Notes under the pieces: generated by a model
Seen by the model: the letters and a program-made list of their open reading frames with translations, nothing else
Told to the model about the DNA's origin: nothing
Database searches by the model: none
Shown: one piece after another, positions 1 through 12,008 of the stretch
How positions within the stretch are numbered: the first letter of the stretch is position 1
How the letters are laid out: each line of letters opens with the position of its first letter
Translations under genes and position numbers: made by a program
IMG/VR virus record: IMGVR_UViG_643348545_000014
Reading direction: 5' to 3' (one strand)
DNA: 12,008 nucleotides
Origin: a virus
Taxonomy: Duplodnaviria > Heunggongvirae > Uroviricota > Caudoviricetes

Positions 1-1242
1 ATGGCGAGAAAAACACACCCATTAACCACAGTGCAGATCAAAGCAGCCAGACCAGCGCAAAAGGAGTACACCCTGCAGGACGGCGGAGGGCTTTTTCTCC
101 TGGTCAAACCGTCTGGATCAAAACTCTGGAGATTTTCCTACTACCGACCATCGGACAAAAAAAGAATATTGCTGAGTTTTGGATCGCTTGAAGATGTTTC
201 CCTGGCTGATGCCAGAAAACGCCGTAGCGAGTACAGGACGTTAATCAGTGCCGGAACTGACCCGCAGGACCACGAGAGGCAAAAAAGAGAGACAGAGGCC
301 CGAAGACAAGGGAACACGTTCGAAAATGTGGCGGCGGCATGGTACCAGGTGAAAATCAGCCAGAATCTGGCCCCCAACACGATTAAAGACATCTGGCGTT
401 CGCTGGATAAATATGTATTCCCGTTCATCGGCAACACGCCAATAGATACCCTCACCGCCCGAAGGTTCGTTGAAGTGCTTACCCCCATCAAGGAGCGCGG
501 CAACCTGGAAACACTCAAGCGGGTTTTACAGCGCGTTAATGAGGTAATGGATTACGCCGCCAACAGTGGGCTGATTGATGCCAATCCGGCTATGAATGTG
601 CGTAAGGCGTTTCCCTCACCTGTAAAAAAACATATGCCAACAATCCGCCCCGAACAGCTGCCGGAGCTTATGCAGGCTTTATCAGTATCGGCAACAGAAC
701 GGCAGACCAGATTACTGATTGAATGGCAGTTACTGACCGTAACCCGTCCCGCCGAAGCGTCATCAACGCGGTGGGATGAAATCAACCTGGACGCGAAGCA
801 ATGGACGATACCTGCCGGACGCATGAAGATGCGCAGGGATCACGTTATCCCGCTTTCCGGTCAGGCTATGGCGGTGCTGGAGGCCATGAAACCAATCAGC
901 CACCACCGCAATTACGTTTTCCCAAGTCTGAAAGACCCACAGCAGCCGATGAACAGCCAGACAGCTAACGCAGCATTGCGGCGTATGGGATTCGCTGGCG
1001 TGCTGGTGTCTCATGGATTACGCGCCATATTCAGCACAGCAGCGAACGAGGAAGGATTCGAGCCGGACGTAATAGAGGCGGCACTTGCCCACGTCGACAC
1101 CAACGAAGTTAGACGGGCATACAACCGGAGCAACTACATAGAAAAACGCATCGTGCTGATGCGCTGGTGGGGCGAATTTGTCGAGGCTGCGGCGACGGGC
1201 GTAACCCTCGCCAGTGGTAAAAGGGGTATCCGAGCCGTGTAG
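1..1242 (+). CDS. int: Site-specific tyrosine integrase, P4-like family
   Basis: 413-aa ORF. N-terminus MARKTHPLT..IKAA.P...Y.L.DG.GL.L.V.PSGSK.WRF.Y and C-terminal HGLRAIFST ... LAH...NEVRRAYNRSNY...MRWW match the P4-integrase family layout, with the catalytic Tyr in the RRAYNRSNY region (recalled family features). Confidence 0.9.
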   Translation: MARKTHPLTTVQIKAARPAQKEYTLQDGGGLFLLVKPSGSKLWRFSYYRPSDKKRILLSFGSLEDVSLADARKRRSEYRTLISAGTDPQDHERQKRETEARRQGNTFENVAAAWYQVKISQNLAPNTIKDIWRSLDKYVFPFIGNTPIDTLTARRFVEVLTPIKERGNLETLKRVLQRVNEVMDYAANSGLIDANPAMNVRKAFPSPVKKHMPTIRPEQLPELMQALSVSATERQTRLLIEWQLLTVTRPAEASSTRWDEINLDAKQWTIPAGRMKMRRDHVIPLSGQAMAVLEAMKPISHHRNYVFPSLKDPQQPMNSQTANAALRRMGFAGVLVSHGLRAIFSTAANEEGFEPDVIEAALAHVDTNEVRRAYNRSNYIEKRIVLMRWWGEFVEAAATGVTLASGKRGIRAV

Positions 1243-1319
1243 CTGTACAGAAAACCAGTAAAAACTACGAAAACCATGTAAAACCGTCGTATAATTGCAT
1301 CAAATTTAACGACAAGGCC

Positions 1320-1571
1320 GTGAAACATGAAACCGTTAAGATGCAAAAAAATATCAGATGCAATTGCGACGGGCTGCAACTGGCCCTGATGGTTCAGCAT
1401 GAATTTTGGTCAACCTACGATCCGGAGGACAGAACGACGGCCCCATCAAAAAAACAGGTAGTAGATTTTCTGGTATCCCGTGGCGCTTCCAGAAATCTGG
1501 CGGTAAGTATTGATAAGGTCGTACGTCCGGCATCTATGAAGATCGGAGGCAGGCCCAAAAAATGGCGGTAA
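1320..1571 (+). CDS. Hypothetical small protein (83 aa from a GTG start; alternative ATG at 1341)
   Basis: ORF followed by a clean intrinsic terminator, but the ribosome-binding site is weak and no family was recognised. Confidence 0.25.
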   Translation: MKHETVKMQKNIRCNCDGLQLALMVQHEFWSTYDPEDRTTAPSKKQVVDFLVSRGASRNLAVSIDKVVRPASMKIGGRPKKWR

Positions 1572-1580
1572 CAATCCTGG

Positions 1581-1606
1581 AAGCGGCAGAAATGCCGCTT
1601 TTTTTA
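1581..1606 (+). terminator. Rho-independent terminator
   Basis: 8-bp stem AAGCGGCA / TGCCGCTT with GAAA loop, followed by a T-run of 7-8. Confidence 0.6.
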
Positions 1607-1738
1607 TAATTCCATTTCAAATCATCAATATAAAAAACGGTGTATACCGTTTAAAAACGGTGGGAACTGTTTTTACCCATATCCGATGATTTACCGTATT
1701 TGTCACCGGAATACACCGGATTCACAAGGTAAATCACG

Positions 1739-1945
1739 ATGGAAGCAATCAGAAAAATTATCTTTCGCCAGGAAGTAAAAAAAATTATCCACATCAAGGC
1801 AGACAGCACGCTGCAAAGCATGATCAACGCCGGAGAATTTCCGCAGGGTTTTCGCGTTGGTTTACGCCGTCGCGGATGGTATGAGGATGATGTGTTGGCC
1901 TGGCAGAAAGAACGCGAACAGGAAGCACGCGGAACGGCTGCTTAA
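1739..1945 (+). CDS. alpA: AlpA-family transcriptional regulator / excisionase-like HTH protein
   Basis: 68-aa protein with the pattern STLQSMINAGEFPQGFRVGLRRRGWYEDDVLAW, typical of the prophage AlpA family (TIY..I..G.FP.P..LG.R.VGW.E.EV..W). Its position directly downstream of int is canonical. Confidence 0.75.
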   Translation: MEAIRKIIFRQEVKKIIHIKADSTLQSMINAGEFPQGFRVGLRRRGWYEDDVLAWQKEREQEARGTAA

Positions 1946-2093
1946 CGGGTATCACAGATATGACAAACACGAAAAAAGCGGCCCCGATATGGAGCCGCCT
2001 TTCTGAACAATTAACCCGCTGCGCCTTATGTGTATATGATCCCAAACATAAGCACGGGGATGATAGCCGCTATCAGGCTGGTGGGCAATGCAA

Positions 2094-2282
2094 TCAGTCT
2101 GGTTCAGTTCGTTGCCATACCTGCAATGAGCGCGTTTCCCTGTACTCTTTAAGGAATTGCTCAAGGGCAAAAGCACATGGCGCGAATCTTTCTGATTCAT
2201 GCTCTATCTTTCTGCGCCGTCTTTTCCGTGCCGGTGATAATGTTTTGGTCAATTCTTTATCGGTCATTGTGTTGTCCTGCAT
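2094..2282 (-). CDS. Hypothetical small basic protein (57-62 aa, KRRRRK motif), downstream of the RHH gene on the minus strand
   Basis: ORF with ATG start; the internal ATG (MTDKEL...) has an AGGA-like RBS. No family recognised. Confidence 0.3.
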   Translation of the reverse strand: MQDNTMTDKELTKTLSPARKRRRRKIEHESERFAPCAFALEQFLKEYRETRSLQVWQRTEPD

Positions 2283-2324
2283 AGCAATGCGCCGTAATAC
2301 CTCACACCACGGCGCTGATAGTTT

Positions 2325-2516
2325 TTATCCTTTGGGTTCTATACCGCGCCGCTTTAGTTCAGTACGCCCCAACTCTTTAAGCCAGTTGGCTAGGCTTATG
2401 CCGTCGCTCTGTGCTTCTTTATCGAATTGCTCTTTTAGCTCTGGAGAAATTCGCATTCTGAATTGTGGGGATTGCCCGTCCCCTTTAGGGCTTTTATCGC
2501 GTTTGATTGTTGACAA
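2325..2516 (-). CDS. Ribbon-helix-helix (Arc/CopG-like) DNA-binding protein, candidate island repressor
   Basis: The segment FRMRISPELKEQFDKEAQSDGISLANWLKELGRTEL fits a beta-strand plus two-helix RHH pattern. A TTG start has an AGGTG RBS 5 nt upstream; an internal ATG gives a 44-aa alternative. The gene is divergent from the rightward replication operon. Confidence 0.5.
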   Translation of the reverse strand: MSTIKRDKSPKGDGQSPQFRMRISPELKEQFDKEAQSDGISLANWLKELGRTELKRRGIEPKG

Positions 2517-2561
2517 GTGGTCACCTATTGAATTAGCCTTTCTATTGTTAGGTGGTCACCT
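2510..2561 (+). promoter_or_regulatory. Candidate rightward promoter (TTGACA-18 bp-TAGCCT) with two GTGGTCACCT operator-like repeats 35 bp apart
   Basis: TTGACA at 2510-2515. Identical 10-mers GTGGTCACCT at 2517-2526 and 2552-2561, each containing the palindrome GGTCACC, placed in the spacer and just downstream of the predicted start site. Confidence 0.45.
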
Positions 2562-2650
2562 TAACACAAGAGCACTTAAAAAAGCAAAGCCCCGCAAGTG
2601 TCATTACCACTCGCAGGGCTTCTAACCAACAACGTAAACTAGGAGCCGTT

Positions 2651-3208
2651 ATGGTTGCCGTAAATCATATACCACACCTTGTACACACACAAACGGCCTT
2701 TGTGTGGCGTTTTCTGGCCCTGAATATCGGAGAAAAAAACCGCTTGATCGCCACCAGCAAAAATGGCTATGATTCCCGCGCACCTCATAAAACGGGTGTC
2801 GGGATTAGCCTCCTGAAAACAACTGAAGCGCACAGCACGCGCCCCGCGTGTTTTTTTGTGCCGCATAGTCACACCTTATCAATGGTGGGCTGTACGGGGG
2901 CGGAGCAATCCGCGCCGGTTTCTTCAGTGTCCGGTAAGGCTAACCCTGTACAGTCCGCCACCAGCGAAATTAGCCTTTTGCGTGGCGGTTATCTTAACCA
3001 CACTGAGGAGGCTGCCAACATGGCTACTATCCCTACCCTTGTACATTCTCAAACCGCATTTATCTGGCGCTTTATCATCTTTGGCGCGTCAGAATCTCAA
3101 ATCATCCACGTAACCGCCTGGACGGAACGCGAAGCGCGTAGCCGTTGCCCGTCCGGTTGTATTGCGGTATTCGCCGCCCGTATTCGTCAGGGGGTGTGCC
3201 ATGCCTGA
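2651..3208 (+). CDS. Hypothetical protein with internal tandem duplication (shared motif LVH[TS]QTAF[VI]WRF); may be two genes (2651.. and 3020..3208)
   Basis: ATG 2651 has an AGGAG RBS 5 nt upstream; in-frame ATG 3020 has a GAGGAGG RBS 8 nt upstream. The two halves are paralogous at the protein level with diverged nucleotides, which argues for coding selection. Confidence 0.45.
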   Translation: MVAVNHIPHLVHTQTAFVWRFLALNIGEKNRLIATSKNGYDSRAPHKTGVGISLLKTTEAHSTRPACFFVPHSHTLSMVGCTGAEQSAPVSSVSGKANPVQSATSEISLLRGGYLNHTEEAANMATIPTLVHSQTAFIWRFIIFGASESQIIHVTAWTEREARSRCPSGCIAVFAARIRQGVCHA

Positions 3209-3521
3209 TATGTCAAATTACCAGTACCTGATTAATCCGCATTTTAACTGTGAGCATGATATTGCTAAAAAAGTTTATTCCGCTGCGGATGGGGCTACTG
3301 ACAATATATCAATGGGTGTTGCGTCAATTGGTAGCCTGATGTGGCATGCGTCAGAAAATGAGGACTATGACGAAAAGGCCATGCGCATTGATATGGGTAA
3401 TATCGGTTTGTTACTGGCAATGCTTGGGCAGTTTGATATTTCGTTACGGTGCACCATTGAAAATGCCACAGATGCATTAAATGCCATAAAGAAAGCGAAT
3501 ACTGATTCAAATCGGGGATAA
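3201..3521 (+). CDS. Hypothetical acidic protein (106 aa)
   Basis: ATG overlaps the upstream stop (ATGCCTGA), with a GGGGG RBS. No family recognised. Confidence 0.5.
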   Translation: MPDMSNYQYLINPHFNCEHDIAKKVYSAADGATDNISMGVASIGSLMWHASENEDYDEKAMRIDMGNIGLLLAMLGQFDISLRCTIENATDALNAIKKANTDSNRG

Positions 3522-3527
3522 ATAATC

Positions 3528-3827
3528 ATGAGAACATATTTATCTGGCTTGACTGCCAGCGGTTATGCACACCCCAAAATTATCCCCGGCGCTATTTATC
3601 TGGATAAGAACGGTAACAGAGTAACGGTAAAAGAACTGATGTTTGACCGTGTTTATTTTATCCGTGATGGATATTCATTTCTTAGTTCGCTGAACGTGGA
3701 GATCTTTATTTGCAGATTCCGGCGGGAAATCCCGACTTCCAGAAATAACCATGTGTCACGTGTGGATGTGGATAAAAAACTACAGGAACTGAAAAACATG
3801 ATTGCCGCGTGGAGAGAGCAGAAATGA
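3528..3827 (+). CDS. Hypothetical protein (99 aa)
   Basis: GGGGA RBS 9 nt upstream; its stop overlaps the primase ATG (ATGA), indicating translational coupling. Confidence 0.5.
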   Translation: MRTYLSGLTASGYAHPKIIPGAIYLDKNGNRVTVKELMFDRVYFIRDGYSFLSSLNVEIFICRFRREIPTSRNNHVSRVDVDKKLQELKNMIAAWREQK

Positions 3828-5965
3828 AAAAAGCGCCAAATTTAAAACACCAGCCGCGTGACAAAATGACGGAAGTCATCATTTTTGCGGGTAGTGATGC
3901 CTGGGCACATGCGAAACAGTGGCAGGAACAGGACGGGCGACTGGCTGGCGATAACGTGCCTCCTGTCTGGCTTGGAGAGCAACAACTTGCCGAACTGGAT
4001 AAGCTGCAAATTGTGCCGGAAGGCCGAAAATCAGTACGCATATTCAGGGCCGGACATCTTGAGCCAGTAATGATCAAGGCGATTGGTCAGAAGCTGGCGG
4101 CGGCAGGCGTACAGGATGCAAATTTTTACCCTGATGGAATGCACGGTCAGGAGGTGGAGAACTGGCGCGAATATCTGGCCCGTGAGCGGCAGAATCTTTC
4201 TGATGGTCTGGTTATTGAGTTTCCGGTAAAGAAAAAAGATACCGGAAGCCATAGCGATGACGAATTAAAGCCACGCGTTGAAAGTCGCGCCGATGGTGTT
4301 TTCTGGGTAACGCCCAAAGTGGATAAGCAGTCAGGCGAAATTATCCGGCCTGAGACGTGGTTATGTTCTCCGCTTGAACTACTGGGAACGGGGACGATCG
4401 GTAAAGAGCATTACCGCGTCATGCGCTGGAAAAAATTAGCAAATCATGAAGTCATCACAATGGCGATCCCGTGTGGTGGCATTGGCGACCGTGACGGCTG
4501 GCGGTTGCTTAAAGATCACGGGCTGAACGTGACAACAAACGGCAAATACAGGGCTATCCTGGCTGACTGGATGCAGTTAAGCGGAAGCCATGAGGAATGG
4601 CAGTTAAGCACAACAACGGGCTGGCATTTTGACGCGTACATCATGCCGGACGGTTCAATCATTGGTGATTCTGAAAAACCGATCCTGTTTACCGGAAAAA
4701 GTGCCGCTATTAATGGCTATTCGGTTGCGGGTACGGCGGAGGGCTGGCGCGACAGCGTGGCGCGGCTGGCTGGTGGCAATCCGTCCATGATGCTGGGTAT
4801 TGCCACGTCACTGGCAGCACCGTTGATTGGCCTTGTTGGTGCTGACGGCTTCGGGGTACATCTTTTCGAACAGTCATCGGCAGGGAAAACCACCACGCAG
4901 AACATCGCATCAAGTTTATGGGGAGAGCCAGACTCACAACGGCTGACCTGGTACGGCACAGCGTTAGGTATCGCTAACGAGGCAGAGTCGCACAACGACG
5001 GGCTGTTACCCTTGGATGAAATAGGCCAGGCCGGAAACGCGCGGGAGGTGTCCACGTCAGCCTATACGTTGTTTAACGGTTCCGGGAAATTACAGGGGGC
5101 GAAGGACGGCGGCAACCGGGAGATAAAACACTGGCGCACGGTGGCAATCAGCACCGGAGAAATGGACGTTGAGACATTCCTCAAAACGGAGGGGATAAAA
5201 GTCAAAGCGGGGCAGCTTGTCCGCCTGCTTAACGTTCCGATGGAAAAAGCCACGCACTTTCACGAATACAGCACCGGAAAGGCGCACGCAGACGCGTTAA
5301 AGGATGCCTGGACAGAAAATCACGGGGCAGCGGGTCGTGAGTGGGTTAAATGGCTGGCAGGCCACCAGCAGGAGGCAAAGGATACGGTAAGGGAATGCCG
5401 CGAACGGTGGCGCAACCTGATACCGGAGAGCTACGGCGAGCAGGTCCACCGCGTGGGTGAGCGTTTCGCCATACTGGAGGCCGCGCTTGTGCTTTCCGGT
5501 CATGTAACTGGCTGGGCCGCGCAGGAATGCCGGGACGCAATACAGCATAACTTTAATGCCTGGGTGAAGGAGTTCGGCACGGGTAACAGGGAATTTAAAC
5601 AGATGGTTGAACAGGCTGAGGCGTTTTTGTCGTCGTTCGGGTTCAGTCGATACCTTCCTTACCCAAACAGTGATGAACGTGATTTACCGATTAAAGACCT
5701 TGCCGGATACAGAAAGGGGAGTATCAGAAATGAAGATGATGAGTTCCGTTTTTACACGTTTCCTCATGTGTTTGAGGGGGAGATCGCACAGGGATTTAAC
5801 CCGTCCCACTTTGCCCGCGCGTTGAGTGCTGCAGGAATGCTGGAAGCGGGTAACGATCGCCGTTACAAGAAAAAGGCGCTCGGCAAAATTGGGGGGAAGC
5901 AGCATGTTTTTTACGTACTGATGTTCCAGCCTGAGGCAGAAGATTACCCCCCCTGTGTGAGGTGA
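3824..5965 (+). CDS. Satellite replication protein: primase/replicase with a P-loop NTPase-like segment (Pri-Rep-like)
   Basis: About 713 aa from ATG 3824 (GGAGAG RBS; the ORF track begins at GTG 3809). Contains a P-loop-like SSAGKTT. Large size, position after alpA, and the iteron array immediately downstream all fit a replication initiator. Family assignment is by layout and motif only. Confidence 0.75.
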   Translation: MKKAPNLKHQPRDKMTEVIIFAGSDAWAHAKQWQEQDGRLAGDNVPPVWLGEQQLAELDKLQIVPEGRKSVRIFRAGHLEPVMIKAIGQKLAAAGVQDANFYPDGMHGQEVENWREYLARERQNLSDGLVIEFPVKKKDTGSHSDDELKPRVESRADGVFWVTPKVDKQSGEIIRPETWLCSPLELLGTGTIGKEHYRVMRWKKLANHEVITMAIPCGGIGDRDGWRLLKDHGLNVTTNGKYRAILADWMQLSGSHEEWQLSTTTGWHFDAYIMPDGSIIGDSEKPILFTGKSAAINGYSVAGTAEGWRDSVARLAGGNPSMMLGIATSLAAPLIGLVGADGFGVHLFEQSSAGKTTTQNIASSLWGEPDSQRLTWYGTALGIANEAESHNDGLLPLDEIGQAGNAREVSTSAYTLFNGSGKLQGAKDGGNREIKHWRTVAISTGEMDVETFLKTEGIKVKAGQLVRLLNVPMEKATHFHEYSTGKAHADALKDAWTENHGAAGREWVKWLAGHQQEAKDTVRECRERWRNLIPESYGEQVHRVGERFAILEAALVLSGHVTGWAAQECRDAIQHNFNAWVKEFGTGNREFKQMVEQAEAFLSSFGFSRYLPYPNSDERDLPIKDLAGYRKGSIRNEDDEFRFYTFPHVFEGEIAQGFNPSHFARALSAAGMLEAGNDRRYKKKALGKIGGKQHVFYVLMFQPEAEDYPPCVR

Positions 5966-5970
5966 AAAGT

Positions 5971-6286
5971 TGCGGGTTATGCGGGTTATCCTGTGTATAA
6001 GTGCATTAACTACATGAATAAAAAGGAAATTAATAACCCGCACGTAACCCGCAAAACGGCAGTTATAACCCGCAAAAGTGCGATTATAACCCGCAGATGA
6101 ATAACAGGAAGTGACAGCAAACAGCCACGCGTAACCCGCAGAAAAAAACCGTTTGCGGGTTATTTTGAGCATTTTGCGGGTTACGCCCCGGCTAAACAGT
6201 ATACAGTTAATTTTGTAATATATTGATATTAAGGAATAAAAAATACTTAGCAAGAGAAGATAACCCGCTAACCCGCATAACCCGCA
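5971..6286. repeat. Iteron array / candidate replication origin: about 13 copies of (A/G)TAACCCGCA in both orientations flanking an AT-rich stretch
   Basis: Copies at 5971-5980 and 5981-5989 (inverted), 6033-6042, 6044-6053, 6065-6074, 6086-6095, 6131-6140, 6154-6163 and 6175-6184 (inverted), 6260-6268, 6269-6277, 6278-6286. AT-rich segment at about 6190-6250. Confidence 0.8.
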
Positions 6287-6563
6287 CTGTTTTGTATATA
6301 TATACGAAAAATTGAGATCTGAACTATGAAGTCAAACCGCAAACAACCACACTACCGCGCTATTGACCTTACAGAGCACTGGCTGAGAGTGGCGATAAAA
6401 ATCATCGACCGAAACACGGGGAAGGATATGCAAAAGCACATCCCGAACTGATAAGCGCATTCATGACAACGGCGGCGGCAAACTTTGCCACGATGACAGA
6501 ACGGGAGATTGCCGAAGCGGAACAGGTGACAACCATCAACGTTAAAACCGGAGAGCAGACAGC

Positions 6564-6986
6564 ATGACAGCACAGATAGCGGCTTACGGGCGGCTGGTGG
6601 CTGACCCGCAGTTAAAGACCACCAGCAAGGGTACACAAATGACGATGGCTAGTATGGCGGTCCCCCTTCCGTGCAGCCAGGCAGATGACGGAACGGCGAC
6701 GATGTGGTTATCCGTCCTGGCGTTTGGCAGACAGGCCGACGCACTGGCAAAACACCACAAAGGCGAACTGGTGAGCGTGGCGGGTAACATGCAGGTAAGC
6801 CAGTGGACAGGCCAGAACGGCGAAACGCGGCAGGGCTGGCAGGTTATCGCAGACAGCGTAATCAGTGCGAGAACGGCGCGACCGGGCGGCAAAAAAGGCC
6901 AGCAGGGGCAGGCTACTGACGCACTGAACAGGGCAAAACAACAGGCGGGTAACGATGATCCGTACGGGGATAACATACCGTTTTAA
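6564..6986 (+). CDS. ssb: Single-stranded DNA-binding protein (SSB-like, OB fold)
   Basis: WLSVLAFGRQADALAKHHKGELVSVAGNMQVSQWTGQNGETRQGWQVIADSV aligns with the E. coli SSB core [50 protein letters not shown] (recalled). The C-terminal tail DDPYGDNIPF resembles the SSB DDDIPF tail. Confidence 0.75.
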   Translation: MTAQIAAYGRLVADPQLKTTSKGTQMTMASMAVPLPCSQADDGTATMWLSVLAFGRQADALAKHHKGELVSVAGNMQVSQWTGQNGETRQGWQVIADSVISARTARPGGKKGQQGQATDALNRAKQQAGNDDPYGDNIPF

Positions 6987-7001
6987 GCGACGAGTGACAG
7001 A

Positions 7002-7024
7002 AGCCGGAGCAATCCGGCTTTTTT
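7002..7024 (+). terminator. Rho-independent terminator after ssb
   Basis: Stem AGCCGGA / TCCGGCT, loop GCAA, then T6. Nearly identical to the terminator at 9443-9467. Confidence 0.6.
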
Positions 7025-7075
7025 ACGGGTTCTCCTGGCGGGGTGGGCCTGAACACGGGGCGGGAGGCGCGGAAA
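7021..7075 (+). other. Degenerate cos-like sequence (cosQ-like ACGGGTTCTCC, cosN-like ACGGGGCGGGAGGCGCGG)
   Basis: Direct-repeat relationship with the intact cos region at 9444-9515: the first ~30 nt are near identical, then sequence diverges. Confidence 0.4.
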
Positions 7076-7203
7076 AAAGCGCATTTTTGTGATTTTATCG
7101 TCATCATCATCATGAGCGTAATTTATTGTTTTTAATTGTTTTGATGCAAAAAAGATGATGGTTGTGGTTAATTTTTGTTCGACATCTTTGCAGGCAGATA
7201 AAA

Positions 7204-7240
7204 AAGCCCGATAAGGTCAGAGGTGGCTTATCGGGCTTTT
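7204..7240 (+). terminator. Hairpin terminator (bidirectional-looking)
   Basis: 12-bp perfect stem AAGCCCGATAAG / CTTATCGGGCTT with an 11-nt loop, flanked by an A-run upstream and a T-run downstream. Confidence 0.5.
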
Positions 7241-7317
7241 GCATATGAGGTTTTTTGGTGCACTGACACACATGATCGGGATAATCATTTCATAATTTGC
7301 AACACAACTCAATATCA

Positions 7318-7373
7318 TTGCACAAAATGCAATCATGATTATAATCATAACTGGATGAACATCCAGTTATGAT
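7318..7373 (+). promoter_or_regulatory. Head-operon promoter candidate (TTGCAC-16 bp-TATAAT) overlapped by two perfect palindromes (operator candidates)
   Basis: -35 TTGCAC at 7318-7323 and -10 TATAAT at 7340-7345. 14-bp palindrome ATGATTATAATCAT at 7335-7348; 30-bp palindrome ATCATAACTGGATG-AA-CATCCAGTTATGAT at 7344-7373, followed by T6. Confidence 0.5.
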
Positions 7374-7401
7374 TTTTTAAGTCAAAGAGGAATTTCTTAC
7401 T

Positions 7402-7608
7402 ATGGCTGAAGAGAAAAAAGGCGGTATTTCGGTGTACATAAGCCCCGACATCGTGAAGGCGCTCAAGGAACGCCACCAGCAGAACGTAAAAGCAGGCATT
7501 GCGGCAGGACTTGATCCGCTGGCGATGGTTGAGCCGTCAACAGGCTGGCAGGTACGCGCCTATTTACGCGCGGCGCTGGGTATGAATCAGGTTCACGGGG
7601 GTGAATAA
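7402..7608 (+). CDS. Hypothetical small protein (68 aa) translationally coupled to the major capsid gene
   Basis: AAGAGG RBS; its stop overlaps the capsid ATG (TAATG). Function unknown. Confidence 0.5.
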   Translation: MAEEKKGGISVYISPDIVKALKERHQQNVKAGIAAGLDPLAMVEPSTGWQVRAYLRAALGMNQVHGGE

Positions 7609-8663
7609 TGACAGTAAAAGCAATATCACTTAACACTAACCAGCTTTTTGCGTACCTGAATCGCGAGGATATTGCGGAATTTAAATTCAGTCCGCTGTTT
7701 ACCGCGCTGTTTTTCCCGAACGTGGCGACATTCAACACACAGGACATCATGTTAGATAACCTGGATATTGAAGAAGTCACTATGTCGGCGTTTTGTTCGC
7801 CTATGGTGGGTAGCCAGGTTCAGCGCGATAAAGGGTACGAAACAAGCATTATTCGCCCTGGCTACATGAAGCCAAAACACGAAATCGATCCATTAAAAAC
7901 AATAATGCGCATGGCTGGAGAAGATCCAGCACAGCTTAACGACCCTACCTACCGCCGTATGCGCCTGATTACTGGCAACATGCGCCGCCAGATAAACGCC
8001 ATTAAAGCGCGCGTGGAATGGCTGGCGGTAAATGCGGTAACGACCGGAAAAAACATCATTGAGGGCGAAGGCATAGAGCGCTATGAAATCGACTGGAAGA
8101 TACCGGAAAAAAACATCATAGAGCAGGCCGACGGTAAAAAATGGTCAGAGCAGGACAAAGACATACACGACCCAATCTATGACATTGAGCTATACGCAGA
8201 TCAGGCAGGTTGCCCCGCAAACGTCATGATTATGGGCGTTGATGTATGGCGCATGTTACGCAGCTTTAAAAAATTCCGTGAACTGTACGATCTCTCCCGT
8301 GGTTCAGAATCCGCCGCAGAGCTGGCATGTAAAAACCTGGGCGAAGTGGTGAGCTTTAAAGGCTATCTTGGTGATCTGGCCCTTATCGTCTATTCCGGCA
8401 AATACACTGACAGCGACGGCACAGAAAAATATTTCCTTGAGCCTGATTTGCTGGTCCTGGGCAACACCAACAATAAAGGGCTGGTGGCCTATGGTGCGAT
8501 TATGGAACAGGAAGCGGTAAGAACGGGCGCAACGCAAAACATGTTTTACCCGAAAAACTGGATTGAGGACGGCGATCCGGCGATTGAGTACGTGCAGACG
8601 CACAGCGCACCGCAGCCGGTTCCGGCAGATATTCGCAAATTTGTTACCGTCAAAATTGGTTAA
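7608..8663 (+). CDS. Major capsid protein, lambda gpE-like
   Basis: 351 aa. Multiple conserved blocks against lambda gpE (recalled): FKFSPLFTALFF vs FKFDPLFLRLFF; PGYMKPKHEIDP vs PGYVKPKHEVNP; EDPAQLNDPTYRRMR vs EDPQNLADPAYRRRR; GYLGDLALIVYSGKY vs GMYGDVAIVVYSGQY; YPKNWIEDGDPA vs YPKNWVTTGDPA. Confidence 0.9.
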   Translation: MTVKAISLNTNQLFAYLNREDIAEFKFSPLFTALFFPNVATFNTQDIMLDNLDIEEVTMSAFCSPMVGSQVQRDKGYETSIIRPGYMKPKHEIDPLKTIMRMAGEDPAQLNDPTYRRMRLITGNMRRQINAIKARVEWLAVNAVTTGKNIIEGEGIERYEIDWKIPEKNIIEQADGKKWSEQDKDIHDPIYDIELYADQAGCPANVMIMGVDVWRMLRSFKKFRELYDLSRGSESAAELACKNLGEVVSFKGYLGDLALIVYSGKYTDSDGTEKYFLEPDLLVLGNTNNKGLVAYGAIMEQEAVRTGATQNMFYPKNWIEDGDPAIEYVQTHSAPQPVPADIRKFVTVKIG

Positions 8664-8675
8664 CGGGGGGATTCT

Positions 8676-9011
8676 ATGGACACTCCATACATTGAGTTAT
8701 TTGCAGGCAGTCAGCAGGTATCCACGACGCTGGTACATTTTGCCGCTGATGCTGGCGTTATTCAGGAATTTACCCCGCTGATGCTGGCGGACAATGGCGA
8801 GTTTAAGCCGTGGGATGGTCAGGAATCTGGCAAGGCTGTTTATCTGACTTCGTACCCCGTGGACACGTCAAAGCAGAAATCAGCACAGTGTTACAAGACG
8901 GGGATATTTAATATCGCCGCCGTAAACTGGCCTGAGAGCGCCGACACTGACGCGAAAAAATGCGCCGCCTTTGCGGGTTCTGGCGTATCCGTTCAGCCGC
9001 TGGCGCGATAA
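8676..9011 (+). CDS. Head decoration protein, lambda gpD-like
   Basis: 111 aa. Matches to lambda gpD (recalled): TPLMLAD vs TPLMLD, WDG, YKTGIF vs YKSGTF, WPESADTDAKKCAAFAGSGVSV vs [28 protein letters not shown] RBS. Confidence 0.8.
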   Translation: MDTPYIELFAGSQQVSTTLVHFAADAGVIQEFTPLMLADNGEFKPWDGQESGKAVYLTSYPVDTSKQKSAQCYKTGIFNIAAVNWPESADTDAKKCAAFAGSGVSVQPLAR

Positions 9012-9023
9012 GCAGGGGAAACG

Positions 9024-9437
9024 ATGGCAACGAATGAAAGCATCATGGCGCTACCGCTGGCGAGTAAATTTAAAGCAGAAGCGCGGGCAATGGCTGACAG
9101 AGGTTTATCAACCTACGAGGCCGTATATCAACTCAACAAACTGGAAGAACAGGACAAGCCGCGCGCTGATGCGATTATGGCGCTTCATGAACATAACGAC
9201 TATCAGCCGCTGTTACGTGCAATGGCAAACGTGCCATGTATTAGCGTCGATAATGCTCGTGAAATCCTGAACATGACCATAGAGCAGGAGCGCCCAAAGG
9301 TTGCACCAGAGCTTACCGCAGCCTTTGAAAACTTTATGGACATGCACAGCCCGCAAGCCGTATCAGCTGGCATGGCGTACGATGGCAGAAACCAGGGCGA
9401 TGACGGCGACATCGATCGCATACTGAAAACCATCTGA
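9024..9437 (+). CDS. Hypothetical protein (137 aa), last gene of the head operon, immediately upstream of cos
   Basis: AGGGGA RBS; followed by a terminator and cos. No family recognised; its position is analogous to lambda FI. Confidence 0.55.
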   Translation: MATNESIMALPLASKFKAEARAMADRGLSTYEAVYQLNKLEEQDKPRADAIMALHEHNDYQPLLRAMANVPCISVDNAREILNMTIEQERPKVAPELTAAFENFMDMHSPQAVSAGMAYDGRNQGDDGDIDRILKTI

Positions 9438-9442
9438 GACAA

Positions 9443-9467
9443 GGCCGGAGAAATCCGGCTTTTTTTT
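9443..9467 (+). terminator. Rho-independent terminator
   Basis: Stem GCCGGA / TCCGGC, loop GAAA, then T8. Confidence 0.6.
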
Positions 9468-9667
9468 ACGGGTCCTTTCCGGCATATGGACCCGTTACGG
9501 GGCGGCGACCTCGCGCGTTTTCACTATTTATGAAAATTTTCCGGGATCCATGTCCGGTTTCTCTGCAAGTTAACCATATGAAAAATATAAAAACATGCTT
9601 TCTATGAACCGGACATGCGCAAAAAACAGACACTAAAACCGGACATCGTACCCGTTAACCGGAAGTG
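9468..9667 (+). other. Lambda-type cos site (cosQ-like, cosN, and a cosB-like region with distinct repeats)
   Basis: ACGGGTCCTTTCCGG ... CCGTTACG|GGGCGGCGACCT CGCGCGTTTTCACTATTTATGAAAATTTTCCGG is near-identical to the lambda cos junction as recalled; the 12-nt cohesive-end sequence is at 9500-9511. Downstream are four AACCGGACAT-like elements (9550-9559 inverted; 9607-9616, 9637-9646, 9658-9667 direct) around an AT-rich segment, resembling the lambda R3-I1-R2-R1 layout but with a different repeat sequence. Confidence 0.8.
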
Positions 9668-9839
9668 TGCAAAAATCACACGCATTGCTGCGCGTGATTA
9701 ACAATTTATCGGCTTTACTGTTCTGTATAGGCTGGGTGGCGTCATGCCGTAGCCGTTCTCCGTGCCAGCATGGAATAATCCGTAGTTACAGAGCGGTAAA
9801 GTTAAAAATCACTTTCTGTTACGCCATCAAATACGCGAT

Positions 9840-10066
9840 ACAACAACCTTGTGTTTTTACAAAACCATTTGATATCATTGAATTTTTTCACATTAATGAC
9901 ATCAAAATACATCGTAAGGTTGTTGTATTTATTTTATTTTTACCTTACTTATCAATTAGATATACCAAACAATTAAACAACAACCACCCCCTCAAAAAAT
10001 CTCATAAATAGCGAAAAACCGCGAGGTCGCCGCCCCGTAACGGGCCATAATTCCAGGAAGGACCCG
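9840..10066 (-). other. Second cos-like site in inverted orientation (cosQ-like, cosN-like, and its own three 9-mer repeats)
   Basis: 10020-10044 is the exact reverse complement of 9491-9515 (25 bp). The reverse complement of 10012-10066 reads CGGGTCCTTCCTGG..CCCGTTACGGGGCGGCGACCTCGCGGTTTTTCGCTATTTATGAGATTTTTT. Adjacent repeats ACAACAACC at 9840-9848 and 9977-9985, GGTTGTTGT at 9918-9926. Confidence 0.6.
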
Positions 10067-10099
10067 ACGACACCAGACTATCAGAACGATGGGGGCACA

Positions 10100-10381
10100 A
10101 TGACAGAAGCCGAAATACTGGGATTAATCCGCCGCGTTGCCGGAATCAGCCAGCAGGTTGACGAACAGGCCACGCAGCCGGACAGCGTGACCGCTGAAAA
10201 TTATGCGCGTGTTGTTGCGGAGGTGATGCGCCGTGATGGTATAGAACTTAATGGCGTGGATATGCGCAACATACGAACCAGAGTTCTTGAGTTGCTGGCC
10301 TACCGTCGCCGCGTGGAGATGTATCGGGAGAAGGAGAAAATAACGTACCACTGGAAGAAGCCGGAGCGGTTGCGGCGGTAA
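10100..10381 (+). CDS. Hypothetical protein (93 aa) downstream of the cos pair
   Basis: GGGGG RBS 4 nt upstream of the ATG. Charged, helical-looking sequence; no family recognised. Confidence 0.5.
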   Translation: MTEAEILGLIRRVAGISQQVDEQATQPDSVTAENYARVVAEVMRRDGIELNGVDMRNIRTRVLELLAYRRRVEMYREKEKITYHWKKPERLRR

Positions 10382-10599
10382 CTGGTTGATATTCCCGACG
10401 GACCAAAAATGGGTGGCTACATCCCTCGCTTCTGAGGACTGTTAACAAGCTGCCTGAAAGACAGTCACAAACTACGAAATTTTCGCAGTTTAATTAATGA
10501 TCAGCTTAATCGCTCACCCGCTGATATTTTCGGAAACCTCAATTTGAGGAAGTCGGCGCGGTAACTCGCTGAACTTTAAGCAAAGCGCAAAATTGCGCT

Positions 10600-10930
10600 T
10601 GCTGAATAATCATTATGATTACGCAGATGATTAAGGAATGACCGAAGGCGGAAATTCGCCTGTGGTTAATGGGGGAGTTGCAGATCTGCAACTCGACCAT
10701 GAAACTACGGAAACTACCCGTAGTTTGGGTAGTAAGAGTAACACCCAGATTTTGGGGCTTACTCGTGATACCCAAATTTGGGGTATCGGTGGCAACCATA
10801 ACGACTTTCGTTACGGTTGATGCTTTTACCCCATTGGTGGAGGCTGGGCGGCCTGCTGTGGGCTTTTCCACCATTGGTGGAAAGGTGCAGATCTGGATCA
10901 TCATTACGGTGATCAAGGGTATGTAAAACC
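10600..10930. repeat. Palindrome- and repeat-dense region with no confident CDS (candidate regulatory DNA or structured RNA)
   Basis: TGCAGATCTGCA palindrome (10680-10691); interleaved inverted repeats AACTAC/GTAGTT and ACTACCC/GGGTAGT (10699-10729); paired CCCA(G/A)ATTTGGGG elements (about 10746-10786); CCATTGGTGG twice (10831-10840, 10872-10881). Short ORFs overlap in three frames. Confidence 0.4.
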
Positions 10931-10939
10931 CACCAGCCT

Positions 10940-11190
10940 GATTAACAGTTAACCGGAAAAAAAATCCGGCATGGGGGGGAGTGGTTAGCCACGAACAACG
11001 AATAAGCTGGACACCGCGCCCCCTCTCACGCAGAGAAAAAATTACCGTTTCGTAGTAGTTAACATGTTAACTGCCTGATGAAGCGTTGTTGTTGATTTTT
11101 TCTTTATGATTCATCTGGTTGCGTGCAAAAAATGTTAACTACCTTTTTGGTAAAAATGTTAACAGGGCAGCGGTTAACATTAACCAGGCG
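10940..11190. promoter_or_regulatory. Cluster of ATGTTAAC / GTTAAC motifs including a 16-bp perfect palindrome (candidate operator array)
   Basis: AGTTAACATGTTAACT at 11057-11072; ATGTTAAC at 11132-11139 and 11156-11163; inverted GTTAACAT at 11173-11180; GTTAAC at 10948-10953 and 10441-10446. Confidence 0.35.
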
Positions 11191-11432
11191 TAAATCCCGA
11201 TATGGTGATCCCCATATCGGGGAACATCCACCAGCTTAAAAACGAATGAGCGAAAAAAATCCAGGTAGAATTATGGAAGTCGCTAGGGCAATCGCCGTTT
11301 AAATTGTGCATTTTTTCAGCAAATTATTTTAGTTATACGTTTGGTTATACGGTTTAAAAGCTGAATCGATAATATTGATTAAAATCATACTGTTACACGC
11401 TCAATTAAACTACTCTCGTGAAAAATCCCAAG

Positions 11433-11461
11433 AAAACCAACCTATTGCGGTTGGTTTTTTT
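11433..11461 (+). terminator. Rho-independent terminator (bidirectional-looking)
   Basis: 10-bp perfect stem AAAACCAACC / GGTTGGTTTT, loop TATTGC, then T7. Confidence 0.6.
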
Positions 11462-11481
11462 ATATCTGCATTTAATTCGAT

Positions 11482-11511
11482 AAACAGACCGCGACACATC
11501 ACGGCCTGTTT
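11482..11511 (+). terminator. Hairpin immediately 3' of the minus-strand OMP gene (candidate terminator)
   Basis: 10-bp stem with one mismatch (AAACAGACCG / CGGCCTGTTT), 10-nt loop, T-rich tail on the plus strand. Confidence 0.35.
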
Positions 11512-11522
11512 ATTTTCTGTTA

Positions 11523-12008
11523 TCAGAACGTCCAGACCACACCCGCCTGAGTTGTGCTGCTTTCTTCACGGGAGAAACGGCTGTCGATACCGAGCGTCAG
11601 GCCCGTCAATGTTTGCTCAAAGCCAGCTCCCGCATCAGTGTTCACGTTGTTGCGGCTGTTAATTACCGAACTCCACATCGCCGTATCGTAATTAACGCCT
11701 TTTACGCTACCAAGACGCCCACGCACGGTGTCCAGTTCTGCATCAAATACCAGCGGTTGTGCTGCCGCCATATTCAGCACATCCGTGGTTGAAGGGGGCA
11801 TTTGTACGCGATTCTCTGCGAGACTCCAGCTATGGTTGCCATTATCCAGCAAGGTATATTCATACGTACTGATATCAACAACGCTTCCGGCATTGCCCAA
11901 CGTAAATGCCGCATCACCGCGCCCTCCTTTAATCGTGGGATCAGTCGCCGCGCCATAAACCTGTAGCACTCCATTATTGATCGTAGTCTGGTTTACCGCG
12001 CCACCCAT
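11523..12008 (-). CDS. C-terminal 161 aa of an autotransporter-like outer-membrane beta-barrel protein; possibly a truncated gene or fragment, with the true start perhaps beyond the window
   Basis: YTLLDNGNHSWSL junction-like motif, then AMWSSVINS...AGFEQTLTGLTLGIDSRF resembling the first barrel strands of AIDA/Ag43-type autotransporters, ending in VVWTF with a terminal aromatic. Double stop TGA TAA. Only about 60 residues follow the barrel start, far fewer than the ~250 of a full barrel. Confidence 0.45.
   Translation of the reverse strand: MGGAVNQTTINNGVLQVYGAATDPTIKGGRGDAAFTLGNAGSVVDISTYEYTLLDNGNHSWSLAENRVQMPPSTTDVLNMAAAQPLVFDAELDTVRGRLGSVKGVNYDTAMWSSVINSRNNVNTDAGAGFEQTLTGLTLGIDSRFSREESSTTQAGVVWTF

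Follow-up and report, generated by a model that had tools for sequence, protein, structure and literature searches.

A candidate early control region of an E. coli phage satellite with an Arc-like ribbon-helix-helix protein, twin operator boxes and a predicted SymR-like antisense RNA

Overview

The region analysed here (Table 1) lies in a window of 12,008 nucleotides, by which we mean the whole stretch of DNA that was examined, and it probably controls the early (replication) operon through an Arc-like ribbon-helix-helix (RHH) repressor that would act on two operators, O1 and O2, and through a SymR-like antisense RNA. In this model the computed parts are the fold of the protein, how far the elements are conserved and covary, and which strand forms the RNA structure; that the protein binds DNA, where transcription starts, that the operon is repressed and that the island is thereby kept quiescent are inferred. 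The first-pass annotation had taken the region for a lysogeny/induction switch, which is a plausible role judging from the sequence. For the PICIs of Gram-negative bacteria, which have no clearly identified repressor, the 63-aa protein encoded in the region is a likely candidate.

Table 1. Predicted features of the control region and its surroundings, with positions in the window
Feature	Position	Strand	Basis or remark
Intrinsic terminator at the end of the leftward RHH-orf62 unit	1972..2004	-	14-pair stem, then TTTTTT, on the minus strand only
orf62, small basic ORF	2094..2282	-	phrog_21027 (PHROG of unknown function), E=3e-16
Gene of the 63-aa Arc-like RHH protein, TTG start	2325..2516	-	Sequence profile, fold, conserved family
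-35 TTGACA of the rightward early promoter P_R	2510..2515	+	Nearly invariant in about 80 loci; overlaps the RHH start
Operator O1, AAGTGGTCACCT	2515..2526	.	In the P_R spacer; bears the RHH Shine-Dalgarno AGGTGA on the minus strand
-10 TAGCCT of P_R	2534..2539	+	18 nt after TTGACA; TAnnnT at 17-18 nt in relatives
Operator O2, AGGTGGTCACCT	2550..2561	.	About +4 to +15 of P_R; overlaps the P_L -10
Extended -10 TGTTAAGGT of the RHH gene promoter P_L	2558..2566	-	Fixed offset in relatives
Predicted SymR-like cis-antisense RNA of about 80 nt	2578..2656	-	Fold, G·U bias, compensatory changes, covariance model
Shine-Dalgarno AGGAG (2641-2645) and ATG (2651-2653) of the first rightward gene, Icd-like/'ash' frame	2641..2653	+	Predicted antisense target
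Antisense promoter Pas: -10 TATGAT (2669>2664), -35 TTGTGT (2692>2687)	2664..2692	-	Fixed-offset -10; PWM

Gene content and type of the island

The window carries int, an alpA-like gene, two leftward genes and an Icd-like frame, followed by genes for DUF4222, a DUF927 primase, an SSB, a capsid protein of lambda E type and a decoration protein of gpD type. An EcCICFT073-type PICI is expected to have int and alpA with a co-directional operon behind them that contains the primase, a tRNA or conserved att site alongside, a size of about 10-15 kb and no full set of phage morphogenesis genes, and the window, with tRNA-Pro as the flank in its near-identical record, agrees with this. The gene order is that of EcCICFT073, in which int, alpA, two small leftward genes and the Icd-like, DUF4222 and primase genes are followed by SSB, PerC, capsid E and decoration genes. 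By its genes and gene order the window is an EcCICFT073-type PICI of E. coli. A near-identical public record is NZ_CP116067 of E. coli DETEC-S792, where the island adjoins tRNA-Pro. General family scans recognised no ORF of the window as sid, delta or psu, which are genes of P4-like satellites. In the prototype EcCICFT073 the regulator that has been shown experimentally is the activator AlpA, induction is AlpA-dependent and no repressor was found (PMC6092414).

After the control region the window has a C4 RNA (75 bits; C4/CI-like) and the Icd-like gene, and in this it is like immI of P1 (c4 RNA - icd - ant). However, C4 and isrK are absent from 18 loci of other genera that carry the RHH cassette; they are a lineage-specific insertion outside the RHH control module, in which the island differs from P1 immI. 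A search of phage DNA gave matches that were confined to the isrK/C4/icd part, with none for the part that holds the RHH gene and the operators.

The 63-aa protein is Arc-like by profile and predicted fold

When the 63-aa protein was compared with PHROGs, it matched 'Arc-like repressor' with E=5e-7, and when the profile of its family was compared with solved structures, P22 Arc was the best PDB match (1b28, E=0.003), with PQFRMR of the 63-aa protein opposite PQFNLR of Arc. The AF2 monomer model has a pLDDT of 83, rising above 90 over residues 21-60, and it shows an extended stretch at residues 17-24 (PQFRMRIS, the beta-strand) and helices at 25-37 and 42-56, that is, the one strand and two helices of an RHH protein. 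The top Foldseek matches were all Arc (1myl, 1par), with TM 0.77-0.90 and an rmsd of 1.2 Å at best, and AmrZ, CopG and NikA ranked after them. Fold prediction and profile search thus both led to Arc, which agrees with the first-pass annotation of the gene as one for an RHH-type protein, and we regard the product, as modelled, as an Arc-like RHH protein.

The database search gave 54 relatives, nearly all of 63-64 aa, from Escherichia, Providencia, Xenorhabdus, Proteus, Morganella, Dickeya, Pantoea, Erwinia, Serratia and other genera, so that the ORF belongs to a family conserved across the Enterobacterales. In the alignment of these relatives the N-terminal 20 residues are conserved across genera and Met21 is not, and a 74%-identical relative from E. 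coli has ATG at the codon that matches the TTG start in the window. Because of the conserved N-terminus and the ATG at the same codon in homologues, the full-length reading of 63 aa is the correct one. No paper was found that gives a function to the 63-aa gene or to the antisense RNA, and the literature gave no functional description of RHH proteins in PICIs, of cf-PICI repressors or of YlcI/YnfO.

Substitutions among homologues of the 63-aa gene fell mostly on the third codon position (44/34/181 for positions 1, 2 and 3), but these counts cannot separate the minus-strand genes from a plus-strand ORF of 221 aa (1960-2625, PGAP) since the frames share third positions. This ORF is annotated as WP_021577720.1 in NZ_CP116067 in place of the two minus-strand genes, and if it were the real gene the minus-strand ORFs would be its shadows. 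We find this hardly credible, because the minus-strand product is modelled with confidence as an Arc fold and belongs to a conserved family, while searches of Pfam, NCBIfam and PHROGs gave no family for the 221-aa ORF, and relatives do not keep its frame intact: in locus L004 it is interrupted by an internal stop, and in locus L005 it is fused to Icd.

Twin putative operator boxes covary with each other and with the protein

The 10-mer GTGGTCACCT is present as two exact copies at 2517-2526 and 2552-2561, 35 bp apart, just where the first-pass annotation had reported two identical 10-mers. With one mismatch or less allowed there were four matches in the 12-kb window, the two exact ones included, compared to 0.43 expected. 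For a comparison of upstream regions, 80 loci that encode relatives of the protein were fetched, one per species, from about 25 genera. The layout is kept in about 80 loci of Enterobacterales and in the Pasteurella element Pmp8. It begins with GTTGACA(A/T)G, in which the start codon and the -35 hexamer coincide, and goes on with a 12-mer A(T/A/G)GT-NNNN-ACC(T), about 20 variable bases that include TAnnnT 17-18 nt after TTGACA, and a second box AGGT-NNNN-ACCT, the boxes being 33-35 bp apart. Twin boxes thus recur in these ~80 loci, and EcCICFT073 has repeats of its own. What had to be revised is the unit, since relatives show in place of the 7-mer GGTCACC a near-palindromic 12-mer, A(A/G)GT-GGTC-ACCT in the form seen here, at 2515-2526 and 2550-2561.

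The centres of the boxes differ by lineage (GGTC/GGCC, ACGT, ACAC, CTAT, CCAT, GTAC and ATAT, and AATT in Pasteurella), and the sequence between the boxes diverges freely among relatives. Of 33 distinct combinations, 28 have centres that agree between O1 and O2, mostly with the orientation inverted. The centres of both boxes also follow two variable residues of the beta-strand, Q18 and R20 here, that align to Gln9 and Asn11 of Arc: the pair Q,R or Q,K goes with GG(T/C)C, T,Q with ACGT, A,Q with ACAC, M/L,N with CTAT, I,S with CCAT and P,H with GTAC, and in total there are about ten such classes. R22, the equivalent of Arg13 of Arc, is invariant, and so are the GGT/ACC flanks. We take Gln9, Asn11 and Arg13 to be base-reading residues of Arc, as in the Arc-operator structure 1par. 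The protein class predicted the box centre in 30 of the 33 combinations, and none of 5000 permutations reached 30 (mean 20.4, maximum 25). Since the operator adjoins the gene, part of this association could be due to co-inheritance, and the concerted change of two separate sites is the stronger argument. On this covariation, of the box centres mutually and with the beta-strand, the proposal that the twin repeats are operators of the 63-aa protein is upheld as a prediction. There would be one RHH dimer per 12-bp box, hence one on O1 and one on O2, and the two-stranded beta-sheet of each would read the central base pairs.

The boxes overlap two predicted divergent promoters

The start codon of the 63-aa gene is the complement of 2514-2516, so that a perfect TTGACA lies on it, and the gene is indeed divergent from a rightward promoter as had been annotated. 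Over 75 loci the mean sigma-70 weight-matrix score of the -35 and -10 of P_R was 10.9 bits, although the -10 in the window, TAGCCT, is weak; transcription would start near 2546. For P_L, the ACCTTAnCA to the right of O2 corresponds to an extended -10, TGnTAAGGT, on the minus strand, and a -35-like TTGCTT is found at 2587>2582, which would place the start near 2551. TGnTAnnnT occurs at a fixed minus-strand offset in 53 of 69 distinct control regions, compared to 7% of shuffles. A promoter of the RHH gene between the boxes was also considered and was rejected, as the sequence there has no -10 whose final T is conserved.

O1 is within the P_R spacer, and O2 overlaps the -10 of P_L and is located just downstream of the P_R start. 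Because of these positions, an occupied pair of boxes would shut off the early operon and at the same time limit the synthesis of the repressor itself. One could argue instead that the RHH protein autoregulates only itself and the leftward cargo slot and that AlpA controls the rightward operon independently. O2 does overlap the predicted RHH promoter, a variable cargo site does lie downstream of the RHH gene, and AlpA is a shown activator in EcCICFT073 (PMC6092414). We nevertheless consider such restricted autoregulation unlikely, for O1 sits between a perfect -35 and the -10 of P_R, with O2 at about +4 to +15, in ~80 loci, and an occupied O1/O2 pair is expected to occlude P_R too.

A predicted leftward antisense RNA opposite the first early gene

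A terminator scan found a hairpin at 2586-2622, behind which comes GCTTTTTT. Its minus-strand form has 15 pairs if G-T is included, of which three are C-A or A-C mismatches in the plus-strand form. In the window the hairpin has the form of an intrinsic terminator, namely a minus-strand stem of 15 pairs and then GCUUUUUU. At least 4 T in the 8 nt after the hairpin on the minus strand were counted in 41 of 67 relatives, and the 26 without a U-run include a Pectobacterium/Brenneria group and a Citrobacter group. Of 81 loci, 79 have the more stable hairpin on the minus strand, with a mean difference of 6.5 kcal/mol. The 61 distinct hairpin sequences taken together give 125 G·U pairs when folded as the minus strand and 24 as the plus strand, and in the small hairpin around the Shine-Dalgarno the numbers were 87 and 9, respectively. 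These data point to the hairpin as the 3' stem-loop, and in the window the terminator, of an antisense RNA that would be transcribed leftward.

The first-pass annotation had described this hairpin with its minus-strand T-run as part of the rightward leader. The hairpin and the T-run are present, but as a structure of the rightward leader it does not stand, since its mismatches become G·U pairs on the minus strand only, and this in nearly all relatives. It is located within the predicted 5' UTR of the early operon, and the plus strand of the antisense region still folds (-21.5 kcal/mol, z=-2.2), so that it might work in the rightward mRNA as an attenuator, a processing site or a stabiliser. With the stability and the G·U pairs both on the side of the minus strand, with the U-run there, and with a conserved minus-strand promoter about 80 nt upstream, a function in the mRNA leader is quite improbable.

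This promoter, Pas, sits inside codons 5-14 of the first rightward gene, with its -10 inside codons 5-7. A minus-strand TAnnnT at this fixed offset was present in 60 of 60 distinct 5' ends compared to 6.9% of shuffles, at +13, +10 or +7 from the A of the ATG. The -10 is kept across at least 6 unrelated protein families of the first gene, which has a constant start distance and unrelated products (Icd-like, SymE_toxin PF08845 and at least four others). The first seven codons of these genes are alike in DNA, and the conserved columns are those of a minus-strand TAnAnT. Together, the Pas promoter and the stem-loop would give an RNA of about 80 nt that runs from 2656 to about 2578. It would consist of a 5' hairpin with an anti-Shine-Dalgarno CUCCU loop, the linker UUGGUUAG, the hairpin 2622>2586 and a U-run at 2583>2578, and it folds into two hairpins with an MFE of -35.5 kcal/mol (z=-5.2). 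It is fully complementary to the ribosome-binding site and the start codon of the first early gene. A promoter in the first codons of the target, an RNA of ~80 nt over the Shine-Dalgarno and start, and a stem-loop at its end are the marks of a SymR-type RNA, and the predicted RNA has all three.

A covariance model built from five island RNAs of one clade gave full-length matches in most loci, on the predicted strand and in the predicted place, including Pasteurella (E=3e-4) and EcCICFT073 (E=0.02); in the window the match was at 2577-2658 on the minus strand, with 11.6 bits when the filters were off. Standard pairs made up 95% of the cells in the covariance-model alignment compared to 74% when shuffled and 34-53% when slid, and compensatory changes were seen at 16 of 17 pairs, both in an alignment that was fitted to the very structure tested and therefore favours it. 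When 44 antisense-RNA regions were aligned simply with MAFFT, RNAalifold found no structure, the reason being that stems of unequal length are misaligned in this way, and it was replaced by folding of each sequence and by the covariance-model alignment. Rfam has no family for the island RNA and gave one weak chance match, rnk_pseudo.

The slot downstream of the candidate repressor gene and the antitoxin reading

The small basic ORF downstream, orf62, had been annotated as a possible partner protein. Its relatives usually begin at its sixth codon, which gives 57 aa from 2267 and is likely the true start, and they share the core SPARKRRRRK..ERFAPCAFALE with in-frame indels and are found in Escherichia/Shigella only. 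Third-position bias is weak (39/36/58), and there is no family match besides the PHROG. The protein is 98% identical to one of CFT073 that is located after YlcI/YnfO, and orf62 accompanies YlcI/YnfO as often as it does the RHH gene. A partner role is not borne out, given this place in EcCICFT073 and the absence of orf62 from all 80 other RHH loci. No conserved neighbour was found downstream of the RHH gene in the 80 loci; 18 of them have no gene there, and the remaining downstream genes are about 50 unrelated singletons. One of the unrelated genes that follow the RHH gene elsewhere is a SWIM-finger gene. From this distribution, orf62 is cargo in a variable slot and not an obligate partner.

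The regulator slot varies as well. The hairpin and leader of EcCICFT073 are nearly identical to those of the window and it has the same orf62, but in place of the Arc-like gene its regulator slot has a YlcI/YnfO gene, TTGACG and two copies of GTGGGCCACACCT. No similarity between YlcI/YnfO and the Arc-like protein could be detected. In another island three GTGTTnAACAC palindromes are present in the regulator slot. The slot thus appears to take alternative small regulators, each with its own repeats.

Most relatives of the 63-aa protein carry the name 'HicB family antitoxin' in NCBI and JGI, and a 2026 survey treats 'HicB' in such islands as an accessory gene of toxin-antitoxin type (PMC13612085). 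The RHH protein could then be the antitoxin of a type II toxin-antitoxin system, with orf62 as its toxin or partner. RHH antitoxins do autoregulate via palindromes, and Kawano et al. took RHH-SymE neighbourhoods as toxin-antitoxin-like (PMC1891008). The Pfam HicB match is weak, with 20.4 bits compared to a cut-off of 21, and covers profile positions 18-48; a length of 63 aa leaves room for the RHH part alone, without the N-terminal domain of HicB. There is no hicA beside the gene, as what lies upstream is the control region and what lies downstream is the variable slot, and the conserved feature is the position relative to the early operon. Together with the distribution of orf62, this makes an antitoxin very improbable, and we retain the reading of the protein as a repressor of the early operon.

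Comparison with known systems

The immI region of P22 has two RHH repressors, Mnt and Arc, the divergent promoters Pmnt and Pant, and the antisense RNA sar. Like it, the island has a small RHH protein, a predicted repressor, whose closest counterpart is Arc, putative operators located within divergent promoters that overlap, and a predicted short antisense RNA directed at the place where ribosomes bind on an early gene further downstream; of the known systems it is this one that the combination most resembles. The differences are that Arc of P22 binds adjacent subsites whereas the island has two 12-bp palindromes 33-35 bp apart (35 bp centre to centre here, about 3.3 helical turns), that the island has a single repressor gene, that its antisense RNA would be directed against the gene at the head of the operon, and that it is a satellite island with a replication operon and not a phage with an antirepressor operon.

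In K-12 the annotated symR is encoded opposite symE and starts at base 6 of that gene. With 77 nt it is close to the island RNA in size, and both RNAs fold into two hairpins, the first of which has CUCC in its loop. The symR promoter was shown to be inside the first symE codons, and the RNA represses translation of symE (PMC1891008). Some relatives of the island cassette drive a SymE_toxin gene. However, Rfam symR (RF01809) gave no match at E<=10 in the window at 2480-2780 or in locus L065 at 3650-4010, while the K-12 control gave 95 bits, and the covariance model of the island RNAs did not match K-12 symR. A sequence-only profile of the island RNAs found EcCICFT073 (E=2e-12) and not K-12 symR. 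On present evidence the island RNA would work like SymR, but it does not belong to the Rfam symR family. Whereas symE of K-12 is under LexA control, the island has an RHH repressor. RHH and primase-helicase genes near some symE homologues were noted by Kawano et al., who read them as toxin-antitoxin-like and for whom the regulatory RNA had displaced a transcription factor (PMC1891008); in the island both layers are found together.

The arrangement is also like that of SaPI Stl/Str, where a repressor gene is divergent from the excision-replication operon of a phage satellite, but Stl repressors are large helix-turn-helix proteins that are released by helper-phage proteins, and the RHH fold of the island protein is a different one (see PMC6092414).

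Proposed mechanism and what it would mean

With both boxes occupied, the early operon would be closed at P_R. Pas, which lies inside the first early gene, would fire leftward and give the antisense RNA that ends at the hairpin, and this RNA would block translation of the first early gene just as SymR does for symE. The product of this gene, Icd-like here and SymE-like or other elsewhere, is probably toxic.

A broader proposal, which we put forward tentatively and hold to be possible but rather doubtful, is that the master repressor of Gram-negative PICIs is an exchangeable cassette (an Arc-like RHH protein with about ten operator specificities, or YlcI/YnfO) set on a conserved antisense-RNA leader, that it makes up the immunity type of the island, and that induction takes place by helper-driven removal of the repressor or by AlpA-driven read-through from alpA. 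Such read-through, which is speculation, would pass over the RHH gene in the antisense direction and continue into the early operon. The idea comes from the lack of a plus-strand terminator after alpA in the terminator scan and from the AlpA-dependent expression of a reporter fused downstream of alpA. The terminator that ends the RHH-orf62 unit is weak on the plus strand, and therefore it may not stop transcription coming from alpA.

Both kinds of parts have precedents, in Arc-type repressors that use palindromic operators and in antisense RNAs of SymR type, but a combination of the two as an exchangeable control cassette in Gram-negative PICIs seems not to have been reported so far. If the model is true, two routine annotations would be corrected, the 'HicB antitoxin' and the plus-strand ORF of 221 aa. 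The first early gene could be swapped freely, because the regulatory signals would reach only its first seven codons. There would be about ten specificity classes that do not cross-react, in which two residues and four base pairs set the specificity. For a widespread class of phage satellites, a repressor, its operators and a second layer of control by RNA would then have been named.

Genes called on the plus strand and possible read-through from alpA

In NZ_CP116067, PGAP calls a 221-aa 'hypothetical protein' (WP_021577720.1) at window 1960-2625 on the plus strand, and in related islands it calls long 'Icd-like' or 'BRO-N' pseudogenes. These calls are shadow ORFs lying antisense to orf62 and the Arc-like RHH gene, the two genes on the minus strand, with which they have their codon third positions in common. 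Past the end of the alpA-like gene at 1945 (region 1739-2004) there is just one hairpin (1972-2004), a minus-strand terminator, and rightward alpA transcripts may therefore continue antisense across orf62 and the RHH gene.

The first rightward gene and its RNAs

The frame of an 'ash family' pseudogene called by PGAP (window 2651-3208) encloses both isrK and the C4 antisense RNA, neither of which was found in any of the 18 other-genus loci. The first gene has its 5' end in two copies (2668-2713 vs 3028-3073, 74%), and a c4 module resembling that of P1 immI seems to have been inserted so that it separates the Icd-like gene from the conserved leader. There are three copies of ATTAGCCT in the window, at 2532-2539, 2804-2811 and 2969-2976, all on the plus strand, where 0.3 would be expected, and AGGCTAA of the C4 RNA (2937-2943) is complementary to them. 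The second and third copies lie on either side of C4, as do seqA and seqC of P4 and the target sites of P1; the first is in the same place as the -10 of P_R, the rightward early promoter, and is probably outside the RNA. At L065 3700-3853, and at similar Citrobacter/Leclercia loci, the cassette is followed by a first gene of the SymE_toxin family (PF08845, E=4e-11); the 5' end of this gene is similar to that of K-12 symE and both have a minus-strand TAGAAT, which connects the leader of the island with the symE-symR locus.

Features located in the window and in comparison loci
Feature	Position	Details
isrK	window 2780-2856	Rfam, 62 bits
C4 antisense RNA	window 2878-2965	Rfam, 75 bits
Icd-like gene	window 3020-3208
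lambda E-type major capsid gene (PF03864) and gpD-type head decoration gene (PF02924)	window 7608-9011; L097 (CFT073) 23669-25071
L098 (Pmp8) module, parts		RHH gene; TTGACA on start codon; boxes GGTATATACC and GGTAATTACC; extended -10
L098 (Pmp8) module, leader side		hairpin with U-run; TATAAT at +13 of first gene

Capsid genes and the right end of the window

Like EcCICFT073, the window island carries lambda E-type capsid and gpD-type decoration genes, and portal, protease and terminase genes were absent within the window. By eye, the minus-strand ORF at 11523-12008, which is cut off by the window's right edge, looked like an autotransporter passenger-domain fragment, and the island may end there.

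Variant and distant cassettes

Where the regulator slot is occupied by a YlcI/YnfO gene, the island has its own set of repeats at the corresponding promoter: in CFT073 (L097 18700-18760) TTGACG is followed by two copies of GTGGGCCACACCT, and L095 1920-1975 has the palindrome GTGTTnAACAC three times. By eye, the YlcI/YnfO sequence (TVAARVP..., with two helical segments after it) looks RHH-like. Two Citrobacter loci, L053 and L069 (~3890-4000), have one box instead of two, the 35 bp separating both repeats, with the P_R -10 among them, being deleted, as if the putative operators O1 and O2 had recombined. A complete module was found at 4857-5171 of OR544139 (15.3 kb), which was deposited as a phage, 'Pasteurella phage Pmp8'. 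This module is flanked by an alpA-like excisionase gene on one side and a primase operon on the other, and the Pasteurella Pmp8 element is therefore PICI-like.

Follow-up and report, generated by a model that had tools for sequence, protein, structure and literature searches.

The window analysed here, the whole 12,008-nucleotide stretch of viral DNA, carries an island with the gene order int, AlpA-like gene, a zone at 2651–3827, primase, SSB and capsid genes. The zone comprises three plus-strand ORFs: ORF1 (2651–3208; ATG start, 185 amino acids, with GTG 2552 as an alternative start), ORF2 (3201–3521; 106 amino acids, a small helical protein in a variable slot) and ORF3 (3528–3827; 99 amino acids, a DUF4222 protein). 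They are followed on the same strand by a DUF927 primase/helicase (3824–5965; Pfam DUF927, 164 bits; phrog_1139, DNA primase). In relatives, PGAP names these genes ash/Icd-like, hypothetical, DUF4222 and primase. The sequence-only reading had described three coupled ORFs with overlapping stop and start codons as an operon feeding into the primase. The ORFs, their order and their coupling hold, and together they form a single tightly coupled operon upstream of the primase, but overlaps occur at only two of the three junctions. ORF1 and ORF2 overlap by 8 nt (ATG 3201, TGA 3206–3208) and ORF3 and the primase share an ATGA (3824–3827), whereas ORF2 and ORF3 are separated by a 6-nt gap.

The operon is flanked by a divergent RHH (Arc/HicB-like) regulator gene on the minus strand (2325–2516), whose product matches the Arc-like repressor family phrog_228 (E 4.9e-7) and Pfam HicB (E 4.8e-4; 20.4 bits, slightly under the 21-bit cutoff). 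Repeat analysis of the divergent control region revealed an operator-like near-palindrome in two direct copies, AAGTGGTCACCT and AGGTGGTCACCT (2510–2561), which, judging from their sequence, may act as operators. At the equivalent position, SJ2D and 95-3192 have a different repeated palindrome, ATGGTAATTACC. The interval 2510–2561 is also the presumed site of an upstream P_LL-like promoter, for which a consensus scan of the window gave no match.

ORF1 is a long eta-like frame (2651–3208, plus strand) that crosses two RNA genes and ends as a nested Icd/Kil-family ORF (3020–3208, plus strand; 62 amino acids). The Icd-like part (3020–3205) scores 58.3 bits against NCBIfam NF033153 (Icd-like; cutoff 25), compared with 76.1 bits for P4 Kil; BLASTP gave no direct alignment between the two proteins, their link running solely through this profile. 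PGAP calls the corresponding gene in relatives 'host cell division inhibitor Icd-like protein', and by analogy the peptide may inhibit cell division or have a killing activity. Each of the two starts is preceded by a strong Shine–Dalgarno sequence (SD), as had been noted from the sequence: AGGAG at 2641–2645, 5 nt ahead of ATG 2651 (SD1), and GAGGAGG at 3005–3011, 8 nt ahead of ATG 3020 (SD2). The position of the upstream ATG and its SD is conserved in four relatives. As a whole, ORF1 gives a full-length match to phrog_29966 (5e-114), and its amino acids 40–133 (nt 2768–3049) match Pfam Phage_ASH (PF10554) at 43.9 bits (gathering 26). The earlier reading recognised none of these proteins, yet ORF1 (Phage_ASH/Icd-like) and ORF3 (DUF4222) belong to named families.

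The two RNA genes occupy the middle third of the long frame. An isrK/P4 seqA-type leader lies at 2780–2856 (plus strand; Rfam RF01394, 61.8 bits, gathering 50, E 1.6e-11), followed by a C4/P4 CI-type antisense immunity RNA at 2878–2965 (plus strand; Rfam RF01695, 75.4 bits, gathering 45, E 1.2e-13), which spans the full-length model (1–87). The P4 CI RNA scores 74.9 bits against the same model, and Rfam models place an isrK/C4 pair in the P4 eta ORF likewise; the narrower model RF03163 (c4-a1b1) had no match in the window at E<=1. A terminator scan located a t1-like intrinsic terminator within the isrK element, formed by a hairpin at 2834–2852 and a subsequent T7. P4 itself has the terminators t1, t4 and timm. 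Because the Phage_ASH match (2768–3049) roughly coincides with isrK, C4 and their targets, this 'family' largely tracks RNA-level conservation here; PGAP flags the ash part in relatives as an incomplete pseudogene. Inside the long ORF, a consensus scan found a candidate sigma-70-like promoter (TTGATC-18-TATGAT; 2744–2773, plus strand), of which TTG.TC and GCTATGATT do not vary among four relatives while the rest of the upstream sequence diverges. If active, it would place a transcription start near 2780, at the 5′ end of the isrK element.

The C4 RNA carries two specificity segments: a′, the hairpin-2 loop region (2917–2930; loop proper TTCTTCAGTGT, 2920–2930), and b′, the linker AGGCTAA (2937–2943). 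Targets lie on both sides, all on the plus strand. Upstream, b1 (GGGATTAGCCT, 2801–2811) and a1 (AACTGAAG, 2821–2828) are contained in the isrK element; downstream are the seqC-type targets b2 (TTAGCCT, 2970–2976) and a2 (ACACTGAGGAGGCT, 3000–3013), the latter covering the SD of the Icd-like start. The a′ segment pairs with the a2/SD2 region over 14 contiguous base pairs (dG −20.1), and b′ pairs with b1 (dG −15.6). C4 pairing with SD1 reaches a dG of −10.0, weaker than the best of the shuffled background (−14.4±1.8). In the window alone, the a′/a2 duplex energy is about 3 SD better than shuffles, with one shuffle better still; since this margin is modest, the case rests on covariation across the family.

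To gather C4 loci, we combined a degenerate C4 pattern scan of IMG/VR with a search across E. coli genomes; a scan of genome contigs with ORF1 as query had returned one locus only. Matches occur in 3,294 E. coli genomes, and strain DETEC-S792 is 99.9% identical to the window over 2500–3210. The 125 pattern matches contained 71 distinct cores. For 114 loci, the loop and linker of each locus were compared with its own flanking targets and with permuted targets. Matching to the own targets was higher in each site class: 8.50 versus 4.98±0.11 for a-downstream, 7.25 versus 5.50 for a-upstream, 6.10 versus 4.60 for b-downstream and 5.93 versus 4.75 for b-upstream, an excess of more than 15 SD throughout. 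Both downstream targets, a2 and b2, covary with loop and linker and keep a fixed distance from the core, with offsets after it of 50–54 nt for a2 (105 of the 114 loci) and 20–24 nt for b2 (100 of 114). Individual islands illustrate the compensatory changes: SJ2D combines the b′ sequence ACGCCAA with TTGGCGT at both b1 and b2, and BCE049 combines the a′ sequence TTCTTCGTTAA with TTAACGAAGAG at a2 and TTAACGAAG at a1. We also considered a third target, 'b0', an 11-mer (AATTAGCCTTT) at 2531–2541 that is identical to 2968–2978, and rejected it: it fails to covary in SJ2D and also occurs in TW14588, which lacks C4.

The arrangement closely resembles the immunity region of P4, which has the order P_LL/eta, P_LE, seqA, cI (the CI RNA), seqC and kil, followed by epsilon, orf151, cnr and alpha. 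In both, a long ORF (eta, 8812..8168, in P4) begins upstream of an internal promoter, crosses an isrK/seqA-type element and a C4/CI RNA, and ends in an Icd-family ORF of 62–65 amino acids whose stop is overlapped for 8 nt by the next gene; in both, the primase ends the operon. The candidate promoter at 2744–2773 would be the analogue of P_LE. Several features set the two regions apart. The isrK-to-C4 spacing is 22 nt in the window and ~108 nt in P4, and the specificity sequences of loop and linker differ. Upstream, the window has a divergent RHH regulator, whereas P4 has a co-directional Vis/AlpA gene directly ahead of eta. The long ORF in the window begins with a well-preserved second Icd-like N-terminus, whereas similarity between the upstream part of P4 eta and the kil N-terminus is not significant (score 30, z 1.4). 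Downstream, ORF2 and the DUF4222 gene stand where P4 has epsilon, orf151 and cnr (DUF5375), without sequence similarity, and the primase is of the DUF927 type in contrast to P4 alpha. The gene order also matches the Integration–Bro–Replication–Late layout of the 'Bro zone' in Gram-negative PICI and HE-PICI, with int, AlpA-like gene, zone, primase plus SSB, and capsid in succession; no Bro-family domain was detected in the window ORFs. In its treatment of these zones, which it calls dynamic, a 2023 study reports matches of the C4 and isrK models to relatives of CI and seqA in the Bro zones of GN-PICIs (PMC10111431).

We interpret 2651–3827, with a probability of about 0.85, as the early immunity/replication-control operon of a P4-like or Gram-negative PICI-type satellite, in which the first 'gene' is a composite of the P4 eta/kil type. 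In keeping with an eta-like frame, the phase of Icd stays open through C4 and a further 100 nt in 70 of 94 loci, as against 25 and 3 for the other frames; about a quarter of the C4 loci lack it, however, and part of this openness over conserved RNA could reflect inheritance and not selection. By analogy with work on P4, P1 and Gifsy-1, the switch could operate as follows. A constitutive internal promoter at 2744–2773 would generate a leader transcript from about 2780 that contains, in order, the isrK/seqA-type element with a1, b1 and the t1-like terminator, the C4/CI RNA, b2 and a2. The processed C4 RNA would then use its hairpin loop (a′) and its linker (b′) to pair with the targets. Pairing at a2 would cover the SD of the Icd/Kil-like gene, blocking its translation, causing premature termination, or both. 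As a consequence of this block or termination, together with translational coupling or close spacing of the genes, ORF2, the DUF4222 gene and the primase would stay off and the island would remain quiescent. Transcripts from an upstream promoter beside the divergent RHH regulator would carry a second start, SD1/ATG 2651, with which C4 is predicted to pair only weakly. Ribosomes starting there would translate across the RNA genes and on into the Icd sequence, as in P4 eta, and this read-through translation is expected to suppress termination and switch replication on. For P4, the one system in which this is known, the 2023 study summarises how translating the long ORF on transcripts of a regulated upstream promoter suppresses the termination that depends on immunity (PMC10111431).

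It is possible, though we rate it well below an even chance, that the same parts follow a different logic and that P4-type antisense-induced termination is not the main mode. The isrK element could act in trans and open the downstream RBS, as in Gifsy-1, or C4 could work purely through a block of Icd translation, as in P1 immI, with Rho polarity as a secondary effect. Gifsy-1 contains isrK, a processed C4-like RNA region (STnc1160/'orf45') and a coupled downstream gene, and IsrK has been described as a structural homologue of P4 seqA, CI pairing with both seqA and seqC (PMC4825925). The window resembles the Gifsy-1 isrK–orf45–anrP region in its isrK match with a terminator, the subsequent C4-like RNA and the coupled downstream gene, and an end at 2857 would give an sRNA of ~77 nt. 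Because a1 and b1 in isrK are complementary to C4, cis structures like 'structure A' of Gifsy-1 would also be conceivable (PMC4825925). Stx phages match at 73%, one record being annotated with both 'C4 antisense RNA' and 'isrK'. The downstream gene of Gifsy-1, however, is an antirepressor that drives an antiterminator, with a short IsrK shown as trans-activator, and neither an Icd-like ORF nor replication genes follow it. The immI region of P1 and P7 (c4 antisense RNA, icd, ant) shares the C4 RNA family with targets on both sides of the RNA, and its downstream target likewise covers the RBS of an Icd-family ORF with translational coupling to what comes next; the position of a2 over the SD in the window is thus as in P1. 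P1-like phages match the window at 2780–3073 and carry the annotation 'Icd protein' in this region. Unlike P1/P7, in which an antirepressor is controlled, the window has a P4-like satellite replication operon as its downstream cargo, and it has an upstream eta-like frame, a hallmark of P4. Sequence alone separates none of these modes, which are not mutually exclusive.

Within the P4-like operon, the gene following icd differs in character from its neighbors. Among eight related islands, the Icd-like and DUF4222 genes are found in all eight, whereas the slot between them holds at least six unrelated families, all of them PHROG families of unknown function, and ORF2 occurs in three. ORF2 matches phrog_15327, a family of unknown function. 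Searches against Pfam, NCBIfam, PADLOC and PDB (profile versus PDB sequences) gave no match for it. With 18 representatives in a set of 1.84e9 proteins, the ORF2 family is very small and narrow, and the predicted structure is a generic helical hairpin (pLDDT 64.6). ORF2 sits in an exchangeable slot, in the position of P4 epsilon/orf151. Members of its family could be epsilon-like factors that manipulate the helper and are exchanged at a conserved coupling junction, where the start codon precedes the icd stop by 8 nt.

The position between regulator and replication genes had been proposed as a site of cargo, to be examined by comparing it across related islands. Turnover of this kind is confined to the ORF2 slot; the Icd-like and DUF4222 genes, being present in all eight islands, are core and not cargo, and such invariance is what the earlier reading had named as refuting its proposal. 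A role of the operon, or of ORF2 at least, as accessory cargo that interferes with helpers or defends against phages is unlikely in our view. The turnover, the small and narrow ORF2 family, and the fact that P4 has its helper-derepression gene epsilon in precisely this place, also overlapping kil by 8 nt, would fit such a role. Against it, no PADLOC-DB family matched ORF1, the Icd-like ORF, ORF2 or ORF3 at E<=0.1, the slot genes all belong to PHROG families of unknown function, and BLASTP of ORF2 gave no alignment to P4 epsilon at E<=100 and none to P4 orf151. Distant ORF2 homologues in L021 and L094 occur alongside the same primase type, which fits a replication accessory role equally well.

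ORF3 scores 61.4 bits against Pfam DUF4222 (PF13973; cutoff 27), and PGAP uses the DUF4222 name in relatives. Its gene overlaps the replicase start in all eight islands. The first ~122–140 residues of the primase form an N-terminal domain that recurs in related islands in replicases of the RepA-helicase type and of the 'DNA primase family', with identities of 52–77% among islands and 45–95% to the window. DUF4222 is a core partner of the replicase, translationally coupled to an N-domain that several replicase types have in common. BLASTP against P4 Cnr (ORF106, DUF5375) indicated no homology (E 7.7), the position next to the primase being all that they have in common, and a structure search with the DUF4222 model (pLDDT 57.8) gave non-significant matches to small beta-barrels (SH3, Tudor, Sm; best E 0.19).

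Could ORF1 nevertheless be a functional 185-amino-acid 'Ash'/Bro-network protein with two Icd-like halves, selected for its amino acids, with the RNA matches secondary? We find this improbable. The Phage_ASH score above cutoff and the full-length phrog_29966 match would agree with it, as would the report that P4 Eta is translated from late-promoter transcripts (PMC10111431). Likewise, the frame in phase with Icd is open in 70 of 94 loci, and the two repeat copies described below show synonymous, protein-type divergence. The Ash match, however, coincides with two covariance-model RNA matches well above their gathering thresholds, the variation is compensatory between RNA sites and apparently not codon-patterned, and the ash part is an incomplete pseudogene by PGAP. 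In a codon-phase entropy comparison of protein- and RNA-like variation across the Ash/C4 region, even the Icd control was only weakly periodic at this divergence. Finally, a 65-amino-acid Icd-like gene alone suffices in related islands, and the upstream Icd-like half, found in only 3–4 of the 94 loci, has decayed in L089 and BCE049.

The sequence-only reading had seen two paralogous halves in ORF1. The N-termini are indeed duplicated: a direct repeat of 46 nt (2668–2713 and 3028–3073) is 74% identical at a spacing of exactly 360 nt, the protein-level repeat has a Smith–Waterman score of 78, about 16 SD above shuffles, and six of the differences between the copies are synonymous, at 12 conserved residues, so that the repeat reflects two protein-coding Icd-like N-termini. 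ORF1 is nevertheless no simple duplicated protein, as isrK and C4 take up its middle third. That the LVH[TS]QTAF[VI]WRF repeat is instead a duplicated antisense target (a1b1/a2b2) can be dismissed: although C4 targets are duplicated around the RNA in P1 and P4 and the second motif copy directly follows a2/b2, the real targets lie at 2801–2828 and 2970–3013, the copies differ chiefly at synonymous sites, the first copy is also found, identical, in islands without any C4, and C4 pairing is weak near SD1.

Alignment with RNA-less islands clarifies the duplication. Related O157-type islands have one intact Icd-like gene of 65 amino acids, standing alone, and lack an in-frame 360-bp segment (2733–3092, plus strand; absent from TW14588 and 95-3192). 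No C4 or isrK was found at gathering score in L004–L006. The first Icd-like N-terminal copy (MVAVNHIPHLVHTQTAFVWRFLALNIGE; 2651–2732, plus strand) is identical in nucleotides to the 5′ part of the single Icd-like gene, except that TW14588 differs at a single synonymous position and that the final ~15 nt ahead of the junction are not the same. Within the 360-bp segment lie the P_LE-like promoter, both RNA genes (isrK and C4), the targets a2 and b2, SD2 and a second Icd N-terminus, and homology of BCE049 to the window starts at 2734. The first N-terminus would be the 5′ icd end of the RNA-less type, fused in frame to the RNA-immunity segment; the duplication is lineage-specific. Two types of upstream control region, each with and without the segment, occur in all four combinations among the window, TW14588, SJ2D and 95-3192. 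Tentatively, we suggest that 2733–3092 is a portable in-frame RNA-immunity cassette and that recombination in icd toggles satellites between RNA-immune and RNA-less states, the leftover 5′ icd being co-opted to begin an eta-like bypass ORF that is insensitive to immunity. The Bro-zone section of PMC10111431 mentions neither the presence/absence polymorphism of the 360-bp segment nor the duplication of the Icd N-terminus.

We conclude that the internally duplicated 'protein' is very probably a known, largely ordinary P4-style immunity switch, and that ORF2 alone is without recognisable function. The label 'ash family protein', as given by PGAP and Pfam, largely denotes two regulatory RNAs and a nested Icd/Kil gene, and recognising the RNA switch averts misdirected protein work. 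The diversity of loops and linkers with their matched targets provides a ready catalogue of immunity specificities, while the occurrence of islands with and without the RNA cassette in a single family amounts to a natural experiment on RNA- versus protein-based control. Experiments can be directed at two well-defined objects, DUF4222 together with the common replicase N-domain and the exchangeable slot that follows icd. For the satellite itself, the RNA switch would be the on/off control of replication and would explain how the island probably silences its primase.

The window holds a satellite-type island, with an integrase (1-1242), an AlpA-like gene (1739-1945), a divergent ribbon-helix-helix (RHH) gene on the minus strand (2325-2516), a DUF927 primase (3824-5965), SSB (6564-6986) and, 3' of SSB, capsid and decoration genes. 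The three plus-strand ORFs that a sequence-only reading had placed upstream of the primase are confirmed: ORF1 at 2651-3208 (185 aa from its ATG, in a frame open from GTG 2552), ORF2 at 3201-3521 (106 aa) and ORF3, which encodes a DUF4222 protein, at 3528-3827 (99 aa). The overlapping stop and start codons described for them exist at two of the three junctions, ORF1/ORF2 (8 nt) and ORF3/primase (ATGA), because 6 nt part ORF2 from ORF3.

Two RNA genes lie inside ORF1 on the plus strand. An Rfam scan places isrK (RF01394) at 2780-2856 with 61.8 bits (gathering threshold 50) and the C4 antisense RNA (RF01695) at 2878-2965 with 75.4 bits (gathering threshold 45). A putative sigma-70-like promoter, TTGATC-18-TATGAT (2744-2773), is found just 5' of the start of isrK; four relatives with otherwise divergent upstream sequence have both hexamers unchanged. 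At its 3' end, isrK has a hairpin (2834-2852) and then a run of seven T, as in an intrinsic terminator. The NCBIfam match of ORF1, 'host cell division inhibitor Icd-like', is limited to the last 62 codons (3020-3208). The Pfam model 'Ash' (Phage_ASH, PF10554; the 'ash family protein' of PGAP) matches aa 40-133 (nt 2768-3049), coincident with both RNAs and their targets, and the matched span is almost exactly that of these elements. Much of the conservation captured by this family may lie at the RNA level, the frame being merely open.

The hairpin-2 loop of C4 (a', 2917-2930) pairs with 3000-3013 over 14 bp without a break (dG -20.1 kcal/mol), and this downstream target, a2, spans the Shine-Dalgarno (SD) sequence of the Icd-like start. 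The upstream a1 site, AACTGAAG, is located inside isrK at 2821-2828. The C4 linker (b', AGGCTAA, 2937-2943) finds its complement, TTAGCCT, in isrK (2805-2811; duplex -15.6) and again at 2970-2976 (b2). Pairing of C4 with the first SD of ORF1 is weak (-10.0 versus a shuffled-background best of -14.4 ± 1.8). Since the pairing energies in the window by themselves are just moderately better than those of shuffles, covariation was tested over many loci. A degenerate C4 pattern retrieved 120 loci with very diverse loops and linkers from IMG/VR; its 125 pattern matches comprised 71 distinct cores, and the 114 non-identical loci were scored. Pairing with a locus's own flank far exceeded that with permuted flanks at every site class: the a' loop scored 8.50 against 4.98 ± 0.11 downstream and 7.25 against 5.50 ± 0.10 upstream, and the b' linker 6.10 against 4.60 ± 0.09 and 5.93 against 4.75 ± 0.07, respectively. 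The a2 site lies 50-54 nt past the C4 core in 105 of the 114 loci and b2 20-24 nt past it in 100. Close relatives carry compensatory triplets: in SJ2D, b' reads ACGCCAA and both b sites TTGGCGT; in BCE049, a' is TTCTTCGTTAA, a2 is TTAACGAAGAG and a1 is TTAACGAAG. A further copy of the 11-mer AATTAGCCTTT, which covers b2 at 2968-2978, occurs in the upstream control region at 2531-2541; a role as a third target is unlikely, because this copy is kept in the C4-less island of TW14588 and shows no covariation in SJ2D.

Phage P4 (NC_001609) gives Rfam matches to isrK and C4 as in the window, and both RNAs fall inside a 214-aa ORF on the minus strand (8812..8168), the last 65 codons of which match the same Icd-like model as the window ORF (76 bits). 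The 214-aa ORF has been published as eta, with kil forming its 3' portion. The P4 promoter P_LE is internal to eta, and the window promoter at 2744-2773 is comparable. In 94 loci with an ORF start 55-100 nt past the C4 core, the start is an ATG at +73 in 68, and the frame of the downstream ORF is open through the entire C4 gene and 100 nt more in 70 (the other two frames, in 25 and 3); an eta-like read-through frame is therefore typical of the module. The P4 terminators are named t1, t4 and timm. The eta/kil/CI mechanism of P4 is summarised in PMC10111431 and also in PMC4825925.

On the basis of homology with P4, the internal promoter would produce a leader transcript from which C4 would be processed. 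C4 would pair with a1/b1 and a2/b2, increasing termination and/or occluding the Icd ribosome-binding site, and would thereby hold off ORF2, DUF4222 and the primase. Transcripts from an upstream, regulator-controlled promoter would include the ATG at 2651, and translation of the long frame from there across the RNA region would bypass immunity. A purely translational logic of the P1 type, or a Gifsy-1-type logic with a short IsrK as trans-activator, may apply instead, to judge from sequence.

The internal duplication noted in ORF1 holds up: a 46-nt direct repeat (2668-2713 and 3028-3073; 74% identity) has a spacing of exactly 360 nt, with a protein-level local score of 78, about 16 SD over shuffles. 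A good SD does precede each copy, AGGAG (2641-2645) and GAGGAGG (3005-3011). Synonymous codon differences at 6 of the 12 conserved residues of the core motif imply that both copies derive from protein-selected sequences. The upstream Icd-like N-terminus is rare, occurring in 3-4 of the 94 loci (the window, its near-twin DETEC-S792 and SJ2D, with a weak trace in locus L089), and the apparent similarity within P4, of the upstream part of eta to the kil N-terminus, is not significant. Within the sub-lineage, the position of the upstream ATG and SD is conserved, and the Icd motif is intact (window, SJ2D), partial (L089, YIWRFLA) or absent (BCE049).

The O157-type islands of TW14588 and 95-3192 have one intact 65-aa Icd-like gene and neither C4 nor isrK. 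The 5' part of this single gene equals the first window copy, nucleotide-identical save about 15 nt before the junction and one synonymous site (TW14588), and its 3' part agrees with the second copy from 3093 on. The window and SJ2D therefore hold an extra, exactly in-frame 360 bp (2733-3092), which takes in the promoter, the two RNA genes, the targets downstream of C4 and the second start. The junction shares the microhomology AGAA alone, compatible with insertion or deletion. Upstream control regions of the GGTCACC type and the GGTAATTACC type (repeated palindromes) are each found with and without this cassette.

The region that separates the RHH gene from the operon has two operator-like near-palindromes, AAGTGGTCACCT and AGGTGGTCACCT, 35 nt apart (2510-2561). 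SJ2D and 95-3192 carry another repeated palindrome, ATGGTAATTACC, at the equivalent place, which suggests alternative repressor specificities. A strong hairpin of 15 pairs (2586-2622) with a T-run after it on the minus strand thereby resembles a terminator for leftward transcription; it is retained with different sequence (GCCCCG...CGGGGC) in SJ2D and 95-3192, and might protect the RHH gene against antisense transcripts or act as a leader structure. A plus-strand 221-aa ORF (1960-2625), rich in Cys/Ser/Arg, overlaps minus-strand ORFs at 2094-2282 and 2325-2516. PGAP calls it 'hypothetical protein' in DETEC-S792 and TW14588 and 'Icd-like, incomplete' in 95-3192 and SJ2D, and it has no match in PHROG or NCBIfam. 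The opposing ORFs match phrog_228 (Arc-like repressor) and phrog_21027, and are probably the real genes, as PGAP has them in EC12.

Gene content was compared over eight annotated E. coli islands. The Icd-like gene (69-100% identity to the window) and DUF4222 (31-96%) are present in all eight, as expected of core genes and not of cargo; the DUF4222 stop overlaps the replicase ATG in each (ATGA). Gene turnover does occur between these two genes, where each island has 1-3 genes from at least six unrelated families, all PHROG 'unknown function'; ORF2 is present in three islands only. The replicases bear three PGAP names (DUF927, RepA helicase and 'DNA primase family'), corresponding to three different catalytic modules, and share an N-terminal domain of ~122-140 aa (phrog_2850; ...IIFAGSDAWAHAKQWQEQDG...), 52-77% identical among islands and spanning 3824-~4240 in the window (primase residues 1-~140). 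DUF4222 and this domain thus form a conserved unit downstream of which modules swap. In seven of the eight islands, the post-icd gene starts 8 nt ahead of the icd stop (…GCCATGnnTGA/TAA; 3190-3208 in the window), and P4 epsilon likewise starts 8 nt before the kil stop (8168-8175). The genes following icd or kil are mutually unrelated despite this shared arrangement, and the junction looks like a conserved translational coupling and cargo exchange point. The window itself is a mosaic: DETEC-S792 is 99.9% identical over 2500-3210, in a 99.2% match reaching 3562, past which its DUF4222 is just 36% identical and its replicase C-terminal module different; EC12 has a 96% identical DUF4222 and a replicase that differs after the shared N-domain; the TW14588 primase is 94.5% identical.

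A word-indexed search returned close ORF2 homologues from E. coli only, and a set of 1.84 billion proteins yielded 18 representatives of the family. Four further C4-bearing satellites encode distant homologues (E 1e-5 to 7e-12), each time in the interval from the Icd-like gene to the primase. ORF2 has no match in Pfam, NCBIfam, PADLOC or PDB and resembles neither P4 epsilon nor orf151 in sequence; its model is a helical hairpin of modest confidence (pLDDT 64.6). One 324-aa protein (P0057) contains the ORF2 sequence at residues 219-324; by length it would suit a fusion with the 218-aa GTG-start form of ORF1, and such a fusion would point to a frameshift variant or to a miscalled gene where the two ORFs overlap by 8 nt. 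The DUF4222 model is poor (pLDDT 57.8), with a small beta-sheet and a C-terminal helix; the fold search gave nothing at E <= 0.001 (best match, E 0.19), and the protein has no similarity to P4 Cnr at the same position.

Window positions 2500-3210 are matched in 3,294 of 5,426 complete E. coli genomes (median 2 places per genome), so the module is widespread; the full two-copy arrangement (>= 80% coverage) is found in 159 genomes. P1-like and Stx phages carry it as well, and one of these phages has the annotation 'C4 antisense RNA | isrK'. PMC10111431 describes C4 and isrK matches in the 'Bro zones' of Gram-negative PICIs, read via P4 eta, kil and CI; the finding therefore belongs to a known module type. 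Its lineage-specific extras, the duplicated Icd N-terminus and the polymorphic cassette, are minor, and one small gene of the operon, ORF2, is without assigned function. Across the IMG/VR C4 loci (L010-L129), hairpin-2 loops and linkers mix combinatorially, one linker occurring with many loops and vice versa, a pattern that hints at immunity specificities of modular build in P4-like, P1-like and lambdoid elements alike.

What the first reader, a model, noticed from the sequence alone, without database searches (positions are those of the whole stretch)
7002..9473. Head module bracketed by direct repeats of a terminator-plus-cosQ cassette, with a degenerate cos-like copy at the upstream end
The sequence GCCGGAG(C/A)AATCCGGCTTTTTTACGGGT(T/C)C occurs at 7004-7031 and 9444-9472, so the ~2.4-kb capsid operon lies between direct repeats. 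The upstream copy continues into a diverged cosQ/cosN-like stretch (ACGGGGCGGGAGGCGCGG at about 7057-7075), followed by GATGATG-type short repeats (7108-7121 inverted, 7155-7168 direct). This looks like a footprint of modular acquisition or exchange of the head module by recombination at cos, or a decayed ancestral cos.
Basis: seen in the sequence. Interest (0 to 1): 0.6.

Follow-up and report, generated by a model that had tools for sequence, protein, structure and literature searches.

The report
Third, different-type cos site in satellite
The supposedly decayed packaging-site copy upstream of the capsid genes of this E. coli phage satellite is an almost intact packaging (cos) site of a different group of lambda-like phages, so the satellite carries packaging signals for two kinds of helper phage, and such paired sites mark where capsid modules are gained, lost or swapped.

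Summary
The repeat is real: GCCGGAG(C/A)AATCCGGC-T6-8-ACGGGTYCT occurs at 7003-7033 and 9444-9476, and none is expected by chance. The window is an EcCICFT073-like phage-inducible chromosomal island (PICI). The downstream copy (C1) and an inverted partner (C2, 10024-10065) match the two lambda-type cos sites published for EcCICFT073.

The upstream copy (U, 7003-7189) is not a decayed lambda cos. It is collinear, from cosQ to the end of cosB, with the cos region between Rz and the terminase genes of VT1-Sakai/Sp15-type and Stx2 prophages (93-95% identity). Against 30 unique phage copies it differs at one invariant position, cosQ GGGTCCT>GGGTTCT. The GATGATG repeats are the R-like elements of that cosB.

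The shared hairpin is a family-wide gene-end terminator, found elsewhere without cos. The shared cosQ/cosN-left reflects deep homology between two cos classes, not duplication.

Paired direct cos sites around a head module recur across the family, including islands with a ClpP-capsid fusion module. One island is an exact cos-by-cos recombinant lacking the module. The published EcCICFT073 lacks U.

U is far more conserved than synonymous sites of its flanking genes. However, cosQ is damaged more often at this position than in phages. Function is therefore likely but unproven.

The parts
6564..6986 (+). ssb gene; last gene of the replication module. U directly follows it.
   Evidence: Pfam SSB E=4e-16. 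In 22 unique related islands a U-class cos starts about 70 nt after ssb.
7003..7024 (+). T1: intrinsic terminator hairpin GCCGGAGCAATCCGGC plus T6; left arm of the direct repeat.
   Evidence: Fold -15.4 kcal/mol, z = -3.5. Repeat statistics. The same hairpin occurs at other gene ends without cos in L004 and CFT073.
7027..7033 (+). cosQ-equivalent heptamer GGGTTCT, with one C>T change from GGGTCCT at 7031.
   Evidence: It lies 31 nt upstream of the cosN-equivalent, against 30 in C1. Position 7031 is C in 30 of 30 unique phage type-d copies.
7055..7071 (+). cosN-equivalent of U: ACG|GGGCGGGAGGCG|CG. The left half is identical to lambda and the right half is class-specific.
   Evidence: Hybrid cos sites in L185, L032 and L154 carry the U-class 12-mer GGGCGGGAGCGG exactly where lambda has GGGCGGCGACCT.
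7072..7189 (+). cosB of U (called type d here): R3-like CGTCATCATCATCATG at 7099-7114, an A/T-rich stretch, inverted R2-like AAAAAGATGATGGTTGTGG at 7149-7167, and R1-like TTTTTGTTCGACATCTTT at 7172-7189.
   Evidence: Collinear with the cos region of VT1-Sakai and 29 other unique phage copies and with the capsid-adjacent cos of ClpP-MCP islands. All invariant phage columns are kept.
7200..7242 (.). Strong hairpin that marks the left boundary of the head module.
   Evidence: -24.3 kcal/mol, z = -4.1. Islands without U match the window from 7200 onward.
7402..9437 (+). Head module: 68-aa ORF (7402-7608), gpE-like major capsid protein (7608-8663), gpD-like decoration protein (8676-9011), 137-aa ORF (9024-9437).
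   Evidence: Pfam Phage_cap_E E=4e-49 and HDPD E=1e-17. PHROG hits. Homologous to c1499/c1500 of EcCICFT073 (PMC6092414).
9444..9467 (+). T2: terminator hairpin GCCGGAGAAATCCGGC plus T8; right arm of the direct repeat.
9470..9511 (+). C1: lambda-type cosQ (GGGTCCT, 9470-9476) and cosN (cohesive-end 12-mer GGGCGGCGACCT, 9500-9511).
   Evidence: Aligns with lambda cos over 82 nt. Coordinates.
9512..9734 (+). cosB region of C1, with CATGTCCGG / CCGGACAT repeats.
   Evidence: 94% identical, in inverted orientation, to the cosB attached to the inverted cos of CFT073.
10024..10065 (-). C2: second lambda-type cosQ+cosN, inverted relative to C1.
   Evidence: 72-nt inverted repeat I1 at 83%. The same inverted pair is present in CFT073.

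Best explanation
The window is an EcCICFT073-like cos-type PICI that carries three cos sites. C1 (+) and C2 (-) are the lambda-type pair already described for EcCICFT073. The upstream copy U (7003-7189) is a complete cos site (cosQ, cosN, cosB) of a second lambda-like packaging class. That class belongs to VT1-Sakai/Sp15, several Stx2 prophages and mEp460. These phages have a PHROG-141/DUF1441-type small terminase and a large terminase only 24% identical to lambda gpA.

The direct repeat arises for two reasons. Each cos sits right after a gene-end terminator that this island family reuses at module ends. [quoted passage not shown]

Inferred mechanism: during induction by a VT1-class helper, that helper's TerS would bind the GATGATG-type R elements of U. 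TerL would nick at 7058-7069, and packaging would run rightward through the head module and around the island concatemer. No Rpp adaptor would be needed, because U's cosB matches the helper's own. This would give the island a second helper class beside the lambda/phi80 type.

Two cos sites in direct orientation also provide homology for recombination that inserts, deletes or swaps the head module.

Shown here: the homology, completeness, position, conservation and recombinant relatives. Inferred: actual cutting and packaging at U. In this particular island the single cosQ substitution may weaken termination at U.
For: (1) blastn of 6995-7115 hits 18 phage records, and 7020-7115 is 93-95% identical to VT1-Sakai and Stx2 phages. 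The hit lies between Rz and the small and large terminase genes and at position 2-57 of the mEp460_4F5 record.

(2) In 82 unique IMG/VR phage sites the motif sits 160-240 nt upstream of the terS and terL homologues and downstream of Rz.

(3) Similarity to the phage cos runs to 7189 and includes all R-like repeats. Against 30 unique phage copies the window differs at one invariant column (7031) and two variable ones. The consensus of ssb-adjacent copies has 0 novel bases in 123 invariant columns and 5 in 44 variable ones, Fisher p=0.001.

(4) U is 98-100% identical among islands whose flanking genes have dS of 0.28 (ssb) and 0.19-0.26 (capsid).

(5) The same type-d cos is the only intact cos of ClpP-MCP islands embedded in VT1-class prophages that carry a type-d cos themselves, for example L178.

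(6) VT1 TerL is 24% identical to lambda gpA (E=1e-18), and TerS shows no BLASTP similarity and falls in a different PHROG.

(7) L028 is an exact cos-by-cos recombinant without a head module.

(8) Architecture counts in 61 islands.
Against: No experiment shows cutting at this cos class; the cut positions are inferred by analogy with lambda. No paper in the searchable library gives these cohesive-end sequences.

The window's cosQ carries a change at a position invariant in phages. cosQ is damaged in 7 of 22 unique ssb-adjacent copies against 1 of 99 phage or capsid-adjacent copies, p=2e-5. In the type-c lineage the cosN core is also altered, which points to relaxed constraint at this position.

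No VT1-class phage cos was found among the 45 IMG/VR hits from the window's own source genome.

The model island EcCICFT073 and 21 of 61 sampled islands do without U. High conservation could also reflect recent spread of this segment by recombination. The IMG/VR sample was drawn by motif and capped, so frequencies are not population estimates.
Confidence: 0.6

Rival explanations
1. U is a real cos of the VT1/mEp460 class but is now a functionless relic. The ancestor had ssb-cos-terS-like-p93, as in L028. A head module with its own cos was inserted downstream, the new cos took over, and the old one is slowly decaying.
For: L028 has this architecture. cosQ is mutated in 7 of 22 ssb-adjacent copies against 1 of 99 others, including the window. 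In type-c islands the ssb-adjacent copy has AGGTACT in place of cosQ in most unique copies (sequence list) and seven cosN variants, while six phage copies are uniform. In helper-embedded islands the capsid-adjacent copy, not the ssb-adjacent one, matches the helper. Many islands, including EcCICFT073, lack U.
Against: cosB and the right flank are as conserved as in phages: divergence from the phage consensus is 0.088 against 0.081. There are no novel bases in 123 invariant columns. Divergence among islands is 0-2% where flanking dS is 0.2-0.3. A neutral relic should diverge at least as fast as synonymous sites.
Confidence: 0.3
2. One reading: U is a diverged duplicate of the island's own lambda-type cos (C1), left behind by duplication or recombination at cos.
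For: Shared hairpin, cosQ box, spacing and ACGGGGCGG.
Against: U matches a different phage cos at 93-95% over about 170 nt, including a cosB unrelated to that of C1 (23 of 90 identities, i.e. random level). The U/C1 similarity is what any two lambda-like cos classes share. The hairpin occurs independently of cos.
Confidence: 0.03
3. The repeat is only a generic terminator used twice, and the rest is chance.
For: The hairpin is a family-wide terminator found at several gene ends.
Against: The cosQ-spacer-cosN motif occurs 3 times against 0 expected, and U aligns with phage cos over its whole length.
Confidence: 0.02
4. U is kept for TerS binding rather than for cutting. It would act as a cosB decoy that titrates the small terminase of VT1-class phages (interference), or as the island's replication origin with GATGATG iterons.
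For: At the ssb-adjacent position cosB is conserved while cosQ and, in type c, cosN drift. The stretch is A/T-rich, carries repeats and lies next to replication genes.
Against: There is no direct evidence. The window's cosN and flanks are intact. The repeats are those of the phage cosB next to terS, not island-specific iterons. In related PICIs ori is placed downstream of pri (PMC10111431), and there is a 600-nt gap between pri and ssb.
Confidence: 0.05

Closest known systems
cos1/cos2 of PICI EcCICFT073 (Fillol-Salom 2018, PMC6092414; 2019, PMC6739421; Murialdo & Feiss 2022, PMC9026076)
   Same: Same island family and gene order. C1 and C2 of the window correspond to the published pair with lambda-identical cosN. 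In CFT073 they are likewise inverted and flank rppA.
   Different: EcCICFT073 has no U: its ssb/PerC terminator abuts the head module directly. U has a different cosN right half and a phage-identical cosB, so it should need no Rpp. The window has lost rpp apart from a 22-codon remnant.
Bacteriophage lambda cos (cosQ-cosN-cosB)
   Same: cosQ heptamer about 30 nt upstream; ACG|GGGCGG left half; flanking CG; cosB with an R3-like element about 40-57 nt in, an inverted R2-like element and a direct R1-like element (architecture as described in PMC4669245).
   Different: The right half of the 12-mer and the whole of cosB differ. The spacer between GGGCGGG and CGCGG varies from 3 to 5 nt within the class. 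The cognate TerL is only 24% identical to gpA, and TerS is unrelated by BLASTP.
cos region of VT1-Sakai (Sp15), Stx2 prophages such as Stx2_95, CP-1639, 1720a-02 and mEp460
   Same: 93-95% (mEp460 about 81%) identity to U. Identical order of elements, in the phage cos position between Rz and terS.
   Different: In phages the site is preceded by a different small hairpin and followed by terS. In the window it is preceded by the island terminator and followed by the head module, and cosQ carries C>T.
SaPIbov4/SaPIbov5, cos-type staphylococcal islands
   Same: Satellites that carry the helper's cos and a capsid-protein homologue. SaPIbov4 is reported to have two putative cos sites (PMC6092414).
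   Different: Unrelated sequences and helpers. No report in the papers read of cos sites of two different terminase classes in one island.

Membership tests
lambda-like cos site (cosQ-cosN-cosB) | 7-bp cosQ GGGTCCT about 30 bp upstream of the cohesive-end sequence | tested here: inconclusive
   U has GGGTTCT (6 of 7) at 31 nt. Sister islands and 29 of 30 unique phage type-d copies have the intact heptamer; one copy could not be scored.
lambda-like cos site (cosQ-cosN-cosB) | cosN with conserved left half GGGCGG and flanking CG dinucleotides; bp 7-12 free to vary (PMC4669245) | tested here: met
   ACG|GGGCGGGAGGCG|CG at 7055-7071. The hybrid cos in L185 places the class 12-mer exactly in lambda's position.
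lambda-like cos site (cosQ-cosN-cosB) | cosB with TerS-binding R elements (R3, inverted R2, R1) and an IHF site between R3 and R2 | tested here: inconclusive
   R-like repeats are present in the expected order and orientation and are invariant across phage copies. Only one 1-mismatch IHF-consensus match was found, at 7131 on the minus strand. Binding was not tested.
lambda-like cos site (cosQ-cosN-cosB) | Lies immediately upstream of the terminase genes in the cognate phage | tested here: met
   82 unique phage sites lie 160-240 nt upstream of terS/terL homologues.
lambda-like cos site (cosQ-cosN-cosB) | Cut by terminase to give 12-nt 5' cohesive ends; supports packaging | not testable with these tools
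   No end-mapping data were found. The mEp460_4F5 record starts 1 nt before the motif but not at a defined nick.
EcCICFT073-type Gram-negative cos PICI | Integrase, replication module with primase, and unidirectional organisation in an island of about 11 kb | tested here: met
   Integrase, DUF927 primase, DUF4222 and SSB. Same order as CFT073. alpA was not specifically identified here.
EcCICFT073-type Gram-negative cos PICI | cos site(s) with lambda-like cosQ/cosN and non-phage cosB | tested here: met
   C1 and C2.
EcCICFT073-type Gram-negative cos PICI | rpp gene (redirecting phage packaging) next to cos | tested here: not met
   Only a 22-codon remnant with a stop at 9731-9796. Intact Rpp homologues (PDB 6HLK, E=2e-31) occur in sister islands and CFT073.
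capsid-forming PICI (cf-PICI) | Own terminase, portal, protease and head-tail connectors in addition to the capsid protein | tested here: not met
   Only a capsid protein, a decoration protein and two small ORFs are present; there is no terminase or portal.
Rho-independent terminator | G+C-rich hairpin followed by a T run at a gene end | tested here: met
   Both repeat arms.

The most novel reading that the evidence does not exclude
EcCICFT073-like PICIs use a multi-helper packaging cassette: a swappable head module flanked by two direct cos sites of different TerS specificity. The capsid type and the downstream cos would be matched to one helper class, and the ssb-adjacent cos would serve another. 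The frequent loss of cosQ, but not cosB, at the ssb-adjacent site would then be adaptive. It would keep initiation or TerS capture there while preventing termination at the wrong cos, which would otherwise give molecules with mismatched ends that lack the head module.
Probability: 0.2. Interest if true: 0.7.

Novelty: new variant of a known kind. Interest (0 to 1): 0.5.

Why it matters
cos-type PICIs are thought to ride lambda/phi80-type helpers through two lambda-like cos sites plus the Rpp adaptor. The model island has no U, so published experiments could not see it. A complete cos of a separate terminase class, the one used by Stx1/Stx2-converting prophages, sits in a large subgroup of these islands, including the one in the probiotic strain Nissle 1917. 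381 records from 384 of the 5,426 complete E. coli genomes hold at least 80% of the 121-nt hairpin-plus-cos query. This predicts a second, untested helper range that links these islands to Shiga-toxin phages. It also offers a testable reason for the unexplained PICI capsid genes, because capsid type and adjacent cos type co-vary. Finally, it shows concretely how head modules are exchanged by recombination between cos sites.

Tried and rejected
(1) Plain pairwise alignment of U with C1, C2 and lambda suggested similarity limited to hairpin plus cosQ. That was misleading until phage homologues were found.

(2) I first labelled the 93-aa ORF at 10100-10381 'Rpp-like'. It is PHROG 1561 of unknown function. 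The true Rpp is a 144-146-aa protein between the two lambda-type cos sites in sister islands.

(3) The species-representative genome scan gave 28 hits. By record title only the two Escherichia hits fit the known distribution. None of the 28 loci was inspected, so it adds little.

(4) The co-residence test was negative: none of the 45 IMG/VR phage type-d loci comes from the window's source genome. This is uninformative, because helpers can arrive by infection.

(5) The IHF consensus scan gave only one 1-mismatch site.

(6) Rfam found nothing in 6500-10400.

(7) Literature searches for a third cos in PICIs and for the cohesive-end 12-mers found nothing relevant. Vahanian et al. 2017 on cosN natural history is not held.

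(8) The replication-origin reading was considered and set aside, because the repeats are those of the phage cosB.
Full report
**What the window is.** The ORFs and domain hits are an integrase (1-1242), an Ash-like protein, DUF4222, a DUF927 primase (3809-5965) and SSB (6564-6986). These are followed by a 68-aa ORF, a gpE-like major capsid protein (7608-8663), a gpD-like decoration protein (8676-9011) and a 137-aa ORF (9024-9437). The order matches the Gram-negative phage-inducible chromosomal island EcCICFT073. That island's capsid (c1499) and decoration (c1500) genes and two cos sites are published (PMC6092414, PMC6739421). The first 10,381 bases of the window are identical in layout to IMG/VR contig UViG_2541047968_000018 (L218).

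**Checking the observation.** GCCGGAGMAATCCGGCTTTTTT occurs at 7003-7024 and 9444-9465 and nowhere else, with none in 200 shuffles. With a 2-T length difference the repeat runs on through ACGGGTYCT. Both copies fold as terminator hairpins. The composite cosQ-spacer-cosN-left motif occurs three times against zero expected: at 7027 (+), 9470 (+) and 10065 (-). There is also an inverted third copy, C2, which forms a 72-nt inverted repeat with C1 (I1).

**The downstream sites.** C1 aligns with lambda cos across cosQ, the 12-nt cohesive-end sequence GGGCGGCGACCT (9500-9511) and the first 35 nt to its right. C2 does the same on the minus strand. In CFT073 the same pair is present, also inverted, and flanks rppA. 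These are the published cos1 and cos2.

**The upstream site is a different cos, not a decayed one.**
- blastn of 6995-7115 against phage records shows 7020-7115 at 93-95% identity to VT1-Sakai (Sp15) and several Stx2 prophages. It is about 87% identical to CP-1639 and 1720a-02, and about 81% to mEp460.
- In VT1-Sakai the match lies between Rz and the small and large terminase genes, which is the cos position. In the mEp460_4F5 record it lies at bases 2-57.
- A pattern scan of IMG/VR gave 120 loci. In 82 unique phage sites the motif is 160-240 nt upstream of homologues of the VT1 terS and terL genes, and downstream of Rz.
- Similarity to the phage cos runs from the T run to 7189. It includes CGTCATCATCATCATG (7099-7114), the inverted AAAAAGATGATGGTTGTGG (7149-7167) and TTTTTGTTCGACATCTTT (7172-7189).
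- This arrangement, an R3-like, an inverted R2-like and a direct R1-like element, is the complex cosB architecture described for lambda-like phages (PMC4669245).
- Against 30 unique phage copies of this cosB type (called type d here), the window differs at one invariant column, 7031, which turns cosQ GGGTCCT into GGGTTCT. It also differs at two variable columns.
- This phage class is a separate packaging system. VT1 TerL is 24% identical to lambda gpA (E=1e-18). Its TerS has no BLASTP similarity to Nu1 and falls in PHROG 141 rather than PHROG 57.

**Why the repeat exists.** The hairpin is a family-wide gene-end terminator. In CFT073 and L004 it occurs after ssb/PerC followed directly by the head module, with no cos. 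In IMG/VR it occurs one to three times per island. cosQ and ACGGGGCGG are shared because the two cos classes are homologous. Beyond them, U and C1 are unrelated (23 of 90 identities in cosB). The repeat is thus a reused terminator plus the conserved core of any lambda-like cos, not a duplication.

**Family architecture.** I looked at 61 IMG/VR islands that span ssb to the 93-aa ORF. This sample was drawn by motif and capped, so the counts are not population frequencies.

| Islands | cos after ssb | Head module | Later cos sites |
|---|---|---|---|
| 21 | none | gpE-type | +lambda, -lambda (the CFT073 type) |
| 12 | U-class | ClpP-protease/capsid fusion | second U-class, direct orientation |
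| 9 | U-class | gpE-type | +lambda, -lambda (window type; also Nissle 1917, L010) |
| 3 | U-class | gpE-type | hybrid cos |
| 1 (L028) | U-class | none | none |

Fifteen islands have other architectures and are not listed in this table.

- The hybrid cos has lambda-like flanks but the U-class 12-mer GGGCGGGAGCGG.
- Capsid type and the cos after it co-vary: gpE-type goes with lambda-type cos, and the ClpP fusion goes with U-class cos.
- L028 has the left part of the ssb-adjacent copy and the right part of the capsid-adjacent copy of an L003-like island, with the crossover inside cosN. It is either the deletion product or the ancestor.
- Breakpoints of similarity to other islands fall at 7096-7112, 7200 and 9545-9546. 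These are inside or at the edge of cos sites.

**Is U functional?**

Evidence for:
- The consensus of ssb-adjacent type-d copies has no novel base in 123 columns that are invariant in 18 phage or capsid-adjacent copies. It has five in the 44 variable columns (p=0.001).
- U is 98-100% identical among islands whose ssb has dS about 0.28 and whose capsid gene has dS 0.19-0.26.
- The same type-d cos is the intact, helper-matching cos of islands embedded in VT1-class prophages, for example L178.

Evidence against:
- cosQ is damaged in 7 of 22 unique ssb-adjacent copies but in 1 of 99 phage or capsid-adjacent copies (p=2e-5).
- In the type-c lineage the ssb-adjacent copies have AGGTACT in place of cosQ in most unique copies (sequence list) and seven cosN variants, while six phage copies are uniform.
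- Divergence from the phage consensus is raised 2.5- to 4.4-fold in the cosQ segment but little in cosB.
- No VT1-class phage was seen in the window's own source genome.
- Recombination could mimic conservation.

My reading is that U is a working or recently working initiation site for VT1-class helpers, and that cosQ is under relaxed or negative selection at this position. The Feiss laboratory showed for lambda, 21 and N15 that termination needs cosQ and cosN but not cosB specificity, and that bp 7-12 of the cohesive end can vary (PMC4669245). A second cosQ-proficient cos in direct orientation could therefore terminate packaging at the wrong place. That would explain its loss. This step is inference, and with TerL only 24% identical the extrapolation is uncertain.

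**Comparison with what is known.** cos-type PICIs with two lambda-like cos sites and Rpp are established. The model island lacks U. The papers read, and searches for a third cos or for these 12-mers, found no description of a heterologous-class cos in these islands. I rate it a new variant of a known kind.

**Verdict.** 'Decayed copy' is rejected. 'Module exchange at cos' is supported. The identity of U as a VT1/Sp15-class cos is near certain. Its present function is likely but unproven.

Noticed in passing
window 9469-9540 (+) and 9995-10066 (-): Two lambda-type cos sites face each other as a 72-nt inverted repeat (83%), with only about 450 nt between the arms. In sister islands the whole unit from one cosN motif through its inverted partner measures 757-886 nt (542 nt in the window) and holds an Rpp homologue or a Nu1-like small terminase.
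   Followed up: partly
window 9731-9796 (+); 9469-9734: This island has lost rpp. Only a 22-codon C-terminal remnant with an internal stop is left. C1 carries, in direct orientation, the cosB that in CFT073 belongs to the inverted cos (94% identical, inverted). This suggests inversion and deletion between the inverted cos repeats.
   Followed up: partly
window 2780-2965 (+): Rfam gathering-score hits to isrK Hfq-binding RNA (2780-2856) and C4 antisense RNA (2878-2965) in the regulatory region of the island.
   Followed up: no
window 7343-7374 and 7200-7242: A perfect 15-nt inverted repeat (AATCATAACTGGATG/CATCCAGTTATGATT) followed by a T run sits just upstream of the capsid operon. A strong hairpin sits at the module's left edge. 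The 7193-7401 block is 96-98% conserved among the type-A islands whose flanks differ more (77% in the two hybrid-cos islands). It may be an operator or an antitermination target.
   Followed up: no
L185, L032, L154 (downstream of the 137-aa ORF): Hybrid cos sites have lambda-like cosQ, left flank and right flank, but the 12-mer GGGCGGGAGCGG of the mEp460 class replaces GGGCGGCGACCT. In L185 and L032 both cos sites of the island then share the same 12-mer.
   Followed up: partly
phage loci such as L021, L030, L018, L019 (cosN): Prophages with 98-100% identical large terminases have 3- or 4-nt spacers (CGG, TCGG, CGGG) between GGGCGGG and CGCGG, and the mEp460 group has 5 nt. How a fixed 12-nt stagger tolerates this length variation is unexplained.
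   Followed up: no
L178, L187, L095, L015, L186, L217: In these loci an island sits right after a phage cos and small terminase gene. In L178 the large terminase gene resumes after the island; the large terminase gene lies outside the other five loci. This matches the helper-embedded PICIs of PMC10111431.
   Followed up: no
window 9024-9437: The 137-aa ORF is PHROG 1999 of unknown function, with a weak match (E=7e-10) to the C-terminal part of a head-maturation-protease family. RefSeq annotates some homologues as 'head-tail connector'. It may be scaffold-like.
   Followed up: no
L173, L167 (cos after the 137-aa ORF): Further natural cosN variants occur in sister islands: GGGCGGCAGACG and GGGCGTCGACCT.
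   Followed up: no

Follow-up and report, generated by a model that had tools for sequence, protein, structure and literature searches.

What switches on the capsid genes of a phage satellite, and why does their promoter lie among overlapping palindromes? Both questions are raised by the 12,008-nt stretch of DNA analysed here in full (IMG/VR virus record IMGVR_UViG_643348545_000014; hereafter the window), in which an earlier note had described a promoter and two palindromes immediately upstream of a head operon. On balance we favour the interpretation that the region 7318–7378 is the sigma-70 promoter of a four-gene capsid operon and is repressed by the host protein LexA at 7349–7368. The predicted operator indicates that DNA damage probably turns on the genes of the capsid operon.

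Island identity and the capsid operon

Gene content and order identify the window as a Gram-negative PICI of the EcCICFT073 type, a satellite of E. coli phages. The attributes by which such islands are recognised were all found, namely the order int – alpA – pri/rep – ori – morphogenesis/redirection genes, a single orientation, a size of about 10–15 kb and no lysis or tail genes. The features of the island that bear on the capsid operon are as follows.

1–1242, same orientation as the other island genes: tyrosine integrase
1739–1945: AlpA-like regulator
Encoded in the window, same orientation: Ash and DUF4222 proteins
3809–5965: DUF927 primase/replicase
6564–6986: SSB
7203–7240, + strand: G+C-rich terminator hairpin closing the replication/SSB module (−23.4 kcal/mol, z = −5.3)
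7402–9437, + strand: capsid operon, four genes
7402–7608, + strand: first ORF of the operon, 68 aa, c1498 homologue
7608–8663, + strand: lambda gpE-like major capsid protein, c1499 homologue (operon Pfam hits PF03864 and PF02924; PHROG)
8676–9011, + strand: gpD-like decoration protein, c1500 homologue (operon Pfam hits PF03864 and PF02924; PHROG)
9024–9437, + strand: 137-aa protein, c1501 homologue (PHROG)
9441–9462, + strand: terminator at the end of the capsid operon, ahead of the Rpp/TerS-like gene (9 pairs, 5 of them G-C, then T8)

The gene assignments across 7402–9437 agree with the CFT073 annotation, and the prototype island EcCICFT073 has the organisation of the window, with the same palindromes, −10 element and SOS box upstream of c1498–c1501 and a −35 element that reads TTGCTC. 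The 500 bp surrounding the promoter were found in 617 of 5426 complete E. coli genomes, which puts the frequency of EcCICFT073-type PICIs at about 11%. A phage origin of the regulatory region was rejected on the basis of zero matches in 50,697 phage records; plasmid records gave two matches only. The last gene of the operon (9024–9437) aligns with profiles of head maturation proteases over their C-terminal part (phrog_53, positions 494–567). Analogy with lambda C/Nu3 suggests that its 137-aa product is scaffold-like, in which case the operon could encode capsid, decoration and scaffold functions.

Elsewhere on the island, a cluster of GTTAAC-containing repeats (GTTAACATGTTAAC, ATGTTAAC, AAATGTTAACAG, GGTTAACATTAACC) lies at 11058–11190, downstream of the Rpp-like gene, and inverted repeats occur at 11196–11221 and 11433–11458; a role for them as packaging (cos-region) or att-proximal sites is possible. 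A PICI of a more distant lineage (about 55% capsid identity; L092:773-12891) has inserted into a lambdoid prophage, within its major capsid gene, a helper-embedded configuration that has been described previously (PMC10111431).

Published RNA-seq of CFT073 shows that the four operon genes respond together to a shift from 23 to 37 °C, rising 2- to 5-fold (log2 fold changes of 2.24 for c1498, 2.05 for c1499, 1.45 for c1500 and 1.17 for c1501), while the flanking genes ssb (0.24) and c1503 (rpp; 0.33) and the SOS gene sulA are unchanged (PMC12890032 supplement). This joint change, combined with the flanking terminators, points to a transcription unit starting in the 7240–7401 gap. Because sulA stays flat, the response indicates SOS-independent thermoregulation, and since the operon is detectably expressed and rises with temperature under these conditions, LexA cannot be its sole control. 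An SOS RNA-seq data set from O157:H7 (PMC5931665) was uninformative here, as the Sakai element by phoQ is a capsid-forming PICI of another type.

Predicted promoter and palindromes

The gap contains the following elements.

7317–7333: dyad ATTGCA-N5-TGCAAT over the −35 region, candidate operator
7318–7323, + strand: predicted −35 element TTGCAC
7335–7348: perfect 14-bp palindrome ATGATTATAATCAT, enclosing the −10 element
7340–7345, + strand: predicted −10 element TATAAT (6/6), 16-bp spacer from the −35 element
7343–7374, + strand: large palindrome, 32 bp, with 15-bp arms and an AA centre
7349–7368: predicted LexA (SOS) box AACTGGATGAACATCCAGTT, core of the large palindrome, fitting CTG-N10-CAG with a heterology index (HI) of 6.98
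7373–7378, + strand: T6 run, terminator-like tail
7386–7391, + strand: Shine-Dalgarno sequence AGAGGA of the first ORF, invariant in the alignment of upstream variants

The arrangement TTGCAC-16 bp-TATAAT upstream of the head operon, the first ORF of which starts at 7402, is as the earlier note described it. Its characterisation as near-consensus holds for the −10 element, which is perfect, but not for TTGCAC, which matches the consensus TTGACA at only 3/6 positions and was for this reason missed by a consensus promoter scan. Across 46 variants only TTGC of the −35 element is conserved (TTGCAA in Salmonella and in the P0022 type), while TATAAT is unchanged in 45 and reads TGTAAT in one. On both strands of the window it is the sole TATAAT with a TTG 16–18 bp upstream.

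Both reported palindromes are present. The 14-bp palindrome encloses the −10 element exactly as proposed; the 30-bp palindrome (14-bp arms, 2-bp centre) corresponds to 7344–7373, is followed by the T6 run and extends by one further pair to 7343–7374. The two differ in how far they exceed expectation. The window holds three perfect 14-bp palindromes against 0.84 expected (300 dinucleotide shuffles), so that the small palindrome alone is statistically unremarkable, and part of it follows from T+TATAA, which already reads as a palindrome. The large palindrome is far beyond chance: a shuffled window should contain 0.007 inverted repeats with arms of 12 bp or longer. Sites for sigma-54, CRP/FNR, Fur, ArgR and IHF were judged by eye and set aside because spacing or key bases were mismatched.

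A predicted LexA box within the large palindrome

The core of the large palindrome, AACTGGATGAACATCCAGTT, is itself a 20-bp imperfect palindrome of the form CTG-N10-CAG with an A/T-rich centre, and is the best-scoring LexA site of the window. Measured with a matrix built from only 18 E. coli LexA boxes (PMC3009722 Table 4), its HI of 6.98 falls at the middle of the leave-one-out range of those same 18 boxes (0.6–12.8, median 6.9), where recA scores 7.4, cho 7.9, ruvA 8.5 and uvrB 9.1. Sites of this quality are expected about 0.0025 times per shuffled window (2000 dinucleotide shuffles). Among 20-mers of local base composition with nine palindromic pairs the probability of such a score is 2.6e-4, which argues that palindromy does not account for the likeness to a LexA box.

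The box begins 3 bp past the predicted −10 element and 34 bp before the start codon, and thereby spans about −3 to +17 relative to the predicted transcription start. This is a typical position for repression by LexA. The earlier note had proposed tight control of the head promoter by a dimeric repressor encoded by the island or its helper; the overlapping operator is retained in our interpretation, but its source is revised, as the operator is a predicted box for host LexA.

A second LexA box, AGCTGTACAGAAAACCAGTA (HI 7.66), lies at 1241–1260, at the integrase stop codon (3′ end of int), and none of 2000 shuffled windows contained two sites with an HI of 7.67 or less. Downstream of this second box are a TATAAT (1290–1295), a conserved ORF of about 80 aa (1320/1328–1571) and a terminator (1579–1602). 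The ORF product has no family match and carries the motifs ...EFWSTYDPED...GGRPKKW. A homologous arrangement at the end of int is found in L089 with a stronger box (AACTGTACAAAAAAACAGTA, HI 4.25), and the ORF, lying between int and alpA, may be an SOS-induced accessory gene. In islands with a different type of int–alpA spacer (L001:2725-2744, L002:2456-2475, L003:2170-2189) a LexA-like sequence, TACTGGTTTTTTATACACTA or AGCTGGTTTTTTATACATTA, has a good left half and a right half-site of CAC or CAT instead of CAG. Expression of alpA has been reported in published work as not SOS-induced.

Conservation across related and distant lineages

Related loci were drawn from IMG/VR and from contigs encoding capsid homologues, yielding 83 loci with 45 distinct upstream variants over 130 aligned bp, or 85 loci with the window and CFT073 included. 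A capsid-protein scan of species-representative genomes found nothing, a profile scan of the same genomes gave only four distant loci, and a scan with the short pattern ATTTCATRATTTGCA returned mostly unrelated matches, among which filtering left only one extra locus, a boxless one of the P0022 type.

The box is kept in 84 of the 85 loci (HI 5.2–9.2). Its variable positions (1, 2, 9–11, 15 and 20) also vary among bona fide boxes, while CTGGAT and the right half-site CAG are invariant; position 15, just before CAG, is C or A. In the variant reading ATACAG the hairpin is weaker (−11.8 kcal/mol) and the HI is better (5.95), having moved towards the consensus. One locus from IMG/VR (L079:2675-2804) has a 1-nt insertion at the box centre (GAACAATCC), which keeps the hairpin and breaks the LexA spacing; either a sequencing error or a naturally occurring dead operator may account for it.

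More distant lineages separate the box from the palindrome around it. Salmonella L088 (68% capsid identity) retains TTGCAA-16-TATAAT and the outer arms, with a box GACTGGATGAAAATCCAGTA of HI 6.69. In L213 (65%) the promoter and small palindrome are still present, and its box (TGCTGGATGTTTATCCAGTT, HI 4.79) lies about 14 nt further downstream without the AATCAT/ATGATT outer arms. In Lelliottia L215 (57%) a box of different sequence (CACTGTTTTTTCATACAGTT, HI 5.8) occupies an analogous place, with the first ORF about 45 nt further downstream. The recurring feature is thus a LexA-type box near the start of the capsid operon and not the 32-bp palindrome. The earlier note had asked whether the palindromes are conserved in related islands: they are present in the prototype CFT073, but the outer arms are missing in L213 and the box differs in L215. 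Upstream of the capsid operon no box was found in P0022-type E. coli (63%), Edwardsiella L212 (63%), L214 (62%) or the lineages of about 55% capsid identity. Judged by these predicted boxes, SOS control of PICI capsid operons is frequent and not universal, and the existence of boxless lineages implies that it is dispensable for the capsid module.

Hairpin, T-run and possible termination

Read as RNA, 7343–7374 folds at −17.3 kcal/mol (z = −7.2), with 14 bp in the stem, 4 nt in the loop and U6 directly behind, and the promoter/terminator scan lists it as terminator-like on the strength of its 14 pairs and T-run. This raises the alternative that the large palindrome serves solely as an intrinsic (Rho-independent) terminator or insulator against read-through from the replication module and that its resemblance to a LexA box is coincidental. 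Several properties of the alignment fit such a function. Across the 46 variants 96% of cells are paired in the large palindrome, the T-run numbers 5–7 T in every variant, and at 7349/7350 the replacement of A by G yields G.U pairs, compatible with pairing in RNA but not with the DNA palindrome. Two stem pairs change on both sides, L045 restores a perfect stem through GG..CC, and the L079 insertion leaves the hairpin intact while breaking the LexA spacing; with sequences 94% identical, such covariation is weak evidence.

We nonetheless regard a terminator-only function as improbable, given that it leaves the quality of the box within the palindrome (P = 2.6e-4), the second LexA box on the island and the boxes of L213 and L215, which lack the long hairpin, to coincidence. 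Only 4 of the 14 stem pairs are G-C, the outer stem is mismatched in 18 of 45 variants (pair 7348/7369 is U-A in 19, C-G in 3, G-C in 2, U-G in 3 and a mismatch in 18), free energies range from −9.4 to −21.8 kcal/mol, and the P0022 type has the T-run and no hairpin. Furthermore, RNA from the predicted start (about 7352) contains a stem of only 5–6 bp that folds no better than shuffles (z = −0.14), so that any terminator function must act on transcripts entering from upstream. There, 100 bp before the large palindrome, lies the far stronger terminator at 7203–7240, which is conserved in L001–L003 and CFT073 and, having an A-run before it and a T-run after it, may act in both directions. The roadblock that the earlier note had placed between the replication and head modules therefore survives in part: the hairpin and its U6 have the form of one, but it is restricted to this lineage and preceded by a stronger terminator. 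In this lineage the large hairpin and T-run may serve a secondary role in terminating read-through, and the extended palindrome may be a lineage-specific decoration of the box to which termination was possibly added.

A further alternative would make the hairpin conditional, either as an attenuator/antiterminator switch, in which AATCAT (7343–48) pairs with ATGATT at 7335–40 or with ATGATT at 7369–74, or as part of a Q-type late promoter, constitutive and with a terminator directly behind it that is read through only with the helper Q protein. The three segments are indeed mutually complementary and change together in some variants (CTGATT/AATCAG/CTGATT in L042), and lambdoid phages act as helpers for this PICI family (PMC6092414). 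Both forms are rejected as very improbable on account of the predicted start at about 7352, which lies inside the left arm, such that promoter-derived RNA would lack segments 1 and 2; as noted, that RNA folds no better than shuffles. In addition, the 1:2 hairpin would have a loop of 2–4 nt and only A-U-rich pairs, a leader peptide is absent, the 2:3 hairpin prevails in the ensemble computed for the long transcript, and Rfam returned no family at gathering score over 6900–7700.

Small palindrome, TTGCA motifs and a possible further regulator

Two other elements at the promoter leave room for a regulator besides LexA. The inner 12 bp of the small palindrome, TGATTATAATCA, are invariant in the variant alignment, while at its outer pair 18 variants have A-T, 11 have C-G and 16 have no pairing. 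The motif ATGATT-N2-AATCAT is kept in two of three boxless lineages of the same architecture (the P0022 type and L212, not L214) and is present in L089/L090 and L212, lineages without an SOS box. This combination of invariance and persistence makes a second regulator possible.

The dyad ATTGCA-N5-TGCAAT over the −35 region is present in every lineage sharing the regulatory region, including Salmonella, P0022-type and L213 lineages, and is doubled in Edwardsiella L212; 98% of its cells are paired, with zero covariation. Lineages of about 55% capsid identity have instead three phased direct TTGCA(C/T) repeats upstream of an extended −10 element. TTGCA/TGCAA motifs were observed upstream of capsid operons at 7297–7333 of the window and in L084–L087, L091 and L212, and, as dyads or as three phased direct repeats, they occur in all PICI lineages examined except L214. 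Their recurrence suggests a common DNA-binding regulator. The same half-sites flank GATC in a perfect 20-bp palindrome, GAGTTGCAGATCTGCAACTC, at 10675–10694.

These observations allow an alternative in which the promoter is governed by a dimeric regulator encoded by the island or the helper phage, acting chiefly on ATGATT-N2-AATCAT and/or ATTGCA-N5-TGCAAT. The invariant inner palindrome, the persistence of both elements where the box is lacking, the doubled dyad of L212, the phased repeats of the 55% lineages and the temperature response without SOS induction are all in its favour. As the chief control we nevertheless consider it unlikely: the small palindrome arises in part from T+TATAAT and is not rare by chance, the dyad shows no covariation, and a candidate protein was not found. 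The first ORF of the operon gave zero Pfam hits even at E ≤ 10 and zero PDB sequence hits, and its AlphaFold model (two helices, pLDDT 73.6) had no significant Foldseek match, leaving a role as a ribbon-helix-helix autoregulator unsupported. Such a regulator would moreover leave the LexA-grade core unexplained, and it is best seen as an additional layer. Taken together, the small palindrome, the TTGCA motifs and the SOS-independent temperature response point to at least one more regulator alongside LexA.

Proposed mechanism

For the favoured interpretation, repression of the capsid promoter by host LexA, the sequence features, the quality of the box, its rarity by chance and its conservation are computed results, and the operon boundaries come from published RNA-seq; where transcription begins, that LexA binds there, that SOS induces the operon and that the hairpin terminates we infer. 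In the undamaged cell a host LexA dimer on 7349–7368 would block initiation or promoter escape. DNA damage would activate RecA, LexA would cleave itself and the capsid operon would be derepressed, coincident with the induction of SOS-inducible lambdoid helper prophages. With the dyad of the box extended by the AATCAT/ATGATT arms and followed by the T-run, transcripts arriving from upstream would fold into the 14-bp hairpin with U6, which probably adds insulation from the replication module.

A bolder version of this scheme is conceivable though doubtful. It holds that the 32-bp palindrome is read twice, as a LexA operator in DNA and, in RNA, as a terminator of read-through from the AlpA-driven module, which would make expression of the capsid genes SOS-only, convergent with operon I of the SaPIs. 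A factor acting at the TTGCA dyad would then provide a third input, e.g. temperature.

Previous work describes induction of Gram-negative PICIs as AlpA- and helper-dependent and SOS-independent, and packaging as redirected through Rpp (PMC6092414, PMC6739421, PMC10111431). For the capsid and decoration genes c1499 and c1500, assays of transfer and of interference revealed no phenotype (PMC6092414). From the conserved SOS box on the capsid promoter one would expect a second input, controlled by the host and open to direct test in the prototype island; the box also suggests a condition under which a function of the capsid genes might be sought, namely DNA damage in the presence of a helper prophage. 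The box may explain when these enigmatic genes are used. Our coverage of the literature, which was incomplete, yielded no published description of this promoter or its LexA box, and none of the papers covered contains the site sequence.

Comparison with known systems

Canonical SOS promoters of E. coli, such as those of sulA, lexA and the colicin genes, have a LexA box just downstream of or overlapping the −10 element. The island promoter shares with them a 20-bp CTG-N10-CAG box with an HI in the verified range, placed so as to straddle the transcription start of a sigma-70 promoter whose −10 element is strong. It differs in that its box lies inside a 32-bp palindrome with a T-run, is accompanied by two flanking dyads and is carried on a mobile satellite, outside the core regulon.

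With the Rho-independent terminators found between phage modules the locus shares a long stem, a 4-nt loop, a U6 tail and a position between modules. Unlike them, its stem is A+T-rich, overlaps the downstream −10 element, is redundant with the terminator at 7203–7240 and is missing in some lineages that keep the box. The lambda PR′-qut-tR′ region offers a second partial parallel, having a strong −10 element closely followed by a terminator-like hairpin and a shared dependence on a lambdoid helper, but the island hairpin overlaps the −10 element and start, with the promoter RNA lacking the left arm. No Q-binding or pause element was identified at the capsid promoter, and we do not count it as a lambda-type Q-dependent late promoter.

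The closest counterpart is operon I of the SaPIs, the packaging and capsid-remodelling operon of the S. aureus islands, which is controlled by LexA according to Ubeda et al. (2007) as cited in PMC6739421. The likeness lies in a morphogenesis module that a satellite has brought under the SOS repressor of its host, and that is derepressed upon induction of an SOS-inducible helper prophage, an arrangement that for the present island is predicted. SaPIs and Gram-negative PICIs also both have a separate helper-sensing switch for excision and replication, Stl in the former and AlpA in the latter. The details differ: the SaPI box is the Gram-positive GAAC-N4-GTTC whereas that of the island is the Gram-negative CTG-N10-CAG, the operon I genes terS, cpm, ppi and pti are unrelated to the gpE-like, gpD-like and scaffold-like genes of the island, and control of the PICI operon is predicted from sequence only and is patchy among PICI lineages. 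If our interpretation is correct, satellites of Gram-positive and Gram-negative hosts have converged on LexA control of their morphogenesis modules.

What the first reader, a model, noticed from the sequence alone, without database searches (positions are those of the whole stretch)
7402..9437. Satellite-encoded lambda gpE-like major capsid and gpD-like decoration proteins without portal, protease or terminase
The island carries its own major capsid and decoration genes in one operon with two unknown small proteins, yet no portal, prohead protease/scaffold or terminase ORF is visible in the window. That differs from classical P4 or PICI capsid-size redirection, which uses scaffold-like factors acting on helper capsid protein, and from capsid-forming PICIs, which encode a full head set as I recall. 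It suggests the satellite substitutes its own shell subunits while using helper portal, scaffold, terminase and tail. The gene order is capsid then decoration, the reverse of lambda D-E.
Basis: partly seen in the sequence, partly recalled or inferred. Interest (0 to 1): 0.7.

Follow-up and report, generated by a model that had tools for sequence, protein, structure and literature searches.

The report
Known PICI satellite capsid gene module
The four-gene operon is the already published capsid module of a classical E. coli phage satellite of the EcCICFT073 type; near-identical copies have been deleted without stopping satellite transfer, so its role is still an open but known question.

Summary
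Window 7402-9437 is a tight four-gene operon: a 68-aa unknown, a lambda gpE-family major capsid protein, a gpD-family decoration protein, and a 137-aa protein. No portal, protease or terminase lies in the island or beside it. The island is about 11.4 kb, between tRNA-Pro/yejM and yejO.

It is not new. The operon matches c1498-c1501 of EcCICFT073, the model Gram-negative PICI, at 93-97% protein identity. Its capsid and decoration genes were reported in 2018. Deleting either one, or replacing all four genes with cas9, left helper-mediated transfer intact. Packaged DNA was phage-sized. The capsid protein has a crystal structure (PDB 3BQW).

What I add:
- The 137-aa protein is a homologue of the Nu3/gpC C-terminal scaffold domain (hhalign 96.9%), so a scaffold-like gene is present.
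- The capsid-decoration pair forms a PICI-specific lineage. Its members share 55-100% identity with the window protein; the nearest phage capsid is 48% or less.
- The genes are under purifying selection (dN/dS 0.10-0.23).
- The operon is intact in 592 of 5426 complete E. coli genomes.
- This copy has no rpp or terS gene and carries a helper-type cos site.

Obligate replacement of the helper shell is contradicted. A facultative shell-building role is my preferred, untested reading.

The parts
1..1242 (+). [quoted passage not shown]
   Evidence: Pfam Phage_integrase E 5.7e-29, plus Arm-DNA-bind_3 and Phage_int_M. The homologous island sits downstream of tRNA-Pro.
1739..1945 (+). AlpA-like HTH regulator / excisionase
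   Evidence: PHROG 66, E 5.5e-7. Pfam Phage_AlpA E 0.0035, which is below the gathering score.
3528..3827 (+). DUF4222 protein that precedes the replication gene in all related PICIs
   Evidence: Pfam E 5.9e-17. Same position.
3809..5965 (+). DUF927-type primase (replication module)
   Evidence: Pfam DUF927 E 8e-48. PHROG 1139 DNA primase E 1e-186.
6564..6986 (+). Single-strand DNA-binding protein
   Evidence: Pfam SSB E 4.4e-16.
7289..7380 (+). Conserved promoter-like region, followed by a 14-bp hairpin with a T-run just upstream of the operon
   Evidence: Consensus scan. The block ATTTCATAATTTGCAAC...TGATTATAATCA is conserved even in the diverged loci L006 and L008. Function not tested.
7402..7608 (+). 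68-aa protein (c1498 homologue), function unknown
   Evidence: PHROG 3255, unknown function, E 2e-36. 97% identical to the CFT073 protein. AlphaFold2 gives two helices at pLDDT 75, with no fold match.
7608..8663 (+). Major capsid protein of the lambda gpE family (c1499 homologue)
   Evidence: Pfam Phage_cap_E E 3.9e-49. PDB 3BQW E 7e-229 and lambda gpE 7VI9 E 4e-81. 95% identical to CFT073 c1499. dN/dS 0.14.
8676..9011 (+). Head decoration protein of the lambda gpD family (c1500 homologue)
   Evidence: Pfam HDPD E 1e-17. PHROG 49 E 4e-27. 97% identical to the CFT073 protein. dN/dS 0.10.
9024..9437 (+). 137-aa homologue of the Nu3/gpC C-terminal scaffold domain, without a protease domain (c1501 homologue)
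   Evidence: PHROG 53 head maturation protease, profile positions 494-567 of 583, E 7e-10. 36-37% identical to residues 416-493 of the helper S49 proteases. hhalign against a gpC C-terminal alignment: probability 96.9%, E 1.4e-10, 111 columns. AlphaFold2 model is all-helical at pLDDT 62.
9441..9470 (+). Intrinsic terminator that closes the operon
   Evidence: 9-bp stem with 5 G-C pairs followed by a T-run.
9469..9650 (+). cos1: lambda-type cos. cosN GGGCGGCGACCT lies at 9500-9511. The cosB has three CCGGACATS repeats.
   Evidence: 94% identical over 184 nt to the cos region just upstream of Nu1 in phage PhiR12_1.
9541..9994 (.). Low-GC (38.5%) cassette between the two cos sites. In relatives this position holds rppA or a Nu1-family terS; here it holds neither.
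   Evidence: Its only long ORF, 9667-10011, has no family match.
9995..10066 (-). cos2: an inverted second cosN (10024-10035), part of a 72-nt inverted repeat with cos1
   Evidence: EcCICFT073 has the same two-cos arrangement (PMC6092414).
10100..10381 (+). 93-aa conserved protein downstream of cos2, function unknown; it is not Rpp
   Evidence: PHROG 1561, unknown function, E 3e-57. No PDB match. Present in the related islands except Salmonella L011.
11327..11352 (+). attR core repeat, the right end of the island
   Evidence: Direct repeat in L001 at 5902-5938 and 16884-16920. Located in the window.
11523..12008 (-). Chromosomal yejO autotransporter fragment, outside the island
   Evidence: Annotation of the homologous loci.

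Best explanation
What it is (confidence about 0.95): the late, or 'capsid', module of a classical cos-type Gram-negative phage-inducible chromosomal island of the EcCICFT073 family.
- The island is about 11.4 kb and is inserted between tRNA-Pro/yejM and yejO.
- Its layout is int, alpA, DUF4222, primase, SSB, then the four-gene operon: 68-aa unknown, gpE-type capsid protein, gpD-type decoration protein, Nu3-like scaffold-domain protein. After a terminator come two inverted lambda-type cos sites around a variable cassette, then a 93-aa gene.
- The helper lambdoid phage supplies portal, protease, terminase, connectors and tail.
- This copy has no rpp or terS. It carries a helper-type cosB of the PhiR12 kind, so it should be recognised directly by the helper terminase. 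That last step is inferred.

How the operon works (inferred, confidence about 0.4): it is a self-consistent but facultative shell kit.
- The capsid protein, its co-evolving cement protein and, in most E. coli members, a Nu3-like core protein are made late.
- They assemble into procapsid shells nucleated on helper portals. These shells add to, or replace, helper-made shells as containers for cos-cut PICI concatemers.
- With the helpers tested so far the helper shell is sufficient, so the kit is dispensable in the laboratory.
- Its value would appear when helper capsid protein is limiting, disrupted (as in helper-embedded PICIs inserted in gene E) or targeted.
For: Identity of the element:
- The proteins are 97%, 95%, 97% and 93% identical to CFT073 c1498-c1501, in the same order, with the same two inverted cosN sites.
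- RppA of CFT073 was confirmed by its match to PDB 6HLK.
- att repeats and chromosomal flanks bound the island.

The genes are functional, not relics:
- dN/dS is 0.14, 0.10 and 0.23 for the capsid, decoration and Nu3-like genes.
- The full operon is intact in 592 of 5426 complete E. coli genomes.
- Capsid homologues at 55-92% identity were found. The five sampled loci, carrying homologues at 55-68% identity, are all int-alpA-primase islands with a decoration gene next door and no portal, S49 protease or TerL.
- The best phage capsid is only 48% identical.

A coherent kit:
- Capsid and decoration identities fall together across loci: 100/100, 95/97, 84/85, 68/54, 62/50 and 55/52.
- The third gene is Nu3-like.
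- PDB 3BQW shows the capsid protein is a folded protein.

Inference from established lambda biology (my own knowledge): gpD trimers bind only the three-fold sites of expanded, DNA-filling gpE lattices. A conserved cognate decoration protein therefore implies that lattices of PICI capsid protein reach that state.

Helper-embedded PICIs interrupt the helper's gene E while carrying their own copy (locus L015; PMC10111431).
Against: Experiments on the near-identical EcCICFT073 module:
- Deleting c1499 or c1500 did not change transfer by the natural helper or interference with lambda.
- c1499::cat transferred at 1e5-1e6 per ml.
- Packaged DNA was phage-sized (PMC6092414).
- An island with c1498-c1501 replaced by cas9 was still packaged and delivered by phi80 delta-cos (PMC10530653).
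- So no contribution of the module to particle formation has ever been seen.

Other points:
- The PICI capsid protein is only 45% identical to that of its proven helper. Use of the helper's portal and protease is therefore not guaranteed.
- The Nu3-like gene is missing in a Salmonella member and replaced by an AlpA-like gene in the 55% clade. The 'kit' is therefore not uniform.
- No particle-composition data exist.
Confidence: 0.45

Rival explanations
1. Obligate shell substitution. Satellite particles are built from the satellite's own capsid and decoration proteins, and the helper provides only portal, protease, terminase and tail.
For: The island encodes capsid, decoration and Nu3-like proteins but no portal, protease or terminase. 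These genes are under purifying selection.
Against: Deleting c1499 or c1500, or replacing the whole c1498-c1501 block, leaves transfer intact in an element that is 93-97% identical. The DNA packaged with lambda was phage-sized.
Confidence: 0.04
2. Ccm-like capsid size or shape redirection. With cognate helpers other than lambda and phi80, the PICI capsid protein, alone or mixed with helper capsid protein, builds small shells. These would fit one copy of the 11.4-kb island and exclude the helper genome.
For: - SaPIbov5 Ccm is a satellite capsid homologue that redirects helper capsid assembly (PMC8569155).
- PmCI172 encodes a capsid homologue and makes small heads (PMC6092414).
- An own scaffold-like protein is present.
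Against: - Only phage-sized DNA was found for EcCICFT073 with lambda.
- cos islands must keep a size that is an exact fraction of the helper genome (PMC10530653). That points to multimer packaging into full-size heads.
- The knockouts did not relieve interference.
Confidence: 0.12
3. Interference or decoy. The PICI capsid, decoration and Nu3-like proteins poison helper head assembly or sequester helper portal, protease or scaffold. This lowers helper yield and is redundant with Rpp.
For: - The Nu3-like protein shares a motif with the C-terminus of the helper protease/scaffold, so it could compete with it.
- Interference is a general PICI trait.
- Redundancy with Rpp would explain why the single knockouts showed no phenotype.
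Against: - Expressing the individual genes downstream of the ori from pBAD showed that only c1503 (rppA) inhibited lambda (PMC6739421).
- Deleting rppA restored plaquing almost fully.
- A cognate decoration protein has no obvious role in a decoy.
Confidence: 0.15
4. A non-virion role for a conserved capsid-like shell. Examples would be modulating host or satellite defence systems that sense phage capsid proteins, or forming an encapsulin-like compartment.
For: The module is long conserved yet has no transfer or interference phenotype. PICIs often carry defence cargo; this last point is my own knowledge of Fillol-Salom et al. 2022 and was not checked here.
Against: There is no direct evidence. 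The module always sits next to the cos/packaging region and includes head-specific partners, a gpD-like and a Nu3-like protein. That points to virion assembly.
Confidence: 0.08
5. A decaying remnant of a lambdoid prophage or of a capsid-forming PICI, with no current function.
For: The module is dispensable in every assay published.
Against: - dN/dS is 0.10-0.23.
- The operon is full-length in 592 genomes.
- The capsid-decoration pair is retained down to 55% identity in several enterobacterial genera.
- The island has intact att sites, int, primase and cos.
- The flanks are chromosomal genes.
Confidence: 0.03

Closest known systems
EcCICFT073 (E. coli CFT073 PICI), genes c1498-c1501 (Fillol-Salom et al. 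2018, ISME J, PMC6092414)
   Same: - Same four genes in the same order, at 97%, 95%, 97% and 93% protein identity.
- Same terminator.
- Same pair of inverted lambda-type cosN sites.
- Same downstream 93-aa gene.
- The capsid protein has the crystal structure 3BQW.
   Different: - Different integration site: yejM/yejO here, roxA/phoQ in CFT073.
- Different primase: DUF927 of 718 aa here, a 584-aa primase in CFT073. There is no PerC gene here.
- The cassette between the cos sites lacks rppA.
- cos1 carries a phage PhiR12-type cosB.
Lambda head genes Nu3/C, D and E
   Same: The three products are homologous. The capsid protein is 43% identical and the decoration protein 37%. The Nu3-like protein matches at profile level, 96.9%.
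   Different: - The order is exactly reversed: E, D, Nu3-like instead of Nu3, D, E.
- There is no S49 protease domain, portal, W, FI, FII or terminase.
- The Nu3-like protein shows no significant pairwise similarity to lambda gpC itself. It does match the phage-21/PhiR12-type proteases.
SaPIbov5 Ccm (satellite-encoded capsid homologue that redirects phi12 capsids)
   Same: A cos-type satellite that carries a homologue of its helper's major capsid protein (PMC8569155).
   Different: - Ccm has a demonstrated size and shape redirection phenotype.
[quoted passage not shown]
- The module here also brings a decoration protein and a scaffold-like protein.
Capsid-forming PICIs (EcCIEDL933 type)
   Same: Same int-alpA-rep backbone, and satellite-encoded capsid protein.
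   Different: Capsid-forming PICIs also encode portal, protease, head-tail connectors, HNH, TerS and TerL, and they make their own small capsids. None of those genes is present here.
Helper-embedded PICIs (11capE type; Mageeney et al. 2023, PMC10111431)
   Same: Same capsid-decoration core and cos/TerS region. Loci L008 and L015 are such elements, with capsid proteins 85% and 55% identical to the window's.
   Different: Those islands are inserted inside helper late genes, often gene E. The window island is at a chromosomal site.

Membership tests
Classical Gram-negative PICI (EcCICFT073 family) | Integrase at one end, with genes co-oriented | tested here: met
   int lies at 1-1242. The main genes are all on the + strand.
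Classical Gram-negative PICI (EcCICFT073 family) | AlpA-type regulator downstream of int | tested here: met
   1739-1945: PHROG excisionase/regulator, E 5.5e-7. Pfam AlpA scores 17.6 bits, below the 21-bit cut-off, so this is a weak but positional match. Same position as in L012 and L014.
Classical Gram-negative PICI (EcCICFT073 family) | Own primase/replication gene | tested here: met
   DUF927 primase, E 8e-48. The origin of replication was not mapped.
Classical Gram-negative PICI (EcCICFT073 family) | Size of about 10-20 kb, bounded by att repeats at a specific chromosomal site | tested here: met
   The att repeats are 10,982 bp apart in L001. The window island is about 11.4 kb.
Classical Gram-negative PICI (EcCICFT073 family) | Packaging signal or factor matching the helper (cos, rpp or terS), with no lysis, tail, portal or TerL genes | tested here: met
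   Two cosN sites are present. cos1 is 94% identical to a phage cos region. There are no structural or lysis hits other than the capsid module.
Classical Gram-negative PICI (EcCICFT073 family) | Induction, replication and high-frequency transfer by a helper phage | not testable with these tools
   Shown experimentally only for EcCICFT073 itself (PMC6092414).
Lambda gpE major capsid protein family (PF03864) | Full-length match above the curated threshold, with the HK97-like fold | tested here: met
   167.9 bits against a 22.9-bit cut-off. Solved structure 3BQW, E 7e-229.
Lambda gpD head decoration family (PF02924) | Match above the curated threshold | tested here: met
   64.7 bits against a 29.1-bit cut-off.
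Lambda gpC/Nu3 protease-scaffold | C-terminal scaffold (Nu3) domain | tested here: met
   hhalign probability 96.9%, E 1.4e-10, over 111 columns. PHROG 53 C-terminus, E 7e-10.
Lambda gpC/Nu3 protease-scaffold | S49 peptidase domain | tested here: not met
   The 137-aa protein has no Pfam hit. Only the region corresponding to residues 416-493 of the helper protease aligns.
Capsid-forming PICI | Portal, protease, head-tail connectors and TerL encoded by the island | tested here: not met
   No such ORF in the window or in the related islands.
P4-like satellite | sid, psu and delta genes | tested here: not met
   No ORF matched these families in the Pfam or PHROG scans.
Ccm-type capsid redirection (SaPIbov5) | Satellite capsid homologue that produces satellite-sized capsids | not testable with these tools
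   The capsid homologue is present. [quoted passage not shown] Natural helpers of this island have not been tested.

The most novel reading that the evidence does not exclude
This PICI lineage may be a 'shell-only' capsid-forming satellite, a third strategy between pure hijacking and capsid-forming PICIs. With its natural helpers, or when the helper capsid gene is interrupted as in helper-embedded PICIs, its own capsid, decoration and Nu3-like proteins would build the shell on a stolen helper portal, using the helper's protease and terminase. The published null phenotypes would then reflect only that helper shells are an adequate substitute under laboratory conditions.
Probability: 0.2. Interest if true: 0.65.

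Novelty: already known. Interest (0 to 1): 0.3.

Why it matters
The element and its capsid and decoration genes have been in the literature since 2018. The capsid protein even has a crystal structure. As a discovery the finding is therefore ordinary.

The unresolved part is still interesting. A capsid-decoration pair has been kept under purifying selection in a satellite-specific lineage across several enterobacterial genera, and it is intact in about 11% of complete E. coli genomes. Yet its removal has no measurable effect in any published assay.

Recognising the third gene as a Nu3-like scaffold domain makes the shell-kit hypothesis concrete. It can be tested by particle proteomics, by complementing helper gene E knockouts, and by co-expression with helper portal and protease.

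These islands are also being engineered as delivery vehicles with exactly this module swapped for cargo. Knowing what the module does has practical value for that work.

Tried and rejected
Searches that led nowhere:
- The genome-contig scan with the capsid protein confirmed no loci. I used E. coli genomes and encoding-contig look-ups instead.
- The 68-aa protein has no Pfam or NCBIfam hit. AlphaFold2 gives two helices at pLDDT 75, and Foldseek against the PDB finds nothing. An RHH DNA-binding fold, which I suspected by eye, is not supported. Function unknown.
- The AlphaFold2 model of the 137-aa protein is helical but low-confidence (pLDDT 62) and has no PDB fold match. The Nu3 assignment therefore rests on sequence and profile evidence only.
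- phmmer of the 137-aa protein against 1.84 billion representatives found only 8 relatives. The family is narrow.
- Literature searches found no paper that assigns a function to c1498-c1501 or calls c1501 Nu3-like. The library lacks most subscription journals.

Ideas tested and rejected:
- The 93-aa protein is not Rpp: it has no PDB hit. The CFT073 144-aa protein matches RppC at 5e-31.
- I tested whether the Nu3-like protein co-varies with, or mimics, each island's own helper protease C-terminus. It is hypervariable: 41-45% identity between loci whose capsids are 84-96% identical. But the L008 protein shows no significant similarity to the protease of the prophage it sits in, and their cosN sequences also differ. 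Not supported.
- 'Ordinary prophage fragment' is rejected on the att repeats and chromosomal flanks.
- 'Capsid-forming PICI' and 'P4-like satellite' are rejected on gene content.
Full report
OBSERVATION

The window holds a tight four-gene operon on the + strand.
- 7402-7608 encodes 68 aa.
- 7608-8663 encodes 351 aa.
- 8676-9011 encodes 111 aa.
- 9024-9437 encodes 137 aa.

The genes are separated by a 1-nt overlap and two 12-nt gaps, and each has a ribosome-binding site. An intrinsic terminator follows at 9441-9470.

The 351-aa protein matches Pfam Phage_cap_E end to end, E 3.9e-49. It is 43% identical to lambda gpE. The 111-aa protein matches Pfam HDPD, E 1e-17, and is 37% identical to gpD.

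No ORF in the window matches portal, S49/ClpP protease or terminase in Pfam or PHROGs.

WHAT THE ISLAND IS

The rest of the window reads as follows:
- integrase, 1-1242
- AlpA-like regulator, 1739-1945
- DUF4222 protein, 3528-3827
- DUF927 primase, 3809-5965
- SSB, 6564-6986
- the operon, 7402-9437
- two inverted copies of the lambda cohesive-end sequence GGGCGGCGACCT, at 9500-9511 (+) and 10024-10035 (-), inside 72-nt inverted arms
- a 93-aa gene, 10100-10381
- an att repeat, 11327-11352
- a fragment of the chromosomal autotransporter gene yejO

In the closest complete genome (E. coli DETEC-S792, 99% identity over the shared parts) the same island lies between tRNA-Pro/yejM and yejO/narP. Its att repeats are 10,982 bp apart. 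The whole element, about 11.4 kb, therefore lies inside the window apart from roughly 90 bp upstream of int. Nothing phage-like lies just outside.

IT IS A PUBLISHED ELEMENT TYPE

I fetched the CFT073 chromosome and found the same architecture next to phoQ. The window proteins are 97%, 95%, 97% and 93% identical to its 68-aa, capsid, decoration and 137-aa proteins. CFT073 has the same two inverted cosN sites.

This is EcCICFT073, the model Gram-negative PICI. Published work on it shows the following.
- Fillol-Salom et al. 2018 (PMC6092414) named c1499 a putative capsid protein and c1500 a head decoration protein.
- Deleting either gene changed neither transfer by the resident helper nor interference with lambda.
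- All packaged DNA was phage-sized.
- Both cos sites are functional.
- Ibarra-Chavez et al. 2020 (PMC10530653) replaced the whole c1498-c1501 block with cas9. A phi80 delta-cos helper still packaged and delivered the island.
- Mageeney et al. 2023 (PMC10111431) state that a capsid gene is present in 21 of 29 reference Gram-negative PICIs and is not required for transfer.

The capsid protein also has a crystal structure, PDB 3BQW ('putative capsid protein of prophage'), E 7e-229.

This is the classical Gram-negative PICI. Obligate use of a satellite-made shell is contradicted by experiments on a near-identical module.

WHAT I CAN ADD

1. The 137-aa protein is not an orphan.
- It matches the C-terminal end of the PHROG 'head maturation protease' profile, positions 494-567 of 583, E 7e-10.
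- It aligns at 36-37% identity with residues 416-493 of the S49 protease/scaffold of phage PhiR12_1 and of CFT073's own helper phage 4.
- A profile-profile comparison with an alignment of gpC/Nu3 C-termini, lambda included, gives probability 96.9%, E 1.4e-10, over 111 columns.
- It has no protease domain.
- The module is therefore capsid, cement and a Nu3-like scaffold domain. I found no paper that says this, though the searchable library is incomplete.

2. The genes are maintained by selection.
- dN/dS between the window and CFT073 is 0.14 for the capsid gene, 0.10 for the decoration gene and 0.23 for the Nu3-like gene.
- The full operon is present at more than 80% coverage in 592 of 5426 complete E. 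coli genomes, including Nissle 1917 and O157:H7 strains.

3. The capsid belongs to a satellite-specific lineage.
- The best match among 50,697 phage records is 48% identical.
- Its proven helper's capsid is 45% identical.
- Homologues at 55-92% identity occur in Escherichia, Salmonella, Edwardsiella, Serratia, Lelliottia and Cedecea.
- The five loci I sampled, carrying homologues at 55-68% identity, are all int-alpA-DUF4222-primase islands with a decoration gene next to the capsid gene and no portal, protease or TerL.
- Two of the related loci are helper-embedded PICIs: L008 and L015.

4. The capsid-decoration pair is the constant core, and the two proteins diverge together. The third gene is not constant.
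- It is hypervariable: 41-45% identity between loci whose capsids are 84-96% identical.
- It is absent in a Salmonella member.
- It is replaced by an AlpA-like gene in the 55% clade.

5. This particular island lacks the packaging-redirection gene.
- CFT073, L006, L008 and L013 carry Rpp between the cos sites. The CFT073 protein matches PDB 6HLK at 5e-31.
- S792 and O157 SS52 carry a Nu1-family TerS there, Pfam E 3e-23.
- The window has only 454 bp of 38.5% GC DNA there, with no recognisable gene.
- Instead, cos1 with its flanks (9463-9646) is 94% identical to the cos region just upstream of Nu1 in PhiR12-type lambdoid phages.
- That region includes three CCGGACATS repeats, one on the opposite strand from the other two, an arrangement I recall for the R elements of lambda cosB.
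- I infer that this variant is recognised directly by a PhiR12-like helper terminase.

HOW IT MOST LIKELY WORKS

Shown, by homology and by published experiments on the CFT073 element:
- The helper supplies portal, protease, terminase and tail.
- The helper can also supply the shell.
- The DNA is cut at cos.

Inferred: the operon is a facultative shell kit.

My main argument comes from established lambda biology (my own knowledge). gpD trimers bind only at the three-fold sites of an expanded gpE lattice during DNA filling. A cognate decoration protein that co-evolves with the PICI capsid protein under strong purifying selection makes sense only if lattices of PICI capsid protein reach that state. 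This favours real DNA-containing shells over decoys. The Nu3-like protein fits the same picture. So do helper-embedded PICIs that interrupt the helper's gene E while carrying their own copy (PMC10111431).

I put about 0.4 on this mechanism. The rivals are:
- interference or sequestration, redundant with Rpp: 0.15
- Ccm-like size redirection with untested natural helpers: 0.12
- a non-virion role: 0.08
- obligate substitution: 0.04
- a relic: 0.03

The published null phenotypes weigh against all of the virion roles equally. No particle-composition data exist.

DEAD ENDS

- The 68-aa protein stays unknown: two predicted helices and no fold or family match.
- The 137-aa model is helical but low-confidence and has no structural match.
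- The idea that the Nu3-like protein mimics each island's own helper protease was not borne out for the helper-embedded locus L008.
- The genome-contig scan returned nothing usable.

VERDICT

The finding is already known, so interest is low to moderate (0.3). What value remains lies in the still-open question of why a satellite lineage keeps a dispensable capsid kit, and in the concrete tests listed under next steps.

Noticed in passing
window 9469-10066: Two inverted lambda-type cos sites flank a variable cassette. Relatives carry rppA or a Nu1-family terS there. This island carries neither, only 454 bp of 38.5% GC DNA. Its cos1 has a complete phage-type cosB that is 94% identical to PhiR12-type phages. 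This looks like an rpp-less variant that copies the helper's own packaging site.
   Followed up: partly
window 9840-9985: The motif ACAACAACC occurs three times, at 9840 (+), 9918 (-) and 9977 (+), where 0.1 is expected by chance. It lies on the cos2 side of the cassette, and the segment is also conserved in the diverged locus L006. It may be the binding-site array (cosB) for cos2, or for an Rpp/TerS that this copy has lost.
   Followed up: partly
window 7289-7380: A strongly conserved promoter-like block (TTGCAC, a 17-nt spacer, TATAAT) is followed by a 14-bp hairpin and a T-run immediately upstream of the operon. It is conserved even where the flanks have diverged, and the hairpin seems to be kept by different sequences in L006 and L008. 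It could be a late promoter with an antitermination or attenuation checkpoint.
   Followed up: partly
window 7100-7190: A 90-nt stretch between the SSB gene and the operon is 83-88% identical to unannotated intergenic DNA of several Stx-converting phages. Meaning unknown. It might be an origin or a regulatory remnant shared with lambdoid helpers.
   Followed up: no
window 10440-11179: The heptamer TGTTAAC occurs eight times on both strands between the 93-aa gene and attR, where 1.8 is expected by chance. These may be arm-type binding sites for integrase or excisionase.
   Followed up: no
window 1960-2625: The 221-aa + strand ORF is annotated as 'hypothetical protein' in the homologous RefSeq island. 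It has no family match and an odd Cys/Ser/Arg-rich composition. The opposite strand holds an Arc/HicB-like 63-aa ORF (2325-2516) and a PHROG 21027 ORF (2094-2282). The local AT skew is also reversed. The + strand call is probably a misannotation.
   Followed up: partly
window 3809-5965, compared with L001, L004, L009 and L012: The replication module is swapped among islands that share a nearly identical capsid module. The variants are a DUF927 primase (718 aa) here, a 582-584-aa primase in S792 and CFT073, and a RepA/AAA_25 helicase in O157 SS52 and L012. PICIs appear to be mosaics of exchangeable modules.
   Followed up: partly
L008 (NZ_CM143727, island inside a prophage) and L010: A helper-embedded PICI sits between the head genes and P2-like baseplate and tail genes of a prophage. 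Its cosN (GGGGGTACGTGTAC) differs from the cosN of that prophage (GAGGGTCTGGGGAC). The surrounding prophage may therefore not be its packaging helper.
   Followed up: partly
protein P0100: A 463-aa product on a Logan contig carries both Phage_cap_E and HDPD domains. It is either a capsid-decoration fusion or a sequencing frameshift, in the clade with 56% identity to the window capsid.
   Followed up: no
window 11523-12008: The yejO autotransporter next to the island ends early in this window, and it is annotated as frameshifted or partial in the closest genome. It looks like a pseudogene at the island junction.
   Followed up: no

Follow-up and report, generated by a model that had tools for sequence, protein, structure and literature searches.

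The segment at positions 9465-10070 of the DNA studied here is the probable packaging module of a PICI, in which two functional cos sites of the lambda type converge and each is recognised by a different helper terminase. We put the probability of this reading at about 75%. On sequence comparison each cosB is a copy from a different group of lambdoid phages, the plus-strand one from PhiR12-type phages and the minus-strand one from prophages with an N15-like TerS, and each arm nearly copies its (pro)phage counterpart up to the base where the phage terS starts. An earlier note on this DNA had proposed packaging by two helper terminases of different specificity in opposite directions, and all of the comparative evidence obtained here supports that proposal.

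The window, by which we mean the whole stretch of 12,008 nt that was analyzed, is an EcCICFT073-family cos-type PICI in E. coli of about 11 kb, extending from int at 1-1242 to about 11,250. A domain scan identified Arm-DNA-bind_3, Phage_int_M and Phage_integrase domains in the product of 1-1242, a tyrosine integrase at the left end, and an ORF scan added an Ash-family protein and a DUF4222 protein. The right chromosomal flank of the island is a fragment of the yejO autotransporter (pertactin). Homologous islands occupy the site between tRNA-Pro/yejM and yejO, and both gene order and sequence agree with EcCICFT073 and its relatives. The other genes and signals outside the packaging module are as follows.

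3809-5965: DUF927 primase, part of the island's own replication module
6564-6986: SSB, replication module
7608-8663: lambda E-like capsid protein
8676-9011: D-like decoration protein
9024-9437, plus strand: head-related gene of 137 aa, left neighbor of the cassette and backbone marker, homolog of the CFT073 gene between c1500 and rppA
9441-9467, plus strand: intrinsic terminator (stem-loop and T-run, terminator scan) that closes the operon of capsid, decoration and 137-aa genes
10100-10381, plus strand: gene of 93 aa (phrog_1561), right neighbor of the cassette and backbone marker

Capsid, decoration and the one small head-related gene make up the entire virion-related set of the window, in which no portal, terminase or tail gene was found. 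The 137-aa protein corresponds to phrog_1999 and is weakly similar to the C-terminal part of phrog_53, the head maturation protease family. For the 93-aa protein no related solved structure was found, and its gene adjoins the minus-strand cosQ in all island loci examined. Both cassette neighbors were rejected as candidates for Rpp since neither matches solved RppC or any PDB chain, and RppA was ruled out as the identity of a flanking gene, being a separate 144-aa protein without a copy in the window. The exact mosaic of the window is absent from 5,426 complete E. coli genomes, the best match covering 68%.

Two complete, convergent lambda-type cos sites were indeed recovered, as positions 9465-10070 hold cosQ, cosN and cosB twice, flanking a cassette of 536 bp. 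The cosQ elements lie outermost and the cosB elements face inward. In both sites cosQ and cosN are of the universal kind on which a lambdoid large terminase (TerL) acts. The pair is located downstream of the capsid and decoration genes, in a position syntenic with cos1/cos2 of CFT073.

9465-9670, plus strand: plus-strand cos site
9465-9480, plus strand: cosQ of the plus site, TTTACGGGTCCTTTCC, 16/16 identical to lambda cosQ as given in Fig. S1A of PMC6739421
9500-9511, plus strand: cosN cohesive end of the plus site, GGGCGGCGACCT, 12/12 against the lambda left end, inside the 25-bp repeat
9545-9670, plus strand: plus-arm cosB of the PhiR12 / EcCICFT073-cos2 type
9550-9557 (+51): plus-arm R-like element ATGTCCGG
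9609-9616 (+110) and 9639-9646 (+140): plus-arm R-like elements CCGGACAT
9659-9666 (+160): degenerate plus-arm R-like element CCGGAAGT
9731-9796, plus strand: remnant of the rppA 3' end, codons 123-144 of 144, with an internal stop (tblastn)
10070-9838, minus strand: minus-strand cos site
10055-10070, minus strand: cosQ of the minus site, TCGTCGGGTCCTTCCT on the minus strand, a variant shared with EcCICFT073 cos2
10024-10035, minus strand: cosN cohesive end of the minus site, GGGCGGCGACCT, 12/12 against lambda, inside the 25-bp repeat
9838-9990, minus strand: minus-arm cosB of the N15-like / SCU-171-prophage type
9985-9977 (+51) and 9848-9840 (+188), minus strand: minus-arm R-like elements GGTTGTTGT
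9926-9918 (+110), minus strand: minus-arm R-like element ACAACAACC
9500-10035, no strand: 536-bp cassette bounded by the two cosN

A repeat search delimited the inverted-repeat arms as 9469-9540 and 9995-10066, 72 nt that are 83% complementary. Within them 9491-9515 and 10020-10044 are exact reverse complements over 25 bp, as had been noticed before, with no extension on either side; we estimate the chance expectation for a repeat of this kind in 12 kb at about 6e-8. Aligned to the lambda reference (NC_001416 with both ends joined), cosN is identical at 12/12 positions in both copies. From +13 to +45 the plus copy matches lambda at 31/33 positions and the minus copy at 27/33 (82-94%), and the 45 nt on the cosQ side match at 29/45 and 24/45, respectively. 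The cosQ core TTTACGGGTCCTTTCC of the plus copy is unchanged from lambda, and the T-run of the terminator at 9441-9467 extends into this cosQ. The minus-site cosQ retains the core GGGTCCTT at lambda spacing, in a variant that is also found in the functional cos2 of CFT073. The earlier note had described 9468-9545 as lambda almost base for base; this holds for cosN and the cosQ core, but is slightly overstated, as overall identity is about 87% (hand count) and the 11-nt spacer between cosQ and cosN differs from lambda.

Beyond +46 the identity to lambda falls to chance level, and the two copies also differ fully from each other. Here each copy carries its own short repeats around A+T-rich DNA, as had been claimed, and both motifs are enriched over expectation. 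CCGGACAT/ATGTCCGG occur 4 times in the window against 0.38 expected, with 3/4 inside 9550-9646, while all 3 occurrences of ACAACAACC/GGTTGTTGT (0.10 expected) fall inside 9840-9985. Counted from the first cosN base, the plus-arm elements stand at +51, +110 (inverted) and +140, with the degenerate one at +160, and those of the minus arm at +51, +110 (inverted) and +188; in lambda the corresponding positions on the joined ends are +53 for R3, +114 (inverted) for R2 and +155 for R1. Between the first two repeats the spacer has an A+T content of 73% in the plus arm, 84% in the minus arm and 73% in lambda. Both arms have a complete cosB with the lambda-like succession of R3, A+T-rich spacer, R2 and R1, and TerS binding is predicted for both. 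No IHF consensus at ≤1 mismatch was found in the plus arm, a scan that is uninformative because lambda's own I1 matches only at one mismatch. Overall, the island sites resemble lambda cos in the identical cosN (12/12) and in a first R element near +51 followed by an inverted second one near +110 across an A+T-rich spacer. They depart from lambda in their R sequences, which bear no relation to CGTTTCC, in being two rather than one, and in the lack of a terS behind either cosB.

Over 184 bp the plus arm shares 94% identity with the cos of the phages PhiR12_1, PhiR12_2, PhiR12_2_star, PhiR12_4 and PhiR12_5, where the counterpart stands immediately 5' of Nu1/terS. Its cosB is equally close (94%) to CFT073 cos2 when the latter is read as reverse complement. 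The open-access text, to which our literature coverage was confined, yielded no publication describing the PhiR12 phages.

For the minus arm the counterpart is a prophage site. In E. coli SCU-171 and O111:H- 11128 a cosB of this type directly precedes terS-terL-W-portal of a lambdoid prophage, and the arm is near-identical to the prophage cos from cosN through the third R element, the alignment breaking off where the ribosome-binding site of the phage terS begins. Of the 5,426 complete E. coli genomes, 299 contain this cosB type (B3). The first of its R elements, GGTTGTTGTTTAAT at +51, equals the segment proposed as R3 of N15, at N15 position +49, and Murialdo and Feiss 2022 placed the single TerS site of N15 over a span including +49 (PMC9026076). 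The likeness to N15 thus comprises this first R element, together with a TerS domain of the cognate prophages that is 64% identical to N15 gp1. The window arm and its cognate prophages differ from N15 in carrying three R copies in lambda-like geometry instead of one, and the cohesive end of N15 is GGGCGGCGTCCG.

The TerS proteins associated with the two cosB types are both members of the Phage_Nu1 family. Those of PhiR12 and SCU-171 agree at 93/101 residues of the C-terminal part, and their first ~60 aa, the DNA-binding domain, are unrelated. We predicted that TerS DNA-binding domain and cosB type co-occur, and examined 50,697 phage records. The N-terminal domain of PhiR12-type TerS (at 100% identity) and the plus-arm cosB were found in the same 5 of the 50,697 records and in no others. 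The best matches to the SCU-171-type domain were N15 and Enterobacter phage MStein-2023a at 64%, and in parallel with this lack of a close domain the minus-arm cosB had no match among the 50,697 records. The prediction held for the plus type as well as for the minus type.

That islands of this family possess two cos sites is not new, because two functional sites, cos1 and cos2, are already published for EcCICFT073 (Fillol-Salom 2018, ISME J, PMC6092414; 2019, Mol Cell, PMC6739421), and two cos with different cosB per island are known in this family. Induction, excision, replication and transfer by a helper phage have been shown for EcCICFT073 itself (PMC6092414). Cloned alone, either cos1 or cos2 renders a plasmid transferable by lambda and phi80 (PMC6092414, PMC6739421). 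In the island itself deletion of cos1 lowers transfer by these phages, deletion of cos2 raises it and deletion of both abolishes it (PMC6092414). RppA and helper TerS form a heterocomplex that recognises the cos1 cosB (PMC6739421), the authors recognised no phage cosB in either site (PMC6092414, PMC6739421), and the later review by Murialdo and Feiss covers the cos-rpp site only (PMC9026076). We found no mention of the relative orientation of cos1 and cos2 or of cassette inversion in the open-access literature, an absence that is no proof.

The CFT073 genome has its sites convergent too, in the order cosQ-cosN-cosB1 (GGTGACACCACCACCAC), rppA and then cos2 reverse-complemented, with CCGGACAT repeats in the cosB of cos2. 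In NCTC86, cos1-rppA lies on the left and a ACAACAACC-type cosB on the right. The window combines a CCGGACAT arm and a ACAACAACC arm, separated by the 22-codon rppA remnant. Its cassette is chimeric: a flipped arm of the CFT073 type meets an arm of the NCTC86 type, and the joint falls within this remnant. A plain inversion of the CFT073 cassette was rejected, since the rppA 3' remnant is still in forward orientation. Searches with RppA and an RppB-like protein (tblastn) found no intact rpp, the gene by which this family usually redirects packaging, and no terS in the window beyond the 22 remnant codons, and the cos1-type, Rpp-specific cosB motif is in neither arm. The window shares with EcCICFT073 the island family, the gene order, the two convergent lambda-type cos, the cos2 cosB (94% in the plus arm) and the same cosQ variant on each side of the backbone. 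It differs in three respects: CFT073 has cos1 with its Rpp-specific cosB (GGTGACACCACCACCAC) plus rppA, both of which the window is without; the second arm of the window is a third cosB type (ACAACAACC) common to NCTC86-type islands; and the cos2-type cosB is on the opposite side of the backbone.

A visibly recombinant cassette raises the question of whether only one cos serves the island, the other being a functionless passenger left by recombination with phages or islands, as the earlier note had offered as its alternative. The chimeric joint inside the rppA remnant would suit such an origin, as would the dispensability of CFT073 cos2 with lambda and phi80, where its loss even raises transfer. 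Nevertheless, each copy has all of its parts and is nearly the same as a working phage cos, and in CFT073 transfer is abolished only when both sites are deleted. The relatives also argue against it. The convergent pair was present in all 9 island loci examined, which represent five cassette types; each locus has one forward and one reverse cosN, while the prophage and phage loci have a single cos. The pair is kept in every cassette type examined, among them O157:H7 SS52, where terS follows the plus site and the minus site has three copies of AGGATCTGA, a fifth R motif, with lambda-like placement. Furthermore, strain Ch1 bears an identical substitution in both cosN copies (GGGCGTCGACCT), a concerted change and not the decay of one copy. 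We consider a functionless second site quite unlikely and favor two working sites.

Querying the 5,426 complete E. coli genomes with the two backbone flanks only, we found the flanks close together in 580. The commonest class in this sample (O157, O26, O145, O55, ATCC 25922) has about 1,740 bp between the flanks, with a full terS between the cos sites. Rpp types have about 1,600-1,630 bp, and the window type, with 1,401 bp, is rare at about 11-14 of the 580 islands. CEA601S, a host of the window-type cassette, contains no other lambda-type cos in its genome, so a helper there would have to come by infection. Among contigs of one genome per species, a peptide-pattern scan for the 93-aa protein gave no match, and an exact 20-mer cosN scan gave 12 loci, each with a single cos and none with a pair; E. 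coli is therefore the only species for which the pair is documented here.

How the two sites may work follows from their layout. As the island is without Rpp or a TerS of its own, each site would be recognised directly by the native TerS of whichever helper type is replicating. With a terminase of the PhiR12 type the nick would fall at 9500 and packaging would proceed rightward; with one of the N15-like type the nick would fall at 10035 and packaging would proceed leftward. In either direction the concatemer would yield whole units of the island. The polarity of lambda cos is established, and a cos met backwards cannot terminate packaging. Because of this, the convergent layout would let two identical cohesive ends coexist: packaging would not start at one site and stop at the other, and the segment between them would therefore be neither deleted nor duplicated. 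The arrangement may have its price, as the higher lambda/phi80 transfer of EcCICFT073 without cos2 suggests that a non-cognate second site can be a burden.

SaPIbov5 (cited in PMC6092414) and 11capE (PMC10111431) are satellites with a similar strategy, each having a copy of the helper cos and no specificity factor of its own. At cos, the helper-embedded PICI 11capE and its helper have 258 bp in common, with 90% identity (PMC10111431). Helper-cos mimicry of this kind is found in both arms here, at 94% to PhiR12_1 over 184 bp for the plus arm and near identity to the SCU-171 prophage for the minus arm. Unlike SaPIbov5 and 11capE, the island joins two copies, from two helper specificity groups and in opposite orientations. 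A phage-identical second cos could also serve mainly as a decoy that titrates or misdirects the helper terminase and so interferes with the phage. PICIs in general interfere with helper packaging, the loss of Rpp, the known interference factor of the family, would call for another route, and a multicopy replicating island with the exact cosB of the helper would compete for TerS. However, a complete cosQ-cosN-cosB exactly fits productive packaging as well, and the cloned CFT073 sites yield transfer, not inhibition alone. The two roles are compatible; that the decoy role is the main one seems very unlikely to us.

Both orientations of the cassette exist among the genomes. In STEC2018-607 the 536-bp cassette of the window is present with 3 SNPs and inverted relative to the backbone, the flanks swapping inside the 25-bp core, and JNEC-KY203 shows the same match pattern. 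A synthetic flipped CFT073 cassette matched 15 genomes end to end in a single piece at 97.7% identity. The native orientation reached ≥80% query coverage in 68 genomes, a count that may include NCTC86-type islands, which share cos1-rppA. WP4-S17-ESBL-08 encodes an RppA whose accession is identical to that of CFT073, on the opposite strand and antisense to the late operon; the crossover point cannot be placed there, the cosQ spacers left and right in its island being the same. The short segment bounded by inverted repeats, with both orientations in different genomes, resembles Mu G, P1 C and the shufflons, which are invertase-driven invertible segments. It differs from these in that its repeats are terminase substrates and inversion looks rare.

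The inverted cos repeats could be mainly an inversion switch for genes in the cassette (rpp/terS in relatives), with packaging by two helpers as a secondary matter. That the window-type and the CFT073-type cassette each occur in both orientations would accord with a switch, and so would the antisense position of rppA to the late operon in flipped CFT073-type cassettes. Against this, the window cassette is without any gene that could be switched, the scanned ORFs of the window revealed no site-specific invertase, and the 15 flipped forms, all at the same 97.7% identity, look rare and clonally inherited and not like phase variation. A switch as the main function is in our view very improbable. 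Overall, dual-helper packaging fits the completeness and the conservation of both arms better than a passenger, a decoy or a switch.

The cosB modules are also acquired from phages. The plus arm of 2012C-4221 consists of a PhiR12-type cosB and the first nine codons of PhiR12 terS, from which the reading frame continues into the C-terminal half of rppA; the joint is a microhomology of 9 nt, TTGCCAGGC. In this locus an island has captured a phage cos and the event is preserved, which is also a second, independent route to the same arm pair without rpp. Shared cosQ/cosN sequences also act as recombination handles, for inversion of the cassette as well as for exchange of cosB modules between islands and their capture from phages. 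Inversion is most simply, and probably, homologous recombination across the 25-72 bp repeats; inversion driven by terminase after cuts at both cosN is chemically possible.

The paired, opposed cos could be regarded as an exchangeable and invertible helper-specificity cassette, a speculative reading that is in our estimation rather unlikely. In its boldest form, terminase itself would drive inversion and module exchange. As cosQ-cosN is common to all lambdoid phages, a co-replicating island can recombine there and so import the cosB of its helper. Cuts by terminase at both cosN would free an inner fragment whose two 12-nt left-end overhangs are identical; this fragment could re-ligate in either orientation or be replaced, and exchange of this kind would amount to a built-in retargeting of satellites to new helpers.

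In the accessible literature we did not find cognate phages for the two arms, including the published cos2, nor the rpp-less variant that mimics two phages, the convergent design across the family, the inverted forms or the preserved capture event. The analysis offers a testable answer to a question that earlier publications had left unanswered, namely why two cos sites are kept and which recognition the "non-essential" cos2 serves. If the two arms correspond to different helper terminases, helper range lies in short, swappable DNA modules and Rpp is not always needed. This would help to predict which prophages mobilize which islands together with the virulence or defence genes they carry, and would help to design PICI-based delivery particles whose helper range is chosen or widened. 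Inverted cassettes and the captured phage cos indicate the speed at which packaging specificity is re-assorted between phages and their parasites.

The commonest cassette type among the sampled islands carries a terminase small-subunit gene (terS) between its convergent cos sites, as in E. coli O157:H7 SS52 (comparison locus L006):

L006 9300-10178, cassette with a full-length Nu1-family terS (180 aa) between convergent cos sites, E. coli O157:H7 SS52

The plus arm of this cassette contains the GGTGGTGGTGGTGG motif, and its minus arm carries the AGGATCTGA element three times, at +52, +113 and +152. Compared with the phage cos sites of our phage collection, the SS52 minus arm is at best only ~72% similar.

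In a further strain, terS and rppA are joined in a single annotated reading frame (comparison locus L024):

L024 877-1086, annotated 69-aa ORF, in-frame fusion, E. coli 2012C-4221 (NZ_CP027437.1)

The ORF begins with codons 1-9 of a PhiR12-type terS (VATQTEVAR) and continues into the C-terminal dimerisation half of rppA, with a 9-nt microhomology, TTGCCAGGC, at the fusion point. Its product is a truncated Rpp. The window itself retains a shorter trace of rppA:

window 9731-9796, rppA remnant, last 22 codons, with an internal stop

Immediately preceding this remnant, window ~9700-9718 is the reverse complement of the final ~19 nt of CFT073 rppA. Together the two pieces form an imperfect inverted duplication, which marks the junction between the two parental cassettes.

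Sequence change shared by the two arms was found in E. coli Ch1 (NZ_CP127316.1; comparison locus L025), where both convergent cosN copies have the same cohesive-end substitution:

L025 700-711 and 1460-1471, convergent cosN copies with GGGCGTCGACCT, E. coli Ch1

This suggests either gene conversion between the arms or adaptation to a helper having that end.

The cassette is bordered on its left by an island-encoded trio of head genes and on its right by a small conserved gene, beyond which the window runs to a fragment of a host gene:

window 7608-9437, major capsid protein (lambda E-like), decoration protein (D-like) and a third protein of 137 aa
window 10100-10381, conserved 93-aa gene (phrog_1561), always immediately outside the minus-strand cosQ
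window 11523-12008, minus strand, fragment of the autotransporter gene yejO with a pertactin domain, the terminal feature

The 137-aa protein shows weak similarity to the head maturation protease family phrog_53, in that family's C-terminal part, and its homologs are named 'phage head-tail connector protein' by RefSeq in some genomes. EcCICFT073 is packaged in heads of phage size, and deletion of its capsid or decoration gene does not relieve interference (PMC6092414). The search with the cassette's backbone flanks matched ~1,383 E. coli genomes, many of them through the 93-aa gene alone, without the capsid-side flank. No solved structures related to the 93-aa protein were found. Because similarity to related islands ends near window 11,250, the right attachment site is predicted to lie there.

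A lambdoid prophage resides in CFT073 beside icd (comparison locus L003), and its cos contains R-like elements:

L003 44712-44935, R-like elements GTGTCGGTAC, GGTCCGACATG and CATGTCGGGCC in the prophage cos

These are similar, but not identical, to the CCGGACAT elements of cos2, so the island did not copy its cos2 from the neighbouring prophage. Between the TerS proteins of PhiR12 (L005 3233-3742) and the SCU-171 prophage (L007 4193-4699), the C-terminal region is near-identical (93/101); the N-terminal DNA-binding domains are unrelated, and each goes with a cosB of its own. The nearest relatives of the PhiR12-type domain (~50%) occur in Aeromonas and Pseudomonas phages. The TerS proteins of lambdoid phages are modular.

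Follow-up and report, generated by a model that had tools for sequence, protein, structure and literature searches.

[quoted passage not shown] The window (the whole stretch of 12,008 nucleotides that was analysed) is an EcCICFT073-type PICI integrated at the tRNA-Pro gene proL of E. coli. We consider it probable that positions 10382-11420 make up the non-coding right arm of this island, a composite of cis-acting DNA sites, and that about 100 bp of host DNA follow. Five parts can be told apart: a hairpin mosaic (10382-10970), two Chi sites, the cos-like insert (10970-11195), an attachment-site arm (11258-11420) and host DNA (11421-11520); comparison with collinear PICIs places the real module boundaries at 10970 and 11195. 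The structured features listed for this end in the original prediction are real, all of them lying where it put them or within 1-2 bases. Neither the Chi sites nor the phage cos homology had been part of it.

The assignment to the PICIs rests on an integrase at the left end, unidirectional rightward genes, a primase/replication module, capsid and decoration homologues, a size of about 11-12 kb and an att site at a tRNA or host gene. The island encodes an integrase with an Arm-DNA-binding domain (PF13356), a DUF927 primase, an SSB, a lambda gpE-like capsid protein, a gpD-like decoration protein, a Nu3-like protein and a small HTH protein. The window is collinear with the CFT073 island (95% DNA identity over 7200-9546), and a tRNA scan of it returned no tRNA. 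The last gene of the rightward operon encodes a 93-aa protein (10100-10381) and adjoins the hairpin array; a scan of the genome contigs with this protein gave a single locus.

The insert at 10970-11195 (plus strand), which we call cos3, is homologous to the intergenic region between the HNH gene and terS, the presumed cos region, of BP-4795-type Stx/lambdoid phages. BLAST matched it to 94 phage records (80% identity over 173 bp, E = 3e-36), and a matching TerS was found in 95. The order HNH - element - TerS - TerL holds in about 105 of the 105 informative viral contigs, and in BP-4795 and vB_EcoS-705R7 the annotation itself puts the element between hnh and terS. A family search assigned the phage TerS to Terminase_2 and TerL to PF03354/PF20441. 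We use the label cos because of this position, the co-occurrence with TerS and the analogy with HK97 and the S. aureus phages phi12/phiSLT. In the island, cos3 is a discrete insertion: PICIs that are collinear in all other respects do not have it, and in them 10969 directly abuts 11196. It spans most of the phage intergenic region, ends about 75 bp before the position of terS and brings along none of the phage coding sequence on either side. Copies of the PICI type are rare, occurring in about 50 of 5426 E. coli genomes and in 4 viral contigs; they are carried by islands with at least three different integrase types and att sites, and none was found in the prototype EcCICFT073 by sequence comparison.

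Inside cos3, a conserved 44-bp block, GGACACCGCGCCCCCTCTCACGCAGAGAAAAAATTACCGTTTC (11007-11050, plus strand), is 95% identical to the phage majority sequence and is a candidate nicking region (cosN). It is followed on the plus strand by five ATGTTAAC boxes (11057-11180), candidate small-terminase binding sites resembling cosB: an inverted pair forming the 16-bp palindrome AGTTAACATGTTAACT (11057-11072), two direct copies (11132-11139 and 11156-11163) and one inverted copy (11173-11180). All five copies of ATGTTAAC in the 12-kb window fall within 11058-11180, against 0.54 in shuffled sequences (0 of 200 shuffles reached five), and the core GTTAAC occurs 10 times where 3.2 are expected. The boxes are identical to the phage majority at 45 of 46 positions, as against 54 of 89 (61%) in the spacers between them (Fisher p = 8e-7); boxes and 44-bp block together are conserved at 95-98% relative to the phages. 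The contrast between boxes and spacers may reflect selection in a phage lineage before capture rather than in the island, as identity among the PICI-type copies is 96-100%. The segment 10970-11260 also folds better than expected (z = -4.8).

We looked for mapped cohesive ends of the BP-4795-type phage group in the literature and in phage records, and found none. The 95 phage records were searched for any that start at cos, and all are given in prophage coordinates. Nor could the cut site be recovered from contig ends: six ends lie inside the element, at six different positions, which points to assembly breaks. A literature search by sequence string gave no match, and we found no published description of such a third heterologous cos site.

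The other two cos sites of the island are of the lambda type. Two inverted cosQ/cosN sites lie upstream of the 93-aa gene, at 9470-9511 and 10024-10065, with GGGCGGCGACCT at 9500 (plus) and 10024 (minus) and GGGTCCT at 9470 and 10059; a pair of lambda-like cosQ/cosN sites, cos1/cos2, has been described in EcCICFT073 (Fillol-Salom et al. 2018, PMC6092414; 2019, PMC6739421). A gene of 144-180 aa similar to rpp/Nu1 is located between the cos sites in CFT073 and in the loci L001, L002, L005 and L129, and no Rpp (redirecting phage packaging) gene was found there in the window, L004 or L054. ORFs within 9512-10023 have no family match in Pfam or PHROG, and a PDB sequence search for Rpp with the neighbouring 137-aa and 93-aa proteins gave no match. 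The AlphaFold model of the 93-aa protein (pLDDT 60) was too poor for a fold search and was left out of the evidence.

The insert is flanked by two minus-strand Chi sites, and these sit in the two most conserved modules of the right end. One, GCTGGTGG (10930-10937), belongs to the most widely conserved right-end module (10923-10969); the other (11228-11235) lies within the conserved module 11196-11257, which opens with the hairpin CCCGATATGGTGATCCCCATATCGGG (11196-11221). The window holds 12 Chi sites where 0.36 are expected, and among 55 unique PICI right ends we counted 61 sites on the minus and 8 on the plus strand. In the window, the first Chi of the plus strand (8480) is found 1 kb to the left of the plus-oriented lambda-type cos, and the minus-strand pair 0.9 and 1.2 kb to the right of the inverted one; L001, L004 and L054 have the same layout. 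A rule for the orientation of Chi relative to cos has been described, and lambdoid phages without a Rec module or an anti-RecBCD function are Chi-rich (PMC12315714). Chi sites on both strands would fit the two inverted cos sites of the island. No paper describing an oriented Chi pattern for PICIs was found.

To the left of cos3 stretches a non-coding mosaic of about 19 short hairpin or palindrome modules (10382-10970). Examples are 10469-10491, 10537-10549, 10583-10600, 10602-10626, 10639-10668, 10669-10700, 10702-10726, 10736-10764, 10779-10833, 10862-10886, 10896-10914 and 10953-10969; among its elements are the 18-bp perfect palindrome AGTTGCAGATCTGCAACT (10676-10693), interleaved stems (10702-10733), CCCAGATTTTGGGG (10744-10757) and CCCAAATTTGGGG (10771-10783). 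The fold z of 10382-10970 is -11.0, compared with -1.7 to +0.2 for three coding controls. The modules are common to PICI right ends in shuffled combinations, including those of EcCICFT073 and of a capsid-forming PICI beside fis. At the left edge, a perfect IHF consensus, TATCAACCAGTTA (10379-10391, minus strand), overlaps the stop codon of the 93-aa gene and heads a repeated unit leader, (G/C)TAAC..TGAWMTT, which has degenerate copies at about 10513 and 10561 and is found in one to four copies per right end in many PICIs. We rejected an integron attC-like reading of the leader as (G/C)TAAC..GTTGAT, since there is neither a GTTRRRY partner nor an IntI and the motif fits the IHF consensus instead. 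The REP consensus GCCKGATGCGRCG gave 13 loose matches against 10.4 expected, none of them in the hairpin array, and GATC is not enriched. An imperfect direct repeat, GTTAAC..CTGCCTGA (10441 and 11066), had been proposed to bracket about 630 bp; the repeat does exist, but its copies are only 75% alike over 16 nt and mark no unit boundary.

To the right of cos3 lies an integrase-specific attP arm (11258-11412, plus strand) with two arm-type repeats, AGTTATACG (11331-11339) and GGTTATACG (11343-11351). The arm 9-mer occurs exactly six times in the 29 kb of the 99%-identical locus L001, where 0.31 are expected, four copies lying between proL and int and two at the right-end arm. The arm ends in a probable remnant of the attR core derived from the tRNA-Pro 3' end, CTCTCGTG (11413-11420, plus strand): 8 bp of the core remain, whereas the 7 bp that follow in the tRNA (CCGACCA) have been lost, so that this copy of the island may excise poorly. 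The relative L213 keeps the full 15-bp CTCTCGTGCCGACCA, and deletions of 0, 1, 2, 7 and 12 bp are seen at the same junction among relatives; damage to the attR tRNA fragment has been described in PICIs (PMC10111431). Alignment with the empty site of K-12 MG1655 identified 11421-11522 as host proL-yejO intergenic DNA, with the proL terminator hairpin (11430-11461), a second host hairpin (11480-11513) and the yejO stop codon at 11523. The last 100 bp of the stretch singled out in the original prediction (11421-11520) belong to the host, and its idea of an attachment-site end holds for 11258-11420, where arm repeats and core remnant are followed by host sequence, and for no other part of the region.

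How should the hairpin mosaic be understood? On one hand, it might give rise to one or several non-coding RNAs of defined structure, or to a 3' UTR of this kind, that serve a particular regulatory function, over 10382-10970 and perhaps up to 11257. The extreme fold z-scores would agree with this, and so would the location directly 3' of the last gene of the rightward operon, downstream of which we found no strong intrinsic terminator before that of proL. G-U pairs are twice as frequent on the plus strand as on the minus strand (26 and 13), which is the sole hint at the plus strand, and L192 has a different palindrome in place of one hairpin. However, the minus strand folds equally well (for 10570-10970, z = -9.95, against -10.5 on the plus strand), as expected for DNA palindromes, and each module varies on its own from island to island, being there, missing or duplicated, unlike the parts of a single folded RNA. 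The promoter-like sites found are only weak. A covariance-model scan, one of the checks proposed originally, came out empty: Rfam 15 gave no match over 9400-11560 even at E<=5, with C4 and isrK matches located elsewhere in the window. No covariation signal could be obtained for the hairpins, as the homologues of 10645-10800 are 97-99% identical, and the distant copies L213 and L214 contain different palindromes rather than compensated ones. We thus regard an RNA with a specific function as rather improbable. On the other hand, the region might be decayed coding sequence, the remains of minus-strand Rha/Roi/Ant (Bro-network) genes. On the minus strand, two fragments resemble one and the same portion of the Roi and Ant N-terminal domain (10/12 and 15/18 residues, 88-91% DNA identity): a 35-bp match to roi/KilA/anti-repressor N termini (10522-10556, peptide RLPQIEVSE) and a Rha/Ant match (10840-10893, peptide TFPPMVEKPTAGRPA) with a degenerate 20-nt duplicate at 10822-10841; moreover, the relatives L178 and L190 have a longer Roi-like peptide, PMAVSERINGLG. 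Yet the fragments cover less than 100 of about 600 bp, similarity ends abruptly on both sides, and both are themselves palindromes (containing CCTCAATTTGAGG and TTCCACCATTGGTGGAA, respectively). An intact gene occurs at this position in 0 of the 55 right ends, and the decay of a gene would leave a fold z of -11 without explanation. The claim that no credible ORF exists here was borne out: no ORF of >=38 aa in the region has a Pfam or PHROG match, and protein-family homology over most of any of them was not found. The longest (125 aa, minus strand) belongs to no family; among 5.8 billion proteins it matched only 22 from E. coli, all of them 'hypothetical', fragmentary and spurious, whereas the neighbouring 93-aa gene has 1027 matches. 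Gene decay, named beforehand as the outcome that would speak against a structured non-coding region, is seen only marginally, in two fragments of 12-18 aa, and as an account of the region it is very unlikely.

The GTTAAC module, too, has alternative readings. It could be a non-functional recombination scar, phage DNA acquired through illegitimate or short-homology recombination and since kept as a mere passenger. On both sides of the module stands an imperfect direct repeat, TTAACC..GG..AAAT(T)CC, which suggests an insertion by short homology; the module is rare among PICIs and absent from the prototype, its near-identical PICI copies permit no measure of constraint, and other tiny phage-gene fragments lie nearby. 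Still, boxes and 44-bp block have stayed intact despite about 20% overall divergence, with spacers at 61%, most of the intergenic region was taken without adjoining coding sequence, and the module has spread to islands with three or more integrase types. We therefore find a scar unlikely, although it is the most serious competitor of a captured cos site. Far less credible is the idea that the boxes are operators for a transcription regulator of the island or for a recombination directionality factor (RDF). Palindromes combined with direct repeats are typical of operator arrays, and the island encodes a small HTH protein. However, the array is absent from most islands with the same gene set, lies 230-360 bp from the att core and is independent of integrase type, and in phages it tracks one TerS family at a spot in the lambdoid late operon that needs no promoter. 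The number of integrases and att sites involved, together with the homology to the phage HNH-terS region, sets the array outside the attachment-site arm, and the suggestion that it consists of recombination-directionality sites is very improbable. The broader notion of a regulator-binding array survives in part: the boxes do look like protein-binding sites, but the likely ligand is a phage small terminase and not a regulator or RDF. A replication origin was rejected as well, as the islands that have the array in common differ in their replication module, of which there are three (DUF927, primase and RepA helicase).

We thus favour the captured cos site, and propose the following scenario. The insert cos3 would be a copy of the presumed cos of BP-4795-type lambdoid/Stx phages, whose packaging machinery comprises an HNH endonuclease, a TerS of the Terminase_2 family and a TerL of the PF03354 type. 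The block at 11007-11050 would serve as the nicking region, and the five ATGTTAAC boxes as TerS sites arranged like the R sites of lambda cosB. During growth of such a helper, its terminase may bind and cut cos3 and then proceed rightward, past the attP junction, to package concatemers of the island. This would add a second helper family beside the lambda-type helpers served by the two lambda-type cos sites. Provided that the inverted lambda-type cos is really used for packaging, the minus-strand Chi pair could stop RecBCD that enters the free end left by a cut there. The arm and the damaged attR core at 11258-11420 would serve excision and integration. The hairpin mosaic would be non-coding DNA recombining among PICI right ends; we would guess that transcription of the rightward late operon runs on into it and that the stem-loops of this 3' tail protect or terminate the RNA, and this is the weakest step of the explanation. 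Taken one step further, and only tentatively, this PICI lineage might be a multi-helper satellite that combines a functional cos from an unrelated terminase system (HNH, Terminase_2 TerS and PF03354 TerL) with Chi-guarded ends and a store of helper-directed cis elements.

To our knowledge, satellites bearing the cos of their helper are familiar, and the examples described in E. coli have cos sites of the lambda type and need lambda-like helpers. If true, the presence of another, unrelated cos type in one island would widen the helper range to a phage family to which many Stx-converting prophages of EHEC belong, with the terminase system of the long-tailed Stx1a/Stx2c/Stx2a-converting and related lambdoid phages. 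Shiga-toxin phages could then mobilise the island, which would bear on the way it spreads in pathogenic E. coli. Since interference with the helper is usual for satellites, the island could in turn interfere with Shiga-toxin phages and possibly affect Stx phage yield. Moreover, cos3 would be a convenient means of locating the cos and the TerS boxes, as yet unmapped, of these medically important phages. The distribution of Chi suggests that satellites, which have no Gam-type RecBCD inhibitors, protect their packaging ends by oriented Chi, which would guard the island ends for both packaging directions. In a wider sense, the PICI right end might be a recombining store of helper-directed cis elements.

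Several known systems resemble parts of this right end. The mosaic recalls BIME/REP/RIP elements, which are also mosaics of short extragenic palindromes downstream of an operon, one of them with an adjacent IHF consensus; unlike these, it has no REP consensus, and its modules are specific to PICI right ends and differ from each other in sequence. The attachment site is of the lambda/P4 type, with arm-type 9-mers on both sides of the core, an arm-binding integrase and a core that probably comes from a tRNA 3' end; nothing is unusual about it except the variable deletion sizes among relatives, and the damaged tRNA fragment agrees with that described for PICI attR (PMC10111431). With Chi-rich lambdoid phages the window shares a high, cos-oriented Chi density clustered near the RecBCD-exposed end, but it belongs to a satellite and carries Chi on both strands.

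As for packaging sites, a close relative is EcCICFT073, a member of the same island family with the same gene order, an inverted lambda-type cosQ/cosN pair upstream of the 93-aa gene and the general property of a satellite that has the cos site of its helper and is packaged by the helper's terminase. EcCICFT073 differs in having an rpp/Nu1-like gene between these sites, which the window does not have, whereas cos3 is a third site of an unrelated type (HNH, Terminase_2 TerS, PF03354 TerL), 1 kb further right. Lambda cos is laid out as cosQ-cosN-cosB, the latter with R3, I1, R2 and R1, in which the R sites are 16 bp long. Like lambda cos, cos3 shows a conserved block followed by repeated boxes in mixed orientation with a T-rich spacer, and in its phage homologues block and boxes sit directly upstream of terS; its sequence and terminase families are nevertheless different, and its boxes are the 8-bp ATGTTAAC rather than 16-bp R sites. 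Finally, Quiles-Puchalt and colleagues are said to have reported in 2014 that SaPIbov5-type cos SaPIs of Staphylococcus aureus are packaged by the HNH-dependent cos phages phi12/phiSLT. These SaPIs, too, are satellites bearing a cos copy of HNH-type cos helper phages, but they belong to a different phylum and have no sequence relation to cos3, and the island described here would differ from them in carrying a candidate HNH-type site beside lambda-type cos sites in one and the same element.

The window is a phage satellite of 11.6 kb from Escherichia coli, a phage-inducible chromosomal island (PICI) of the EcCICFT073 type. A 99.3%-identical copy is present in strain DETEC-S792, flanked by tRNA-Pro (proL) and by yejO, an autotransporter gene. 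The window begins at the ATG of the integrase, which bears an arm-DNA-binding domain, and further encodes DUF927 primase, SSB, Ash-family and DUF4222 proteins, besides a lambda gpE-like capsid, a gpD-like decoration protein and one resembling the Nu3/protease C-terminus. Within the Ash-family ORF region, an Rfam match places C4 antisense RNA and isrK-like RNA genes at 2780-2965; these are immunity RNAs of the P1/P7/P4 type. The window is collinear with the CFT073 island of Fillol-Salom et al. (PMC6092414, PMC6739421), the two being 95% identical over 7200-9546. The last gene of both EcCICFT073-type and capsid-forming PICIs (10100-10381; phrog_1561) encodes a 93-aa protein with 1027 homologues, an invariant C-terminus YHWKKPERLRR and an AlphaFold model of three helices (pLDDT 60). 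The island measures about 11.64 kb (roughly -218 to 11420 in window coordinates); as a matter of arithmetic only, four copies would amount to 46.6 kb, a length that fits a lambda head, and five to 58.2 kb, near the 57.9-kb BP-4795 genome.

The original prediction of a gene-poor right end at 10400-11520, packed with palindromes and GTTAAC motifs, is confirmed. All the palindromes, hairpins and repeats it named were found, GTTAAC itself occurring 10 times in the window versus 3.2 expected, and neither Pfam nor PHROGs gave a match for the ORFs of this stretch, in line with the view that none is credible. The longest of them (125 aa, minus strand) retrieved no more than 22 matches from 5.8 billion sequences, all fragmentary E. 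coli "hypothetical proteins", as compared to 1027 for the adjacent real 93-aa gene. The direct repeat said to bracket part of the region (10441/11066) does exist, but it is weak and no unit boundary lies there.

One proposal is that this region is the attachment-site end of the island. In the K-12 empty site, AAAAATCCCAAGAAAAAACCAACC comes directly after the tRNA, and the host sequence of that site starts again at 11421 in the window. Immediately before it lies an attR core remnant from the tRNA 3' end, CTCTCGTG (11413-11420), and 62 bp to the left of this remnant are the arm-type repeats AGTTATACG and GGTTATACG (11331-11351). The arm-type 9-mer is present in six copies in 29 kb of the related locus L001 (0.31 expected), four between proL and int and two at the right-end repeats. 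The integrase-specific attP arm therefore spans 11258-11420, and 11421-11520, which carries the proL and yejO terminator hairpins, belongs to the host; the proposal is right for the final 160 bp of the island, but not for the remainder. When the attR junction was compared between the window and L001, L002, L005, L054, L145, L178, L190, L193 and L213, the last of these was found to retain a complete CTCTCGTGCCGACCA, while same-site relatives have lost 0, 1, 2, 7 (the window) or 12 bp right after CTCTCGTG. These deletions agree with the damage to the attR tRNA fragment reported for PICIs (PMC10111431).

Between the last gene and position 10970 the DNA is a mosaic of hairpins. The fold of 10382-10970 has a z-score of -11.0, versus -1.7 to +0.2 in three coding controls, and that of 10570-10970 is much more stable than shuffled sequence on both strands (z = -10.5 on plus, -9.95 on minus). 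In BLAST comparisons with E. coli genomes and with 55 distinct PICI right ends, the mosaic resolved into short modules, shuffled in order and sometimes duplicated, mainly at about 10382-10427, 10459/10513-10604, 10565-10636, 10645/10670-10792, 10791-10841, 10862-10969 and 10923-10969. Islands of the EcCICFT073 type at several att sites contain them, as does a capsid-forming PICI adjoining fis; right ends sharing the common modules are hairpin-dense too (z = -4 to -10), while unrelated ones are not, and the divergent relatives L213 and L214 carry other palindromes at equivalent places. Several modules open with a leader that matches the IHF consensus and duplicates the 3' end of the 93-aa gene; at 10379-10391 the fit to the consensus is perfect. 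In many loci the final 25 bp or so of this gene, with the leader (G/C)TAAC..TGATATT, recurs 1-4 times further downstream (10378, 10513 and 10561 in the window), a different hairpin coming after each copy, as though units of the right end had been stacked. Right-end modules were also seen on the "plasmid" records NZ_CP148328.1 (10,790 bp) and CP088587.1 (32,560 bp), whose sizes approximate a PICI or a PICI multimer; these may be islands, excised or concatemeric, that were assembled as plasmids.

It might be argued that such a stretch is simply decayed coding sequence, as two modules do contain palindromic minus-strand fragments resembling phage roi/ant/rha coding sequence (RLPQIEVSE at 10522-10556 and TFPPMVEKPTAGRPA at 10840-10893). 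However, because these fragments together span less than 100 bp and no relative has an intact gene at this position, pseudogene decay is at most a minor contributor. In HK620 roi (L211) and SSU5 ant (L212), homologous positions of the N-terminal domain are encoded by different palindromes, CCTCAAATTGAGG and TTCCACCAATGGTGGAA, both of which recur in PICI right ends. This may point to a cis element lying within rha/roi/ant genes. As for a possible structured non-coding RNA, the hairpin copies are too alike to reveal covariation; our best guess, of low confidence, is that the array provides the rightward late operon with a structured 3' tail and, in addition, is a zone where islands readily recombine with one another.

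The GTTAAC module at 10970-11195 is a discrete insertion. In L135, L210 and L149, which are devoid of it, the hairpin CCGGAAAAAAAATCCGG (window 10953-10969) almost directly adjoins the hairpin CCCGATATGG..CCATATCGGG (window 11196-11221), and an imperfect direct repeat is found on both sides of the insert. It accompanies at least three integrase/att types, namely proL (window), cspD/clpS (L004) and a third one (L217), and is absent from EcCICFT073 itself. The insert is rare: of 5426 complete E. coli genomes, about 50 have a PICI-type copy (at least 90% identity) and about 1240 the phage-type version, and among viral contigs the numbers are 4 and more than 120.

All five copies of ATGTTAAC in the 12 kb (0.54 expected) fall inside 11058-11180, and in a distant-similarity search of phage genomes only 11007-11181 was matched, at about 80% identity, by Stx1a-, Stx2c- and Stx2a-converting phages, BP-4795, YYZ-2008, 2851, 1717 and PPompW prophages. 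In both annotated records looked at (BP-4795 and vB_EcoS-705R7), the match occupies the gap between terS and the gene for an HNH endonuclease, and an exact-pattern scan of viral contigs gave 120 loci, about 105 of them in the order HNH, element, TerS, TerL. The associated terminases are Terminase_2 (TerS) and PF03354/PF20441 (TerL); 94 phage records have the element and 95 a matching TerS. HNH-associated terminases of this kind are known, from HK97 and S. aureus phi12/phiSLT, to act at a cos site between hnh and terS, as Kala et al. 2014 and Quiles-Puchalt et al. 2014 reportedly found. When compared with the majority sequence of 82 distinct phage copies, the island's ATGTTAAC boxes are identical at 45 of 46 positions and the 44-bp block 11007-11050 at 95%, whereas spacers after 11050 match at only 54 of 89 (61%; boxes versus spacers, Fisher's exact test, p = 8e-7). 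This contrast points to constraint on the copy in the island. As island copies are 96-100% identical to each other, the selective pattern could have arisen in a phage lineage before capture. The order of elements (conserved block, inverted box pair forming a 16-bp palindrome, T-rich spacer, two direct boxes spaced 24 bp, inverted box) resembles lambda cosN followed by the R sites of cosB. We take the module to be a putative third, heterologous cos site, cos3, whose orientation would direct packaging rightward across the attP junction. The suggested binding array is right in kind, although it is probably bound by a phage terminase.

The island also has two cos sites of the lambda type, each consisting of a GGGTCCT cosQ and a GGGCGGCGACCT cosN, and are mutually inverted and 512 bp apart (9470-9511, plus; 10024-10065, minus). 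An rpp/Nu1-like gene lies between them in CFT073, L001, L002, L005 and L129, and is missing in the window, L004 and L054. The plus-oriented cos (9463-9646) has a cosB of phage type that shares 94% identity with the Rz-Nu1 intergenic region of the lambda-like phage PhiR12_1 (PhiR12), so the island might be packaged by PhiR12_1-like helpers without Rpp.

The window also contains 12 Chi sites versus 0.36 expected from shuffles, at 1163, 2077, 4769, 6593 and 8480 on the plus strand and 2751, 2958, 5362, 6619, 7473, 10930 and 11228 on the minus strand. This is about 4-5 times the E. coli average given in PMC12315714, and other PICIs have comparable densities (0.6-1.1 per kb). The last two sites (10930-10937 and 11228-11235; CCACCAGC, Chi on the minus strand) belong to the modules flanking cos3, the most conserved of the right end. 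At least one minus-strand Chi is present in 49 of the 55 right ends, with totals of 61 minus-strand and 8 plus-strand sites. Under the orientation rule as summarised in PMC12315714, minus-strand Chi would act on RecBCD that enters from the free end produced at the inverted cos (10024-10035) and travels rightward; 10930 and 11228 lie 0.9 and 1.2 kb from this end, and the nearest plus-strand Chi (8480) is 1 kb left of the plus-oriented cos (9500). On either side of the double-cos cassette, the nearest Chi has the orientation that would stop RecBCD from that cos, and the layout is identical in L001, L004 and L054. Such an arrangement would fit a satellite that has no anti-RecBCD gene and is packageable in both directions.

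Neither a heterologous cos nor oriented Chi was found described for PICIs in the literature. The new element is a PICI combining lambda-type cos with an apparent cos of the HNH/Terminase_2 phage family, which has many Stx phages among its members, and with oriented Chi on either side. It is a variation on an already known strategy.
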